Below, piece after piece: positions 1 to 64,000 of a DNA stretch of 64,000 nt. The position numbers and the translations under genes were made by a program. The notes under the pieces are model-generated. The model did no database searches. It had not been told where the DNA came from and saw only the letters and a list, made by a program, of their open reading frames with translations. This stretch comes from Mobula hypostoma (taxonomy: Eukaryota). Position 1 is the stretch's first letter. The number at the start of each line of letters is the position of its first letter. The stretch spans positions 16,244,001-16,308,000 of the forward strand of contig NC_086097.1 in assembly GCF_963921235.1 (NCBI RefSeq), in the 5' to 3' direction.

Positions 1-200
1 TTGTGATGTTCGTTGAGCAGCAGATATTAACCGAAGCACATAGTCTTCAGTGCCATGGAATCTGAAAGAGCAGACAATATCTTTAAGAGACAGCAGCTCT
101 GTCAATTCAACTCCTCCTCAACCCACGGTCAGGTTAGATTTTTGTTTACATTTCTAGAGTGGGCCTTAAATCCATAATCTTCTGACTCCAAGGTGAGTCA
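1..200 (-). mobile_element. Degenerate Deu-domain SINE-like remnant (SacSINE1/AmnSINE-like)
   Basis: cttcagtgccatgg ... tctagagtgggccttaaatccataatcttctgactc resembles the reverse strand of shark Deu-SINEs (recalled similarity, not aligned). Confidence 0.45.
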
Positions 201-334
201 GAGAAAGATTCAGCATAGAAATCAGCTCTTCAGCCCACCAAGTCAGGAAAGAACATCAACCACCAATTTACATTTGATATTAATTCCTTTTCTTTTGTAA
301 TCCCAATCCCTATTAAACCACTCACCTGCACCCA

Positions 335-525
335 ATGGGCAATTTATCGTTGCAAATTACCCTGCAAACCTGTAGATCATTCAGATGTGGGAGGAAACTG
401 GAGCACCCAGGGGAAGCACATGTGGTCAGTGTGCAAATTCCACACTGAGAGCACGAGGACAGGACTGAAACCTGGTGTCTGCTTTTGTGAGGTTGTGAAG
501 CGATGAGCTATACCACGCCACTGCC
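335..525 (-). mobile_element. V-SINE (HE1-like) fragment
   Basis: gatgtgggaggaaactggagcacccagggg is the reverse complement of the V-domain core. Confidence 0.7.
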
Positions 526-1345
526 TAAAGGACGCCAACAACTGGACTACATCCATTTACGTGGATAGATGTATTGATGAGGATAAATTATTACATGAGG
601 TTGAGGCATTTGGTACAATTTCTGTTTAGCTGGTGAGATATTTAATTCTGAAGTGGAACAAAGATTAAACCAAATGCTTCATGAATTTTAACTCTATCTC
701 TCATTTATAATTTTCTGTTTTCTCTGGTGTCTTGGGGCCTACAGCATTTCCATTTGAGGACAACTTTTACCTAAAATGTTAATTCATTCTTTGAATGCTG
801 GGGGGGAGGGGTTGGTATTTTCAATATTTTTCTATTTCCATTTCAGATTTAAAATAGTTTTTCTTCAGTATATTTGTGGATATTACAGGGTATTTGATCA
901 CAAACATTCAGGTATTTCTTTCACTCCTTCACTTGGGGATGTATGCAGGTGTTTGAATTTTGGTTAGTCACCAAACAGTTACACTGTGTGTGTGCGTGTG
1001 TATAAAAATCATAATCCATACATACACACAGTACTTTTGATATACGTAATGACCATAGGGGTGGTGAGTACCATTTCTGAACACCCACCCCCCACTTGAT
1101 AGATGCTTCTGTTGTCATTCCTCTGCTACTTCCACCCTAGTGCCAAACCCTCCAGACTACTGTTGTAACAGATTATTCCAGTATTTTCATTCCTTCAGTA
1201 TCGAGTTCATTCAATTTGTCCATTCTATCCAAAGAGCATCCTGACATCAGTCCTTAATTTCTTATTTACTAATTAAATTCAATTTTCCTGTTCGATCACA
1301 ATATCTACTATTCCTGATTATATTTTATTTACTTTTGAAAATGTA

Positions 1346-1605
1346 TTTTATTTAGAGATCTTCCAGCACAACGAGCTGCACTGCCCAGCAACCCACTTAT
1401 TTAACAATAGCCTAATCAGAGCAATTTACAATTATCAATTAACCTACTAAGCAGTACGTCTTGGACTATGGAAGGAAACTGGAACACCCAGAGGAAACAC
1501 ACATAATTACAAGTGAAGAACGTTACAAGCTCCCTATCGATGCTGCTGGAATTGAACCCCCATTCCAGAAACACCTTGAGCTGTAATAGTGTCACACTAA
1601 CCATT
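1346..1605 (-). mobile_element. V-SINE (HE1-like)
   Basis: caatttacaattatcaattaacctact...ttggactatggaaggaaactggaacacccagaggaaac...ggaattgaaccc (B box, reverse); same family as 31722-31994. Confidence 0.75.
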
Positions 1606-1750
1606 TCCTTAAATCTTTTATGTCGAAGATATCCAAGATCTGTTTACTGATACTCCTTGGTCTCTTCCATCTTCTGCATATTCAAATGCCACTTATAGAG
1701 AGTGTGATCCTATTCATCCCTAATGTGCTGGGCTTTGTATCTTGCAAGTA

Positions 1751-2326
1751 CAAGGGGTGATTGATAAGTTCGTGGCCTAAGGTAGAAGGAGTCATTTATT
1801 TTTCAACATAGTCCCCTCCTACATTTACACACTTAGTCCAGCGGTCGTGGAGCATACGGATCTTGGACCTCTAGAAAGTGTCCACAGCAGGGGTGATTGA
1901 TAAGTTCGTGGCCTAAGGTAGAAGGAGATGAGTTATACAACTCTCGTTACATGCACATGCAGGTCAACTCTTTGATCATGCAGAAAGTTTGAAGTTAATA
2001 ACTCATCAGCGGCGATTGATAAGTTCGTGGCCTAAAGCAGAAGGAGATGAGTTATTAACTTCAAACTTTCTGCATTTTCACTCAAAGAGTTGACCTGCAT
2101 GTGCATGTAACGAGAGCTGTATAATTCAACTCCTTCTACCTTAGGCCACAAACTTATCAATCACCCCTGCTGTGGACACTTTCTAGAGGTCCAAAATCCG
2201 TATGCTCCACGACTGCTGGACTAAGTGTATAAATGTAAGAGGGGACTATGTTGAAAAGTAAGTGTGCTAGGTTTTCTAAAATTGACTCTTTCTACCTTTG
2301 GCCATGAACTTATCAATCACCCCTTG
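1751..2326. mobile_element. Mariner-type fold-back MITE (576 bp)
   Basis: TA at 1749-1750 and 2327-2328; ~44-bp TIR CAAGGGGTGATTGATAAGTTCGTGGCCTAAGGTAGAAGGAGTCA; almost wholly palindromic; no transposase. Confidence 0.9.
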
Positions 2327-2424
2327 TAGTATTTAATCAGCATTTTTTGATCTACTTATGTGCACTTGACCAATAGCCAATGTTTATGATCATTTGATCA
2401 CAGTTAGAAATGGTTGTAAGGTTG

Positions 2425-2932
2425 TAGGCCGTGGGCCCGAAGATCCAAGATCTTTGCGATCTTCAGGCACAGAGCTCGTAAAATGCAACAAAACAGACTT
2501 TTTAAACATGGTAAGGCAGCAGGTTGTTGTTATGTCTCCTGCTCACTGTGAAAATGGGGGACATCTCCCTCTCCCTTATTAGAGAGAGAGAGAGAAAACC
2601 TGTGGTTTGTCGAATTCCAGATGAAATGCGATAGTCTTCGGGGTAATTGCAAATCTGTGTCCTTGCTATCGCCTAGCTCACGCTTATGCTCGGTAGCGGG
2701 TGCGCTTTTTCTTGCTGGGGGAGGAGGGGGATAGTTGTTTGCTACTGCTTACGCGCGGGGGTGTGGTGAGCTGGGGGGGGGAAGGACTTTGGAGTTTTCA
2801 TGTTTAACCGTCGTTCATTCTTTGGGGCACTTCTGCTTTTCATGGATGTTTGTGAAGGAAACGCATTTCAGGATGTAGATTGTAAACATTTCTGACATTA
2901 AATTGGATCTTTGAACCTTGAAACCTTTGAAG
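2425..2932 (+). mobile_element. Non-autonomous retroelement with LINE-type 3' tail ((c)tttgaa repeats)
   Basis: CpG-containing non-coding body ending catttcaggatgtagattgtaaacatttctgacattaaa...ctttgaaccttgaaacctttgaa. Confidence 0.55.
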
Positions 2933-3335
2933 GTTGATGATGAGCCTTGAGATACCCAACAAAGTAACCATTAAACAGCCACATCTTCCCACAATCCTGG
3001 AAAGGATTCACTAATCAAACACCCATTTGTTTTCTACCCTGAACACAATTCCTATCCATTCACTGACATGGAATTTTGCTAAAGGTCTTTAAAAAGTCTT
3101 TATGCGAGTAGGTTCTAACCATCTAATTGAATAAGAAAGCAATGTTCATTGCTCATGAAGGTGGCAGAATTTGTCATCGAAGCATCAGTTATAATTGATA
3201 CCTATCTGGAAGCCTGAGAAGAGTTTATTCATCAAAAAATTAGTCTGGAATAAGTTAATAAAATCAAGTTATCATGCACTTGACTTGTGTGTTCTCCACT
3301 GTTAAATATTTGTGTTCTATCTTTCCATATGCCAG

Positions 3336-3431
3336 ACCCTGTCCCAGTGCTATCCATCCAGAATCCATTCTCATACCCAGCTTCGACTCCCAGAGCATCT
3401 CAGTCCCGCAGCTGTGTCACTTCTGCAGCAG
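3336..3431 (+). CDS. RPS6KL1: RPS6KL1 penultimate coding exon (96 nt, phase 0/0): TLSQCYPSRIHSHTQLRLPEHLSPAAVSLLQQ
   Basis: Acceptor ...ccatatgccag|ACC and donor CAG|gtgaga. The peptide resembles the RPS6KL1 kinase C-lobe as I recall it (LSQxxPSxIxxHTQLxLPExLSxxAxSLL) more than RPS6KC1. It splices in frame to the 13792 exon, and synteny with DLST supports the call. Confidence 0.9.
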
Positions 3432-3849
3432 GTGAGAATACAGAGTAACAGTTCATGCCACGTGCTTCCAGACTTCATCTCTGGAAAACCCAATATGTAC
3501 ACCAGGCAAGGTGATCAAGGGTAACGACGTTTTAAGTGTCACTCATTGTAGCTTAACCTAGAATGACAGTGTAGTTTATGAAAAACGAGATATCCACTTA
3601 TGTCTGTCCTCCACGACTACTGAAGTATTAAGTGACATCAAGCAGATGTAGCAAACAATTTGTCCATATCGTGGTTCACACAAGCAACAACTTTGATTTG
3701 TTTTGGCACCAAGTCAGGGAAGAAAACTATGTCCTTACATAGTATGAGATGATATTTTGCGTACTCCCTAAAAGGACTCTGAGCATTTGTTGACCTAAAG
3801 GCAGCTGGTGGCAATGTAGCACACGTCAATATTGCAGTGAAAATAGGGA

Positions 3850-5100
3850 TTAAGGTAGAAAGCTGAAAAGCAGGACCTCGGGTGGTAATTTCTAGATTTC
3901 TGCCTATGCCAGGCACCAGTGAGGATAAGTGTAGCAGATTTGGGTGAGGAACTGGCAGATTTCTGGATCACTGAGATTTGAAGAAGATATGACTTGTACA
4001 AAAAGGGCTGGTTATATTTGAACTCAAGGGTGACCAAAATCCTTGCGGGCATATTTGCTATAGCTGTTGGGGAGAGTTTAAAATAACTTGACAGGGCGAT
4101 GGGAGCCAGAGCGATGAGGCTGACCATATGGCAGTTGGTATACAAGTCAATGCACTGAGACTGAGCAAGGATAGGCAGATGATAGAGCTAAATTTCAGTC
4201 AGCAAGATAATAGGAAATTACAGAGGCATGAGAGAGGAGCTAGCCAAAGTTGATTGGAAGGGGACACTAGTAGGGATGACAGCAGAATAGCAATGGCTGG
4301 AGATTGAGGGCAGTTTGGAAGGTGCGAGATAGATAGATCCCAAAGATGAGGCAATGTATTGGGAGGATGATGTAACCATGGCTGACCAAGGGAAGGCAAA
4401 GACAGCATAAAAGCCAATGAGTATAACATAGCAAAAACCAGCAGGAAATTAGAGGATGGGGAAGCTTTTAAAAACCAAAAGAATGTAACTAAAACACCTT
4501 ATGGACAGAACAGATGACATATGAAGGTAAGCTACCCAAAATTATAAAATAAAGACCCTTGAAATTGACGCTGGAGGCAGTAATGGACAAAGAAATGGTG
4601 GATGTATTTAATAAGAATTTTGCATCAGTCTTCATTGTGGAAGGCACACACCAGCAGTATGCCAGGAATTCAAGAGAGTGTCAGGAGGCAGAAGTGAGTG
4701 TAGTTGCTATTACTAAGGCGAAGGTGCTTGGGAAGCTGAAAGGTCTGAAGGTAGATAAGTCACCCGGACAAGATGGATTATACCTCAGTGTTCTGAAAGA
4801 GGTAACTGAGGAGATTGTGGAGGCATTGTTAGTGATCTTTCAAGAATCACTACTAGATTCTGGCTTGGTTCCGGAGGACTGGAAAATTACAAATGTCACT
4901 CCACTCTTTAAGAAGGGAGATGGGGGCAAAAAAAAGGAATTCTTAGGCCTGTTAGTCTGACTTCAGTGTTTGGGAGGATGTTGGAGTACATTATTCAGGA
5001 AAAAGATTCGAGGTACTTGGAGGCACGTAATAAATTAGCCCAAAGTCAGCATAGTTTTCTTAAGAGGAAATCTTGACTGAACAAATCTGTTGGAATTCTG
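3850..5100 (+). mobile_element. CR1 LINE fragment (ORF1 esterase end, ORF2 linker and RT start), degenerate
   Basis: ORF 4559-4960 LKVDKSPGQDGLY..VLKE..IFQES..VPEDWKITNVTPLFKKG is the CR1 ORF2 pre-RT motif. Confidence 0.9.
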
Positions 5101-7430
5101 TAAGTCATCCCCATAATTGCCAAGGTCTTTTTCCCTGGTGAATACTGAAGAAAAGTATTCATTAAGTACCTCTGCTACCTCCTCCGACTCTATGCACACA
5201 TTTCCACTATCGCACCCGACTGGTCCTATTCTCACATGGCTCATCCTCTTGCTCTTCACATACTTGTAGAATGCCTTGGGGTTTTCCTTAATCCTGCTCA
5301 CTAAGGCCTTCTCATGGCCCCTTCTGGCTCTCCTAGTTCTATTCTTAAGCTCCTTCCTAGCAACCTTGTAATTTTCTAGAGCTTTAATCGTGCCTAGTTT
5401 CTTGAACCTTTCATAAGCTTTTCTTCTTAACTAGGATTTTTACATACTTTGTACACCATGGTTCTTTAACTCTACCATCCTTTCCCTGCCTCAATGGAAC
5501 ATACCTATGCAGAACTCCATGCAAATATTCCCTGAACATTTGCTACATTTCTGCTATGGCTTTCCCTGAGAACATCTGCTCCCAAGTTCCTGCCTAATAG
5601 CATCATATTTCCGCCTACCCCAACTAAATGTTTTCCCGAATTGTCTGCTCCTATCCCTCTCCAGCACTATGGTGAAGGAGATAAGAGTTGTGGTCACTAC
5701 CTCCAAAATGCTCTCCCACCGAGAGATCTGACACCTGACCAGGTTCATTTCGCAATACCAGACCAAGTACAGCCTCTCCTCTAGTTGGCTTATCTACACA
5801 CTATGTCAGGAAACCTTCCTGAACACACCTAACAAGCTCCACCCCATCTAAACCCCTTGCACTAAGGAGATGCCAACGTTAGGAAAGTTAAAATCTCCTA
5901 TCACAACAACCCTATTATTATTGCACCGTTCCAGAATCTGCCTCCCTATCTGCTCCTCAATATCCCTGTTACTATTGGGGGATCTATATTAAAAAAAACA
6001 CCCGGTGGAGTTATTGCTCCTTTACTGTTTCTGACTTCCACCCACACTGACTCAGTAGACAGTCCCTCCATGACTTCCTCCTTTTCTGCAGCCGTGATAC
6101 TATCCCTAATTAGCAATTCCATACCCCCACCTCTCTTGCTTACCTCTCTGTTCTTTTTGAAACATCTAAAGCCCGGCACACTCAGCAGTCATTCCTGCTC
6201 CTGAGACATCCAAGTCTCTGTAATGGCCACAATGTCACAGTTCCACATATTAATCCATATTCTAAGTTCATCTGCCTTGTTTATGATACTCCTTGCATTA
6301 AAATAGACACATTTCAAATCATCAGGCTGAGTACATCTTTGCCTTTCCTACCTCACAAATTCCCTACAAGCTGTCTCTACTTGTGCTCCAACCTTCCCAT
6401 CCTCTGCCTCTTCACCTTGGTTCCCATCCCCCTGCAAATCCTGTTTAAACCCTCCCCAATAGCATTAGCAAACCTCCCCACCAGGATATTGGTTCCCCTC
6501 AGACCCAAGTGCAACCCGTCCTTTTTGTGCAGCTCACACCTGCCCCAGAAGAGGTCCCAATGATCCAAAAATCTGAATCTCTACCCCGTTCCAATCCTTC
6601 AGCCACACATTTATCCTCCACCTTATTCTATTCCTATACTCACTGTGGCATGGCATAGGCAGCAATCCCAAGATTATTAGCTTTGAGGTCCTGCTTCTCA
6701 GCTTCCTTCCTGACTCCCTGTATTCTGCTTTCAGGACCTCCACCTGTTTTCTACCTATGCTGTTGGTACCAATATGTACCATGACTTCTGGCTGCTCACC
6801 CTCCCATTTCAGGATATTGTGGACACACTCAGAGCAACATGAACCTTGGCACTGGGGAGACAAACTACCATTCTTCTTTTTTGTGTCCGGGGAGCCACCT
6901 ATCTGTCCCCCTAACTATAGAGTCCCCTATTACTGCTGCCCTCCTCTTCCATTCCCTACCCTTCTGAGCCACAGGGCCAGACTCAGTACCACTGTTGCTT
7001 CCCCTAGGTAGGTCGTCCCCTCCAACAGCACTAAAAATAGAGTACTTTGTTAAGGGGGACTGCCACAGGGGTGGTCGCTACTACCTGACACCCCTCCCTT
7101 CCCTCACCTGACAGTCACCCACTTATCTGTCTCCTGTGGCCCTGGGGTGACTGCTGCCTTTAGCTCCTGTCTATCACCTCCTCACTCTCCCCAACAAGCC
7201 AAAGATCATCAAGTTGCGGCTCTGTTCCCTAACTCTGTCTCTAAGGAGCTGCAGCTCGATGCACCTGGCGCAGATGTGGCCATCATGGAGGATGGAAGTC
7301 TCCCGGACATCCCACATCTGAGACCCAGAACAGAAAACTAGCCTCACAGTCATACCCAATTTACTAATACGCCAAGCCCCACGAGATGCTCCTCTTTTAA
7401 ACTTTTCTCCCCGACCTGTGCGAAGCCCTC
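5101..7430 (-). mobile_element. CR1 LINE 5' half (ORF1 zinc finger/SGNH esterase plus APE endonuclease), 3'-truncated
   Basis: Minus ORFs: CSGSQMWDV..CARCIELQLL (ORF1 zinc finger), VHIGTN, DGLHL, KRGGGMELLIRDS..ESVWVEVRN (APE), IKENPKAFYKY. Confidence 0.9.
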
Positions 7431-7449
7431 TCTACAAATTGATTGGTCT

Positions 7450-8305
7450 GCCGCTAATGCCGATACAACTCATCCACGGCTTTTGGTTTGGGGAATGTAC
7501 AGTAAGTCTTTGTAGGCACACACTCATCCACAAAGGTTTTCATGAAGTTGGTAACAACTGCGGCATTCTCATCCAGGTTCGAAGATGAATCCCTGAATGC
7601 AATCCAAGCCACCAATTCAGAACAGTCCAGTAGGCGCTTCTGTGCTTCCCTTGACAATACCTTCTTAGTCCTCACTACTGGAATTCACAACCCAGAGAAC
7701 TCCTGTGGTAGTTAAAAAGGACAGCATTTAACTGATAGATATTCCAGGTCTGGTGAGCAGAACTGGGACAGCATTGATACATTTGTGCACCAAGAAGAGT
7801 CGATCATGAGCATATTCCTCCATCTCTGCTTTTGAGACTCCGTAGATCTGTCCTGATGGTGTGTAGTAAACCCGTTGATCTGAATCGCTGCATCTGGTAC
7901 GGAAGGGGTTAACCAGGATTCCATGAAACAAAGGACACACACAGTCCTAATCTCCCTCTGATTCAGCACTAGCTCTGAGATCATTGACTCTATTCACCAG
8001 AGACTGCACGTTTGCCTGCAAGGTAGTCAGTACTGGGAGTTTAAAACTCCTTTTCCTTAAATGCACTTGTATCCCCAATCTACAGCCACGCTTCCTCTGT
8101 GGAATTCTACGCTTCCGTCCACAATCAGTGTTGTTTCTGTCAGTTTTAAGCAGCGATAGTTCATTTAAACGCATTGAGACATCTTTGTTGACTGTACTGA
8201 CCTTGGAAGCAGTTGTGCTTTTTAGCTGCATCAAGCTGAAATGAGAATATTTAATCATATCCATTGAGAGTACTGCTGCTACTCAAGGCGCCCCAGAAGT
8301 CAGAT
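7450..8305 (-). mobile_element. Rex1/Babar LINE 5' fragment (APE endonuclease)
   Basis: QANVQSLVN, CVLCFMESWLTPSVPDAAIQINGF..DR, CSPDLEYL, FVDECVPTK..FP are Rex1-type N-terminal motifs. Confidence 0.8.
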
Positions 8306-8522
8306 GAGATGGAATTTCTTGAGCCAGAGGGTAGTCAGTCTAGTTGGGACACACTACTGTGTAGGACACACCAGTGGGTACATTTAAAGCAGAGGATCTT
8401 GATTAATAAGGCTGTCAAAGGATACGGGGAGATCGCAGGAGAATGGGGTTAACAGGGAAAATAAATCAGCTATGATGGAATGGTGGAGCAGTCTCGATGG
8501 ACCAAATGGCCTACTTCTGCTT

Positions 8523-8715
8523 ACAACAGGAATTCTGCAGATGCTGGAAATTGAAGCAGCACACATCAAAGTTGCTGGTGAACGCAGCAGGCCAGGCAGC
8601 ATCTCTAGGAAGATTAACTAACTGAAGAAATCTCTTACTAACTCTTCCTTCAGTTAGTCCTGACGAAGGGTCTCGGCCTGAAACGTCGACTGTACCTCTT
8701 CCTAGAGATGCTGCC
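8523..8715. mobile_element. Penelope pLTR-derived fold-back insertion carrying a minimal hammerhead ribozyme, inside a CR1 3' tail (8385-8745)
   Basis: Flanked by TGGCCTAcTTCTGCTT (8507-8522) and TGGCCTAaTTCTGCTT (8716-8731); 24-bp inverted arms. Confidence 0.8.
8656..8691 (+). ncRNA. Minimal type-I hammerhead ribozyme motif
   Basis: AGTC-CTGACGA-AGG(GTCTCGG)CCT-GAAA-CGTC-GACT: stem I AGTC/GACT, CUGANGA and GAAA core, GUC cleavage triplet, palindromic ACGT stem III as in Penelope HHRs. Confidence 0.75.
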
Positions 8716-9014
8716 TGGCCTAATTCTGCTTTATGTCTTATGGCCTTAATTAAATCAATAATTCACTCCCACTGTTTATTATGGCACTGCGCTGTGATGA
8801 AAACTAGCTGTTAATGAATAGGACTAAAAACTAAACAAATGTACCAAATTCAAATTATAACTTGTACTGTCAGTCCTGGGTATGACTCTAAACTGCAACC
8901 GGTGACGAGGCTCTGATTGGGGACTTTCAGAGCTTTGGGGAAAGTGGAGTTACCCCTTAGTCATTCATTGCTTCCAGGGCCTCTCTGACCTGGAACGGAA
9001 GCACCTGCAAGAGT

Positions 9015-11166
9015 TCCTAACTCTCTAAAGGACTCCTTGGTAGAATCAGCAAAGTCAGTGATTCCTAAAAAAGAAAAAAGCACAAAGAATAAATGGATGA
9101 CAGATGAAATGAAAAATCTGATGGAAGAAAGGAGACGGAAGAAAGCAAATCCAATAGAATATAAGTCCTTAGATAAATAAGTTAAAAGCTTATGTCAAAA
9201 AGCCAAAGAAGAATGGTTAAACCAGGAATGTGAGCAAATAGAAAGAATCCCTATTACTGATCCAAAAAGGTTACATCAATAAATCAAGAATATCACTGGT
9301 AAAAAGCTCCTCTGTTCTTCAGGTGGATGTTTGAAAGCAAAGCACGGTACCATTATCATGGAAAAAGATGAGATTATGAACAGATGGACTGAGTATATTC
9401 AGGAATTGTTTGAAGACGATCGAGGTGAAAAACCAGAAATTCAGAAGAACATTGAAGGTCCAAGTATTTTAAAATCTGAAGTTCGTAATGCAATAAATAA
9501 GATGAAGGAAAGGAAAGGCAGCAGGTCCTGATGAATTAGTAATGGAACAAATTATTGCCCTTGAAGATTATGCAATTGAAAAACTTACTGATTTAATCAA
9601 TGATATTTATGAGACTGGATTAATACCAGAAGAGATGAAAAAAAAAATTCAGTATTTATCACTCTTCCTAAGAAAGCTGGAGTAATAGAATGTAAATTAC
9701 ATAGGACCACAAGTTTAATGAGTCATATCACTAAGATACTTCTAAGAACTTTGATGACAAGAGCTAAAAGTAAGATACAAGCTGAAATAGGTAAAGAACA
9801 ATATGGTTTTGTGAAAGACAAAGGTACAAGAAACGCAATATTGATGTTAAGGATACTATCAGAACAAGCTATTCAATTGCAAAAAGATTTGTTTGTTTTA
9901 TCGACTATACAAAAGCATTTGATAAAGTGAAGCACAATATGTTATTTGAAATATTACAGAAAACTCTAGATCTAGATTCGAAAGATCTCCGCCTAATCAG
10001 AATTCTGTACTGGGAACAAACTGCTGCTGTAAGAATAGTTGGAGAAGTGAATCCATTAACGAAAATCAAGAGAGGCGTTAGACAAGGGTGTGTTTTCTCC
10101 CCTGATTTATTTAATGTGTACAGTGAAACAATATTACAAAAAATAAGACATCTTGGGAATCAAAGTTGGCGGTGAAAACATCAATAATTTCAGATATGCA
10201 GATGACACTCAATTGCAAGTACAGAGGAAGAACTGCAAAACTTAATTGATATAGTTGTTGAAGAAAGTGCAAAAATGGGTCTATATATCAATTGCAAAAA
10301 GACAATGTATGGTGATATCCAAAAAGGAGGATCCTATCTGCGGGCTGAGAATAAACGGTGAAGACATAAAACAAGTACAGAACTTTTGCTACTTAGGAAG
10401 CTGGGTGACATCAGATGGCAGGTGCGACATGGACATCAAAAGAAGAATAGGGATGGCAAAAGACACCTTTACAAGAATGAAGAGTATACTGATCAATACT
10501 AAACTAGGCATGACAACCCGCCTCAGAGTACTGAAATGTTATGTTTATCCAGTTATGTTATATGGCTCAGAATGTTGGATAATATCCAGTAACATGAGGA
10601 AACGAATTGTAGCAGCAGAGGTGTGGTTTTTGAGGAGGATGCAAAGAATATCATGGACAAAACGAATATCTAATGAGGATATTGTGGACAGAGCAAACAC
10701 AAAAAGAGAAATAATGTATGAGATCATGAAAAGGCAACATAACTTCGTTGGACATGTGATTAGGAAAGAGGAGTTAGAATGCACGGTAATTATGGGAAAG
10801 ATTGAAGGGAAGAAAGCAAGAGGAAGACAGACAAATGATGATGGAGACGCAAACAAGAGGAAATCTGCAGATACTGGAATTTCAAGCAACACACACAAAA
10901 GTTGCTGGTGAATGCAGCAGGCCAGGCAGCATCTCTAGGAAGAGGTACAGTCGACGTTTCAGGCCGAGATGTCGACTGTACCTCTTCCTAGAGATGCTGC
11001 CTGGCCTGCTGCATTCACCAGCAACTTTGATGTGTGTTGCTTGATGCTGGAGACAGCAGCCAGAGAACTGGAAATGAATACCAATGAATTGATCCACTTG
11101 ACCCGAAACAGGAGTGTGTGGGCCATGGCAGTCAAAGCTCAAACTGGGCACGGCACCTGATGATGA
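9015..11166 (+). mobile_element. RTE-clade LINE, 5'-truncated, frameshifted RT
   Basis: EQYGFVKDKGTRNAI, RGVRQGCVFSPDLFNVY, (R)YADD at ~10194, YLGS..DIKRRIGMAK..GKIEGKKARGR; (TGA)n tail at ~11158-11166. Confidence 0.9.
10849..11041. mobile_element. Penelope pLTR-derived fold-back insertion in the RTE ORF (hammerhead core deleted)
   Basis: TSD TGATGaTGGAGAC (10836-10848) / TGATGcTGGAGAC (11042-11054); ~75-bp inverted arms. Confidence 0.8.
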
Positions 11167-11762
11167 ACTTGTACTGTGGCTGAAATGAGATCACACTATG
11201 ATTCTACAGTTTAGAAAGGGTTTTTTGGCCCATAATGTCTGTGCTAGCTTTTTTTGAAAAAAATGATCCTGATATCGTCCCATGACTTTTACTCCGAAGC
11301 CTCCACACCACCAACCGCCCCCCCCCCTCCACAAAAGCTGGTCTCTATGTACACAGGTCACGGAGTCGATACAATAGTGACACCCTGTAACTGAAAAGCT
11401 TCAATGAGGTTTGTTTGTAGATCTGAAGTTGGGTCTAATGGTATCTTGGGGGATGTGACGTATTACTACAAATGGTAGCTCACACCTTTAGAAACAAGGC
11501 AGAAGGTCAGTCTTATTTCTGTTTTTCAATCTTCTGTTATTTGACTCCACAAAAGCCCAAAAAAAATCCATCAACCTCACCTTAACACAGACATCCGAAG
11601 CTGACTGGAGTGTAATGTTACAAAGGTTTCCAACCATCTGCGTAAATAATTTTTTACCACAGCTCAGTCCTAAATTGCTGAATACTAAGCTCGAGGATGG
11701 AGCATCTTGCTCTAGATTCTCACTTCAGTTTGTTCAGGACTGTTTTGTCAAATCCACTTAAG

Positions 11763-12340
11763 AATGTTGAGACCTTATAACTTGTTGAGGTCTCACTTGG
11801 AGCATTGTGAGCAGTTCTGGGCCGCTTATCTTAGGAAGGATGTGCTGAAACTGGAGAGGGTTCAAAGGAGGTTCACAAAATTGATTCCAGGATTGATTGG
11901 CTTGTCATATGAAGGGTGTTTGATGGCTCTGGGCCTGTATTCTCTAGAATTCAGAAGAATGAGGGGTCACCTCATTGAAAACTATCGAATAGTGAAAACC
12001 CTTGATAGAGTGGATGCTTCCTGTGGTAGGGGAGTCTAAGCGCAGACAACACAGCCTCAGAATAGAGGGTGTTCTTCTAGAACAGAGATGAGGAGGATTT
12101 TCTTTAGCCAGAGAGTGGTGAATCTGTGGAGTACTTTGTCAAGGGCAGCTGTGGAGGCCAGGACTTTTTGTACATAAGGCAGAGGTTGATAGATTATTGA
12201 TTAGTCAGGGCATGAAGGGATATGGAGAAAAGGCAGGAGATTGGGGCTGAAAGGAAAATTTGATCAGCTGTGAAGAAATGGTAGAGCAGACTCAATGGCC
12301 AAATGGTCTAATTCTACTCCTATTATCTTATGGTCTTATT
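11763..12340 (+). mobile_element. CR1 LINE 3' fragment
   Basis: HLEHCEQFW..RKDVLKLERVQRRFTK..LYSLEFRRMRG; 3' UTR ending tcttatggtcttat. Confidence 0.85.
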
Positions 12341-13791
12341 TGTATGCCTTTTGTCTGACAACATCCTTGCTTCCCTTTTACCCATCTATACTAATCCCAT
12401 TTACTTGCACTTTAACCTGCTCCGTCTATGCCTTGCCTATTTAACTGTCTGTCCCAATGCCACTGAAACAGTGATTGTATCCGATTCCTCCACCACCACC
12501 TCTGGAAATCAACCAGTCAGTATAGTTTGAACTGTCATTCTTCTGAACTTCAGACAATGTGGACTCACTCAGTCTCAAAGCTATATTAAGGCTAAAGCAC
12601 AGAACATATGTCACAATGGGCCAACTGAAAAGGAGGCAGCAAAGTGCCAGACATGACGAAGTCATCATCTGTAAACACGATTTGAAATTATTTAGAAAAT
12701 AAATGCATCCAAAAAAAGGATATGATCAAACACATGAAGCAACATATTATTATCTATTCTAAATTTTTTAAACATTAAGTTAATAGCTAGTCCACTTAGG
12801 GACAAGCTTTCTTGGTAGCCTTGATAATTGGGGAAGGGATCCTGAGACAATCTTCTCAAAATATGAACCAGTCCAGTGAGCAACTACCCTTCTGAAGCAA
12901 GTATTGTACATTCTTTCTGAAGAAGGGCAAGATGTGGATTGCCTGGGTGAAAATGACTCCCAGTAGATCAGAGATTTTGGTGCTTGGGTGGAAAGTGAAT
13001 GGGAAGGGGTGGGGGAGAGGAGGTTTGAGTAAACAGTGTGGTGAACTCTAATGATATCTTGAGAACTGAGCACAAAACTAGTTTACACAGCCAGTAAAGA
13101 GGCAGCTCTGTAGTTAATGCTGTTCCCCAGCTAGTAAGATCCAGTACTGCTGGGTAAGTACAGGCTGCACCACCACATGTTGCCCAGTCAGAACAGGACT
13201 GGCAAAAGCTGGTCTGCAACTAGATTGTCCATTCAGTAGATTTGACAATTGCTTGTACGTGGAAAACGACAGACTGTACAGAGCATAGAAGTATCTGGCA
13301 CCTGAAGAAAAAACTGGCATACTTTTGGAGCATAGAATCAGGACTTTTAGCCCACCAGGTCTGTGCCAACCATTGACCACCCATTTACACAAATCCTAAC
13401 TTATTCTCCCCAGATTTTACAATCTCTACACCCCAGGGGCAATTTACAATGGCCATGTGACCTACATTTTAATGTAGGTGACAAAGCCACTGAAAAGCAG
13501 CTGACGACCTTCAGTGTACATTGACAAAACAGTCATTTCTATTGGATAGCGAAATACATGATATAAAAAGATGAGAAATAATTTGAGGTAATACAGAATT
13601 CAGGACATTACAGACAAAACTATAGTTTAGTGCACAAGCTATTAATGATTGAGCTAGTGGCTGAATATAATCGCTGTAATATATTGCTGGTAATGGTCTA
13701 TCCACAGTAATGGCTAGTACCAATGATTACCTACACTGTCCCATTTGAAAATGAAGACTAACCAGCTGTCTTGCATTTCTTTCTCTTTCAG

Positions 13792-13908
13792 TTGTTGCAG
13801 TGGGATTATCGCTGCCGGCTTGGCTCCGGGGAGAATGGAATACACGAGATAAAAGCTCATTCCTTTTTCAGCTCTGTTCACTGGAATAAGTTAAATGGGT
13901 ATAGATGA
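13792..13908 (+). CDS. RPS6KL1: RPS6KL1 terminal coding exon: LLQWDYRCRLGSGENGIHEIKAHSFFSSVHWNKLNGYR*
   Basis: Strong pyrimidine tract ttgcatttctttctctttcag|TTG; kinase subdomain XI pattern LLQxxxxxRLGxGxxGxxEIKxHxFF..W; TGA at 13906-13908. Too short to appear in the ORF track. Confidence 0.9.
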   Translation: MLQWDYRCRLGSGENGIHEIKAHSFFSSVHWNKLNGYR

Positions 13909-15004
13909 GTAACATAACTGAACAATGAACAGCTCAGGGGCAGAGTGCTCTGAGCAGATTTGGAACTTGTGCACCAGTGCTGAGCCTGCAAACAATTAGA
14001 GCTACAATGAGCAAAGGTTATCAGCAGAATTCAGTCCGTTACCACTCTGACTGGGTTAAAAAGAGTTGAAGTTCACTAGAAACAATTATTAGTCCTGTTG
14101 AATAAGCAATGTGCTGAACTTGGGACAGTGTTCAGCAAGTTACCATGCAGACATCTTTCTAGTGTGGCATACTTGGTGGTAATAACTTCTAGTGATTAAG
14201 CTTTCACTAGCCAGGCAGCTCCTCTTTATCCACTGGTGAAATACTTAGTCCTTACCTGACTCCCATCTCCTTGTCCATATATCCGTGATATCCTTCCTCA
14301 GAGCACCGGTTAATACTCAGTGTTCTCATCCATCCATTCCCTAGTGGTCAAGTTTGGTATTTCTCCTGGGTCTTCCTTTCCCCAGTGCTTACAAAGCTGT
14401 ATATTCCAAATTATTTTCCTTCCCTTCCAGGATTACTGCTGAGAAAACGAAAGATAAATCACACTCCACCTTGTATCTGTTGAATTCTTGTATCATAAAT
14501 GTTTGGTAACTGCCATGGAAAGAAAAGTATCCAGTCCATGCTGATCAGTGGACACCCATACATACATATTAATCCCATCTTCCAGCTCTAGGTCCATAGT
14601 CTTCTAAGTCTAGAAGGTTCAAGTATTTGTTTATTTAGACGTTTTTTAAATGCTCTCAGTGACATTGTTTCCACTACTCTCTCAGGCCACTTGCCACTTT
14701 TGGTTAATTCCACCCCCCCCCCCACAGTTTTATCTACCTCTAATATTGGGAATAGTTTCCTCCAGTCCCCCTATCTCTACCCTTCTTATTATATACCTCA
14801 ATCATATCTCCTCTTGACTGCCTTCACGCCAGAGAAAACTGACCTAGTGTCTCCGGTTTCTCCTCATAACTGAAACGCTCCATCTCAGTTAACATCGTGG
14901 TAAATCCTCTCCAGTCCTATCACACCTCCTCTATAGTGTGGTGACTAGAATGGCAAACTAAGGTCTGACCAATGTTTTATAAAGTTGTAGCATAACCATT
15001 TTTT

Positions 15005-15242
15005 AAATGTATTAATGTACAGTGCAGAACAGGCCTTCTGGCCCTTCAAGCCGTGCCATCCAACAACCCCCGCTTTAACCCCAGCCTAGTCACAGGGCAA
15101 TTTACAATGACCAATTAACCAGTACATCTTTTGACCGATTGACCGTACGTCTTTGGAAAGTGGGAGGAAACTGAAGCACCCGGAGGAAACCCACACAGCC
15201 CCAGGGAGAATGTACAAATACCTTACAGGCAGCGGCAGGAAC
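15005..15242 (-). mobile_element. V-SINE (HE1-like) within the probable RPS6KL1 3' UTR
   Basis: gggcaatttacaatgaccaattaacc...gtgggaggaaactgaagcacccggaggaaacccac. Confidence 0.75.
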
Positions 15243-15935
15243 ATGCCTGCTCTTTTATTCATTGTAATTCACATGCAATCCCAAATTTATTCCATCTGCT
15301 ATGGATATTTGTGTTTTGGTCCCTTGTTCACAAAAGCCATTAGTTTGAAAAGAGAAAGATGATTTTCTCTATCCAAAAAAAAATGCAGTTTCATATCCAG
15401 GCCTTTTGTCAAAAGGAATTGCACGCCAGTTTTGTCTGCTCAGAGGCTTCTGGTAACGTGAAATCTTGTCTAGGGTACCTTGTGTTTCCCTCCAGTTACA
15501 TTTGGAAGAGATAGGAGGGACAACTTGGGATCAGGCACTGACGCTGACAGTGATGGGAAGAGACTCACAGGCTCCATGTTCCCACTAAATCACACTGCTG
15601 GCAAGCTGTTTCTCTTTCTAAATTCACTTGAGCCTTGTTAAACTACTTGAATTGTGTGCAAACGGATGAAGAGTTCTACTGTTACTGGCATGGTCATAGG
15701 CCTGTGTTTGTGTTTGCACTTTTTTGCTCCTTGCAAGACTTGCTTGCCCAACTATTCAAACAGTTATCAGTATATATATCTGTACTGGATTTCCATAACT
15801 TTCATATTGGCCATCTTTGATTGACACTCCTGCAAGCAGCTAGCATGCAGGATTTTATTTTAGCAAGTTCTGCCAGGCAGCATTGAACAAAAGGATTTAG
15901 TCATTTCTCTAGCTTGTTTCACACAGTACGTTCCA

Positions 15936-15941
15936 AATAAA
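15936..15941 (+). terminator. Candidate poly(A) signal AATAAA for the RPS6KL1 3' UTR
   Basis: Canonical AATAAA in unique AT-rich sequence about 2 kb after the stop; the UTR may instead extend to ~16.75 kb. Confidence 0.3.
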
Positions 15942-17027
15942 GACCAATGAATCATCCCTCTATTGAAAACTAAAACTTGTTTATTCCTAAGTCTACTGTG
16001 TGCACTAGCTGCAATTTATTTGTTGAGTTTTGTGTATCCTGAGTCCCAATGTCTGCCTCTATAGTATGCAATGATCCTGTTAATGACTAGTAAGATATAG
16101 TACATGTCTTTATGTCCTTCCCAGAAGCCTGTTGTGACACAATGCTTGCTACAGTGATTTACTGGTTTCTGTCAAAATATGTATGGCCCAGTCTCAGTGT
16201 ACATCTAATTTATTTTTAATTTTCACAGTGGTCAAGGAACTGGGGCAGGGGTACTTACAAAAAAAAAGGTATAACAGTAACATACAAGTAAATAATGATG
16301 GCTCTCTGATTAAAAATCAGTCTACCTACCTCCAGCTGAGTGCCAACGTTACTTGAGGTTACTCTACCTTCCATCCTGCCGCTTTTTATATTATGACAGA
16401 ATATTATTCAGAAGTTATGGTGTCTAGAGTAACAAATGTGCAAATTATGTGACTGTAATTAATTTTTCTGTCCCCTAAGTTTGTTAAGTTATCCCATAAA
16501 GATCTCAGAAGCTAACCGTTGCTGAGGATGGCCACTTGTAAATTGGCAAAAAGAAACCAACAGGTATTCTTATTTTATATTTTTGTAAAATGCTATTTGT
16601 CTCTAATTTGATGTGATTGGCTGCTATTTTATGAATTGTACATGTAGCCAATCAGCTGCAAGCATGATATACTTTTTCCAATTTTAGCACTTTGACTAAT
16701 GCATGTGAGATACATAAATATATTTAACTTTTATCCCATAAAATATTTTTCTTCATAGTTTTTTTTCAAACGTTACTGATTTCTTATTGTGGAATAGTTA
16801 TGCAGGGGAATGGCAGTTATTAGTTGGGAGCCTGACTGAGTACCAGGGGACTCTGTGAAAGTCATTACATACACATGAAATCTTGCACACACAGCACTTC
16901 TAGTAAAAGACACAGAACAGATCCTGCAACGGGAATTGTGGCCGGTTTTGTTTTTCCTAATCCAGGGATGAGTGTATGTGACTACGAGTGAGGCAAGAGA
17001 TAATACTGGAGGAAAAAGGATTTAGTA

Positions 17028-17400
17028 CTAGACATGCCCAGGCATGTCCAGTACGATGGTATTTATACCCCAGTAGTCCATCCCTCCTGATTGATTAGTC
17101 CTCATCCAGTCAGGTGTCTGCTCTCTCACCCTGATTACAATGGAATTCCAGTTCTTACTTGGAGCCAGTCCTTCGTGTTTGTTAAAATTCTTTTCCTCTA
17201 GGTATATTTCAATGGCTTCCTTTACCAGACGGTCCCAAAAGCCATTGGTGTGGCACAGTAGTTTTGTGCTGATGAAGTCCGTTCTACGGCCATTGCGAAT
17301 GCAATGTTCTGCTACCGCCGATTTCTCTAGGTAACCCAAATGGATGCAGCTGCTATGCTCCTTGTTGCAGGTTTATATTGTGTGTCCCTTCTGCCTGATG
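17028..17400 (-). mobile_element. Penelope-like element fragment (GIY-YIG endonuclease C-terminus, Poseidon-like)
   Basis: EKSAVAEHC....TKLL....WDRLVKEAIEI....NFNKHEG...SKNW matches the C-terminal part of PLE GIY-YIG domains. Confidence 0.75.
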
Positions 17401-17677
17401 TACGCTGCTCTGCATTGACAGGGAATCCTGTAAATACCAGCCAACCTGATTCCCAGCTCATCCTCATGCTGAGAGTGGGAGTTGTACAAAAGATAAGCAA
17501 CCAAACAATAGCACTGTCATTCAAGAAGCCAGTCAAAAGGGGGAGAAGAGAAATTAAGTTGCAATTTGGGATGGTAGAGTCAGAGGAATGAATGCAATTC
17601 TCTATCACAAAGATCGAGAATCCTGAAGGTTATGATGTCTGACTGGTGCCTGGGTTCAGAACATCTCATCTGACTTA

Positions 17678-19604
17678 AGACCACAAGTCCATAAGATCAT
17701 AAGATGTAGGAGCAGAAGTAGGCCATTTGGCCCATCAAGTCTGCTCTGCCATTCAATCATGGGCTGATCCAATTCTTCCAGTCATTCCCACTCCCCTGCC
17801 TTCTCCCCATACCCTCTGATGCCCTGGCTAATCAAGAACCTAACTATCTCTGCCTTGAATGCACCCAATGACTTGGCCTCCACAGCCACTCGTGGCAACA
17901 AACCCCACAGATTTACCACCCTCTGACTAAAGTAATTTCTCCACATCTCTGCTGTAAATGGACGTCCTTCAATCCTGAAGGTCGTGCCCTCTTGTCCTAG
18001 AATCTCCTACCATGGGAAATAACTTTGTCATATCTAATCTGTTCAGGCCTTTTAACATTTGGAATGTTTCTATGAGATTCCCCCCACCCCACCTCAATCT
18101 GCTGAACTCCAGGGAATACAGCCCAGGAGCTGCCAGATGTTCCTCTTATGGTAACCCTTTCATTCCTGGAATCATTCTCATGAATCTTCTCTGATCCCTT
18201 TCCAATGTCAGTATATCCTTTCTAAAATAAGGAGCCCAAAGCTGCACACAATACTCCAAGTGTGGTCTTACGAGTGCCTTATTGAGCCTCAACATCACAT
18301 CCCTGATCTTATATTCTAATCCTCTGGAAATGAATGCCAACGTTGCATTCACCACCTTCACCATGGACTCAACCTGAAGGTTAACCTTTAGGGTATCCTG
18401 CACAAGGACTTCCAAGTCCCTTTGCATCTCTGCATTTTGAATTCTCTCCCCATCTAAATAATAGTCTGCCTGTTTATTTCTTCCACCAAAGTACATGACC
18501 ATCACTTTCCAACATAGTCATAGCCATACTTTATTGATCCTGGGGGAAATTGATTTTCGTTACAGTTGCAGTATAAATAATAAATAGTAATAGAACCATA
18601 AATAGTTAAATAGTAATATGTAATTTATGCCAGTAAATTATGAAATAATTCCAGAACCAGCCTATTGGCTCAGGGTGTCTGTCCCTCCAAGTAAGGAGTT
18701 GTAAAGTTTGATGGCCACAGGCAGGAATGACTTCCTATGACGCTCTGTGTTGCATCTCAGTGGAATGAGTCTCTGGCTTAATGTACTCCTGTGCCCAACC
18801 AGTACATTATGTAGTGGATGGGAGACATTGACCAAGATGGCATGCAATTTAGACAGCATCCTCTTTTCAGACACCACCGTGAGAGAGTCCAGTTCCATCC
18901 CCACAACATCACTGGCCTTACGAATGAGATTGTTGATCCTGTTGGTGTCTGCTGCCCCAGCACACAACAGCAAACATGATAGCACTGGCCACCACAGACT
19001 CGTAGAACATCCTCAGCATCGTCCGGCAGATGTTAAAGGACCTCAGTCTCCTCAGGAAATAGAGACGGCTCTGTCCCTTCTTGTAGACAGCCTCAGTGTT
19101 CTTTGACCAGTCCAGTTTATTGTCAATTCGTATCCCCAGGTATTTGTAATCCTCCACCATGTCCACACTGACCCCCTGGATGGAAACGGGTCACCGATAC
19201 CTTAGCTCTCCTCAGGTCTACCACCAGCTGTATTTTATTTGCCACTTCTTTGCCCATTCCCCTAAACTCTCTGAGTCTCTCTGCGTCTCTCTGCAGGCTC
19301 TTTGTTTCCTTAACACTACCTGCTCCTCCACCTATCTTTGTATCATCATCAAACTTAGCCACAAATCCATTAATCCTATAGACCAAATTATTGACATACA
19401 TCATAAAATGCAGCAGTCCCAACACCGACCCCTGTGGAACTCCACTGGTAACTGGCAGCCAGCCAGAATAGGATCCCTTTATTCCCACTCTGTTTTCTGC
19501 CGATCAGCCGATACTCCACCCATGCAAGTAGCTCCCCTGTAATTCCATGGGCTCTCATCTTGCTAAGCAGCCTCATGTGCGGCACCTTGTCAAAGGCCTT
19601 CTGA
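17678..19604 (-). mobile_element. CR1 LINE 3' portion (RT), interrupted by a Rex1 element and inserted in an older + strand CR1
   Basis: [42 protein letters not shown]1 3' UTR at ~17678-17950. Confidence 0.85.
18514..19228 (-). mobile_element. Rex1/Babar LINE 3' fragment
   Basis: YKYLGIRIDNKLDWSKNT..KKGQSRLYFLRRLRSF..FYESVVAS..VCWG, ..RHRKSFLPVAIKLYN; tail with AATAAA and (TATGAC)n; splits the CR1 sequence. Confidence 0.85.
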
Positions 19605-22600
19605 GGACTTGCAGAGGAATTTGGAGTGAAAGGGAAAACATCAAATTACCATGGTCCATATGGCTACCAACAACGTAAGAACAAGAAAAATGTTACTCTG
19701 AGGGAATTGAGCAAAGTAGAACCAAAGTGGTAATAATCTCTGAGCCATGTGCAAATGTGCACAGGGTTTACAAGAACAGGGAATTAATTACATGGCAAAG
19801 ATCAATATGGAAGAAGTGGATTTGAATACCGGGGAAGGAAGCAAATGTTTCGCTAGGACAAGCTCCACCTGAACCATGCTGGGACCAGGGTCCTGGTAAA
19901 TCACATCGAGGGCTGTGGATAGGGCTTTAAACTAAATTGTTGGGGGGGGGGGGTCATCAGCTTGGAAGAATATGGACAATTTAAAAGGAACAGAGTGCAG
20001 GAGAAGTTACTGAAGCCTCCAAAATGAAGAATAAGACCATAAGATATAGGAGCAGAGTTAGGCCATTTGGCCCATCGAGTCTGTTCCACCATTTCATCAT
20101 AGGTGATCCAGTTTTCCTCTCAGCCCCAGTCTCCTGCCTTCTCCCCATATTCCGTCATGCCCTGACCAATCAAGAATCTATCAAACTCTGCCATAAATAT
20201 ATATAAAGACTTGGCCTCCACAGCTGACTGTGGCAAAGAATTCCACAGATTCACCACTCTGGCTAAAGAAATTCCTTCTCATCTCCAATTTAAAAGGATG
20301 CCAGTCTATTCTGAGGCTATGTCCTTAGACCCTCCCACCACAGGAAATACAGACTCTATCAAGGCCTTTCACCATTCAATAGTTTCATTGAGGTCACCCC
20401 CTCATCCTTCTGAATTCTAGAGAATACAGGCCAAACACTCCTCATATGACAATCCATTCAATCCTGGAGTCATTTTTCATGAAACTCCTTTGAACTCTCT
20501 CCGGTTTCAGCACATCCCTTCTGAGATAAGAGGGCTAACCCCGGCTCACAATACTCCCAGTGAGCCTCACCAGTGCTTTATAAAGTTTCAACATTACATC
20601 CTTGCTTTTCTATTCTAGTCCAATTGAAATGAATTCTAACATTGTATTTGCCTTCCTTACCACAGACTCAGCTTGCAAGTTAGCATTCAGGGAAGCCTGC
20701 ACAAGGATTCCTAAGTCCCTTTGCACCACAGTTTTTTGTATTTTTTCTCCATTTCCACCCAAACTCCCTCTATTTCTGTGAACTGGTACACTTCCATTGA
20801 TACCTCCATATTATTGTCCAGTCTTCCTCAGATCTGATTTCGTTTTTCACCAACAGAGCAACACCGCCACCCCCCCATCCCCCACCCCCACCTATCCTTT
20901 ATATATAGTGTGTATCTTTGGATATTATGCTCCCAGCTATAATCTTTCAACCATAATTCAGTGATGCCTACAACATCATACCTGCCATTCTACAACTGTG
21001 CTGCAACAAAAAGTTAAAGGCATAAGAATTTACTTTAATGCAATGCTAAGCCAAAATTGTGAATGCAGGATTGAAGGGTTACATTTGAATATACAGTATA
21101 TGCAATAAGGTAGGTGATCTTTCAGCACAATTAGAAATTGACAGGCATGACTCATAGTGTTGTGGTTATCCAAGGATACACGTTGTATCCATAGGACAGA
21201 CAGGTGAAGAGAGGAGGTGGGGTGATTTTATTGATAAAATGAAATCAAATCTTTTGAAAGAACTTACAGTCTTAGAAGATGTAGAATCCTTGTGTGTGGA
21301 GTTAAGAAACAGCAAGGGTACAAAGAACCTGCTGGAGTTATACATAGACCTCCAAACAGCATCCAGGATGTGGGCTACAAATTACAATGGGAGATATAAG
21401 AATGATAATATGGCTGGGGAGACTTCAATATGCAGGGTTTTTTTGGGGGTGGTGGAATCAACTTGGTGCTGGATCCCAAAAGAGGGAATTTGTAGAATGG
21501 CCATGAGCAGGCTTCTGAGAGCAGCTTGTGGTCAAGTCCACTGAGGAAAAGGCAATTCTGGTTTGGGTGTTGTGTGATGAGAAGGGAGATTCCATTGAAA
21601 CCTATCGAATGTTGAAAGTTCAAGATACACTGGACGTGGAGAGAATGTTTCCAGTAGTGAAAGAGTCTAGGACAGCCTCTGCTAAAGAAATTCCTCCTCA
21701 CCTCTGTTCTAAAGGGACATTCTTAAATTCAGAGGGTAGTGAATCTGTGGAATTCACAGCCACAGACTATTTGGAAGATCAAGTCATTAGGTATATTTTA
21801 GACCATAAGACATAGGTGCAGAATTAGCCCATTTGGTCCATCGAGTCTGTTCCATCATTTAATCATGGTGATCCACTTCCATCTCAGCCCCAGTCTCCTG
21901 CCTTCTCCCCATATCCTTTCAAGCCCTGACCAATCAAGAACCAATCAACCTCTGCCTTAAATATACCCAATGAGTTGGCCTCCACAGTCACCTGTGGCAA
22001 CAAATTCCACAGATTCACCACTCTCACTAAAGAAATTCCTCCTCATCTCTGTTCTAAATGGACATTCCTCTACTCTAAGCCTCTGTCCTCTAGTCTTAGA
22101 CCCATAGGAAACATCCTCTCCACATCCACTCTATCGAGGCCTTTCAATATTCAATAAGTTTCAATGAGGTCACCCCTCATTCTTCTGAATTCCAGTAGAG
22201 ACCCACTGGCATCAAATATTCCTCATATGATAAGCAATTCAATCTAGGAATAATTTTCATGAACCTCCTTTGAGCCCAATGTCAGCACATCCTTTCTTAG
22301 ATACAGACCCAAAACTGCTCACATTACTCCAAGCGAAGCCTCACCTGTACTTTAAGAAGCCTCAACATTATATCCTTGGTTTTATATTCTATTCCTTTCG
22401 AAATGAACAGTAACTTCACATTTGCATTCATCACCACCAACTCAACCTGCAAATTAACCTTCAGGGAATCCTACATGAGGACACCCAAATCCCTTTGCAC
22501 TTCAGATTTTTAAATTTTCTCTCCATTTAGAAAAGTCTTTTTTATTCCTTCTACCAAATGCATGACCATACACTTCTTGTCACTGTAATCCATCTGCCAC

Positions 22601-24020
22601 TTCTTTGCCCATTTTTGTAATCTAAGTCCTGCTGTAGCCTTTCTGCTTCCTCAAAACTCCCTGATCCTCCACCTATCTTTGTATTGTATACAAACTTATC
22701 CACAAAGCAAGCCATCAATTCTTTCAATCCAAATCATTGACATATAATGCAAAATGAAGCAATTCCAAAACAGATACCTGTGGAACACTAGTTAATGGCA
22801 GCCAACCAGAAAAGCCTCCCTTAATTCCCACTCCTTTCTTCCTGTCAATCTGCAAATGCTCTATCCATGCTCGTATCTTTCCTGTAATATCATGGGCTCT
22901 TAACTACTTAAGCAACCTCATGTGTGGCACCTTGCAAGGGTTTCTCAAAATCCAAGTACACAACATCTACCAATTCTCCTTAGTCAATCCTGCTTGTTAT
23001 TTCTTCAAAGTCATCCAACAGATTGACAAGATTTCCTCTTAAGGAAACCATGCTGACTACAGCCTATTTTATTGTGTGCCTGTAAGTACCCCGAAACCAC
23101 ATTCTTAGCAAATGACTCCAACATCTACCGAACAGCTCAGCTCAGACTAACTGGCCTGTAATTTCAAACAAGAGAAAATCTGCAGAAGCTGGAAATCCAA
23201 GCAACACACACAAAATGCTGGAAGAACTCAGCAGGTCAGGCAGTATCTATGGAAAACAGTACAGTCAACGTTTTGGGCCGAGATCCTTCAGCAAGACTAA
23301 TTTCCTGTCTTCTGCCACTCTCCCTTCTTGAAGACTGGAATGACATTTGCAATTCTCTTGTCCCCCAGAACCATGCCAGAATTAATTGATTCTTGAAATA
23401 TCATTACTAATGCCTCCACAATCTCTTCAGTCACTTCCTTCACAACCCTGGGTTGTAGACCATCTGGTTCAGGTGACTTCAGACCTTTCAATTTCCCATG
23501 AATCTTCTCCCTAGTAATAGCAACTTAGCACTTCTGGTCCCAGACATTCTCGAACTTTCAGCATATTGCTAATGTCCACAGTAAAGATTAATGCAAAATA
23601 CTTACCCAGTTCATTCACCATTTGTGTCCCCCATTACTACTTTGATTTTTAGTTGCCTTCTGTCAGTTTTTAAAAAGCTTCCCAATCCTCTGACTTCCCA
23701 CTAATTGTCAGCTGTGGTTGCATCAGCCTGCCTTTAGAATACCACTACTTCTTTGGGATTTAAAGATCCAGCACTTTCTGAACTGCTCCCAGAACTTACA
23801 GCCACTGCTGTTCTGCCATCGTCCCTGCTAGTGTTCCCTCCAAATCAATTTTGGCCATCTCCTCTCTCATGCCTCTGTAATTCCCCTTACTGTAATAATA
23901 ATACATCCGACTTTGGCTTTTCCTCAAATTGCAGGGTGAATTCTATCATGTGATGATCACAGGGCCCCCAAGGGCTCCTATACCTTAAGCTCTCTAATCA
24001 ATTCTGGTTAATTTCTCAAT
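19605..24020. mobile_element. Mosaic of CR1 fragments: old + strand copy (19605-21800) with - strand 3' pieces (20033-20755, 21800-24020)
   Basis: ESLCVELRN, KSPEPDGLQPRVVKE..IFQES..; repeated CR1 3' UTRs starting agaccataaga. Confidence 0.8.
23166..23297. mobile_element. Penelope pLTR fragment with degenerate hammerhead (minus strand)
   Basis: aaatctgcagaagctggaaatcc..gaactcagcaggtcaggcag..; flanked by TAATTTC (23159-23165, 23298-23304). Confidence 0.7.
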
Positions 24021-25029
24021 ACCCAACTTGTCTACATTAAATCCATCTGCTTTTTTTCAGCCCATTTTTTCAGCTGGCCCAGATCCTGCTCTGACAGCCT
24101 TCTGCACTGTCCACTACACCCCCAATAATGGTGTAATCCACACCTGCTGGTCTAGTTTACCACATTATCATCCAGATCATTGATATAGATGACAAGCAAC
24201 AATGGACCCAGCACCAATTCCTGGAGCACATCACTGGTCACAGGATTCCACTTAGAGAGGCAACCATCTACTACCACAAACAACAGAAAATCTGCAGATG
24301 CTGAAAATCCAAGCAACACACGCAAAATGCTGGAGGAATTCAACATGACTTTGATCATAATCGTTCAGAACATTTAGGGCTGGGCAACAATTGGCTTTGG
24401 TGAAATCCACAGCTTGTCAATATCTGAAAAGACTGAAATGAGTTGTGGCATACTAACTCCTTTTCCAAACACTCTTTAAATATATTATGGCATCCTGTCA
24501 CTACCCTGCTTTCAGAGAGTCAGTTGTGACAGACCTATCATAAATTATCTAAAGAGGAGTGGAGACCATTATAGATCAACTATGATCTTACTGAATGGTT
24601 TGAAAGGCCTGATGGCCTGTTCTTGCTCCTTTTTTTTTGCAATTTTGTTTTTGTCTCTAATCCTTCTACCAATTATGTTAGGTCTATACCCTAACTTTTG
24701 TCAAATGTTCAGGTAAGTCTGGGTTTAAAGTTTCTGCAGCACTGCAACTGAATTTAGCTTCTTTGCCAGTAGAGGATGCTGTCCTCCTGCATATCCAGAA
24801 GAAATCTCTTATCAACAACTCAGTACTTATCAAGGTCAGAGACACAGGAATAGAATTAAGCTATTCAGTCCACAAGTCTGCTCCATAATATACCGACTCT
24901 GCTGGTTCTCAAACCCATCTTTGAATTACTTGGTCACAGATGGGTAGAAGTTTAATATGAGATTCATTGCACTACAAATCCCACAATAACTCTCCCTGAC
25001 TAACCTGCAGGCCTGTAATAGAAAGAGAA

Positions 25030-25350
25030 ACGTGGATGGAAGATTTACAAATATAGAGCCTTTCATGTCAACTTCAAGCTGTGCAATGTGTCAATGAAGT
25101 ACTGAAGTGTTGAAAACTTTTGTGTCCCACCTTTTCCCACAAACAGCACTACCTTATGTGTTCTGATAACATTGGTTGTGAGATAACTATTGGCCAGGTC
25201 CCTGGGGATCAGACACCTGCTCTCCTTGAAAGCCATGGGACTTTTTTCACCCCAGCTGAAATAACAGAGTGTAGGTCTAACATCTTACCTGAAAGACAGC
25301 TACTGTACTCCTTCAGTCCTGAAGCATCAGCTGTGATCTCAACTTCGTGA
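25030..25350 (-). mobile_element. Deu-domain SINE-like remnant
   Basis: tattggccaggtccctgggg..cctgctctccttgaaagccatggga..ctaacatcttacctgaaagacagc resembles shark SacSINE1-type sequence (recalled, not aligned). Confidence 0.5.
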
Positions 25351-25670
25351 CATCTGAACCTTTTTCCTGTCCTTGGCTATCGTACCATACTCCAGCGCAT
25401 TTTCAAAGTAATAGAAATGTTAAAAAGCTATTAAAATTGAAGCAAATGTAATTTAAAAATCTAAAGTTTATTACAGCAGTTAATGCTTTATTATTTCAAA
25501 TTCACATTTGGCTCCCAATTGCCTAGAAATGAAGGATTTCATGTTCACCAGTTCTATCTTTTCAGCTATTTACACATTTAGATACTAATACTTGCTGAAT
25601 ATGGAGTTTAAATAGTTTAACAAAATGTCAATGTTCAATTATTCCCCTTTTGGTAAACAATCTTCTGATT

Positions 25671-26275
25671 TAAGATGGCACTGGTGAATCACAGTGACTT
25701 CTGGCTGCTGGCTAACAAAACGAAATAACTAAATACTTGTTAATCACTCCATCCCTGGTAAATGATCACCACAAACGAAGTCTGTAACTTCCCTGTGGAC
25801 TTGGATGCAATATGATGTGACAAAACTGAGGCGAGGCCATGGTTCCATCACCGAGAACAAGGAAGACCCAAAGTTCGGCCAATTTAAGCGCCAGGATGAG
25901 TCAGAAAGGGGGTACAGACTGTATCAAGGTGGCAGGATCCAAACCCCAGAGTGTATCAAAGTGACTGGTTGCGATGATTGGACGATTTAAGCGATGGGCC
26001 AGGTTGAAAAGGTCAGGGTGTCAGGACTGGAGGCAAGGGTTGAGCTGGTTCAGTTCCATTCTGCGCTGAACTAAGGATCAATGGATAGACAATGTAGACT
26101 TCTGTTCGGAACGCTATATGCTTGCATTTAGTGTTTGCCTAGTTTTTCTCTCTCTGCACGTTCAGTGTCCGATGACATTCTATTTTTATGGGTTTTTGGG
26201 GGGTTTCTGTGTTTTGTGTCTGCCTGTTAGGAGGCAAATCAAGGTTGTATAATGTATACATACTGAACTTTGATC
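25671..26275 (+). mobile_element. Non-autonomous element with AAGATGGC head and Rex1-type tail
   Basis: Head shares CTGGTAAAYGATCA and GTCTGTAACTTCCCT with the minus copy ending at 40290; tail aatcaaggttgtataatgtatacatac..ctttga. Confidence 0.6.
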
Positions 26276-26694
26276 ATGTCGGAGATCGATCCAAAATTGA
26301 AGAGCAGCGCCCCTTGCTGGTTGGAACATGGATCAGCATAGCAGAGGAACAGGCCCTTCAGCCCACAATTTTCAAAGTTAAAAGTAAATTTATTATCAAG
26401 GTACATATACGACCCTGAGATTCTTTTCTTGCGGGCATTCATACTACAAGGAACGCAATGAATGAAGGACCACACCCAACAGGATGGACAACCACTGTGC
26501 AAAAAAGAAACAACAAACTGTGGAAATACAAATGAAATAAGACGACCACAAGACGAGGAGCAGTATCATCATGGCTGATTTATTATCCCTCTCAACCCCA
26601 TTCTCCTGCCTTCTTCCCGTAACCTTTAAACACCCTGACTAACCAATAACCTATCAATCTCTGCTTTAAGTATAATAATAAATAAATAAATAAG

Positions 26695-27272
26695 TGCAAC
26701 TCTCACTTCGGCTAGCGGCCTAACATAGGGATGATAGCCCCCCCCCCCAGCCCCAGCCCGGAAATCTCGTTTCGGTGGATGCTGCGCGATGTGTCCCCTG
26801 TTACAAATCAGTACTACGAAATAACAAACAGAAGACTATATGCAATTAAACGATTGAGCTTTGTAATTCTTAATTTGACTATATGGTTAGTAAAGAAAAC
26901 TAATAAAGAAAAAGGGCCCATTCTCATGAAACAGTCTAATGCGCAGGGTTGGAGCTCACTGATAAGGCCGTTCGTCCACCATTGACCTCCTCCGATCATC
27001 ACTGACATTCGGACCCTCGCTCCAACTCCACTCTGCCCAACGCCTACCAGTTCTCTCCATTTGCATCTCCTCTCCTCATCTCTCCCTGGCAAGAGAACCA
27101 CAAATTCCCGGCTCCCAGACACACAAGACAGAACATCCCGCTCATTGGCTAGCATGCCCCGTTATCTCTAGTCATAACCCAAACGCTGCTGCTACAGAGA
27201 AACCATTACCTCAGCAGTGGAACATTACAGAGAAGCCATTACATCAGCAGTGAAATCTTACAGCGTGCTACA
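26695..27272. mobile_element. Solo LTR (578 bp), probably Gypsy-type
   Basis: TG...CA termini (TGCAAC...GCTACA), 4-bp TSD TAAG (26691-26694, 27273-27276), internal 33-bp tandem duplication near 27193-27258; interrupts a Rex1-type tail. Confidence 0.75.
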
Positions 27273-27276
27273 TAAG

Positions 27277-28090
27277 CAATAAATATCAAGAACATGAGAT
27301 GAAGAGTTGTGGAAATGAGTTCAAGAGCCTGATTGTTGAGGGGTAATAAGACATACGAGCAGAATTAGGTCATTCAGCCCATCGAGTCAGCTCCACTATG
27401 TCCTATGGTAACTGGTCCTGAACCTAATTGTGCTGGTCTGGAGGCACCTGCACCTTCTTCCTGATGACAGCAGTGAGGAGAGAGCATGGCCTGTGTGGTG
27501 GGAGACCTTGATGATGGATGCTGCTTTCCTGTGACAGCCCTCTCTATGGATGTGCTCAATGGTGGGGAGGGCTTTACTACTACTTTTTGTAGGCTTTTGC
27601 GTACAAGGGTATCAATGTTTCCATACTAGGCTGTCATGCAGCCAGTCAATATACTGTCCATCACACATCTAAATAAGTTTGTCAAAGTTTTAGATAACAT
27701 GCTGAATCTTCGCAGACTTCCAAGAAAGTAGAGGCACTGCTATGCTTTCTTGCTAATAGTACTTATGAGCTGGACTGAGAACAGATCCACTTGAAATAAT
27801 AAAACTTTAAGTATTTAAAGTTGCTGACCCTGTCCACCTCTGATCTCCTGATGAGGACAGGCTCATGGATCTCCAGTTTCCTCCCTCTGAAGTCAACAAT
27901 CAGCCTCTTGGCTTTGCTGACATTGAGTGAGAGGTTCCTGTTGTGGCACCACTCAGCCAGATTTTTAATCTCCCTCCTATACACTAATTGTCACCACCTT
28001 TGATTCAGCCAACGAGAGTGGTGTCATCAGCAAAATTAAATATGGCATCAGAGTCGTGCTTAGCCTCACAGTCGTAAGTATAAAGCCAGA
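27277..28090 (-). mobile_element. Rex1/Babar LINE 3' fragment (tail continues at ~26370-26690)
   Basis: YRREIKNLAEWCHNRNLSLNVSKAKRLIVDFR..VDRVSNFKYL; upstream FADDTT (tttgctgatgacaccact on -). Confidence 0.8.
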
Positions 28091-28309
28091 AGAGGATGAT
28101 AAAATGGACGCTTGACCTTATAATCTATTTGTTATGTCTTTGCACCTTATTGTCTGTCTACACTGTACTAACCCCATATGTTTAGCACTTTATTCTGCAT
28201 TGTGTTGTTGTTTTCCCCCATATTACCTCAATGCACCGTTGTGATGTAATGATCTGTAAGGATGACATGCAAGACAAAGAATTTCATCGTTACTCAGCAC
28301 TAATGCTCG

Positions 28310-28970
28310 GCAGCTCCCCTACTTCCTTAGGAGTCTGCAGAAATTCAGCATAACATCTAAAACTTTCACAAACTTCTATAGATGTGTGGTGGAGAGTATA
28401 TTGACTGGCTGCATCACAGCCTGGTGTGGAAACACCAATGCCCTTGAATGGAAAATCCTACAAAAAGTAGTGGACATTGGTCAATCCACCATTGAGCACA
28501 TCTGCATGAAACTGCCACGGGAAAGCAGCATCCACCATCAGGGAGGCCCACCACCCAGGACTTGCTCTCTTCTCGCTACTGCCATCAGGAAGGTGGTACA
28601 GGAGCCTCACAACTCACACTGTCAGATTCAGGAGTGGTCATTACCCCTCAACCATCAGGCTCTTGAAACAAAAGGAAAAACTTCACTCAACTTCACATGC
28701 CCCAACATTGAAATGTTCTCACATATGTTCAAGGAATCTTCATCATGTTTTCAATCTTTATTGCTTACTTATTTATTTTTACTATTTCTTTCGTTTTGTA
28801 TTTTCAGTTTGTTGTGTTCTGCACTCTGGTTGAACGCCCTAATTGTGCGTGTTTTCATTGATTCTGTTATAGTTGTTATCCTATAGATTTATTGAGTATG
28901 CTCACAAGAAAATGAATCTCATGGTTGTATGTGGTGACATTCATGTATTTTGATAATAAATTTACTTTAA
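28310..28970 (+). mobile_element. Rex1/Babar LINE 3' fragment
   Basis: VESILTGCITAWCGN..LQKVV; 3' UTR ending gataataaatttacttt. Confidence 0.8.
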
Positions 28971-29589
28971 AAAGACAATAATAAACCAATTTAGCTATGG
29001 TTAATAAAATAGTAAATGAGACAGTACTTATCAACCAATCACTAAACGCCTCCATCATCACCCCCACAGTGCTTTCCAGACATTCAACATTCTACATCAG
29101 AGAACCTTAAATGCATGTTTTCTAATATTTAGACATTTTAACCCTGGGATAAGGATATAATTACTATCCATGTCTCTAACAATCTTATCAAGTCTCCCTC
29201 CTCTTCTGCAACTGTGGAGAAAACACCCTGAGTTTGTTCAACCTCTCCTCATAGCACACACTCTCTAATCCAGGCAGCATCTTCGTAAACCTCTCCAAAA
29301 CCTCAACACATTTGGTTGGGTTGAGTTGTTCTCCAATCTTGGCAACTTACTTGCAACAGTATATCAACAGTATATAATGGGGTGGTCAGAATGGAGTGCA
29401 ATACTTCAGATGCAGCCTAGTCATAGTTTTGTAAAGACATAAAGTAACTTCATGATTCTTGAACTCAGTAATTGACTAATAAAAGCAAACAGTTTGTAAT
29501 GAAAATATTTTAAAATTTGAAACTTGTTCTTTTTTTGATTCAGATGTGTCCATAAACAAAGGAGCCACTGTACGCTTATTAAAGGTTAC

Positions 29590-30756
29590 AAGGCGGTTAG
29601 TGGCGGGAGGAGAAGATGGCAGCGCGATGCAGCGCGCACAGCTCTCCGGTGAAATTATATCGTATCTGTTAAATAGGGGCTGTGGACAATTCTGATTTGA
29701 TGGAGACAGACGTGAAAGCACAGAGGAACATCTGGAGAAATTTCTGAAATAGAAAACATAGAAACATAGAAAATAGGTGCAGGAGTAGGCCATTCGGCCC
29801 TTCGAGCCTGCACCACCATTTATTATGATCATGGCTGATCATCCAACTCAGAACCCCGCCCCAGCCTTCCCTCCATACCCCCTGACCCCCGTAGCCACAA
29901 GGGCCATATCTAACTCCCTCTTAAATATAGCCAACGAACCGGCCTCAACAGTTTCCTGTGGCAGAGAATTCCACAGATTCACCACTCTGTGTGAAGAAGT
30001 TTTTCCTAATCTCGGTCCTAAAAGGCTTCCCCTCTATCCTCAAACGGTGGCCCCTCGTTCTGGACTTCCCCAACATCAGGAACAATCTTCCTGCATCTAG
30101 CCTGTCCAATCCCTTTAGGATCTTATACGTTTCAATCAGATCCCCCCTCAATCTTCTAAATTTCAACGAGTACAAGCCCAGTTCATCCAGTCTTTCTTCA
30201 TATGAAAGTCCTGTCATCCCAGGAATCAATCTGGTGAACCTTCTTTGTACTCCCTCTATGGCAAAGATGTCATAGAAATGCCCGGTTCGCTGCCGCTGCT
30301 ACTGTGCGATCGAGAATCTTCCAGAGGGAAGGCTCCAAAATCCCCTGTTTTGCCTGCTGCTGGCGACCGAGGCTGAGGTCGAAGCGTTCGGATAGAGATG
30401 ATGCTCGGTACTCGGTGTCGGAGGGCTGATCAGAGCTCGAAGTTTTCGGACGACTCAGAGTCAGACTGTGGTTGGGCATGGCAGGGAGAGTTTTTTTCCC
30501 TCTCCCGTCTGTGTGAGATGTGGGACTTTCAAGAGACTTTGAACTTTTTCCTGAGCAATGGCCTGTTCTTCATCAAGTTATGGTATTGTTCCACTGTTGT
30601 AACTATATGTTATAATTATGTGTTTTTTGTTAGTTTTTCAGTCCTGGTCTGTCCTGTGTTTCTGTGATATCACACCGGAGGAATATTGTATCATTTCTTA
30701 ATGCATGCATTACTAAATGACAATAAAAGAGGACTGCGTGTCCTCATAATCTAATA
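29590..30756 (+). mobile_element. CpG-rich non-autonomous retroelement interrupted by a young CR1 3' fragment (29751-30272, minus)
   Basis: Head GAGAAGATGGCAGCGCG, tail gacaataaaagaggactgcgtgtcctcataatctaat; the CR1 insert has a (CTATGTTT)n tail and possible GAAAT duplication (29746-29750/30275-30279). Confidence 0.65.
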
Positions 30757-31721
30757 AGAAAATACATCAGTTATATGAAAAGTAAACTATAGTAAGAAAA
30801 ATGCTTAGTAAACTAGAAGAGGCAAAATAATACTCATCAACCAATTACTAAACCACTCGACACAATATACAGCTGCAGGGAACCACAATTGTCTGACAGC
30901 TTTTCCAATCTCACTCTCTCCCCACTCCTTTCAACGTCCTTGTCTCTATTTCCAGCCCTTAGCATTAGTCCCGATCCAGCCTAACAGGAGATTCCCATTT
31001 GCACAAAAGGCTGTTTCTTTTATACCCTTCAAGACCCCTTACTCTAACATTTTCCCAGACAAACATTTTTCACCATCACCTACTCTCAAGACTGTAGACT
31101 CGTACTCACACTAAATTCTCAAAACATTGATGTGGCCTGGTTCCCTTGTTCTTTCTCAAAACATTCCCACTTTAGAGACCAACACCATTTTGTATTACAA
31201 ACTTCCATTTTGTTTTGCGCATTTTAGCATGCCTAGTTTGACTCTTTCCTTTCACCTACCCTATCAAGTTGTGCAGCCACCTACGGGGAGCTATGAAGTT
31301 GGACCTTCAGTAGTGTTATTCTTACTTTCCTTCTTCAACAATGGAAGGACATTAGTTGAGGCTAGAGAGGACACTAACTTCTTCGTCAAGACTCTAGCAA
31401 TCTCATTCTTGCCTTTTGCATCGTCTCTGGTTCAAATCCTGGACCCCCCTCCCCAATAGAACCATGGCAGTACTTTCATCAGAAGACGGCAGCACTTCAA
31501 GGAGATGGCTCACCACCAGCTTCTCAGTATTGATTAGGGATGGGAAATGATTTCTAACCTCACCAATGATGCCCAGGTGCTAAAAGTAAATTAAATCAAT
31601 GATTTCAATAAGTTATTTGGATTTGGATAGAGGCATACAAGAAATACAAAACTTCAGGAGGTCAAAGTAAAATGGTGACAGATGTAACTGACCAAAGGAA
31701 AAACACAAAAGGATTTTGTGA

Positions 31722-31994
31722 GGCACAATCGTGTAGTGGTTAGCACAACACTTTACAGTACCAATGACCCGGGTTCAATTGCCGCTGCTGTCTGTAAGGA
31801 GTTTGTACGTTCTCCCTGTGACCATGTGGGTTTCCTCCAGGTGCTCCGGTTTCCTCCCACAGTCCAAAGACATACAGGTTGGTAGGTTAATTGGTCATTG
31901 TAAATTGTCCCGTGATTAGGCTAGGATTCAATCGGGAGATTGCTGGGTAGTGCGGTTCAAAGGGTCAGAAGGACTGTATCTCAATAAAATAAAT
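31722..31994 (+). mobile_element. Full-length tRNA-derived V-SINE (HE1-like)
   Basis: A box gtgtagtggttagc, B box gggttcaattgcc, V domain gtttgtacgttctccctgtgaccatgtgggtttcctccaggtgctccggtttcctcccaca, AT-rich tail. Confidence 0.85.
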
Positions 31995-32359
31995 TGATTA
32001 ACGGTACATATTTTTGAAAAGGCATAGAAAGGCGTTGATGATCAGAGACTAAGGATTTCAAATACAAAATTGCCTGTAAGTTAATTCAGCAATAAATCAA
32101 CACATGTTGAATTTCAAAAAAGGGTTTCAAAAAAAAATCATACAAGAATAATAATTATTGATACATTCAGATACAACTGTGAGTAACGTCTTGTTTAGGA
32201 TGATTTATACCACTACAAGTAGATATTCACTGTCCAGAGCCGGGAGGGTGGGGGGAGGCTTTCTTTTTGCCGAGCTTAACTTTCTAAACACAGCAGAGAT
32301 TAAGGGGTTGATTTTGAGTAAGATAAACTTCCACCCAATATTCTTTATACAGCTTCTTG

Positions 32360-34235
32360 TCATAAAGAGAGCATATAACGGAGCAAAAATTAGTGGGAAG
32401 TTAGAGGATTGGAAAGCTTTTTTAAAAAATCAACAGAAGGCAACTAAAAAAGCCATTAAAGTAAAAATGGAATACAAAAGTAAGCTAGCCAATAATATTA
32501 AAGAAGATACCAAAAGTTTCTTCAGATACAGAGTGTAAAAGAGAAGCGAGAGTCGATATTGGATCACTGGAAAATGATGCTGGAGAAGTAGTAATGGGGG
32601 ACAACAAAATGACAGATCAACTGGATAGCATTTTGCAACAGTCTTCACTGTGGAAGACACTAGCAGCATGGTGGAAGTTCCAGGTGTCAGAGTTCATGAA
32701 GTATATGAAGTTACCACAACTAGAGAGGAAGTTCTTGGGAAATTAGAATACCTGAAGATGGATAAATCACCTGGTCCAGTTGGCATACACCTCAGAGTTC
32801 TGAAAGAGGTGGCTGAAGAGATTGTGGAGGCTTTAGTAATGATCTTTCAAAAATCACTAGATTCTGGAATTGCTCCAGAAGACTAGAAAATTGCAAATAC
32901 CACTCCAAGAAGGGAGAGAGGCAGAAGAAAGGAAACTATAGGCCAGTAGGTCTGATCTCGGTGGTTGGGAAGATGTTGGAGTCAGTTATTAAGGATGCGG
33001 ACTCAGGGTACTGGGAGGCACATGATAAAATAGGCCATAGTCCACGTGGTTTCCTCAAGGGAAAATCTTGCCTGACAAATCTGTTGGAAATTTTTGAAGA
33101 AATAACAAGCAGGGTAGACAAAGGAGATTTGGTTGATGTTGTGTACTTGGATTTTCAGAAGGCCTTTGACAAGGTGCCACACATGAGGCTGCTTAACAAG
33201 CTACGAGCCCATGGTATTACAAGAAAGATTCTAGCATGGATGAAGCAGTGGCTGATTGGCAGGAGGCGAAGAGTGGGAATAAAGGGAACCTTTTCCTGCT
33301 GGCTGCTGGTGAATAGTGGTGTTCCACAGGGACCTATGTTGGGTCTGATTCTTTTTACATTATATGTCAATGATTTGGATGATGGAATTGACAGCTTTGT
33401 TGCAAAGTTTGCAGACGGTATGAAGATAGATGGAAGGACAGGTAGTTTTGAGGAAGTAGAGAGGCCACAGAAGGACTTAGACAAATTAGGAGAATGGGCA
33501 AAAGAAATGGCAGATGGAATACAGTGTTGGAAAGTGTATGGTCATGTACTTTGGTAGAAGAAATAAAAGCGTAAACTATTTTGTAAATGGAAATTCAAAA
33601 AATGGAGGTGCAAAGGGACTTCACAGTTCTCGTACAGGATTCCCTAAAGGTTAATTTGCAGGTTGAGTCTGTGGTGAGGAATGCAAATGCAATGTTAGCA
33701 TTCATTTCAAGAGGACTAGAATATTCAAGCAAGGATATAATGTTGAGACTTTATAAAGCACTAGCCTCACTTGGAGTATTGAGAGCAGATTTGGGCCCCA
33801 TATCTTAGAAAGGATGTGCTGAAACTGCAGAAGGTTCAAAGGAGGTTCATGAAAATGATTCCAGGATTGAATGGCTTGTCATATGAAGAGTGTTTGATGG
33901 CTCTGGGCCTGTATTTACTGGAATTCAGAAGAATGGTGGGAGAGTCTAAGACCAGAGGGACAACTTTTTAGAACAGAGCTAAGGAGGAATTTCTTTAGCC
34001 AAAGGGTGGTCAATCTGTGGAATTCTTTGCCACAGGCAGCTGTGGAGGCCACGTCTTCATGTATATTTAAGGCAGAAGATGATAGATCGATTGGTCTGGC
34101 CATGAAGGGTTGTGGGGAGAAGGCAGGAGATTGAAGGTGAGAGGGAAATGGATTAGCCATGATGAAATGGCAGAGCAGAGCTGATGGGCCAAATGGTCCA
34201 ATTCTGCTCCTATATCTTATGGCTATGGTCTTATG
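32360..34235 (+). mobile_element. CR1 LINE ORF2 3' portion (RT) with 3' UTR
   Basis: GKSCLTNLLE..DVVYLDFQKAFDKVPH..SGVPQG..KFADG; tail tcttatggctatggtcttatgg. Confidence 0.9.
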
Positions 34236-35153
34236 GAGGCTTCAGTTTTTAACATAAATGTCAAGCAATCAGTTTGAAGTTAAAAGGACAGCTTTATAAA
34301 CAAACACACTTTCTGTAGAACACAGGGTGCTGGTTCTCAGCACCTGGACTGACTTCTCAAGAGTTTTAGTGTAAAACTAGGGGATTATGCAATTGGGCTT
34401 GTTTCATACCAGACAATGTGGCTAAATTATTTAGTTCAAGGAGGTCAGATTGATAGTATCACCTAGCACATTAAAATAGCTGATCTGTTAATAGCTGGAA
34501 GGTTCTCATGCTTAAAGAGAACCTTCTTTAATGTGCTTTAGTAATCCACAGCATTATTTGTGGGAATCAGGAATTGTGTCTGAAAAAGCTTTTAGACCAT
34601 TTGTGTAAAAAAAAAGCAGTTTAAATGTGGAGAGCAGTCACTCACATTAGGAATGGTTAAGTGACATCAAGAATAACCCAAACATGGGATGAAGTAGAGT
34701 CACAGAAAAGTAAAACAGAGAAATGGGCCCTTCGGCCCATCTAGTTCATGCTGAAACTATTTAAATTGCCTACTCCCGTCAGCCTGCACTGGGGCCATAG
34801 CCCTCCGTACCCCTCCCATCCATGTACCTATCCAAACTTCTCTTAAACATTGAAATCGAGCTCACATGCACCACTTGGGCTGGCACCTTGTTCCACACAA
34901 GTAGAACCCATTCCTCTGCCTTCAATTTCTGCATCAGTTGTCTGTCTTTTTAGCTTGTAGGAATTGTATCTGTGTTTTAAATCACATTGGGTTTTAGAAA
35001 TCACTTGTAATTTTGGAAATCTTTTATGATAGAAATCCCCAGAGTTTTAAATGTTTTTAGGAATGTTATCTAAATTTAAATGTGTATCACTTAAAGTAAA
35101 TGAACAACGTTTAATCTACTTTCCTAGCTGGAAGTACCTTCTCCTTGTGGGGA

Positions 35154-35458
35154 GGGAAGGGGAAGGGGAAGGGGAAGGGGAAGGGGAAGGGGAAGGGGAA
35201 GGGGAAGGGGAAGGGGAAGGGGAAGGGGAAGGGGAAGGGGAAGGGGAAGGGGAAGGGGAAGGGGAAGGGGAAGGGGAAGGGGAAGGGGAAGGGGAAGGGG
35301 AAGGGGAAGGGGAAGGGGAAGGGGAAGGGGAAGGGGAAGGGGAAGGGGAAGGGGAAGGGGAAGGGGAAGGGGAAGGGGAAGGGGAAGGGGAAGGGGAAGG
35401 GGAAGGGGAAGGGGAAGGGGAAGGGGAAGGGGAAGGGGAAGGGGAAGGGGAAGGGGAA
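35154..35458. repeat. (GGGGAA)n pure purine microsatellite, ~51 units
   Basis: Uninterrupted 6-bp period over 305 bp. Confidence 0.98.
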
Positions 35459-35964
35459 AACCCACCACTAAAATCGTGGGTAATGACAGCTAAACTCGCC
35501 ATGGAGAATAAACAGGGAAGTGAACCGATAGTTACAGTATTGCTCCCTTTAGTAAGGGTACCTGTAGCTACCTATATGGTATAGGGTTTAAAGTCTTTGT
35601 TTGAGTTTAGAACTTTGTGGTCAGCAAACCCAATACCATTACAGTTAAAGCTATTGCATTGTTGACCAGGAATGATGAAAGGGTGCTAGACATAAAAATG
35701 AGAAAATTTGAGAGGAACTGGGTCCATCTCCTATTGAATGGAAATGGAACAGAACACAAAGTTATGATATGAAAGGCTACTTCCTCCAATTTGGTTGTCA
35801 ATGATAAGGCAAGCAGTTTTTGACAAATGTCTTTAAGCAGGGCATCATTGAAGCTTGGAGCAAGACAGTGAAAGATCAATGGGCCATTATTTGGAGGTCT
35901 TGAGCACTACTCCAGAAATGAACTCAAATCCCAAAATAGCAGAGGAAATTTTGCATTTATATGA

Positions 35965-36870
35965 AGTTGTGTGTCATATCAAAGGTGGCAATGAATCAGC
36001 ATACAGGAGAGAAAATGAAAATTTGCCTGAGAGGTGTCATAATGATAACTTCTCACTCAATGTCAAGGAACTTATTGTGGATTTCAGAAGGAAAGCAGAG
36101 GTCCATGAGCCAATCCTCACTGGAGGATCAGAGAGGGAAGAGGGTCAGTAGCTTTAAATTCCTGGGTGTCACTATCTCAGAGGATCTGTCCTGGACCCAT
36201 CATATAAATGTACTTGCAAAGAAACTACAACCACGTTCCTTTGGAGTCTGCAGAGATTTGGCATGACATCTAACACTTCGACAAACTTCTAGAGATGTGT
36301 AGTGGAACATGTATTGACTGGCTGCATTGTGGCCTGCAATAGAAACACCAATGCCTTTGCATAGAAAATCCTATGAAAGGTAATGGACTCGGCCCAGTAC
36401 ATCACGGGTTAAACCCTCACAGCCGTTGAGCACATCTACATGAAACACTATCATAGGAAAGCAACTTCCATCATCAGAGATCCTCACCACCCCAGGCCAT
36501 GCTCTTTTCTCACTGCTGTCATCAGGTAGAAGGTACAAGAGCCTCAAGACTCACACCACCACGTTCAAGAACAGTTACTACCCCTCAGTCATCAGGCTCT
36601 TAAACAAAAGAGGATAACTGCAACCATCTATTCAGATGTTTCCACAACCAATGATCTCTCTAAGGAATCTTTATCTTGTTATTTCACGTTCTCGTTATTT
36701 ATTGCTATTTATTTATATTTGCATTTGCACAGTTTGTTGTCTCTGTGCTCTACTTCTTCTTTCATTGATCCTGTTACTGTTCTATAGACTTGCTGAGTAT
36801 GCCCACAGGAAAAAAAATCTTAGTTGTACGCGATAACATACATGTACTCTGATAATAAATGCACTTTAAC
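35965..36870 (+). mobile_element. Rex1/Babar LINE 3' fragment
   Basis: ESAYRRENENL..SLNVKELIVDFR..FKFLGVTISEDLSWTHH; same 3' UTR as 28310-28970. Confidence 0.8.
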
Positions 36871-38589
36871 AAAATCTGTAATAAAAAATTAATGTCAGAA
36901 ATGATGACCATGAAACTAACAGACTGTAATAAAATACCGATCCAGATTACCAGTACCATCCAAAGAAGGATGCTTGCCACTCTTAGCTGGTCTGACCTGC
37001 ATGTGTCTCCACTCACCCCAAGAAGATTCCTCAGTGATTCCAGAAAATAGTGTTGCAAGACCATTAGTCCATTCTGCTAGTTCCCTATCCAAAGCAAGAG
37101 AAAATAAAACTCAAATCCAAGTAAAGACAAAATCTAATTTGCCCTGATGAATTCAGGAGGAGATTTTAGTACATCTTTGATTCTTTAGTTTTAGTAAGAA
37201 TGTATTTTGATGATTAAATGTAACTTTTCGTATGAACACAAGCAAAAATACACAGGCCTACTTGGAACAAGTTTATGACATTGATATGGAATACAGCTCA
37301 GAAACAGGCCCTATTTGGCCCGACTCATCCATACTGACCAAGATTCCAACCTGAGCTTGTCACATTTGCCCACGTTTTACCCATACCTTTCAAAACCTGT
37401 TCTATCCAGATACCTACCCAAGTGTCTTTTACATTTTGTTATTGTACCTGCCTCAATTACTTCCACTGGCTTCCTCATTCCAGGTACACACCACTCTCTG
37501 CACGAAGAAGTTGACCCTTACACAACAAGGGGAATTGGTGGAATTTTATGAATCTGTTAAAACTCTGTTTACTCTGTTCTCTTTTTTTCCCCTTTACTGT
37601 ACACCACATTTGGGAGATTACGCCTTGAGTTGTATGCTTGGAATGAGTTTTGATACCACATCTCACCCCAAATTAAAAATGGGAAACAATTATTTTTTTC
37701 TTGTCTGAAATTGAACCCAAGGCTGCAGGGATGAAAAAGATAATGTCTGCAAAAACCCATTATACCATGCTTGCAAATCAGGCTCCTTCAGTCTGCTTGC
37801 TTGGCATGGATCCACATCAGCAGCTAAGATAAAGGGTCGTTGTCCACTGAATTATGGAAGTGAGGCCTTTATCTTGTGTGCTTTGGGTGGACACTCAGCT
37901 GGATGAGAGATAAAAGGCCAGAGTTCACCTCGTTACAACAAAATTAAATTTTGCATAACACGAGGGTTCAGAGTTAACACCAAACAATTTCATCGTCATT
38001 GTTGTATGTATTCCATTTGGCAGGAACAAAACCAGATACTTCCTACAGAAGTGCACATGAAAACAATCCCTGGGTTGATTCTTTATTTAAAAAGGTTATG
38101 GCTTATGCAATATTCCATCTTGGTGCCAATTTTTGAAAGAACACAGATGTGTAAATCAATAAATTAGTATCAAAAACACCTTAAGCTGCTATGACCATAT
38201 TAATTACCATCCCCCGAGCTAATGGAACCTGAAGAGGTGCAATTGAAAAAGCTAAAACAACATATTGTTCATACCACATGTCCATATAAGAGCTACTTCT
38301 ATTCTCATGCAAATGGGGCATTCATCTCTATATTGGGCCTAATGAATAGCGACCCTTTCTTTATTTGCCAGCTCATTGTGTGCATGGAGCCGTTTGGACT
38401 CCAGTGACAAAAGGATTCATTTGAATATATCGAATCATTTTTTTTAAAAAATGTACGCAGATGATTGAGTTCACCTCACAGCTGTGTACACTTGAGATGT
38501 TTTGGGAAGGGTTAAGGAGGAAAACTTCATTCTTGGGATGGCAGTGTACTGACTGTCTTCGTTGATGTATTTCATTAACACATGGGAGA

Positions 38590-38992
38590 GTGAGGGGAGA
38601 TCTCATTGAAACCTATCGAATGTTGAAAAGCCTAGAAAGAGTGGGGACGGGGAGGACGTTTCTTATAGTGGGGGGGGGGGGAAGAGGCTTAGACCAGAGG
38701 ACATGGCCTCAGAATAGAAGGACTCCCTTTAGAACAGAGATGAGGAGGAATTTCTTTAGCCAAAAGGTGGTGAATCTGTAGCATTCATTGCCACAGACAG
38801 CTGTGGAGGCCATCGGGTATATTTAAAGCCAAGGTTGATAGGTTCTTGATTAGTAGAAGTGTCAAAGGTTATGGGGAGAAGGCAGGAGAATGGGGTTGAT
38901 AGAGATAATAAATCAGCCATGATAGAACGGCAGAGCAAACTTGATGGGCTGAAAGGCCTAATTCTGCTCCTATTTTATGTTTTATAGTCTTA
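38590..38992 (+). mobile_element. CR1 3' end
   Basis: RGDLIETYRMLK..FRTEMRRNFFSQKVVNL plus CR1 3' UTR. Confidence 0.8.
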
Positions 38993-39452
38993 TTTCAGAA
39001 GCAATGCGATTACACACTGTACTGGGTTAACACTGGCTGACATGAGAGGAATACAAATTATACTAATGCCATATTCAACACCACCCAACAGCATTCAGCA
39101 TTGTAATATTTATTTACCCAGCATAGAAATAGTAAGCCTATTTCAGAATTTAGAAAAGGATACATGAAAATGATATTGAAAGGAAAATTCAGAAGATGAG
39201 AATAAACTGGTGGTGAACATGAAATCAGAAAAAACTGGCAATACTCAGGTTAGACAGCACCTGTGGAAGGGAGACAGTTAACGGTTCAGGAAGAGGAACT
39301 GGGGGAATGAGGAACTGGAGGTACAGAACATCTCCAATAGGATAAAGGCAAGGATTAATTTAGAAGTTGTAAAAAGAAACAAAAGTTGTGAAATGAGGGT
39401 CATTAGGGAGCAAGACCACAAAGAAAGGCAGGTGGTGTAAAATGCAGGGCTG

Positions 39453-40290
39453 AAGTTCAAACTTAAAAGTACGTTTATTATCAAACTATGAGTACATTTT
39501 ACAACCTTGAGATTCATCTCATTACAGGCGCCCACAAAACAAAAAACACAATAGAACCCATTAAAAACAAGTGTCAAACACCAAATGTGCAGAGAAAAGA
39601 AAACAAATCACGCAAACAATAAAGCAAGAAAACAGTATTCAGAACCGAATTTTATGAAAGTGAGTCAACAGACACAAAGCCAGGCATCAATGCAGCAGGC
39701 CACAGCCTCAGTTCAACGCAGAGCTGAGTAAATGTTGAGCAGCAAGCTGAACTGGCCCATCCTTCACCTCTGGCCCCGACACCATGACCTTTTCAATCTG
39801 GCCCAGTGCTAGAATCGTCCAAATCTTGGGTCATCCCTTGATGTTGGACCTGAGCCCCGCTGCTTTGATATGCTCTCAGGTTGGTGCTCCACCACCTCAA
39901 TTCAGCCCCTAACTGACCTTTCCAATTCCATCCAGCGCAAACCTCAGGTCTTTCCTCACCCCTGGGCCTGGACTCTACCTCAACTCAGTTCTGCATCATG
40001 ATATTGCCTCCAAGTCCACTCCAGCAATTGGTTCATTCTCTGCACTCAGACCTGGGCCCAGCCACCTCGATTCAGCTCACAGGCTGCAACCATACCATAC
40101 CCTCAAGACTTCAGTTCATAGTGCAAAAATCCCAGGACATACAGGCAGTTCAAAGGCTCAAATCCAAAAGGGAAGTTACAGACGATTGTTTGAACTGATC
40201 GTTTACCAGAAAAAGTGTTATTAATAAAGCATTTTGTTGTTTTCTTTGCCTTTGATAAATAGTCACTGAGCCTCACCAGCACTATTTTAA
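39453..40290 (-). mobile_element. Non-autonomous element (same head family as 25671) with Rex1-type tail
   Basis: Reverse complement begins TTAAAATAGTGCTGGTGAGGCTCAGTGACT..CTGGTAAACGATCA..GTCTGTAACTTCCCT; tail aatctcaaggttgta..gataataaa. Confidence 0.6.
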
Positions 40291-40633
40291 CAAGTCAAGT
40301 TGCACGATTAGAGAAATAAAAATTGAGAAAGGAGAATTTGCAAGCGAAAAAGGAAATACTTATGTAAATTTCAACAATGCTAGGGTTGTAATTGTTCCTA
40401 AGCAATGTGGCAGAAAATGCAGCTAGCTCTAAACTGTAGGTCTTCAGTTCTCTAGCTAAAACAGTATCTGATTCTGTGGTCTTTGGCACTTTTGGACAAA
40501 CAAAATTGCTAAAATAAGATTGTACAGAGGCCTCACGGAGTTATGAAACAGAAGTCATGGTTAGCTGATCTATGGAAAAAATGTGGGGAAAATGTGAGGC
40601 TCGTTAGAAAAAAAAACATGTATCGTTATTCAT

Positions 40634-41140
40634 AAACACGAGAAAGTCTGCAGATGCTGGAAATCCAAAGCAACACACACAAAAAGCTGGTGGAACTCAG
40701 CAGATCAGGCAACACCTATGGAAATGAATGACCAGTTGATGTTTCGCGCAGAGACCCTTCACCAGGACTGGAAAGGAAGGGGAAAGATGCCAGAATAAAA
40801 AGGTGGGAGAAGAGGAAAGAGGCTAGCTGGAAAGTGATGGGTGAAGCCATGTGGGTAGGAAAGGTAAAGGACCGGACAGGAAGGAACCTGATAGAGTAGG
40901 CCATGGGAGAAAGGGAAGGAGGGGACCCAAAGGGAGGTAGTAGACAGATGATAGAAGGTAGGAGAACAGAGTGGGAAATAGGAGAGGGGAGGGAGGGATT
41001 TTTTTTAAACTGGAACATGCCATCAGGTTGGAGGCCTCCCAGATAGAATACAAGATGTTGCTCCTCTAAGCTGAGGGCAGCCTCATCTTCACACAAGAGT
41101 CGTCCATGGACATGTCAGAACAGGAATGGGAATTGGAATT
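40634..41140 (-). mobile_element. Penelope-like (Neptune-type) 3' fragment: GIY-YIG C-terminus plus pLTR with degenerate hammerhead
   Basis: ORF 40716-41096 begins ..EAALSLEEQHLVFYLGGLQPDGM.. followed by a pyrimidine-rich UTR and CTGGTGA..GAAAC; links the short pLTR repeats to an autonomous PLE. Confidence 0.8.
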
Positions 41141-41257
41141 AAAATTGGTATTTCTTAGCAACACACAATGTGACCATAAGAAGAGATAAGAGCAGAATTA
41201 GGCCATTCAGCTCATTGAGTCTGCTCCGCCATTCCATTATGGCTGATTAATTTTCTT

Positions 41258-44200
41258 TGGCAGTTGAACGAGGCATGACAGCGCAAGCGCGTGTAAGTCG
41301 GACCGTGAGGCAGTGGGAGTATTTAAAAGACAGCAGATTAACAGAGCGGGGTCAGAGTAGAGGGGGGACAGAATAGGAAGGCTTTGGCTCCTGAGGCTTC
41401 GGTGAGCAGAGGCTGAGGAAGAGCTTCACTCCGAGTGAGGCAAGGCCAGGTAAGTTCCTTTAATAAATCTAATTACCTTAGGAGTAAGTAATGGAAGCAG
41501 CAGTTAGGGCAGTTGAGTGCTCCGTTTGCAGGATGTGGGAAGTCAGGGCGAGCACAATCGTCCCTGATGACTACACCTGTGAAAGGTGCATCCAGCTGCA
41601 GCTCCTAACAAACCGAGTTAGGGAACTGGAGCTGGAGCTGGATGAACTTCGGATCATTCGGGAGGCTGAGGCAGAAATAGAGAAGAGTTACAGGGAACAT
41701 ACATCAAAGTTTCTGGTGAACGCAGCAGGCCAAGCAGCATCTATAGGAAGAGGCGCAGTCAACGTTTCAGGCCGAGACCCTTCGTCAGGACTAACTGAAG
41801 GACTAGTCCTGACGAAGGGTCTCGGCCTGAAACGTCGACTGCACCTCTTCCTATAGATGCTGCTTGGCCTGCTGCGTTCACCAGCAACTTTGATGTATGT
41901 TGCTTGAATTTCCAGCATCTGCAGAATTCCTGTTGTTTAAGAGTTACAGGGAGATAGTCACCCCTAAGAGTCAGGAGACAGGTAGCTGGGTGACTGTCAG
42001 GAGAGAGAAGGGGAATAGACAGAATGAGTAGAGCACCCCTGTGGCCGTTCCTATCAATAATAAGTACATCATTTTGGATGCTGTTGATGGGGACAGCCTA
42101 CCAGGGACAAGTTGTAGTGGTTGCGTCTCTGGCACTGAGATGGGACCCTCAACTCAGAAGGGAAGGAGGGAAAAGAGGAGAGCAGTAGTGATAGGGGATT
42201 CGATAGTTAGGGGAACAGATAAGAGGTTCTGTGGAAGAGATCGAGAATCCCGGATGGTCTGTTGCCTCCCTGGTGCCAAGGTCCAAGCTATCTCAGATCG
42301 AGTCCTCGGTATTCTCAAGAGGGAGAGTGAGCAGCCGGATGTTGTGGTCCATGTAGGGACCAATAACGTGGGTAGGAAGAGTGAGGAGGTCCTGAAAGGA
42401 GAGTTTAGAGGATTAGGAGCCAAGTTAAAGGACAGGACCTCCAGGATAGCAATCTCAGGATTGCTACCAGTGCCACGTGCAGGCGGGTTTGGAAATAATA
42501 AGATAGCGCAGATAAACACGTGGCTGAAGACATGGTGCAGGAGGGGGGGCTTCAGATTTATAGATAATTGGGCAGTTTTCCAGGGAAGGTGGGACCTGTT
42601 CCGGTGGGACGGTCTACATCTGAACTGGAGGGGGACAAATATTCTTGCAGGTAGATTTGCTAGAGAGGCTCCGGTGGATTTAAACTAGATACGTGGGTGG
42701 AGGGGAACCAGAGTGTAGAAACAGATGTAGGGAAGAAGGAAGAAAAAGAAAATAGTAAAGTTGTTTGCACCATTAGTGATAAACAGAGAGTAAGAGGTGG
42801 AAAATTTCTTAAGTGCATTTATTTTAATGCTAGGAGCATTATAAGAAAGGTGGAGGAGCTTAAGGCATGGATTGATACCTGGAAGTATGATGTGGTAGCT
42901 ATTAGTGAAACATGGTTACAGGAGGGGTGTGATTGGCAACTAAATATTCCTGGATTTAATTGCTTCAGGCATGATAGAATGGGAGGGACAAGAGGGGGAG
43001 GTGTTGCATTGCTTGTCAGAGAAAATATTACAGCGGTGCTCTGGCAGGATAGATTAGAGGGCTCATCTAAGGAAGATATTTGGGTGGAATTGAGGAATGA
43101 GAAAGGTGCAGTAACTCTTATGGGGATGTATTAGAGACCCACCAAATGGGGAGCGAGAAGTGGAGGAGCAAATTTGTAAGGAGATAGTAGATATTTGTAG
43201 TAAGCACAAGGTTGTGATTGTGGGAGATTTTAATTTTCCACACATAGACTGGGAAGCCCATACTGTAAAAGGGCTGGATGGTTTGGAGTTTGTAAAATGT
43301 GTGCAGGATACTTTTTTGCAGCAATACATAGAGATACCAACTAGAGAAGAAGTAGTGTTGGGTCTCCTGTTAGGGAATGAGATAGGTCAGGTGACAGAGG
43401 TTTGTGTTGGGGAGCACTTCGGGTCCAGTGATCACAATGCTATTAGTTTCAATATAATTATGGAGAAGGATAGGTCTGGACCCAGGGTTAAGATTTTTGA
43501 TTGGAGAAGGGCTAACTTTGAGGAGATGCGAAATGATTTAGAAGGAGTGGATTGGGACAATTTTGTTTTATGGGAAGAATGTAATAGAGAAATGGAGGTC
43601 ATTTAAAGGTGAAATTTTGGGAGTACAGAACCTTTATGTTCCTGTTAGGATGAAAGGAAAGGTTAAAAGTTTGAGAGAGCCATGGTTTTCAAGGGATATT
43701 GGAAACTTGGTTTGGAAAAGGAGAGATATCTACAATAAATATAGGCAGCATGGAGTAAATGAGGTGCTCGAGGAATATAAAGAATGTAAAAAGAAGAAAG
43801 AAATTGAAAAAGCTAAAAGAAGATACAAGGTTGCTTTGGCAAGTAAGGTGAAAATAAATCCCAAGGGTTTCTACCGTTATATTAATAGCAAAAGGATAGT
43901 GAGGGATAAAATTGGTCCCTTAGAGAATCAGAGTGGACAGCTATGTGTGGAGCCAAAAGAGATGGGGGAGATTCTGAACAATTTCTTTTCTTCAGTATTC
44001 ACTAAAGAGAAGGATATTGAATTGGGTAAGATAAGAGAAACAGGTAGGGAAGTTATGGAAACTATGATGATTAAAGAAGAGGAAGTACTGGAGTCTTTAA
44101 GGAACATAAAAATGGATAAGTCTCCGGGTCCTGACAGGATATTCCCTAGGACCTTGAGGGAAGTTAGTGTGGAAATAGCAGGGGCTCTGAAAGAAGTATT

Positions 44201-45685
44201 TCAAATGTCATTAGAAACGGGGACGGTGCTGGAGGATTGGCGTATTGCTCATGTTGTTCCATTGTTTAAAAAGGGTTCTAAAAGTAAACCTAGCAATTAT
44301 TGGCCTGTGAGTTTGACGTCAGTGGTGGGTAAATTGATGGAAAGTATTCTTAGAGATGGTATATATAATTATCTGGATAGACAGGGTCTGATTAGGAACA
44401 GTCAACATAGATTTGTGCGTGGAGGGTCATGTTTGACAAATCTTATTGAATTTTTTGAAGAGGTTACTAGGAAAGTTGACAAGGGTAAAGCAGTGGATGT
44501 TGTCTATATAGACTTCAGTAAGGCCTTTGACAAGGTCCCACACAGAAGGTTGGTTAGGAAGGTTCAATCGTTAGGTATTAATATTGAAGTAGTAAAACGG
44601 ATTCAGTAGTGGCTGGATGGGAGACGCCAGAGAGTGGTAGTGGATAACTGTTTGTCAGATTGGAGGTCAGTGACTAGTGGTGTGCCTCAGGAATCTGTAC
44701 TGGGTCCAATGTTATTTGTCATATACATTAATGATCTGGATGATGGGGTGGTAAATTGGATTAGTAAGTATGCAGATGATACTATGATAGGTGGCACTGT
44801 GGATAATGAAGTAGGTTTTCAAAACTTGCAGAGAGATTTAGGCCAGTTAGAAGAGTGGGCTGAAAGATCGCTGATGGTGTTTAATGCTGACAAGTGTGAG
44901 GTGCTACATTTTGGTAGGACTAATCAAAGTAGGACATACATGGTAAATGGTAGGGCATTGAAGAATGCAGTAGAACAGAGAGATCTAGGAATAATGGTGC
45001 ATAGTTCCCCAAAGGTGGAATCTCATGTGGATAGGGTGGTGAAGAAAGCTTTTGGTATGCTGGCCTTTATAAATCAGAGCATTGAGTACAGGAGTTGGGA
45101 TGTAATGTTGAAATTGTACAAGGCATCGGTGAGGCCAAATTTGGAGTATTGTGTACAGTTTTGGTCACCGAATTATAGGAAAGATGTTAACAAAGTAGAG
45201 AGAGTACAGAGAAGATTTACTAGGATGTTACCTGGGTTTCATCACCTAAGTTACAGAGAACTGTTGAACAAGTTAGGTCTTTATTCTTTGGAGTGTAGAA
45301 GGTTGAGGGGAGACTTGACAGAAGTATTTAAAATTATGAGGGGGATTGATAGAGTTGATGTGGATAGGTTTTTTCCATTGAGAATGGGGGAGATTCAAAC
45401 AAGAGGACATGAGTTGAGAGTTAAAGGGCAAAAGTTTAGGGGGTAACATGAGGGGGAACTTCTTTACTCAGAGAGTGGTAGCTGTGTGGAACGAGCTTCC
45501 AGCAGAAGTGGTTGAGGCAGGTTCAATGTTGTCATTTAAAGTTAAATTGGACAACTATATGGACAGGAAAGGAATGGAGGGTTATGGGGTGAGTGCAGGT
45601 TGGTGGGACTAGGTGAGACTAAGAGTTTGGCACAGACTAGAAGGGCTGAAATGGCTAGTTTCCATGCTGTAATTGTTATATGGTT
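41258..45685 (+). mobile_element. Near-full-length CR1 LINE (ORF1 zinc finger/leucine zipper/SGNH esterase 41491-42688; ORF2 APE+RT ~42820-45610), a few disabling mutations
   Basis: CSVCRMW..CERC, GDS, VGTN, DGLH; CIYFNARS, ISETW, VGDFN, GSSDHN; GSCLTNL, DFSKAFDKV, KYADD; CpG-bearing 5' UTR. Confidence 0.95.
41697..41938. mobile_element. Penelope-derived fold-back mini-element with hammerheads on both strands
   Basis: Perfect 14-bp TSD AAGAGTTACAGGGA (41683-41696, 41939-41952); 97-bp arms 41697-41793/41804-41900 with 3 mismatches; HHR motifs at 41805-41840 (+) and 41757-41792 (-). Confidence 0.9.
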
Positions 45686-45859
45686 AATTATTCCTCTCAA
45701 CCCCATTCACCTGCCTTCTCTTCGTAACCTTAAGCTTACATATCAAGAACCTATTAATTTCTGCTTTAAGCGTTCTCAATGACCTGGCCTCCAGAGCTGT
45801 GTGTGGCAATGAATTCTACAGATTCACCACCCTCTGGCTAAAGAAAGTCCACCTAATCC

Positions 45860-46920
45860 AGGGATCCAGGCAAGTTTGGCCAGGTGGATTCAGAATTGGC
45901 TTGCCTGCAGAAGGCAGAGGGTGGTGGTGGAGGGAGTACATTCAGATTGGAGGGTTGTGACTAGTGGTGTCCCACAAGGATCTGTTCTGGGACCTCTACT
46001 TTTCGTGATTTTTAATTAACGACCAGGATGTGGGGATAGAAGGGTGGGTTGGCAAGTTTGCAGATGACACAAAGGTTGGTGGTGTTATAGATAGTGTAGA
46101 GGATTGTTGAAGATTGCAGAGGGACATTGATAGGATGCAGAAGTGGGCTGAGAAGTGGCAGATGGAATTCAACCCGGAGAAAGGTGAGGTGGTACACTTT
46201 GGAAGGACAAACTCCAAGGCAGAGTACAAAGTAGATGGCAGGATACTTGGTAGTGTGGAGGAGCAGAGGGATCTCGGGGTACATGTCCACAGATCCCTGA
46301 AAGTTGCCTCACAGGTAGATAGAGTAGTTAAGAAAGCTTATGGTGTGTTAGCTTTCATAAGTCGAGGGATAGAGTTTAAGAGTCGCGATGTAATGAGGCA
46401 GCTCTATAAAACTCTGGTTAGGCCACACTTGGAGTACTGTGTCCAGTTCTGGTTGCCTCACTATAGGAAGGATGTGGAGGCATTGGAAAGGGTACAGAGG
46501 AGATTTACCAGGATTATGATCAGAGATTAAGGGAGCTAGGGCTTTACTCTTTGGAGAGAAGGAGGATGAGGGGAGACATGATAGAGCTGTACAAGATAAT
46601 AAGAGGAATAGATAGAGTGGATAGCCAGCGCCTCTTCCCCAGGGCACCACTGCTCAATACAAGAGGACATGGCTTTAAGTTAAGGGGTGGGAAATACAAG
46701 GGGGATATTAGAGGAAGGTTTTTTACTCAGAGAGTGGTTGGTGCGTGGAATGCACTGCCTGAGTCAGTGGTGGAGGCAGATACACTAGTGAAATTTGAGA
46801 GACTACTAGACAGGTATATGGAGGAATTTAAGGTGGGGGGTTATATGGGAGGCAGGGTTTGAGGGTCAGCCCAACATTGTGGGCTGAAGGGCCTGTAATG
46901 TGCTGTACTATTCTATGTTC
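45860..46920 (+). mobile_element. CR1 LINE 3' fragment (RT end), inserted into a minus-strand CR1 tail (41173-41250, 45686-45858, 46921-47245)
   Basis: [27 protein letters not shown], tail ctattctatgttc. Confidence 0.9.
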
Positions 46921-49583
46921 TAAAGGGACATCCTTGTATTCTGATGCTGTGCCCATTGGCCCTAAACCACATCCCTCCCCACCACTACTGGAAATAGCCT
47001 ATGCCCACTCTATCTTGACCTTTTGATATTCAATAGGTTTTAATGAGATCCCCCCCCCCACCCCACCCCATTCTTCTAAACTTCGGTGAATTCAGGCTCA
47101 GAGCCATAAAACGTTCATCACACAACAACCATTTCATTCCCAGGATCATTCTCGTGAATATCCTATACACCCTCTCCAATGCCTGCACATCCTTCCCTAG
47201 ACAAGGACCTCAAAACAATACTCCAAGAACAGACTGATTAACATCTTATCGAGCATCTGCTGGAGGAACTCAGCACGATGAGTAGTAACTACTGGGGGGA
47301 GTGGGGGGGTGGAAGAGGGAAGATGAAGGGATCTTCCATGTTTTGGGTCAAAACCCTATATCAGAGGGATGAGAGAGGAGCTCAAGATGAGTAGTAGTGC
47401 TGGTGAAAACTTGCAATGAGGAAGAATATGCAGCTGTGATAACAAGTTTTGGTAAGAACAGGATCAAAGAGTCAGAGAGCAATGATGATTGTGATAGGTA
47501 GGCTGGATCCCTTTCCTCTGGAGCTTTGAAGAATGACGGGTGATCTCACTGAAATACAAATTTCTTCCAGGGTTCAACAGGGTATTATAGACTGAACGTT
47601 CCTCATGACTGATGAGTTGAATCTCAGAATAAGGAGTAGATCATTTAGAACTGGAATGAAGAGCAATGTCTTCACTCAAAGACTGACATACAGTAGCTCC
47701 AGTATTCCTTATCCAAAGGTTATTTTATTATCGAAGCATGTATGCAGAATACAACTGAGATTTGTCTTCTCCAGATAGCCATAAAATGCAGAAAATCATA
47801 GTAGCTGAAAGACATTAATTCTCTCCCCCACACAAAAAGAGAAAAACAACTCCAAATTCCAAACCCTCTCTCGCACAAAAATTAACAGATCACCCAAACC
47901 CCCAGTCCACCAATCAGCAACAAAAAAATGGGTGAGAACATGAAAAAAAACATAGAACTAAAAGAGGCAAATATGAACTACAGTCCAATCCATAAATCTT
48001 AGCATTTCGATAACATCTCAGAGAGTATCAGGAGCCAGCTGCCCCTCCAAGGGAAGCGATCCTAGAGAGTAGGGGAGTCTCATTCAATGATTGTGTTTAA
48101 ACAGATTTACAGATACTAGCAGAATCCAAGGAAATGGGAATAGAGCAGAAAAATGACACAGAGTTGGATCAGGCATGACCCTGATGAACGGCAGAGTGGC
48201 TCGAGGGGTCAAATAGCCTCCTGAATCTGAATCAGGTTTATCGTCACTGACGTTAAGTGAGCTGCTCCTATTTCTCAATCTTTGATTGAAATCTAGATGG
48301 TAAAGGGGGCCATAAATCAAGGTACTGAGTACACGAGTTGGGAATTTCTGTTGAAGGTGTATAACTCATTAGAGGTTTCAAATTTGGAGTATTGTGTTCA
48401 GTTCCGGTCACCGGCCTGCAGGAAAGATATCAATATGAATGAAAGAGTACAGAGAAAATTTATAAGGATGTTGCTGGAATTTAAGGACCTGAGTTACCAG
48501 GAAAGTTTGAATAGGTTAAAGGTTTAAAGTAAATTTATTATCAAAGGACATGCTGTTATGTCACCATATACTGAGATTTTTTTTGCAAGCTTCATACTAA
48601 ATACAGATAAATAAAATCGATGAAAAAAATGCTCTCAAGATGGACACACAACCAATATGCAAAAGACAACAAACTGCAAATACAAAAGCAAATTAAGTAA
48701 TAATAGATAAATAAACAATACATAGAGAATGAGATGAAATGTCCTTGAGTGTGACCACATAGGTTTGTGGGACCAGTTCAGTGTTGGGGTGAGTGAAGTT
48801 ATCCCCTTTGGTTCAAGAGCTCAAGAGGTAATAACTGTTCCTGCACCTGGTGGTGTGGGTCCCGAGGCTCCAGAACCTCCTTCCCCATAGCAGCGGCGAC
48901 AAGAGAGCACGGCTTGGATGGTGGTGTCCCTGATGATGGGCAGTGCTCCCTTGTAGATTTGATCACTGGTTGCGAGGGCTTTACTCACGATGAACTTTAT
49001 TCACTGGAGTGTAAGAGAATGAGGGGAGATTTAGTAGAGGTGTAAACATTTTGACGGCTATAGATAGGGTTAATACAAGCATGCATTTTCCCCATAGAGT
49101 TTGCGTGAAATTAGAACTAGAGGGTGAAATTAAAAATTAGAAGGGTGAAAAGTACAACACTTAGGAACGCAAAGGGGAAACCGCTTCACTCGGGGTGGTG
49201 GAAATATAGGATGAAACTGCCAAAGGAAGTGCTGGATGCAGGTTTGATTTCAACATTTAGGAGAAGTTGTGTTAGAGTGGAATAGTAATGGGCAGGAGGG
49301 TATGGAGGGCCATAGTCCGGGTACGGGATGATGGAACTAGGCAAAAGTAACAGTTCATGATGGACTAAGTGAGTGCTGCTTCCGAGCTGTAGTGTTCTAT
49401 GGTTTTATAATATCGCCACTCTGCAGAGCTTTGAATATTTCCTCTGTTACGACTTGACTCTTGCTTCACAAACTTGGGCGCTACCCAAATTACCTTTCGT
49501 CCCAGCCTCATCCTGTTCTTTCCAAGCCAGTTAGAAGAGATGGACAATTATCACCTTACCTACACCAAATTTAAAAATATGAA

Positions 49584-49685
49584 GCAACACACATCAAAGT
49601 TGCTGGTGAACGCAGCAGGCCAGGCAGCATCTATAGGAAGAGGCGCAGTCGACGTTTCAGGCCGAGACCCTTCGTCAGGACATGA
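49584..49685. mobile_element. Short Penelope pLTR insertion with intact minus-strand hammerhead core (49647-49681)
   Basis: 12-bp TSD TAAAAATATGAA (49572-49583, 49686-49697); reverse complement GTC-CTGACGA-AGGGTCTCGGCCT-GAAACGTC-GAC. Confidence 0.8.
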
Positions 49686-49839
49686 TAAAAATATGAAACT
49701 TGATGGAAGGCCCAGGGGTACTTGGACAGGCTACATCTTATTCATTCCCATGATTACCTAAGAAAAAAAGCTCTGCCAACTCTTCCAGGCTAGTTAATCT
49801 CAACCCTTAATTTATTTAAAACATTCCGCAATGTAAGAG

Positions 49840-50560
49840 TATGCCAAAGGCTAGTTCACATTTCAGGCGTGCCTCATATCGAGAGCCCATGCTCGATAGC
49901 CCTATTCCCGACTCGTCACTCGGGCGCTCACAGGTAACCAAGTTGGGCAAAAACTTCCCGGAGCCGCTGGGCGCGACCCTCCGTGACGTCACGGCGTCGC
50001 AGGCGGAGCCCGGCGGTGGCCGCGCCCATTTCGCACTCGCTCCGCCAACGCTGTTGCGAATGAAGAAAATAATGAAAATTAAAACATCTAAAAATGCCAG
50101 TTAAAATATCGGTGTATTTTACCTCTTCCTCACGGGCATGTTTAACCTGCCAGAAATCCCCCAGGAGCTTGCACTTTGCTGAGTCCGGCAACGCAACCAA
50201 GAAGCAGTTTCGCTGACAGGCGTCCGTCCACAAGTCGGAACTTCCAGGTTCGGTTACTAGTTGTGTAATGCCTGAATATGCTACTAGTTACGATGGCGAA
50301 ACCCAAGCAACCTCTGCCTCCTAAAGGCGTTTTCTTTGCGTAAAGCACACTGACCACTATGCCGTTGGGATGCACTCATTTAAATAAAGTGGCCGCTGTT
50401 CCAACACTGCACTCTCCTACATGAAAGGATTATTCATCCGCCAGGCTTTAACCGACTTAGAAAGCAACGCAGAAAATATAGGAACCACTTGGTCCAGTTT
50501 CTATCCACGTCCACCGACTTTTGCCTCGTGCAGTTTCACGTCCTCTAATAGTTTCACGTG
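49840..50560. promoter_or_regulatory. CpG-island-like putative promoter with perfect CRE palindrome
   Basis: Dense CpG/GC core 49900-50060 not recognisable as a repeat; CCGTGACGTCACGG at 49981-49994; CACGTG near 50555. Confidence 0.6.
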
Positions 50561-50775
50561 ACTGAAATCTACACATTTTTTTCCCCGAGATAAAGTTCTG
50601 GATGGTGATTGAGGAACTTTAACTTGTTGCCACTCTAAACCAAGGCACGTTGACCAGATGCAGCATTTTAACTGCAGATAAGCCAGTTTAGGCAAACTAG
50701 GTGAGCACGACCAGAAACTTATAGTTTAGAGTCATTGTTATAAAGCACAGAAACAAGAGATTTTGTAGGTGCTGG

Positions 50776-51010
50776 TGTGGTAAACCATGTATATATGTTG
50801 TAACTGGGTTACCTGTCTGGACACACCCCTCTGCTGACTGCCCCTGTGGCTCCTCCCACAGAGATCTGTATAAAGGTGTTCTCCTTGCCCCCCCCCCTCA
50901 GTCTGGGGGGGGGCAGACACTCACTGTGGAGGTTGTATTGTACAGCGAATTCAGTATTTGTTCAGTATTTTACCAAACCTCAGTCTTTTGGTGTATTTGA
51001 AGGTGTTTCA
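50776..51010 (+). mobile_element. Short solo LTR (235 bp)
   Basis: TG...CA termini, 5-bp TSD GCTGG (50771-50775, 51011-51015), TATAAA at 50869-50874; interrupts a Penelope pLTR fragment. Confidence 0.75.
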
Positions 51011-51836
51011 GCTGGAAATCCAGAGCAAACACACACACACCACCATTCGACTCAACTAGTCCATACGGACCAAGATGTCTGTCTGAGTGAGTGCCATTTG
51101 TCTATGTTTGGTCCATATCCTTCCTATCCATGTACCAATCTATTCAAATGTCTTGTTAAGTACTGTGATTTTGTGTCTCTACAATTTGGTCATATACCCA
51201 TCACCTTCCTTGAGCAGATGGCCCCTTTAAAATTTTCACCTCTCACCTTGGATCGACGGAAACCAATTTTAGATGTCTTTGGGCAAAAACAAATATGATG
51301 ATCCACCTTAGCTAAACCCCTCATGATTTTATTAATCTGTATAAGGTTTACCTCTTGGCCTCCTACTCATGAAAAAAAGTCCCAGCCTATCTGGCCTCGC
51401 CTTATAACTCAAGTTCTCCAGTCCCCGTTACACTCTTGCAAATCTTTTCTGCACCTTTTACAGTGTAATGGCAAGCTTCCTATAAACTATCAATACTCCC
51501 AAGTGTGACACACACAAAATGCTGGAAGACTCAGCAGGTTAGGCAGCTAAATTGATGTTCTGGGCCGAGACTTTTCATCAGGACTGGAAAGGAAATCCAG
51601 GTTCTTCTGCTCTTCCAGCATTTTGTGTGTGTTACTCCGGATCTCCAGCATCTGCAGAATCTCTTCCAAATGTGGTCTCACCGATGTCTTGTAGAGGGAT
51701 AGATAGATCCACACTTATCAAGTCTCTATTCTAATCCCATTTTACCAGTATTTGGTCTGAAGCCAAATTATATCCAATTGCAAACCAGTGAATACAATAA
51801 AGTTAAGGTTTGTTTAATGCACAAATATGGTGAATG

Positions 51837-51850
51837 GTTGCCTAGGTAAC
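51837..51850. promoter_or_regulatory. RFX X-box
   Basis: GTTGCCTAGGTAAC fits GTNRCC(N0-3)RGYAAC, within a 20-bp near-palindrome ATGGTTGCCTAGGTAACCAT. Confidence 0.5.
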
Positions 51851-52389
51851 CATTTAACAGCAGCCGGGGGGGGGGGGAGGGAGAAGAGTGGAGAAGAGAA
51901 GAGAATACCCTTCATCTCCTCATAGTTACACCGACTTAATAGTTTTTCAGTGATTCCGGAAAAGGTATAGCATTTACTGCTATAATGACAGAGACCTTAA
52001 GACTTCCTGCATCATTGATGTACAGAGCTTAAGAGCCCCATTACAACCTTTAAAGATGGATAGCATAGAGAGGAGCTGGACCGATCACTACTTTATTTCA
52101 GCCATTTTTGCTCCAACAAATCTGATAGTTATATTAATAAATCCTTTGAGAATCTCTTCACTCAGATTTCCAGACTGGCAATGTCCATTCTGCACACATC
52201 CTGAAGTCACTAAGTGTGATGTCAGTTGTATTTTGACCTTCCGTTGTAACTGAAGTCTGGGAAGTCATGTGAAACCAAGTGATCCAAATTGACTGAATCC
52301 GATTGCTCTTGCAAAAGGGGTACGTGATGTTCTGCCTCTTACAGACTGATCTAGTCTGAGAGGAAGAGGTGGTTGGCTCATAAACAGAG

Positions 52390-55300
52390 GAAGCTCGGAG
52401 ACAGTGCGAGAGGGAGGAGAGGCAGGTGATACAGAAGGGACGCGCTCAGACCGATGGTTTGAGATGTGTCTATTTTAATGCAAGGAGTATTGTGAACAAA
52501 GTGAATGAGCTTAGAGCGTGGATCAGTACTTTGAGCTATGATGTTGTGGCCATTACAGAGACTTGGATGGCTCAGGGGCAGGAATGATTACTTCAAGTGC
52601 CAGGCTTTAAATGTTTCAGAAAGGATGGGGGTGGGGGGGGGGAGGCAGACGAGGTGGGGCTGTGGCACTGTTGATTAGGGATAGTGTCACAGTTGCTGAA
52701 AAGGAGGAAGTCATGGAGGGATTGTCTACGGATTCTCTGTGGGTGGAAGTTAGGAACAGGAAGGGGTCAATAACTCTACTAGGTGTTTTTTAGACCACCC
52801 AATAGTAACAGGGACATCGAGGAGCAGAAAGGGAGACAGATTCTGGAAAGGTGTAATAATAACAAGGTTGTTGTGGTGGGAGATTTTAATTTCCCAAATA
52901 TGGATTGACATCTCCCTAGAGCAAGGGGTTTAGATGGGGTGGAGTTTGTTAGGTGTGTTCAGGAAGGTTTCTTGACACAATATGTACAAACCCCATTTCC
53001 AGAAAAGTTGGGATATTTTCCAAAATGCAATAAAAACAAAAATCTGTGATATGTTAATTCACGTGAACCTTTATTTAACTGACAAAAGTACAAAGAAAAG
53101 ATTTTCAATAGTTTTACTGACCAACTTAATTGTATTTTGTAAACATACACAAATTTAGAATTTGATGGCTGCAACACACTCAACAAAAGTTGGGACAGAG
53201 GCATGTTTACCACTGTGTTACATCACCTTTCCTTTTAATAACACTTTTTAATCATTTTGGAACTGAGGATACTAATTGTAGTAGATTTGCAATTGAAAAT
53301 TTTGTCCATTCTTGCTTGATAATAAGACTTCAGCTGCTCAACAGTCCGTGGTCTCAGTTGTCTGATTCTCCTCTTCATGATGCGCCATACATTTTCAATA
53401 GGAGATAGATCTGGACTGGCAGCAGGCCAGTCAAGCACACACACTCTGTGTCTACAAAGCCACGCTGTTGTAGCCCGTGCAGAATGTGGTCTGGCATTGT
53501 CCTGCTGAAATAAGCATGGACGTCCCGGGAAGAGATGTCGCCTTGATGGCAACAGATTATCTCTCTAAAATCCTAATATACACCTCAGAGTCAATGGTAC
53601 CTTCACATACATGCAACTCACCCATGCCGTGGGCACTGATGCACCCCCATACCATCACAGATGCTGGCTTTTGCACCTTTCGCTGATAACAATCTGGATG
53701 GTCGTTTTCATCTTTGGCACGGAGAACTCGACGCCTGTTTTTTCCCAAAACTAGCTGAAATGTGGACTCATCTGACCACAGCACACGGTTCCACAGTCTT
53801 TCGGTCCACCTGAGATGAGTTCGCCGGCATTTCTGCATAGAGTTGATGTATGGCTTCCTCCTTGTGTAATACAGTTTCAAGTTGCATTTCTAGATGCAGT
53901 GACGGACTGTGTTGAGCAACAATGGTTTTCCGAAATACTCCCAAGCCCAGGTGGCTATAATTGTCACAGTAGCATGACGGTTTCTTAGGCAGTGCCGCCT
54001 GAGGGCTCGAAGATCACGCGATTCAACAGTGGTTTCCGACCTTGCCCTTTACGCACTGAGATGTCTCTGAATTCTCTGAATCTTTTCACAATATTATGTA
54101 CTGTAGATGTCGAAAGACCTAAATTCTCTGCAATCTTGCGTTGAGAAATGTTCCTTTTGAACTAACAATTCTGTCACAAATTTTGGCACAAAGGGGTGAG
54201 CCATGACCCATCCTTGCTTGCAAAGACTGAGCCTTTGATGGACGCTACTTTTATACCCAGTCATGATACCTCACCTGCTACCAATTAGCCTGCTTAATGT
54301 GGAGTCTTCCAAACTGGTGTTACTTGAATATTCTGTGCACTTTTCAATCTTATTTTAACTCTGTCCCAACTTTTGTTGAGTGTGTTGCAGCCATCAAATT
54401 CTAAATTTGTGTACATTTACAAAATACAATTAAGTTGGTCAGTAAAACTATTGAAAATCTTTTCTTTGTACTTTAGTCAGTTAAATAAAGGTTCACGTAA
54501 ATTAACATCTCACAGATTTTTGTTTTTCTTGCATTTTGGAAAATATCCCAACTTTTCTGGAAATGGGGTTTGTAGATAAGCCTACAAGAGGCTGTACTTG
54601 CTCTGGTATTGGGAAATTAACCTGGTCAGGTGTCAGGTCAGTGGAAGAACATTTTGGAGACGGGATCACAATTCGATCTCCTTTACCATAGCATAGGGAT
54701 GGGAACAGACAAGTCAGGGAAGTATTTAATTGGAGTAAGGGGAAACATGAGGCTATCAGGCCTGAACTTGGAAGCATAAATTGTGAACAGATGTTCTCAC
54801 GGAAATGTACAGAAGAAATGTGGCGAATGTTCAGGGGATATTTGCGTGGAGTTCTGCATAGGTACATTCCAATGAGACAGGGAAAGGATGGTAGGGTACA
54901 GGAACAGTGGTGTACGAAGGCTGTTGTAAATCTAGTCAAGAAGAAAAGCTTACGAAAGGTTCAAAAACTACGTAATAATAGAGATGAGGAAGTGGAGGGA
55001 TGTGTTAGTAAATTTGCTGATGACGCAAAGGTTGGGGGCGTTGTGGATAGTGTGGAGAGCTGTCAGAGGTTACAGCGGGACATTGATAGGATGCAAAACT
55101 GGGCTGAGAAGTGGCAGATGGAGTTCAACCCAGATAAGTGTGAAGTGGTTCATTTTGGTAAGTCAAATATGATGGCAGAATATAGTATTATTGATAAGAC
55201 TCTTGGCAGTGTGGAGGATCAGAGGGATCTTGGGCTCCAAGTCCATAGGACACTCAAAGCTGCTGCGCAGGTTGACACTGTGGTTGAGAAGGCATACGGT

Positions 55301-55995
55301 GCATTGGTCTTCATCAATCGTGGGATTGAGTTTAGGAGCCGAGAGGTAATGTTGCAGCTCTATAGGACCCTGGTCAGACCCCACTTGGAGTACTGTGCTC
55401 ACTTCTGGTCACCTCACTACAGGAAGGATGTGGAAATCATAGAAAGGGTGCAGAGAAGATTTTCTGGATTGGGGAGCATGCCTTATGAGAATAGGTTGAG
55501 TGAACTCTGCATAGGTACGTTCCAATGAGACAGGGAAAGGATGGTAGGGTACAGGAACAGTGGTGTACAAAGGCTGTTGTAAATCTAGTCAAGAAGAAAA
55601 GCTTACGAAAGGTTCAAAAAACTGTTCTCCTTGGAGCAACAGAGGATGAGAGGTGATCTGATAGAGGTGTATAAGGTAGTGACTCCCCAGAGCTGAAATG
55701 GCAAACGTGAGAGGACACAGTTTTAAGGTGCTTGGAAGCAGGTACAGAAGAGATGCCAGGGGTAAGTTTGTTTGTTTTTTTAAACACAGAGAGTGGTGAG
55801 TGCATGGAATGGGCTGCCAGCGACAGTGGTGGAGGCGGATACAATAGGGTCTTTTAAGAGACTTCTGGATAGGTACATGGAGCTTAGAAAAATAGAGGGC
55901 TATGGGTAACCCTAGGTAATTTCTTAGGTAAGGACATGTTCGGCACAGCTTTATGGATGAAGGGCCAGTATTGTCCTGTAGGTTTTCTATGTTTC
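52390..55995 (+). mobile_element. CR1 LINE (APE to 3' UTR) with internal deletion, internal duplication and a Tc1 insertion
   Basis: CVYFNARS, GGAVALLIRDS, VSKFADD, LVRPHLEYC; tail ttttctatgtttct. Confidence 0.85.
52987..54572 (-). mobile_element. Tc1-family DNA transposon, IR/DR type, full length (1586 bp); transposase pseudogene 54211-53207 (DD34E)
   Basis: TA TSD (52985-52986, 54573-54574); 214-bp TIRs with inner direct repeat AAAAGTTGGGA; WSDES, QQDNARPH, SPDLSPIE with 34 residues between D and E; frameshifts. Confidence 0.95.
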
Positions 55996-56227
55996 TAGTA
56001 ATCTCTCAACTTATGGCAATCACAAGTACTCACTATCCCAAAACCTTAATCCATGAGTAGAAGACCAATGCATGTAAAAAAATATACAACTTTAAATCAT
56101 GCATGATTCTCACAAAATGAAAGGAAGGTTATAAAATAAAAAGGGCAAATGAATTTCACCCATCTTCTGTTCAGAATGGCCTACACTCTCAGATGTTAGA
56201 CCAGCCAAGAGGATTTGAATAGTCACA

Positions 56228-56233
56228 TTTATT
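56228..56233 (-). terminator. Candidate poly(A) signal of DLST (3' UTR ~2.4 kb)
   Basis: TTTATT on + (AATAAA on -) at the end of a largely unique AT-rich stretch running from the DLST stop, just before the repeat zone begins at ~55995. Confidence 0.45.
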
Positions 56234-57709
56234 AATTTCAAATACCATTACATCACCAATTTTCCCTTTCAACATTTCAACTTACTGCCTTGTTTTTGGT
56301 TAAATGCTTCAAACTTTTTGTAATTTAAATAACTGCCCTGCAAAGTAAATATAAACATCCTGTATACCAATGAATGTCATGCCTGGGAAAGCATCTACTG
56401 GCAGAGATGTAAGCTGCTCAACAATAAACCATCGCGTAACTGCATCCAGTTGGACTACAGTGCTTAAGACCGCTTGGTAGCATACCCAGAATAAGGCTAC
56501 TGAAGATTTCTCCCCTCTAACTTGTGGGTAACTGATGTATTTCTCTCGAGCACAGATTAGTTTCCCTCTTGCGAATGACTGCACTGCTGTGCAGTTAACT
56601 TCTAAAAAAAACAATGTACCTATATCCAACTATGCCCTGTGCTGATGGAAACAGGTGAGCTAGTGTCACATAAGAAATCACAGTGCACACCATGTATTGA
56701 ACGTTTAAAAGTTGTACAGGTTGAGGAAAGGAATATTGTCACTGTTAGGAAGATACAGGAAAATGTATGTGAATCTGTAGGAGCAGCAACTCTGATTTTG
56801 TACTAGTGTATATCTCTATCTCAAAACACAAGATAAGGACAGGGCTCCTTTTTCCACTTAACACACAGGGTAGTACGATCATGTGAATCTCACTACCTAA
56901 TATTAAAAATAAACCCAATTGAAAAATTGCACCATTACCTTCAAAGTGCAAATCTCCTCCCCACCACACCCAGCTTGTTTCTCAATACTAAATGCACACA
57001 TTTCTGTGACTGTTCTGTAAAAACATTGTTGACTTTACTCTCATTTGGAACCATCTTCCCACTATTCTATTAGATTGTATTACTGTAATTCATTTCTACA
57101 GGAAGGACATTTCATGTCAGGAAGCAGCTGTCAATAAAAATCCTTCTCTCTACAGAAGGATCCACATTTATCCAAATAATACTCGACCTGATGATTAAGT
57201 TTACTGACCCTAATATTGTGCTAACTGTAATACCACCTGCTCACCACAACACAGTACGAGATTAAAATAAAAGTTGTGCGTATGTTTTAAATTTCAAATG
57301 GCTGCTTAATTCTCAGAGGATAAGGAAATTCAGTGCTCAGGAAACAGGATTTGATTTGAACAGAATATGCTGTTAGCAAAGTGGATTTGTATTAAGCTGG
57401 TCCCATAATGAAACATTTGGAAATATAGACTAACATCAGACTGAACAAACTTGGTAAGATAGTGGCATGCATGTAACTTGACATCAGCTAGACAATTTGG
57501 GCTGTGGAGGTGACGAGAGAGGGAACAAGAAATGAGCCCAGTAGAAAGACGTGTCAATGAAGAACAAACTAAAACCTGTAAACACATTTCCACATTGTAA
57601 ATTCATACCCATCTAAAATTAATAGTAATCACCTTGCACTGTTAGTTGTACTCCTTCTGCATTTGTTGTCTATTTTAGGACGCCAAATTGGATTGTTTAG
57701 GCAAGAGTG

Positions 57710-57925
57710 GTTTTATTGAGATACAGCAGAGAAAAGGCCCTACCTGTCCTGAGTTGCACCACCAAGCAATCCTAGCCCAATCACGGGACAATTTACAATG
57801 ACCAACTAACCTACCAACTCGCAAGTCTTTGGACTGTGGCAGGAAACCAGAACACCCGGAGGAAAGCCACATGGTAACGGGAAGAGTGTACGAACTCCTT
57901 ACAGACAGTGGCAAGGATTGATTCT
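57710..57925 (-). mobile_element. V-SINE within the DLST 3' UTR
   Basis: gggacaatttacaatgaccaact..ttggactgtggcaggaaaccagaacacccggagg..gaactccttacagacag. Confidence 0.75.
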
Positions 57926-58630
57926 TTTCATCATCTGTCTTCAACAGCCAAGATTGGAAGCAGATACTTGAAGCCTGGTGTTATAGCCAATTTAAAAACA
58001 AATGGCTGCATGCCCCCTGTTCTCCAAGTGATAAATGTGAAACTTTTGCAATTCAAAGTTCTCAAAACAACTTTATAACAACAAATTTGCTGCTACCTAG
58101 CTGGATAGGAAATAACATTGCAACAGTACTCTTTCAGTCAGTGTGTTTTATATCAAGATAAAGATATTAATGCTGGAGGATGAAATACGTTCACAGATGT
58201 GAAACATTCCGGAATCAAATATACCATTTGTTAGATATCTGCCTTGGCAACATGTCTCACTATGAGTATCAGATCAGGTATTCGGTATTTCCAGCTCCCA
58301 CACTAGTCAATTCTCATTTCTTTCGCTGTAATTGCCGGTTTCATAATACTAAATTGTGAATGACACTACTTAAAGCTGCTCCCTCAATGTAACATATCAG
58401 TAATGACTTGCAAAGTTAGTTTGCTCACAATATAAATTAGTTATAAAGTCTCTGACATGCTACACCCTTCCATTATAAACAATTCCTACAGAATTGCATA
58501 ATCGCTTTGTCCATAAAACATTCATTTATATTTCTTTTAAAACATCAAAAAGGTAGAACAATTATTTAATATGAAAATGCATATGACATTTTGTGTATGT
58601 GTGTTTCTCTTTAGATAATTGTAATGGGGC

Positions 58631-58765
58631 TTAAATGTCAAGCAGCAGCACGCGAGGGTCTTCAACTGCAGATTTAATTTTTCGGAGGAAAAATACTGCT
58701 TCTCTTCCATCAATCAAGCGGTGGTCATAGGTTAGGGCCACATACATCATGGGGCGGATCACCAC
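58631..58765 (-). CDS. DLST: DLST terminal coding exon: [44 protein letters not shown]
   Basis: Acceptor ttattacag|GTG; catalytic DHRLIDG motif; TAA at 58633-58631. Confidence 0.97.
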
Positions 58766-58986
58766 CTGTAATAAGAGGAAAACAAGCATGAGAAGTTGTA
58801 TCTAAATCAATTAACAGCGTACTTAGCCAACACTCAATCTCCAGTGCAGGCCAGTTCTCCTACACATTTAGAACCAATGTAGAATCACACCACTTTCCAC
58901 AAGAGTGTACCAGGACAAGGCATTTAGTTAAAAACCCACTGAAGCCTCTCAAGTCTAAAAGGAAATGAGATCAAAATAAAAGCAGG

Positions 58987-59310
58987 AGGGCACAGTAGCG
59001 CATCACTTTACAGTATCAGCAATCGCTGATCAGGGTTCAATTCCTGCCACTGTAAGGAGTTTGTATGTTCTCTTTGTGACTGTGTGGGTTTCCTCTGGGT
59101 GTTATGGTTTCGTCCCACATTACAATGATGTGCAGTTAATGTTAGGGTTAGTGACTTTGTGGGCATGCCGTGTTGCCACTGAAAGTGTGTTGACACTTCG
59201 AACTACTCCCAGCACAAGCTTTGGACTGTGTTGAAAACAATGCGAAAAACGATGCATTCCTCTATATGTTTCAATGTATGTGTGCCAAATGAAGCTAATC
59301 TTTATCTTTC
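58987..59310 (+). mobile_element. V-SINE with an alternative 3' tail, in the last DLST intron
   Basis: B box gggttcaattcc, V domain, tail gatgcattcctctatatgtttcaatgtatgtgtgccaaatgaagctaatct, which differs from the 31722 copy. Confidence 0.75.
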
Positions 59311-59440
59311 TTACAAATATCCTAAAAAATACATTATACCTGTAATATCAAGTTGCAATTCATTTTGTAACACGAGCAGCAATACTTGAAATCCATCCAA
59401 AACCATTCGACTGATAAACTTTAATGATGTTATTACTTAC

Positions 59441-59608
59441 CTGACCCTTGATTGCAACTGGCCTCTCAAAGATTCCATGCATACCCAGGATGGCAGACTG
59501 GGGTGGGTTGATAATTGGTGTGCCAAACATCGAGCCGAACACTCCACCATTACTGATTGTGAAAGTACCTCCATCCATGTCTTCTATAGCCAACTCATTC
59601 TTACGTGC
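59441..59608 (-). CDS. DLST: DLST exon: [56 protein letters not shown]
   Basis: Acceptor ctag|GCA, donor CAG|gtaagt; 168 nt; highly conserved [29 protein letters not shown]. Confidence 0.97.
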
Positions 59609-60774
59609 CTAGACCAGTGCAAAATGTGCCTGTTAGGTTGTTCAATTGCGCCAAATTCTTTTCTCGTCTTATCTAATCTCACTTTGAATCACTCAAGGTT
59701 CTAACAGTGTAATAGAATTCATCCATGATTTTCTCCCCCTCCATACAAAAACTTAGTTCAACCATGAACTGTTTCAGCTGCTTCCATCTGGCAAACGGTA
59801 CCACAGCATTAAAGCTAGGACCAACAGGCTACAGGACAGCTTCTTTCTACAAGCCATCAGATTTATAAATTCACATGTCTGTACATTGCGATGAATCATA
59901 GCGAAAGGATTTTTACTCCCTCACGTTGTGGGATGAATGCAAAATTTAAGGAAATTCAAATTCCTATCTGATGTTTTAAAACTTATTTCAATTCTGTAAA
60001 AAGTACGTTACTCCTTAGTAAGGATCTCGTTAGAAGATGATTACTTCTAGCTGAAACATTTCATTGTCCTTCCAAAAGGGCTTTGATTTGTTATTTCCAA
60101 TTCCCACTTATTCAAAAGACCAAAGTATCATGGCTTACACTGAAGCAATTCAGACACAAAAATCAAACTTTTAAAGCATCTAATATTTTCTGGAAACTTA
60201 GTCAGGGAACAAGAGTTAATTTTCACACCTGGGAAGCAGAAGTTAAATAACAAAATCAAAATATTATGAATTTTACATTTCTCAGATATAAAAGAAAAAA
60301 GCAAAATGAAGAGTTGATTGGAAATATAGATGGGAATTTGGGGAGAGTAGGCTTCAGGGAAATTAGTGGGGGGAAAGGGGCTTTTTCTGTGTGTCAGAAT
60401 AGACTCAGTTGGTTAAATGGCCTACTGTGTTGTAAGGAAATATGCAATTCGGAAGTATGTTCTCTGGTTCCTGATACTTCCAGTGAGAACAAATGTTTAC
60501 ACCCCTTTGTCAGGACAGCTCTGAATCCTCTCCAGACAAAGAACAACCACCTTAGCGTCTTCAGTCTTATGCAAGTTCCTTATTCGCTACTTCTTGCCTG
60601 CACCCTTGTCAAGATTTTGATGTGTATGCATGGTTCCCAGAAATGAGCTCAGTGGTTGAATTTGTGTTTCATGAAGGTGTCGTATGATGATTTGGAGATG
60701 GTGTAAATGGGATAAATGGGGTCAGTGCCTGATAGTACTTCAACACAAACAAGCAATAATGTTTTGACAATCAC

Positions 60775-60858
60775 CTTGTCTCCTAGCTCATTGATTGCTT
60801 TCTCAATATCAGCATAGTTCATTGTTTCAACATTTCGGATTACAGGAACCACCAGACC
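60775..60858 (-). CDS. DLST: DLST (dihydrolipoamide succinyltransferase, E2 of OGDH complex) exon: [28 protein letters not shown]
   Basis: Minus-strand acceptor ccatag|GGT, donor AAG|gtgatt; 84 nt; GLVVPVIRN motif of the 2-oxoacid dehydrogenase acyltransferase domain. Confidence 0.95.
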
Positions 60859-61155
60859 CTATGGAATGGAAGAAAAAATAAGATTACACACTGTTCTTAC
60901 ATAATGCCTATAATTTAAGTAAATTTCTCAAGCCCTTTCTTTACAGGAAATATAAGAAAATGAACCGATCACATTTATCAGGGAAAATGTATTTTGGCCT
61001 GAGCAAACCAAAAGCCCATTTCTATAAATATAGTAATGATTAAATTGAAACTCAAATCTACAAATAGATTTAAGATATTTTAATAAAAGCAGGGCTAGGT
61101 TTATCAGATTTCAAGAGGAACATAGGGACACTGAAATCAGAAACAGTAGAAGCAG

Positions 61156-61560
61156 TAACACAAAATGCTGGAGGAACTCAGGTCAGGCAGCATCCATGGA
61201 AATGAATAAACAGTCAATGTTTCGGGCTAAGACCCTTCATCAGGATAAACAGGTAGAATCAGTAAGATCAGGACTGATCTGAATTTGCTTCAACTCCATT
61301 GTACTGCCTTGCAAAAGAGGGGAAGACGCACAAAACGCCGGAGGAACTCAGCAGGTCGGGCAGCATCCGTGGAAATGAACAGTCAACGTTTCGGGCTGAG
61401 ACCCTTGGTCAGGACTGTAGAGGGAGGGGGCAGGGACCCTATAAAGAAGGTGGGAGGAGGGTGGGAAGGAGAAGGCAGGTAGGTGCCAGGTGAAAAACCA
61501 GTAAGGGGCAAGATGAAGGGGTGGGGGAGGGGAAGCAGGGAGGGGATAGGCAAGAGGGGA
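61156..61560 (-). mobile_element. Two Penelope pLTR fragments with degenerate hammerheads in a DLST intron
   Basis: cacaaaatgctggaggaactcag.. heads; reverse complements CTGATGA..GAAACATTGAC (61212-61245) and CTGACCA..GAAACGTTGAC (61381-61416). Confidence 0.75.
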
Positions 61561-64000
61561 CTTGATGCTTCAAAAAAGATCACCCCACATTTTTCACAAC
61601 TCCAATGAGAAAAGCCGAACCTGCTAAATCTTTCCTCATCATTTATTCTAGAAAGCAATCTTCTCTATCGAGCCTCTAATGCAAGCATACCTTCCTTAAA
61701 TAAGGAGACCAAAACTTCAAAGGTGGTGTGGTGTCTTGTCAATGCCATGAACAGTTGAGGCAAAACATCCAGACATTTATTGCAAGGAATATGAAGTTGA
61801 AGGTTGACCTTCCTAAATACTTGCTACAACCCTTGTAGTTTCAATGAACAAGATCTCTGTTTCAGGTAGTGGTCGGGTCAGAGACTACAGTACATAAGCG
61901 CAACTGTCAACCCACCACATCCAAGCCTATCATCAAGTACAAATTATATTAACCTTGTTCTGTGGCCTCCTATGCACCATGATTGAAGTACACATCTCAA
62001 AGCTTCTTGTAAGTATCTGCCATCACCAAAACCCTCAGGCAATGTTCAAGATTCCAACCACCATCCATATATTTAAGAATTCTATTAAGAATATATTTAG
62101 TTATTTTATATATTTAAGCAATCTTCCACTTTTCTATTCTGTGCATCTCCCAATATTCTATTCTATGTACCAAAATTTTCTCTAGGCACTTAACTTATAA
62201 TAACCTACTGACAATTTGCTTTCCCACCCCTACTTGCAGTCGCCAAATATATTAGCAATAAAATCAGTTCCCTTAGTCAGGGCCAAGTACTGATCCCTAC
62301 GACATCACAGAATACCAACATGAAAGTTACGTGCTTATCCTACTTCTGCTTTCCATTAATCAATTCTCCATGTATGCTATCACTTCAAATCCAGCAAGCT
62401 CTTACCTTGGGCAATCACCTTTTAAAAAAGGACACCTTCCTGAATTTGTTCCGGCAATTAAAACACAGTATATCCAAATATGTACTATTATCCACCCTGT
62501 TTGTTGCATTCTCAAAAAAAAACTATTAAGATTGTTAATGCAATCTCATGTTTATAAAGCTCAGCTTGATTTTACCATAATTTTGAAATATCCTGCCACA
62601 AAATCCTTAATAATGCATTCCAGAATGGAAAATAATTAATCTATAGGTTCCTGCTTTTTGTATTCCCTCCTTTCTTCAATAGCAACATAACACTTCTGGC
62701 TTTCCTCAGGAACCCTCTAGGACAGTGAATCTTTTAACAATTACAAACAAAGCATTTGCTATTTCTGCAGCCACTTCGAAGACCAAAGAAAGCAGCTCAT
62801 AAGATCTAGGGCACTAGCCAGCATTTGGAGACAATTTTTTTTTTAAGTGACCTTGCCTCATCATGTCCATGATGACATTTTACTCACATTTGATCCATAT
62901 CTTTCTATTTCTTACCTATGTGGATACTAGTCTAAATGCTTCTTAAAACATAGCAATTATGTCTGACTCCACCACCTCCTCCTAGAGCTCCTTAAATCCC
63001 CTTTTAAAACTCCTTCCTTTCACCTTAAGCATGAGCTTTCTTCTTTTGTGATACCTCTATGATGGGAAACAGATATAGATTTATCAACTCTATCCATGCT
63101 AATATTACCCTTATTAAGTTACTGCTCAGCCTCGTTAGCTTCAGGGAAAACAAAATCAACCCATCTATACTCTTCCCAAATATCCTGGGGAAGTTATTTG
63201 CATTATTTTGCCAAATATATTGTTCCACTTGCCCTTGGTTTTTCAGCACTTTTAGGATGTACTTAATGTATTCTACTATGAAGACACTTGTAAGATTTTG
63301 ACAATGTTCTATTCTTACCATCTAAGGGACCAAAATTTTTAAGCTATCTTTTGTATGTCAAAGCTCTAACTATCAGCTTCAACATTAACGGCCAGTTTAT
63401 TCGCAGTCTATTTTCACCCGTAACCTTATGCTGGTTTCCAAAACTTTTTCAAATGTTATCTTATCATTAATTTTCATAATATTTTGTTTAACTTTGAAAT
63501 CCTCCTCAACTTCTTTAAATAGCAAAGATAGTTTGTCCTTCTCACCAAGTTTATTCCACAATCGAATGCATTTTGGCTGAGAATTGTGACCCTTAAGTCT
63601 TGTAGCTTATCCACCATTTCACTTTTTAAATAATTTTTCCAGTCCTGTTCTACCTTCATAACTTTGTAACTATTTTTATTCACATTCGAGACATGTGCTT
63701 CAAAGCCAGGTTTCTCATTCTCAAACTAAGTCATACAAAATAGAAGCAGTCTATTTGGGCACTGATCCACAATCTTCTAGCACTTATCCCCACAGTCGTC
63801 TGTACTTGGGCAATTTAAAGTGCCTTGTCTACACACATCAGTGTTGTTAGTGACTGCTTCCAGCACTCTCACAGGCAATATATTTCAGCTATGCATGCTT
63901 CAGATCCTCTCTAAATCTCTCACCCCTTAACCTAAATCTATGATATGGGGAAATGTTTCCTACAATCTACTCCAAGTATGGCCCCCATAACTTTGTATAT

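Follow-up and report, generated by a model that had tools for sequence, protein, structure and literature searches.

A short fold-back insert with one hammerhead motif per strand in Mobula hypostoma is very probably a heavily 5′-truncated Penelope-like element insertion

The 242-bp insert at positions 41697–41938 of the window (the whole 64-kb stretch of Mobula hypostoma DNA that was analysed) is very probably a heavily 5′-truncated, dead-on-arrival insertion of an endonuclease-bearing Penelope-like element (PLE), probably of the Neptune/Nematis type. It consists of two pieces of a PLE terminal repeat in a head-to-head layout, with a single tail and a 14-bp target-site duplication, and the same plan recurs elsewhere in the window with differing breakpoints. 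We have little doubt that the insert is real, young, the product of a single event, and an ordinary member of a kind of PLE insertion that has been described before.

The coordinates proposed in an earlier note on this DNA proved to be exact, and its measurements of the insert, the duplication, the arms, the loop length, the tail and the single hammerhead motif per strand were all reproduced (Table 1). The two arms (41697–41793 and 41804–41900) differ at 3 of 97 positions (41712/41885, 41754/41843 and 41761/41836), two of these sites lying in CpG context, and are spaced by 10 nt. The insert RNA was predicted to fold at –195.3 kcal/mol (z = –28), a stability that none of 200 shuffles equalled. 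On the minus strand, 41794–41802 corresponds to the upstream repeat sequence of the family, as found in the copy at 8627–8721, so that 9 of the 10 "loop" bases are native repeat and the "loop" is not a spacer. The arms are thus staggered, the tail-less arm reaching 9 nt further upstream and the tailed arm 38 nt further downstream, which means that neither is a plain copy of the other. The identical direct repeats abutting both ends of the insert gave a duplication score of 14, against a maximum of 9 among 300 random position pairs searched identically, in support of the earlier claim that the unit was inserted as one event.

Table 1. Positions of the insert, its parts and its immediate surroundings in the window
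Feature	Position	Strand	Remarks
Neighbouring PLE 3′ end, older subfamily	40634–41149	–	ORF end (41149–41016), terminal repeat, mutated hammerhead, tail
Host LINE, broken	41488–45446	+	ORF1 with GDSL esterase domain, endonuclease, RT in several frames
Target-site duplication, left copy	41683–41696	+	14 bp; single diverged copy in second LINE copy
Inverted, tail-less, 5′-truncated PLE terminal-repeat piece	41697–41802	–	sense on minus strand
Minimal type-I hammerhead motif	41757–41792	–	cleavage triplet GUU (41761 is a CpG-type change)
Junction	41799–41809		41799–41805 repeats 41787–41793; perfect 10-bp palindrome 41800–41809
Direct, 5′-truncated PLE terminal-repeat piece	41804–41900	+	sense on plus strand
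Minimal type-I hammerhead motif	41805–41840	+	predicted cut after 41836 (GUC)
Stem I of plus-strand motif	41805–41808 with 41837–41840	+	
Core of plus-strand motif	41809–41815 and 41829–41832	+	
Stem II of plus-strand motif	41817–41828	+	
Palindrome of plus-strand motif	41832–41835	+	no loop 3
PLE tail	41901–41938	+	38 bp; 41938 is the family-wide 3′ end
Target-site duplication, right copy	41939–41952	+	14 bp

The insertion site is within ORF1 of a broken LINE, presumably of the CR1/L2 type, and the insert together with its duplication (256 bp) disrupts the ORF1 frame. A second copy of this LINE on the minus strand (7080–7260) contains the diverged target word once and represents the empty site. 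Pfam scans of 294 of the 305 non-repeat reading frames in the window revealed no host exons near the insert; host exons appeared only at 58.6–60.9 kb, so nothing indicates an intronic locus. Specifically, a gene for a 2-oxoacid dehydrogenase E2 (acyltransferase) contributes three exons at 58634–60858 (minus strand), which extend to the end of the Pfam model. An AAA_7 match at 25066–25284 was rejected as a host exon, being weak and below the cutoff. Elsewhere in the window, 49001–51000 is CpG-enriched (observed/expected 0.67–0.68) and possibly a promoter, and 52981–54578 is a presumably Tc1/mariner-like DNA transposon, whose 220-bp terminal inverted repeats match at 97% and whose DDE transposase is broken. 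Nested inverted repeats at 1749–2328 (183-bp arms at 95%, with a repeated 40-bp word) are probably a cluster of non-autonomous DNA transposons.

The origin from a PLE, as suggested earlier, was supported via the neighbouring element on the minus strand. The insert matches the terminal repeat of this neighbour (40634–40769) with 76% identity over 138 bp (E = 4e-19), and the approximately 45 codons of the neighbour's ORF end that are still recognisable match protein P0004 with 66% identity over 32 aa. This relationship fixes the orientation of the insert, in which 41804–41938 is the sense 3′ end with tail and 41697–41802 the inverted, tail-less piece. In P0004, an RT, a CX2-5CxxC linker and a GIY-YIG domain with two internal cysteines can be read by eye, and its look-alikes in the Atlas carry RVT_1, HTH_animal and GIY-YIG. 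The Neptune/Nematis type is defined in PMC8557442 by a CX2-5CxxC linker motif upstream of GIY-YIG and two cysteines inside GIY-YIG, and judging from the motifs of P0004 the parent of the insert would probably be of this type. The connection of the insert to an ORF with RT and, at the C-terminus, GIY-YIG runs through an older subfamily: being only 76% identical, the neighbour is a relative of the insert and not its source. The earlier proposal that the copy at 40634–41140 had mobilised the insert was not upheld, given the older subfamily of this copy and an ORF end reduced to about 45 recognisable codons. The closest copy in the window is the single-armed one at 49582–49681 (97%), and no autonomous parent of the young subfamily to which the insert belongs was seen. 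Neither the neighbour's ORF end nor P0004 had a match in Pfam; the PDB returned none for P0004, and a word-based protein search none for the 42-aa ORF end of the neighbour. P0002, the top of five HMMER hits, was discarded: it is an unrelated repeat protein, and tblastn gave no match between it and the window. In the predicted gene models P0003, P0005 and P0006, the PLE ORF end appears fused to unrelated host proteins (VKOR, RecQ5 and ATP synthase c); these fusions are likely to be gene-prediction errors, with exonisation as the alternative.

The repeat of the insert occurs at 10 loci in the window, six of them single-armed and four of them fold-backs (the insert, 8523–8721, 10851–11044 and 51505–51664). 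All four fold-backs are arranged head-to-head, with exactly one tailed arm each. Expressed in insert coordinates and in the above order, the tailed arms start at 41804, 41846, 41820 and approximately 41881, and the tail-less arms end at 41901, 41870, 41907 and approximately 41900. In three of the four, the arms are staggered, with the tail-less arm reaching further upstream than the tailed one and neither containing the other; in the fold-back at 10851–11044, the tail-less arm lies wholly within the tailed arm. The 3′ ends of the window copies fall mostly into two classes, near 41901–41907 and 41936–41938. Duplications of 12–16 bp that exceeded all 300 controls were found at five of the eight loci tested (all but those at 40634 and 61323) and not at the other three, indicating that 14 bp is normal for this repeat family. 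As to their settings, the fold-back at 8523–8721 lies inside the 3′ end of another repeat, has a 16-bp duplication with one mismatch, and bears at its junction a short antisense piece resembling the loop of the insert. The fold-back at 10851–11044 is located in the RT region of a LINE, and that at 51505–51664 belongs to the older subfamily.

The family was also examined in four sequencing runs, whose contigs were compared with 41794–42300. The best of these runs, X1, shares 55% of the words of the stretch and may derive from another species. Its summed depth amounted to 6.0–9.7 million over arm and tail and to 0.03–0.26 million over the LINE, showing that the repeat is very abundant, with depth being no measure of copy number. 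In the four runs, 502, 449, 182 and 67 contigs end at 41938 and leave into unlike flanks, which identifies 41938 as the 3′ end of the family. Joints were read from 15 of 195, loose ends from 24 of 1801 rows, and variants from 40 of 133 rows. At 41864 and 41897, both arms of the insert share a minority letter, with 69–98% (41864) and 81–97% (41897) of the depth in the four runs showing another letter, so that one source element gave rise to both arms. The many loose ends at 41805–41806 were considered as a sign of a truncation hotspot at the hammerhead edge, but the compared stretch does not contain the native upstream sequence, so that every longer copy also ends there and would look the same. 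The listed joints from X1 and X5 include tail-to-tail joints of a tail-less with a tailed end, 41904–41905 with 41938–41939 (7 + 3 contigs in X1, 5 + 1 in X5), as well as some head-to-tail joints that lead back to 41804–41809, one of them from the predicted cut site at 41836. In run X11, which we guess to be RNA, depth is roughly twice as high over 41862–41929 as over 41811–41861 (X1 is roughly flat); this step does not coincide with the predicted cut, depth of contigs is not a good guide, and the run was not counted as evidence on expression. Pattern scans yielded no loci in viral contigs and none in metagenome contigs.

These features agree well with what has been described for PLEs. An adjacent inverted, 5′-truncated copy and a 30–40-bp tail at one end are listed as typical features (PMC8557442), and rotifer PLEs were reported with an inverted pLTR, a 31-bp tail, 8–10-bp duplications and junction palindromes (PMC3846280). 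Like the endonuclease-positive insertions covered by these two sources, the insert combines head-to-head inverted terminal-repeat pieces and a 30–40-bp tail on one arm with a junction palindrome, a target-site duplication and another retrotransposon as target. It differs from them in having no ORF at all, in its 14-bp duplication (8–10 bp in the rotifer examples), and in that each of its two arms breaks off within 10 nt of the 5′ edge of the hammerhead. Moreover, pairs of minimal hammerheads (min-HHR) on opposite strands, 100–700 bp apart, have been attributed to truncated PLEs (PMC4209133). The first of the two alternatives put forward in the earlier note, a highly truncated PLE insertion, is thus upheld by the pieces, the tail, the duplication and the recurring fold-backs. 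A literature search on sharks and rays gave fish-biology papers only.

How such an insertion arose can be sketched as follows. An active copy located elsewhere in the genome would have supplied the protein that made the insertion in one event, with its endonuclease nicking both strands 14 bp apart. The first nick would prime cDNA from the start site at the tail end (41938) and the second from a tail-less start site (approximately 41900), and both cDNAs would halt just past the hammerhead. Short microhomologies and a few templated bases would then join them, leaving the 10-bp palindrome. Given a PLE insertion, we regard priming from both nicks as the probable route, by a modest measure, and the staggered arms fit it. 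It would resemble the twin priming of L1 and microhomology-mediated end joining. A search of the literature for twin priming with Penelope turned up no such reading of PLE insertions, although the search was thin and we do not claim that it is unpublished. For PAc (Poseidon of Anolis carolinensis), PMC11167929 describes a protein that in vitro cleaves both strands and extends them, and a pair of start sites between which the tail lies; with PAc the insert would share such a pair of internal start sites around a tail located downstream of the hammerhead, as well as the cutting and extension of both strands. PAc belongs to the Penelope/Poseidon clade, whereas P0004, the relative identified here, carries the additional cysteine motif in the linker that Neptune/Nematis have. 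No description of inverted products of PAc was found in the available portion of PMC11167929.

Within the same PLE identity, a single cDNA or an antisense template might instead have copied itself back at a short palindrome, with trimming or slippage producing the stagger. Such self-priming has been proposed from junction palindromes (PMC3846280), and would be in line with the perfect palindrome at the insert junction, with the minority letters common to both arms, and with the nested copy at 10851–11044, which could be a simple self-copy. It accounts less readily for the 9 upstream bases present only in the tail-less arm and the 38 bases present only in the tailed one, or for the stagger in three of the four fold-backs. 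We therefore consider self-priming with trimming a fair rival for the route, although a tentative one that we would not expect to be the correct one.

With regard to the hammerheads, the earlier note had reported minimal type-I motifs, one per strand, and this could be corroborated: the CTGACGA...GAAACGT(C/T) motif occurs exactly once on each strand of the insert, and none of the 11 scored core positions (boxes CUGANGA, GAAA and UH) is changed in either arm. The bare count of CTGANGA words (59 against 44 expected, with 1 of 100 shuffles as high) was set aside as too weak a signal. With positions numbered according to PMC4209133 and to general hammerhead numbering, the motif resembles the min-HHR of that source in being of type I, with a short helix I, an extra base after position 9 (A at 41816, between 9 and 10.1), a palindromic 15.2–16.2 (41832–41835), no loop 3, and close pairs on opposite strands. 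Unlike min-HHR, it has a helix II of approximately 4 bp (7–8 bp in the schistosome families), a U at 11.1, and GUU in the minus-strand copy. The G10.1–C11.1 pair is thereby lost, position 41828 being T in each of four young arms and C in each of five older copies; a G-U or shifted A-U pair possibly takes its place. Searching Rfam covariance models, a check of the type suggested earlier, gave five matches at E up to 5, none of them to a hammerhead family, which is not surprising for a motif that lacks helix III, and the miRNA matches obtained were below gathering scores and only reflected the hairpin.

Upstream of the hammerhead, a pyrimidine tract followed by AG directly before stem I was seen at 8627–8660 (plus strand) and at 40770–40800, 61417–61440 and 51580–51597 (all minus strand), these four being all other window copies that extend upstream of the hammerhead; a branch-point-like word is present in the young copy as well. 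In sequence, this resembles a 3′ splice site located at the 5′ edge of the hammerhead, where one has been reported for Drosophila Penelope (PMC4209133). Several arms in the window start at the equivalents of 41804–41807. The predicted cut (41837) coincides with none of the arm starts in the window, the closest of which is at 41834.

Several results bear on whether the motif could act in the insert. In isolation, the motif of the plus strand forms stems I and II, albeit with a fold no better than that of shuffles (z = –0.33). In the context of the insert, predicted folding indicates that the hammerhead would cost 60.4 kcal/mol compared to the hairpin, and the probability of stem I drops from 0.70–0.76 to 0.0, in agreement with the earlier claim that a transcript reading through the unit would form a duplex that could mask the ribozyme. 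Since a read-through RNA has one sense motif, no dimer can form in cis, and for min-HHR no self-cleavage was reported for a monomer and low activity for dimers (PMC4209133). Core conservation relative to the flanks, also raised in the earlier note, was not observed, as 7 of 55 core cells differ in five older copies compared to 37 of 363 cells outside (P = 0.64), in a small sample in which one old copy is possibly misaligned by an insertion; in four young arms, the corresponding numbers are 0 of 44 and 15 of 296. These comparisons point to neutral decay of the hammerhead cores after insertion. With one motif per strand, burial in the hairpin, and old cores decaying like their flanks, ribozyme function in the insert seems unlikely, and the hammerhead is most likely a passenger from the terminal repeat of the parent that would be inactive here.

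The second alternative of the earlier note, a retrozyme-like, self-propagating non-autonomous fold-back mini-element that moves as a 242-bp unit, fared worse, and we consider it very unlikely. The insert is a clean unit with a perfect duplication, it retains the tail region, which is the start site for PLE proteins (PMC11167929), and non-autonomous PLE derivatives do exist (PMC8557442; bioRxiv 10.64898/2026.07.22.740005). Like animal non-LTR retrozymes (PMC7229834; bioRxiv 10.64898/2026.07.22.740005), it is short, non-coding and PLE-related, with a type I hammerhead. Retrozymes, however, are defined by tandem units, and have head-to-tail repeats, mostly canonical motifs and circular RNA according to the same two sources, whereas the insert is head-to-head with a single minimal motif on each of its opposite strands, and so lacks head-to-tail units on the same strand. 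Moreover, its arm and loop breakpoints are matched by none of the three other fold-backs at the scale of the window, an outcome that the earlier note itself had named as speaking against a self-propagating family (breakpoint diversity being judged from the four window fold-backs and 15 of 195 joints from the runs). The loose-end consensus before 41804 is the native upstream repeat and not the loop of the insert in four of four runs (agreement 0.53–0.61), and the predicted cost of the hammerhead fold likewise argues against such a unit. In a variant of this scenario, a hairpin RNA with masked hammerhead and free single-stranded tail would be re-inserted by the PLE protein with the same arms and junction, yet too rarely to recur in the 64-kb window or among the few joints listed; we attach just as little probability to it.

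Slightly less probable still is an artefact of the assembly, or a palindrome that arose once the insertion had taken place, whether by a fold-back chimera or by a later duplication. Fold-back chimeras do occur in long-read data, and the insert junction is crossed by none of the 32 contig pieces listed from the runs, the best of which has the 55% of shared words given above. Against this stand the three sites at which the arms differ, two of them in CpG context, the perfect duplication abutting both ends, the stagger of the arms, and the three other loci of the same plan with older divergence. Retention by the host, as a double-stranded RNA or a ribozyme switch, appears more doubtful again: read-through RNA of either strand is predicted to form a very stable 97-bp duplex, but the site lies within a broken LINE, with no host exon nearby among the 294 of 305 reading frames scanned, and a switch is at odds with the divergence of the older cores. 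The earlier note's idea that such a duplex could feed Dicer or ADAR would be a possibility at most. Least credible of all, and already largely refuted, is a MITE or other fold-back DNA transposon, which would explain a short, non-coding sequence with long inverted arms and a duplication but not the asymmetric ends (the 38-bp tail), the single arm at 6 of 10 loci, the 12–16-bp range of duplications, or the derivation from the terminal repeat of an RT/GIY-YIG element; a literature search on MITE-like PLE derivatives gave general reviews and methods papers only.

As a truncated PLE insertion, this single locus carries little weight, being one of a great many remnants left by a Penelope-like family that has amplified. 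The origin of the inverted structures of PLEs is nevertheless treated as an open question in PMC8557442 (section 15), and young, short fold-backs in which the duplication is clear, a single tail is present and the arms are staggered provide a mechanistic record that bears on two-ended priming versus self-priming. If fold-backs were as common elsewhere as in this window (4 of 10 loci), they would constitute a large potential source of double-stranded RNA in the genome.
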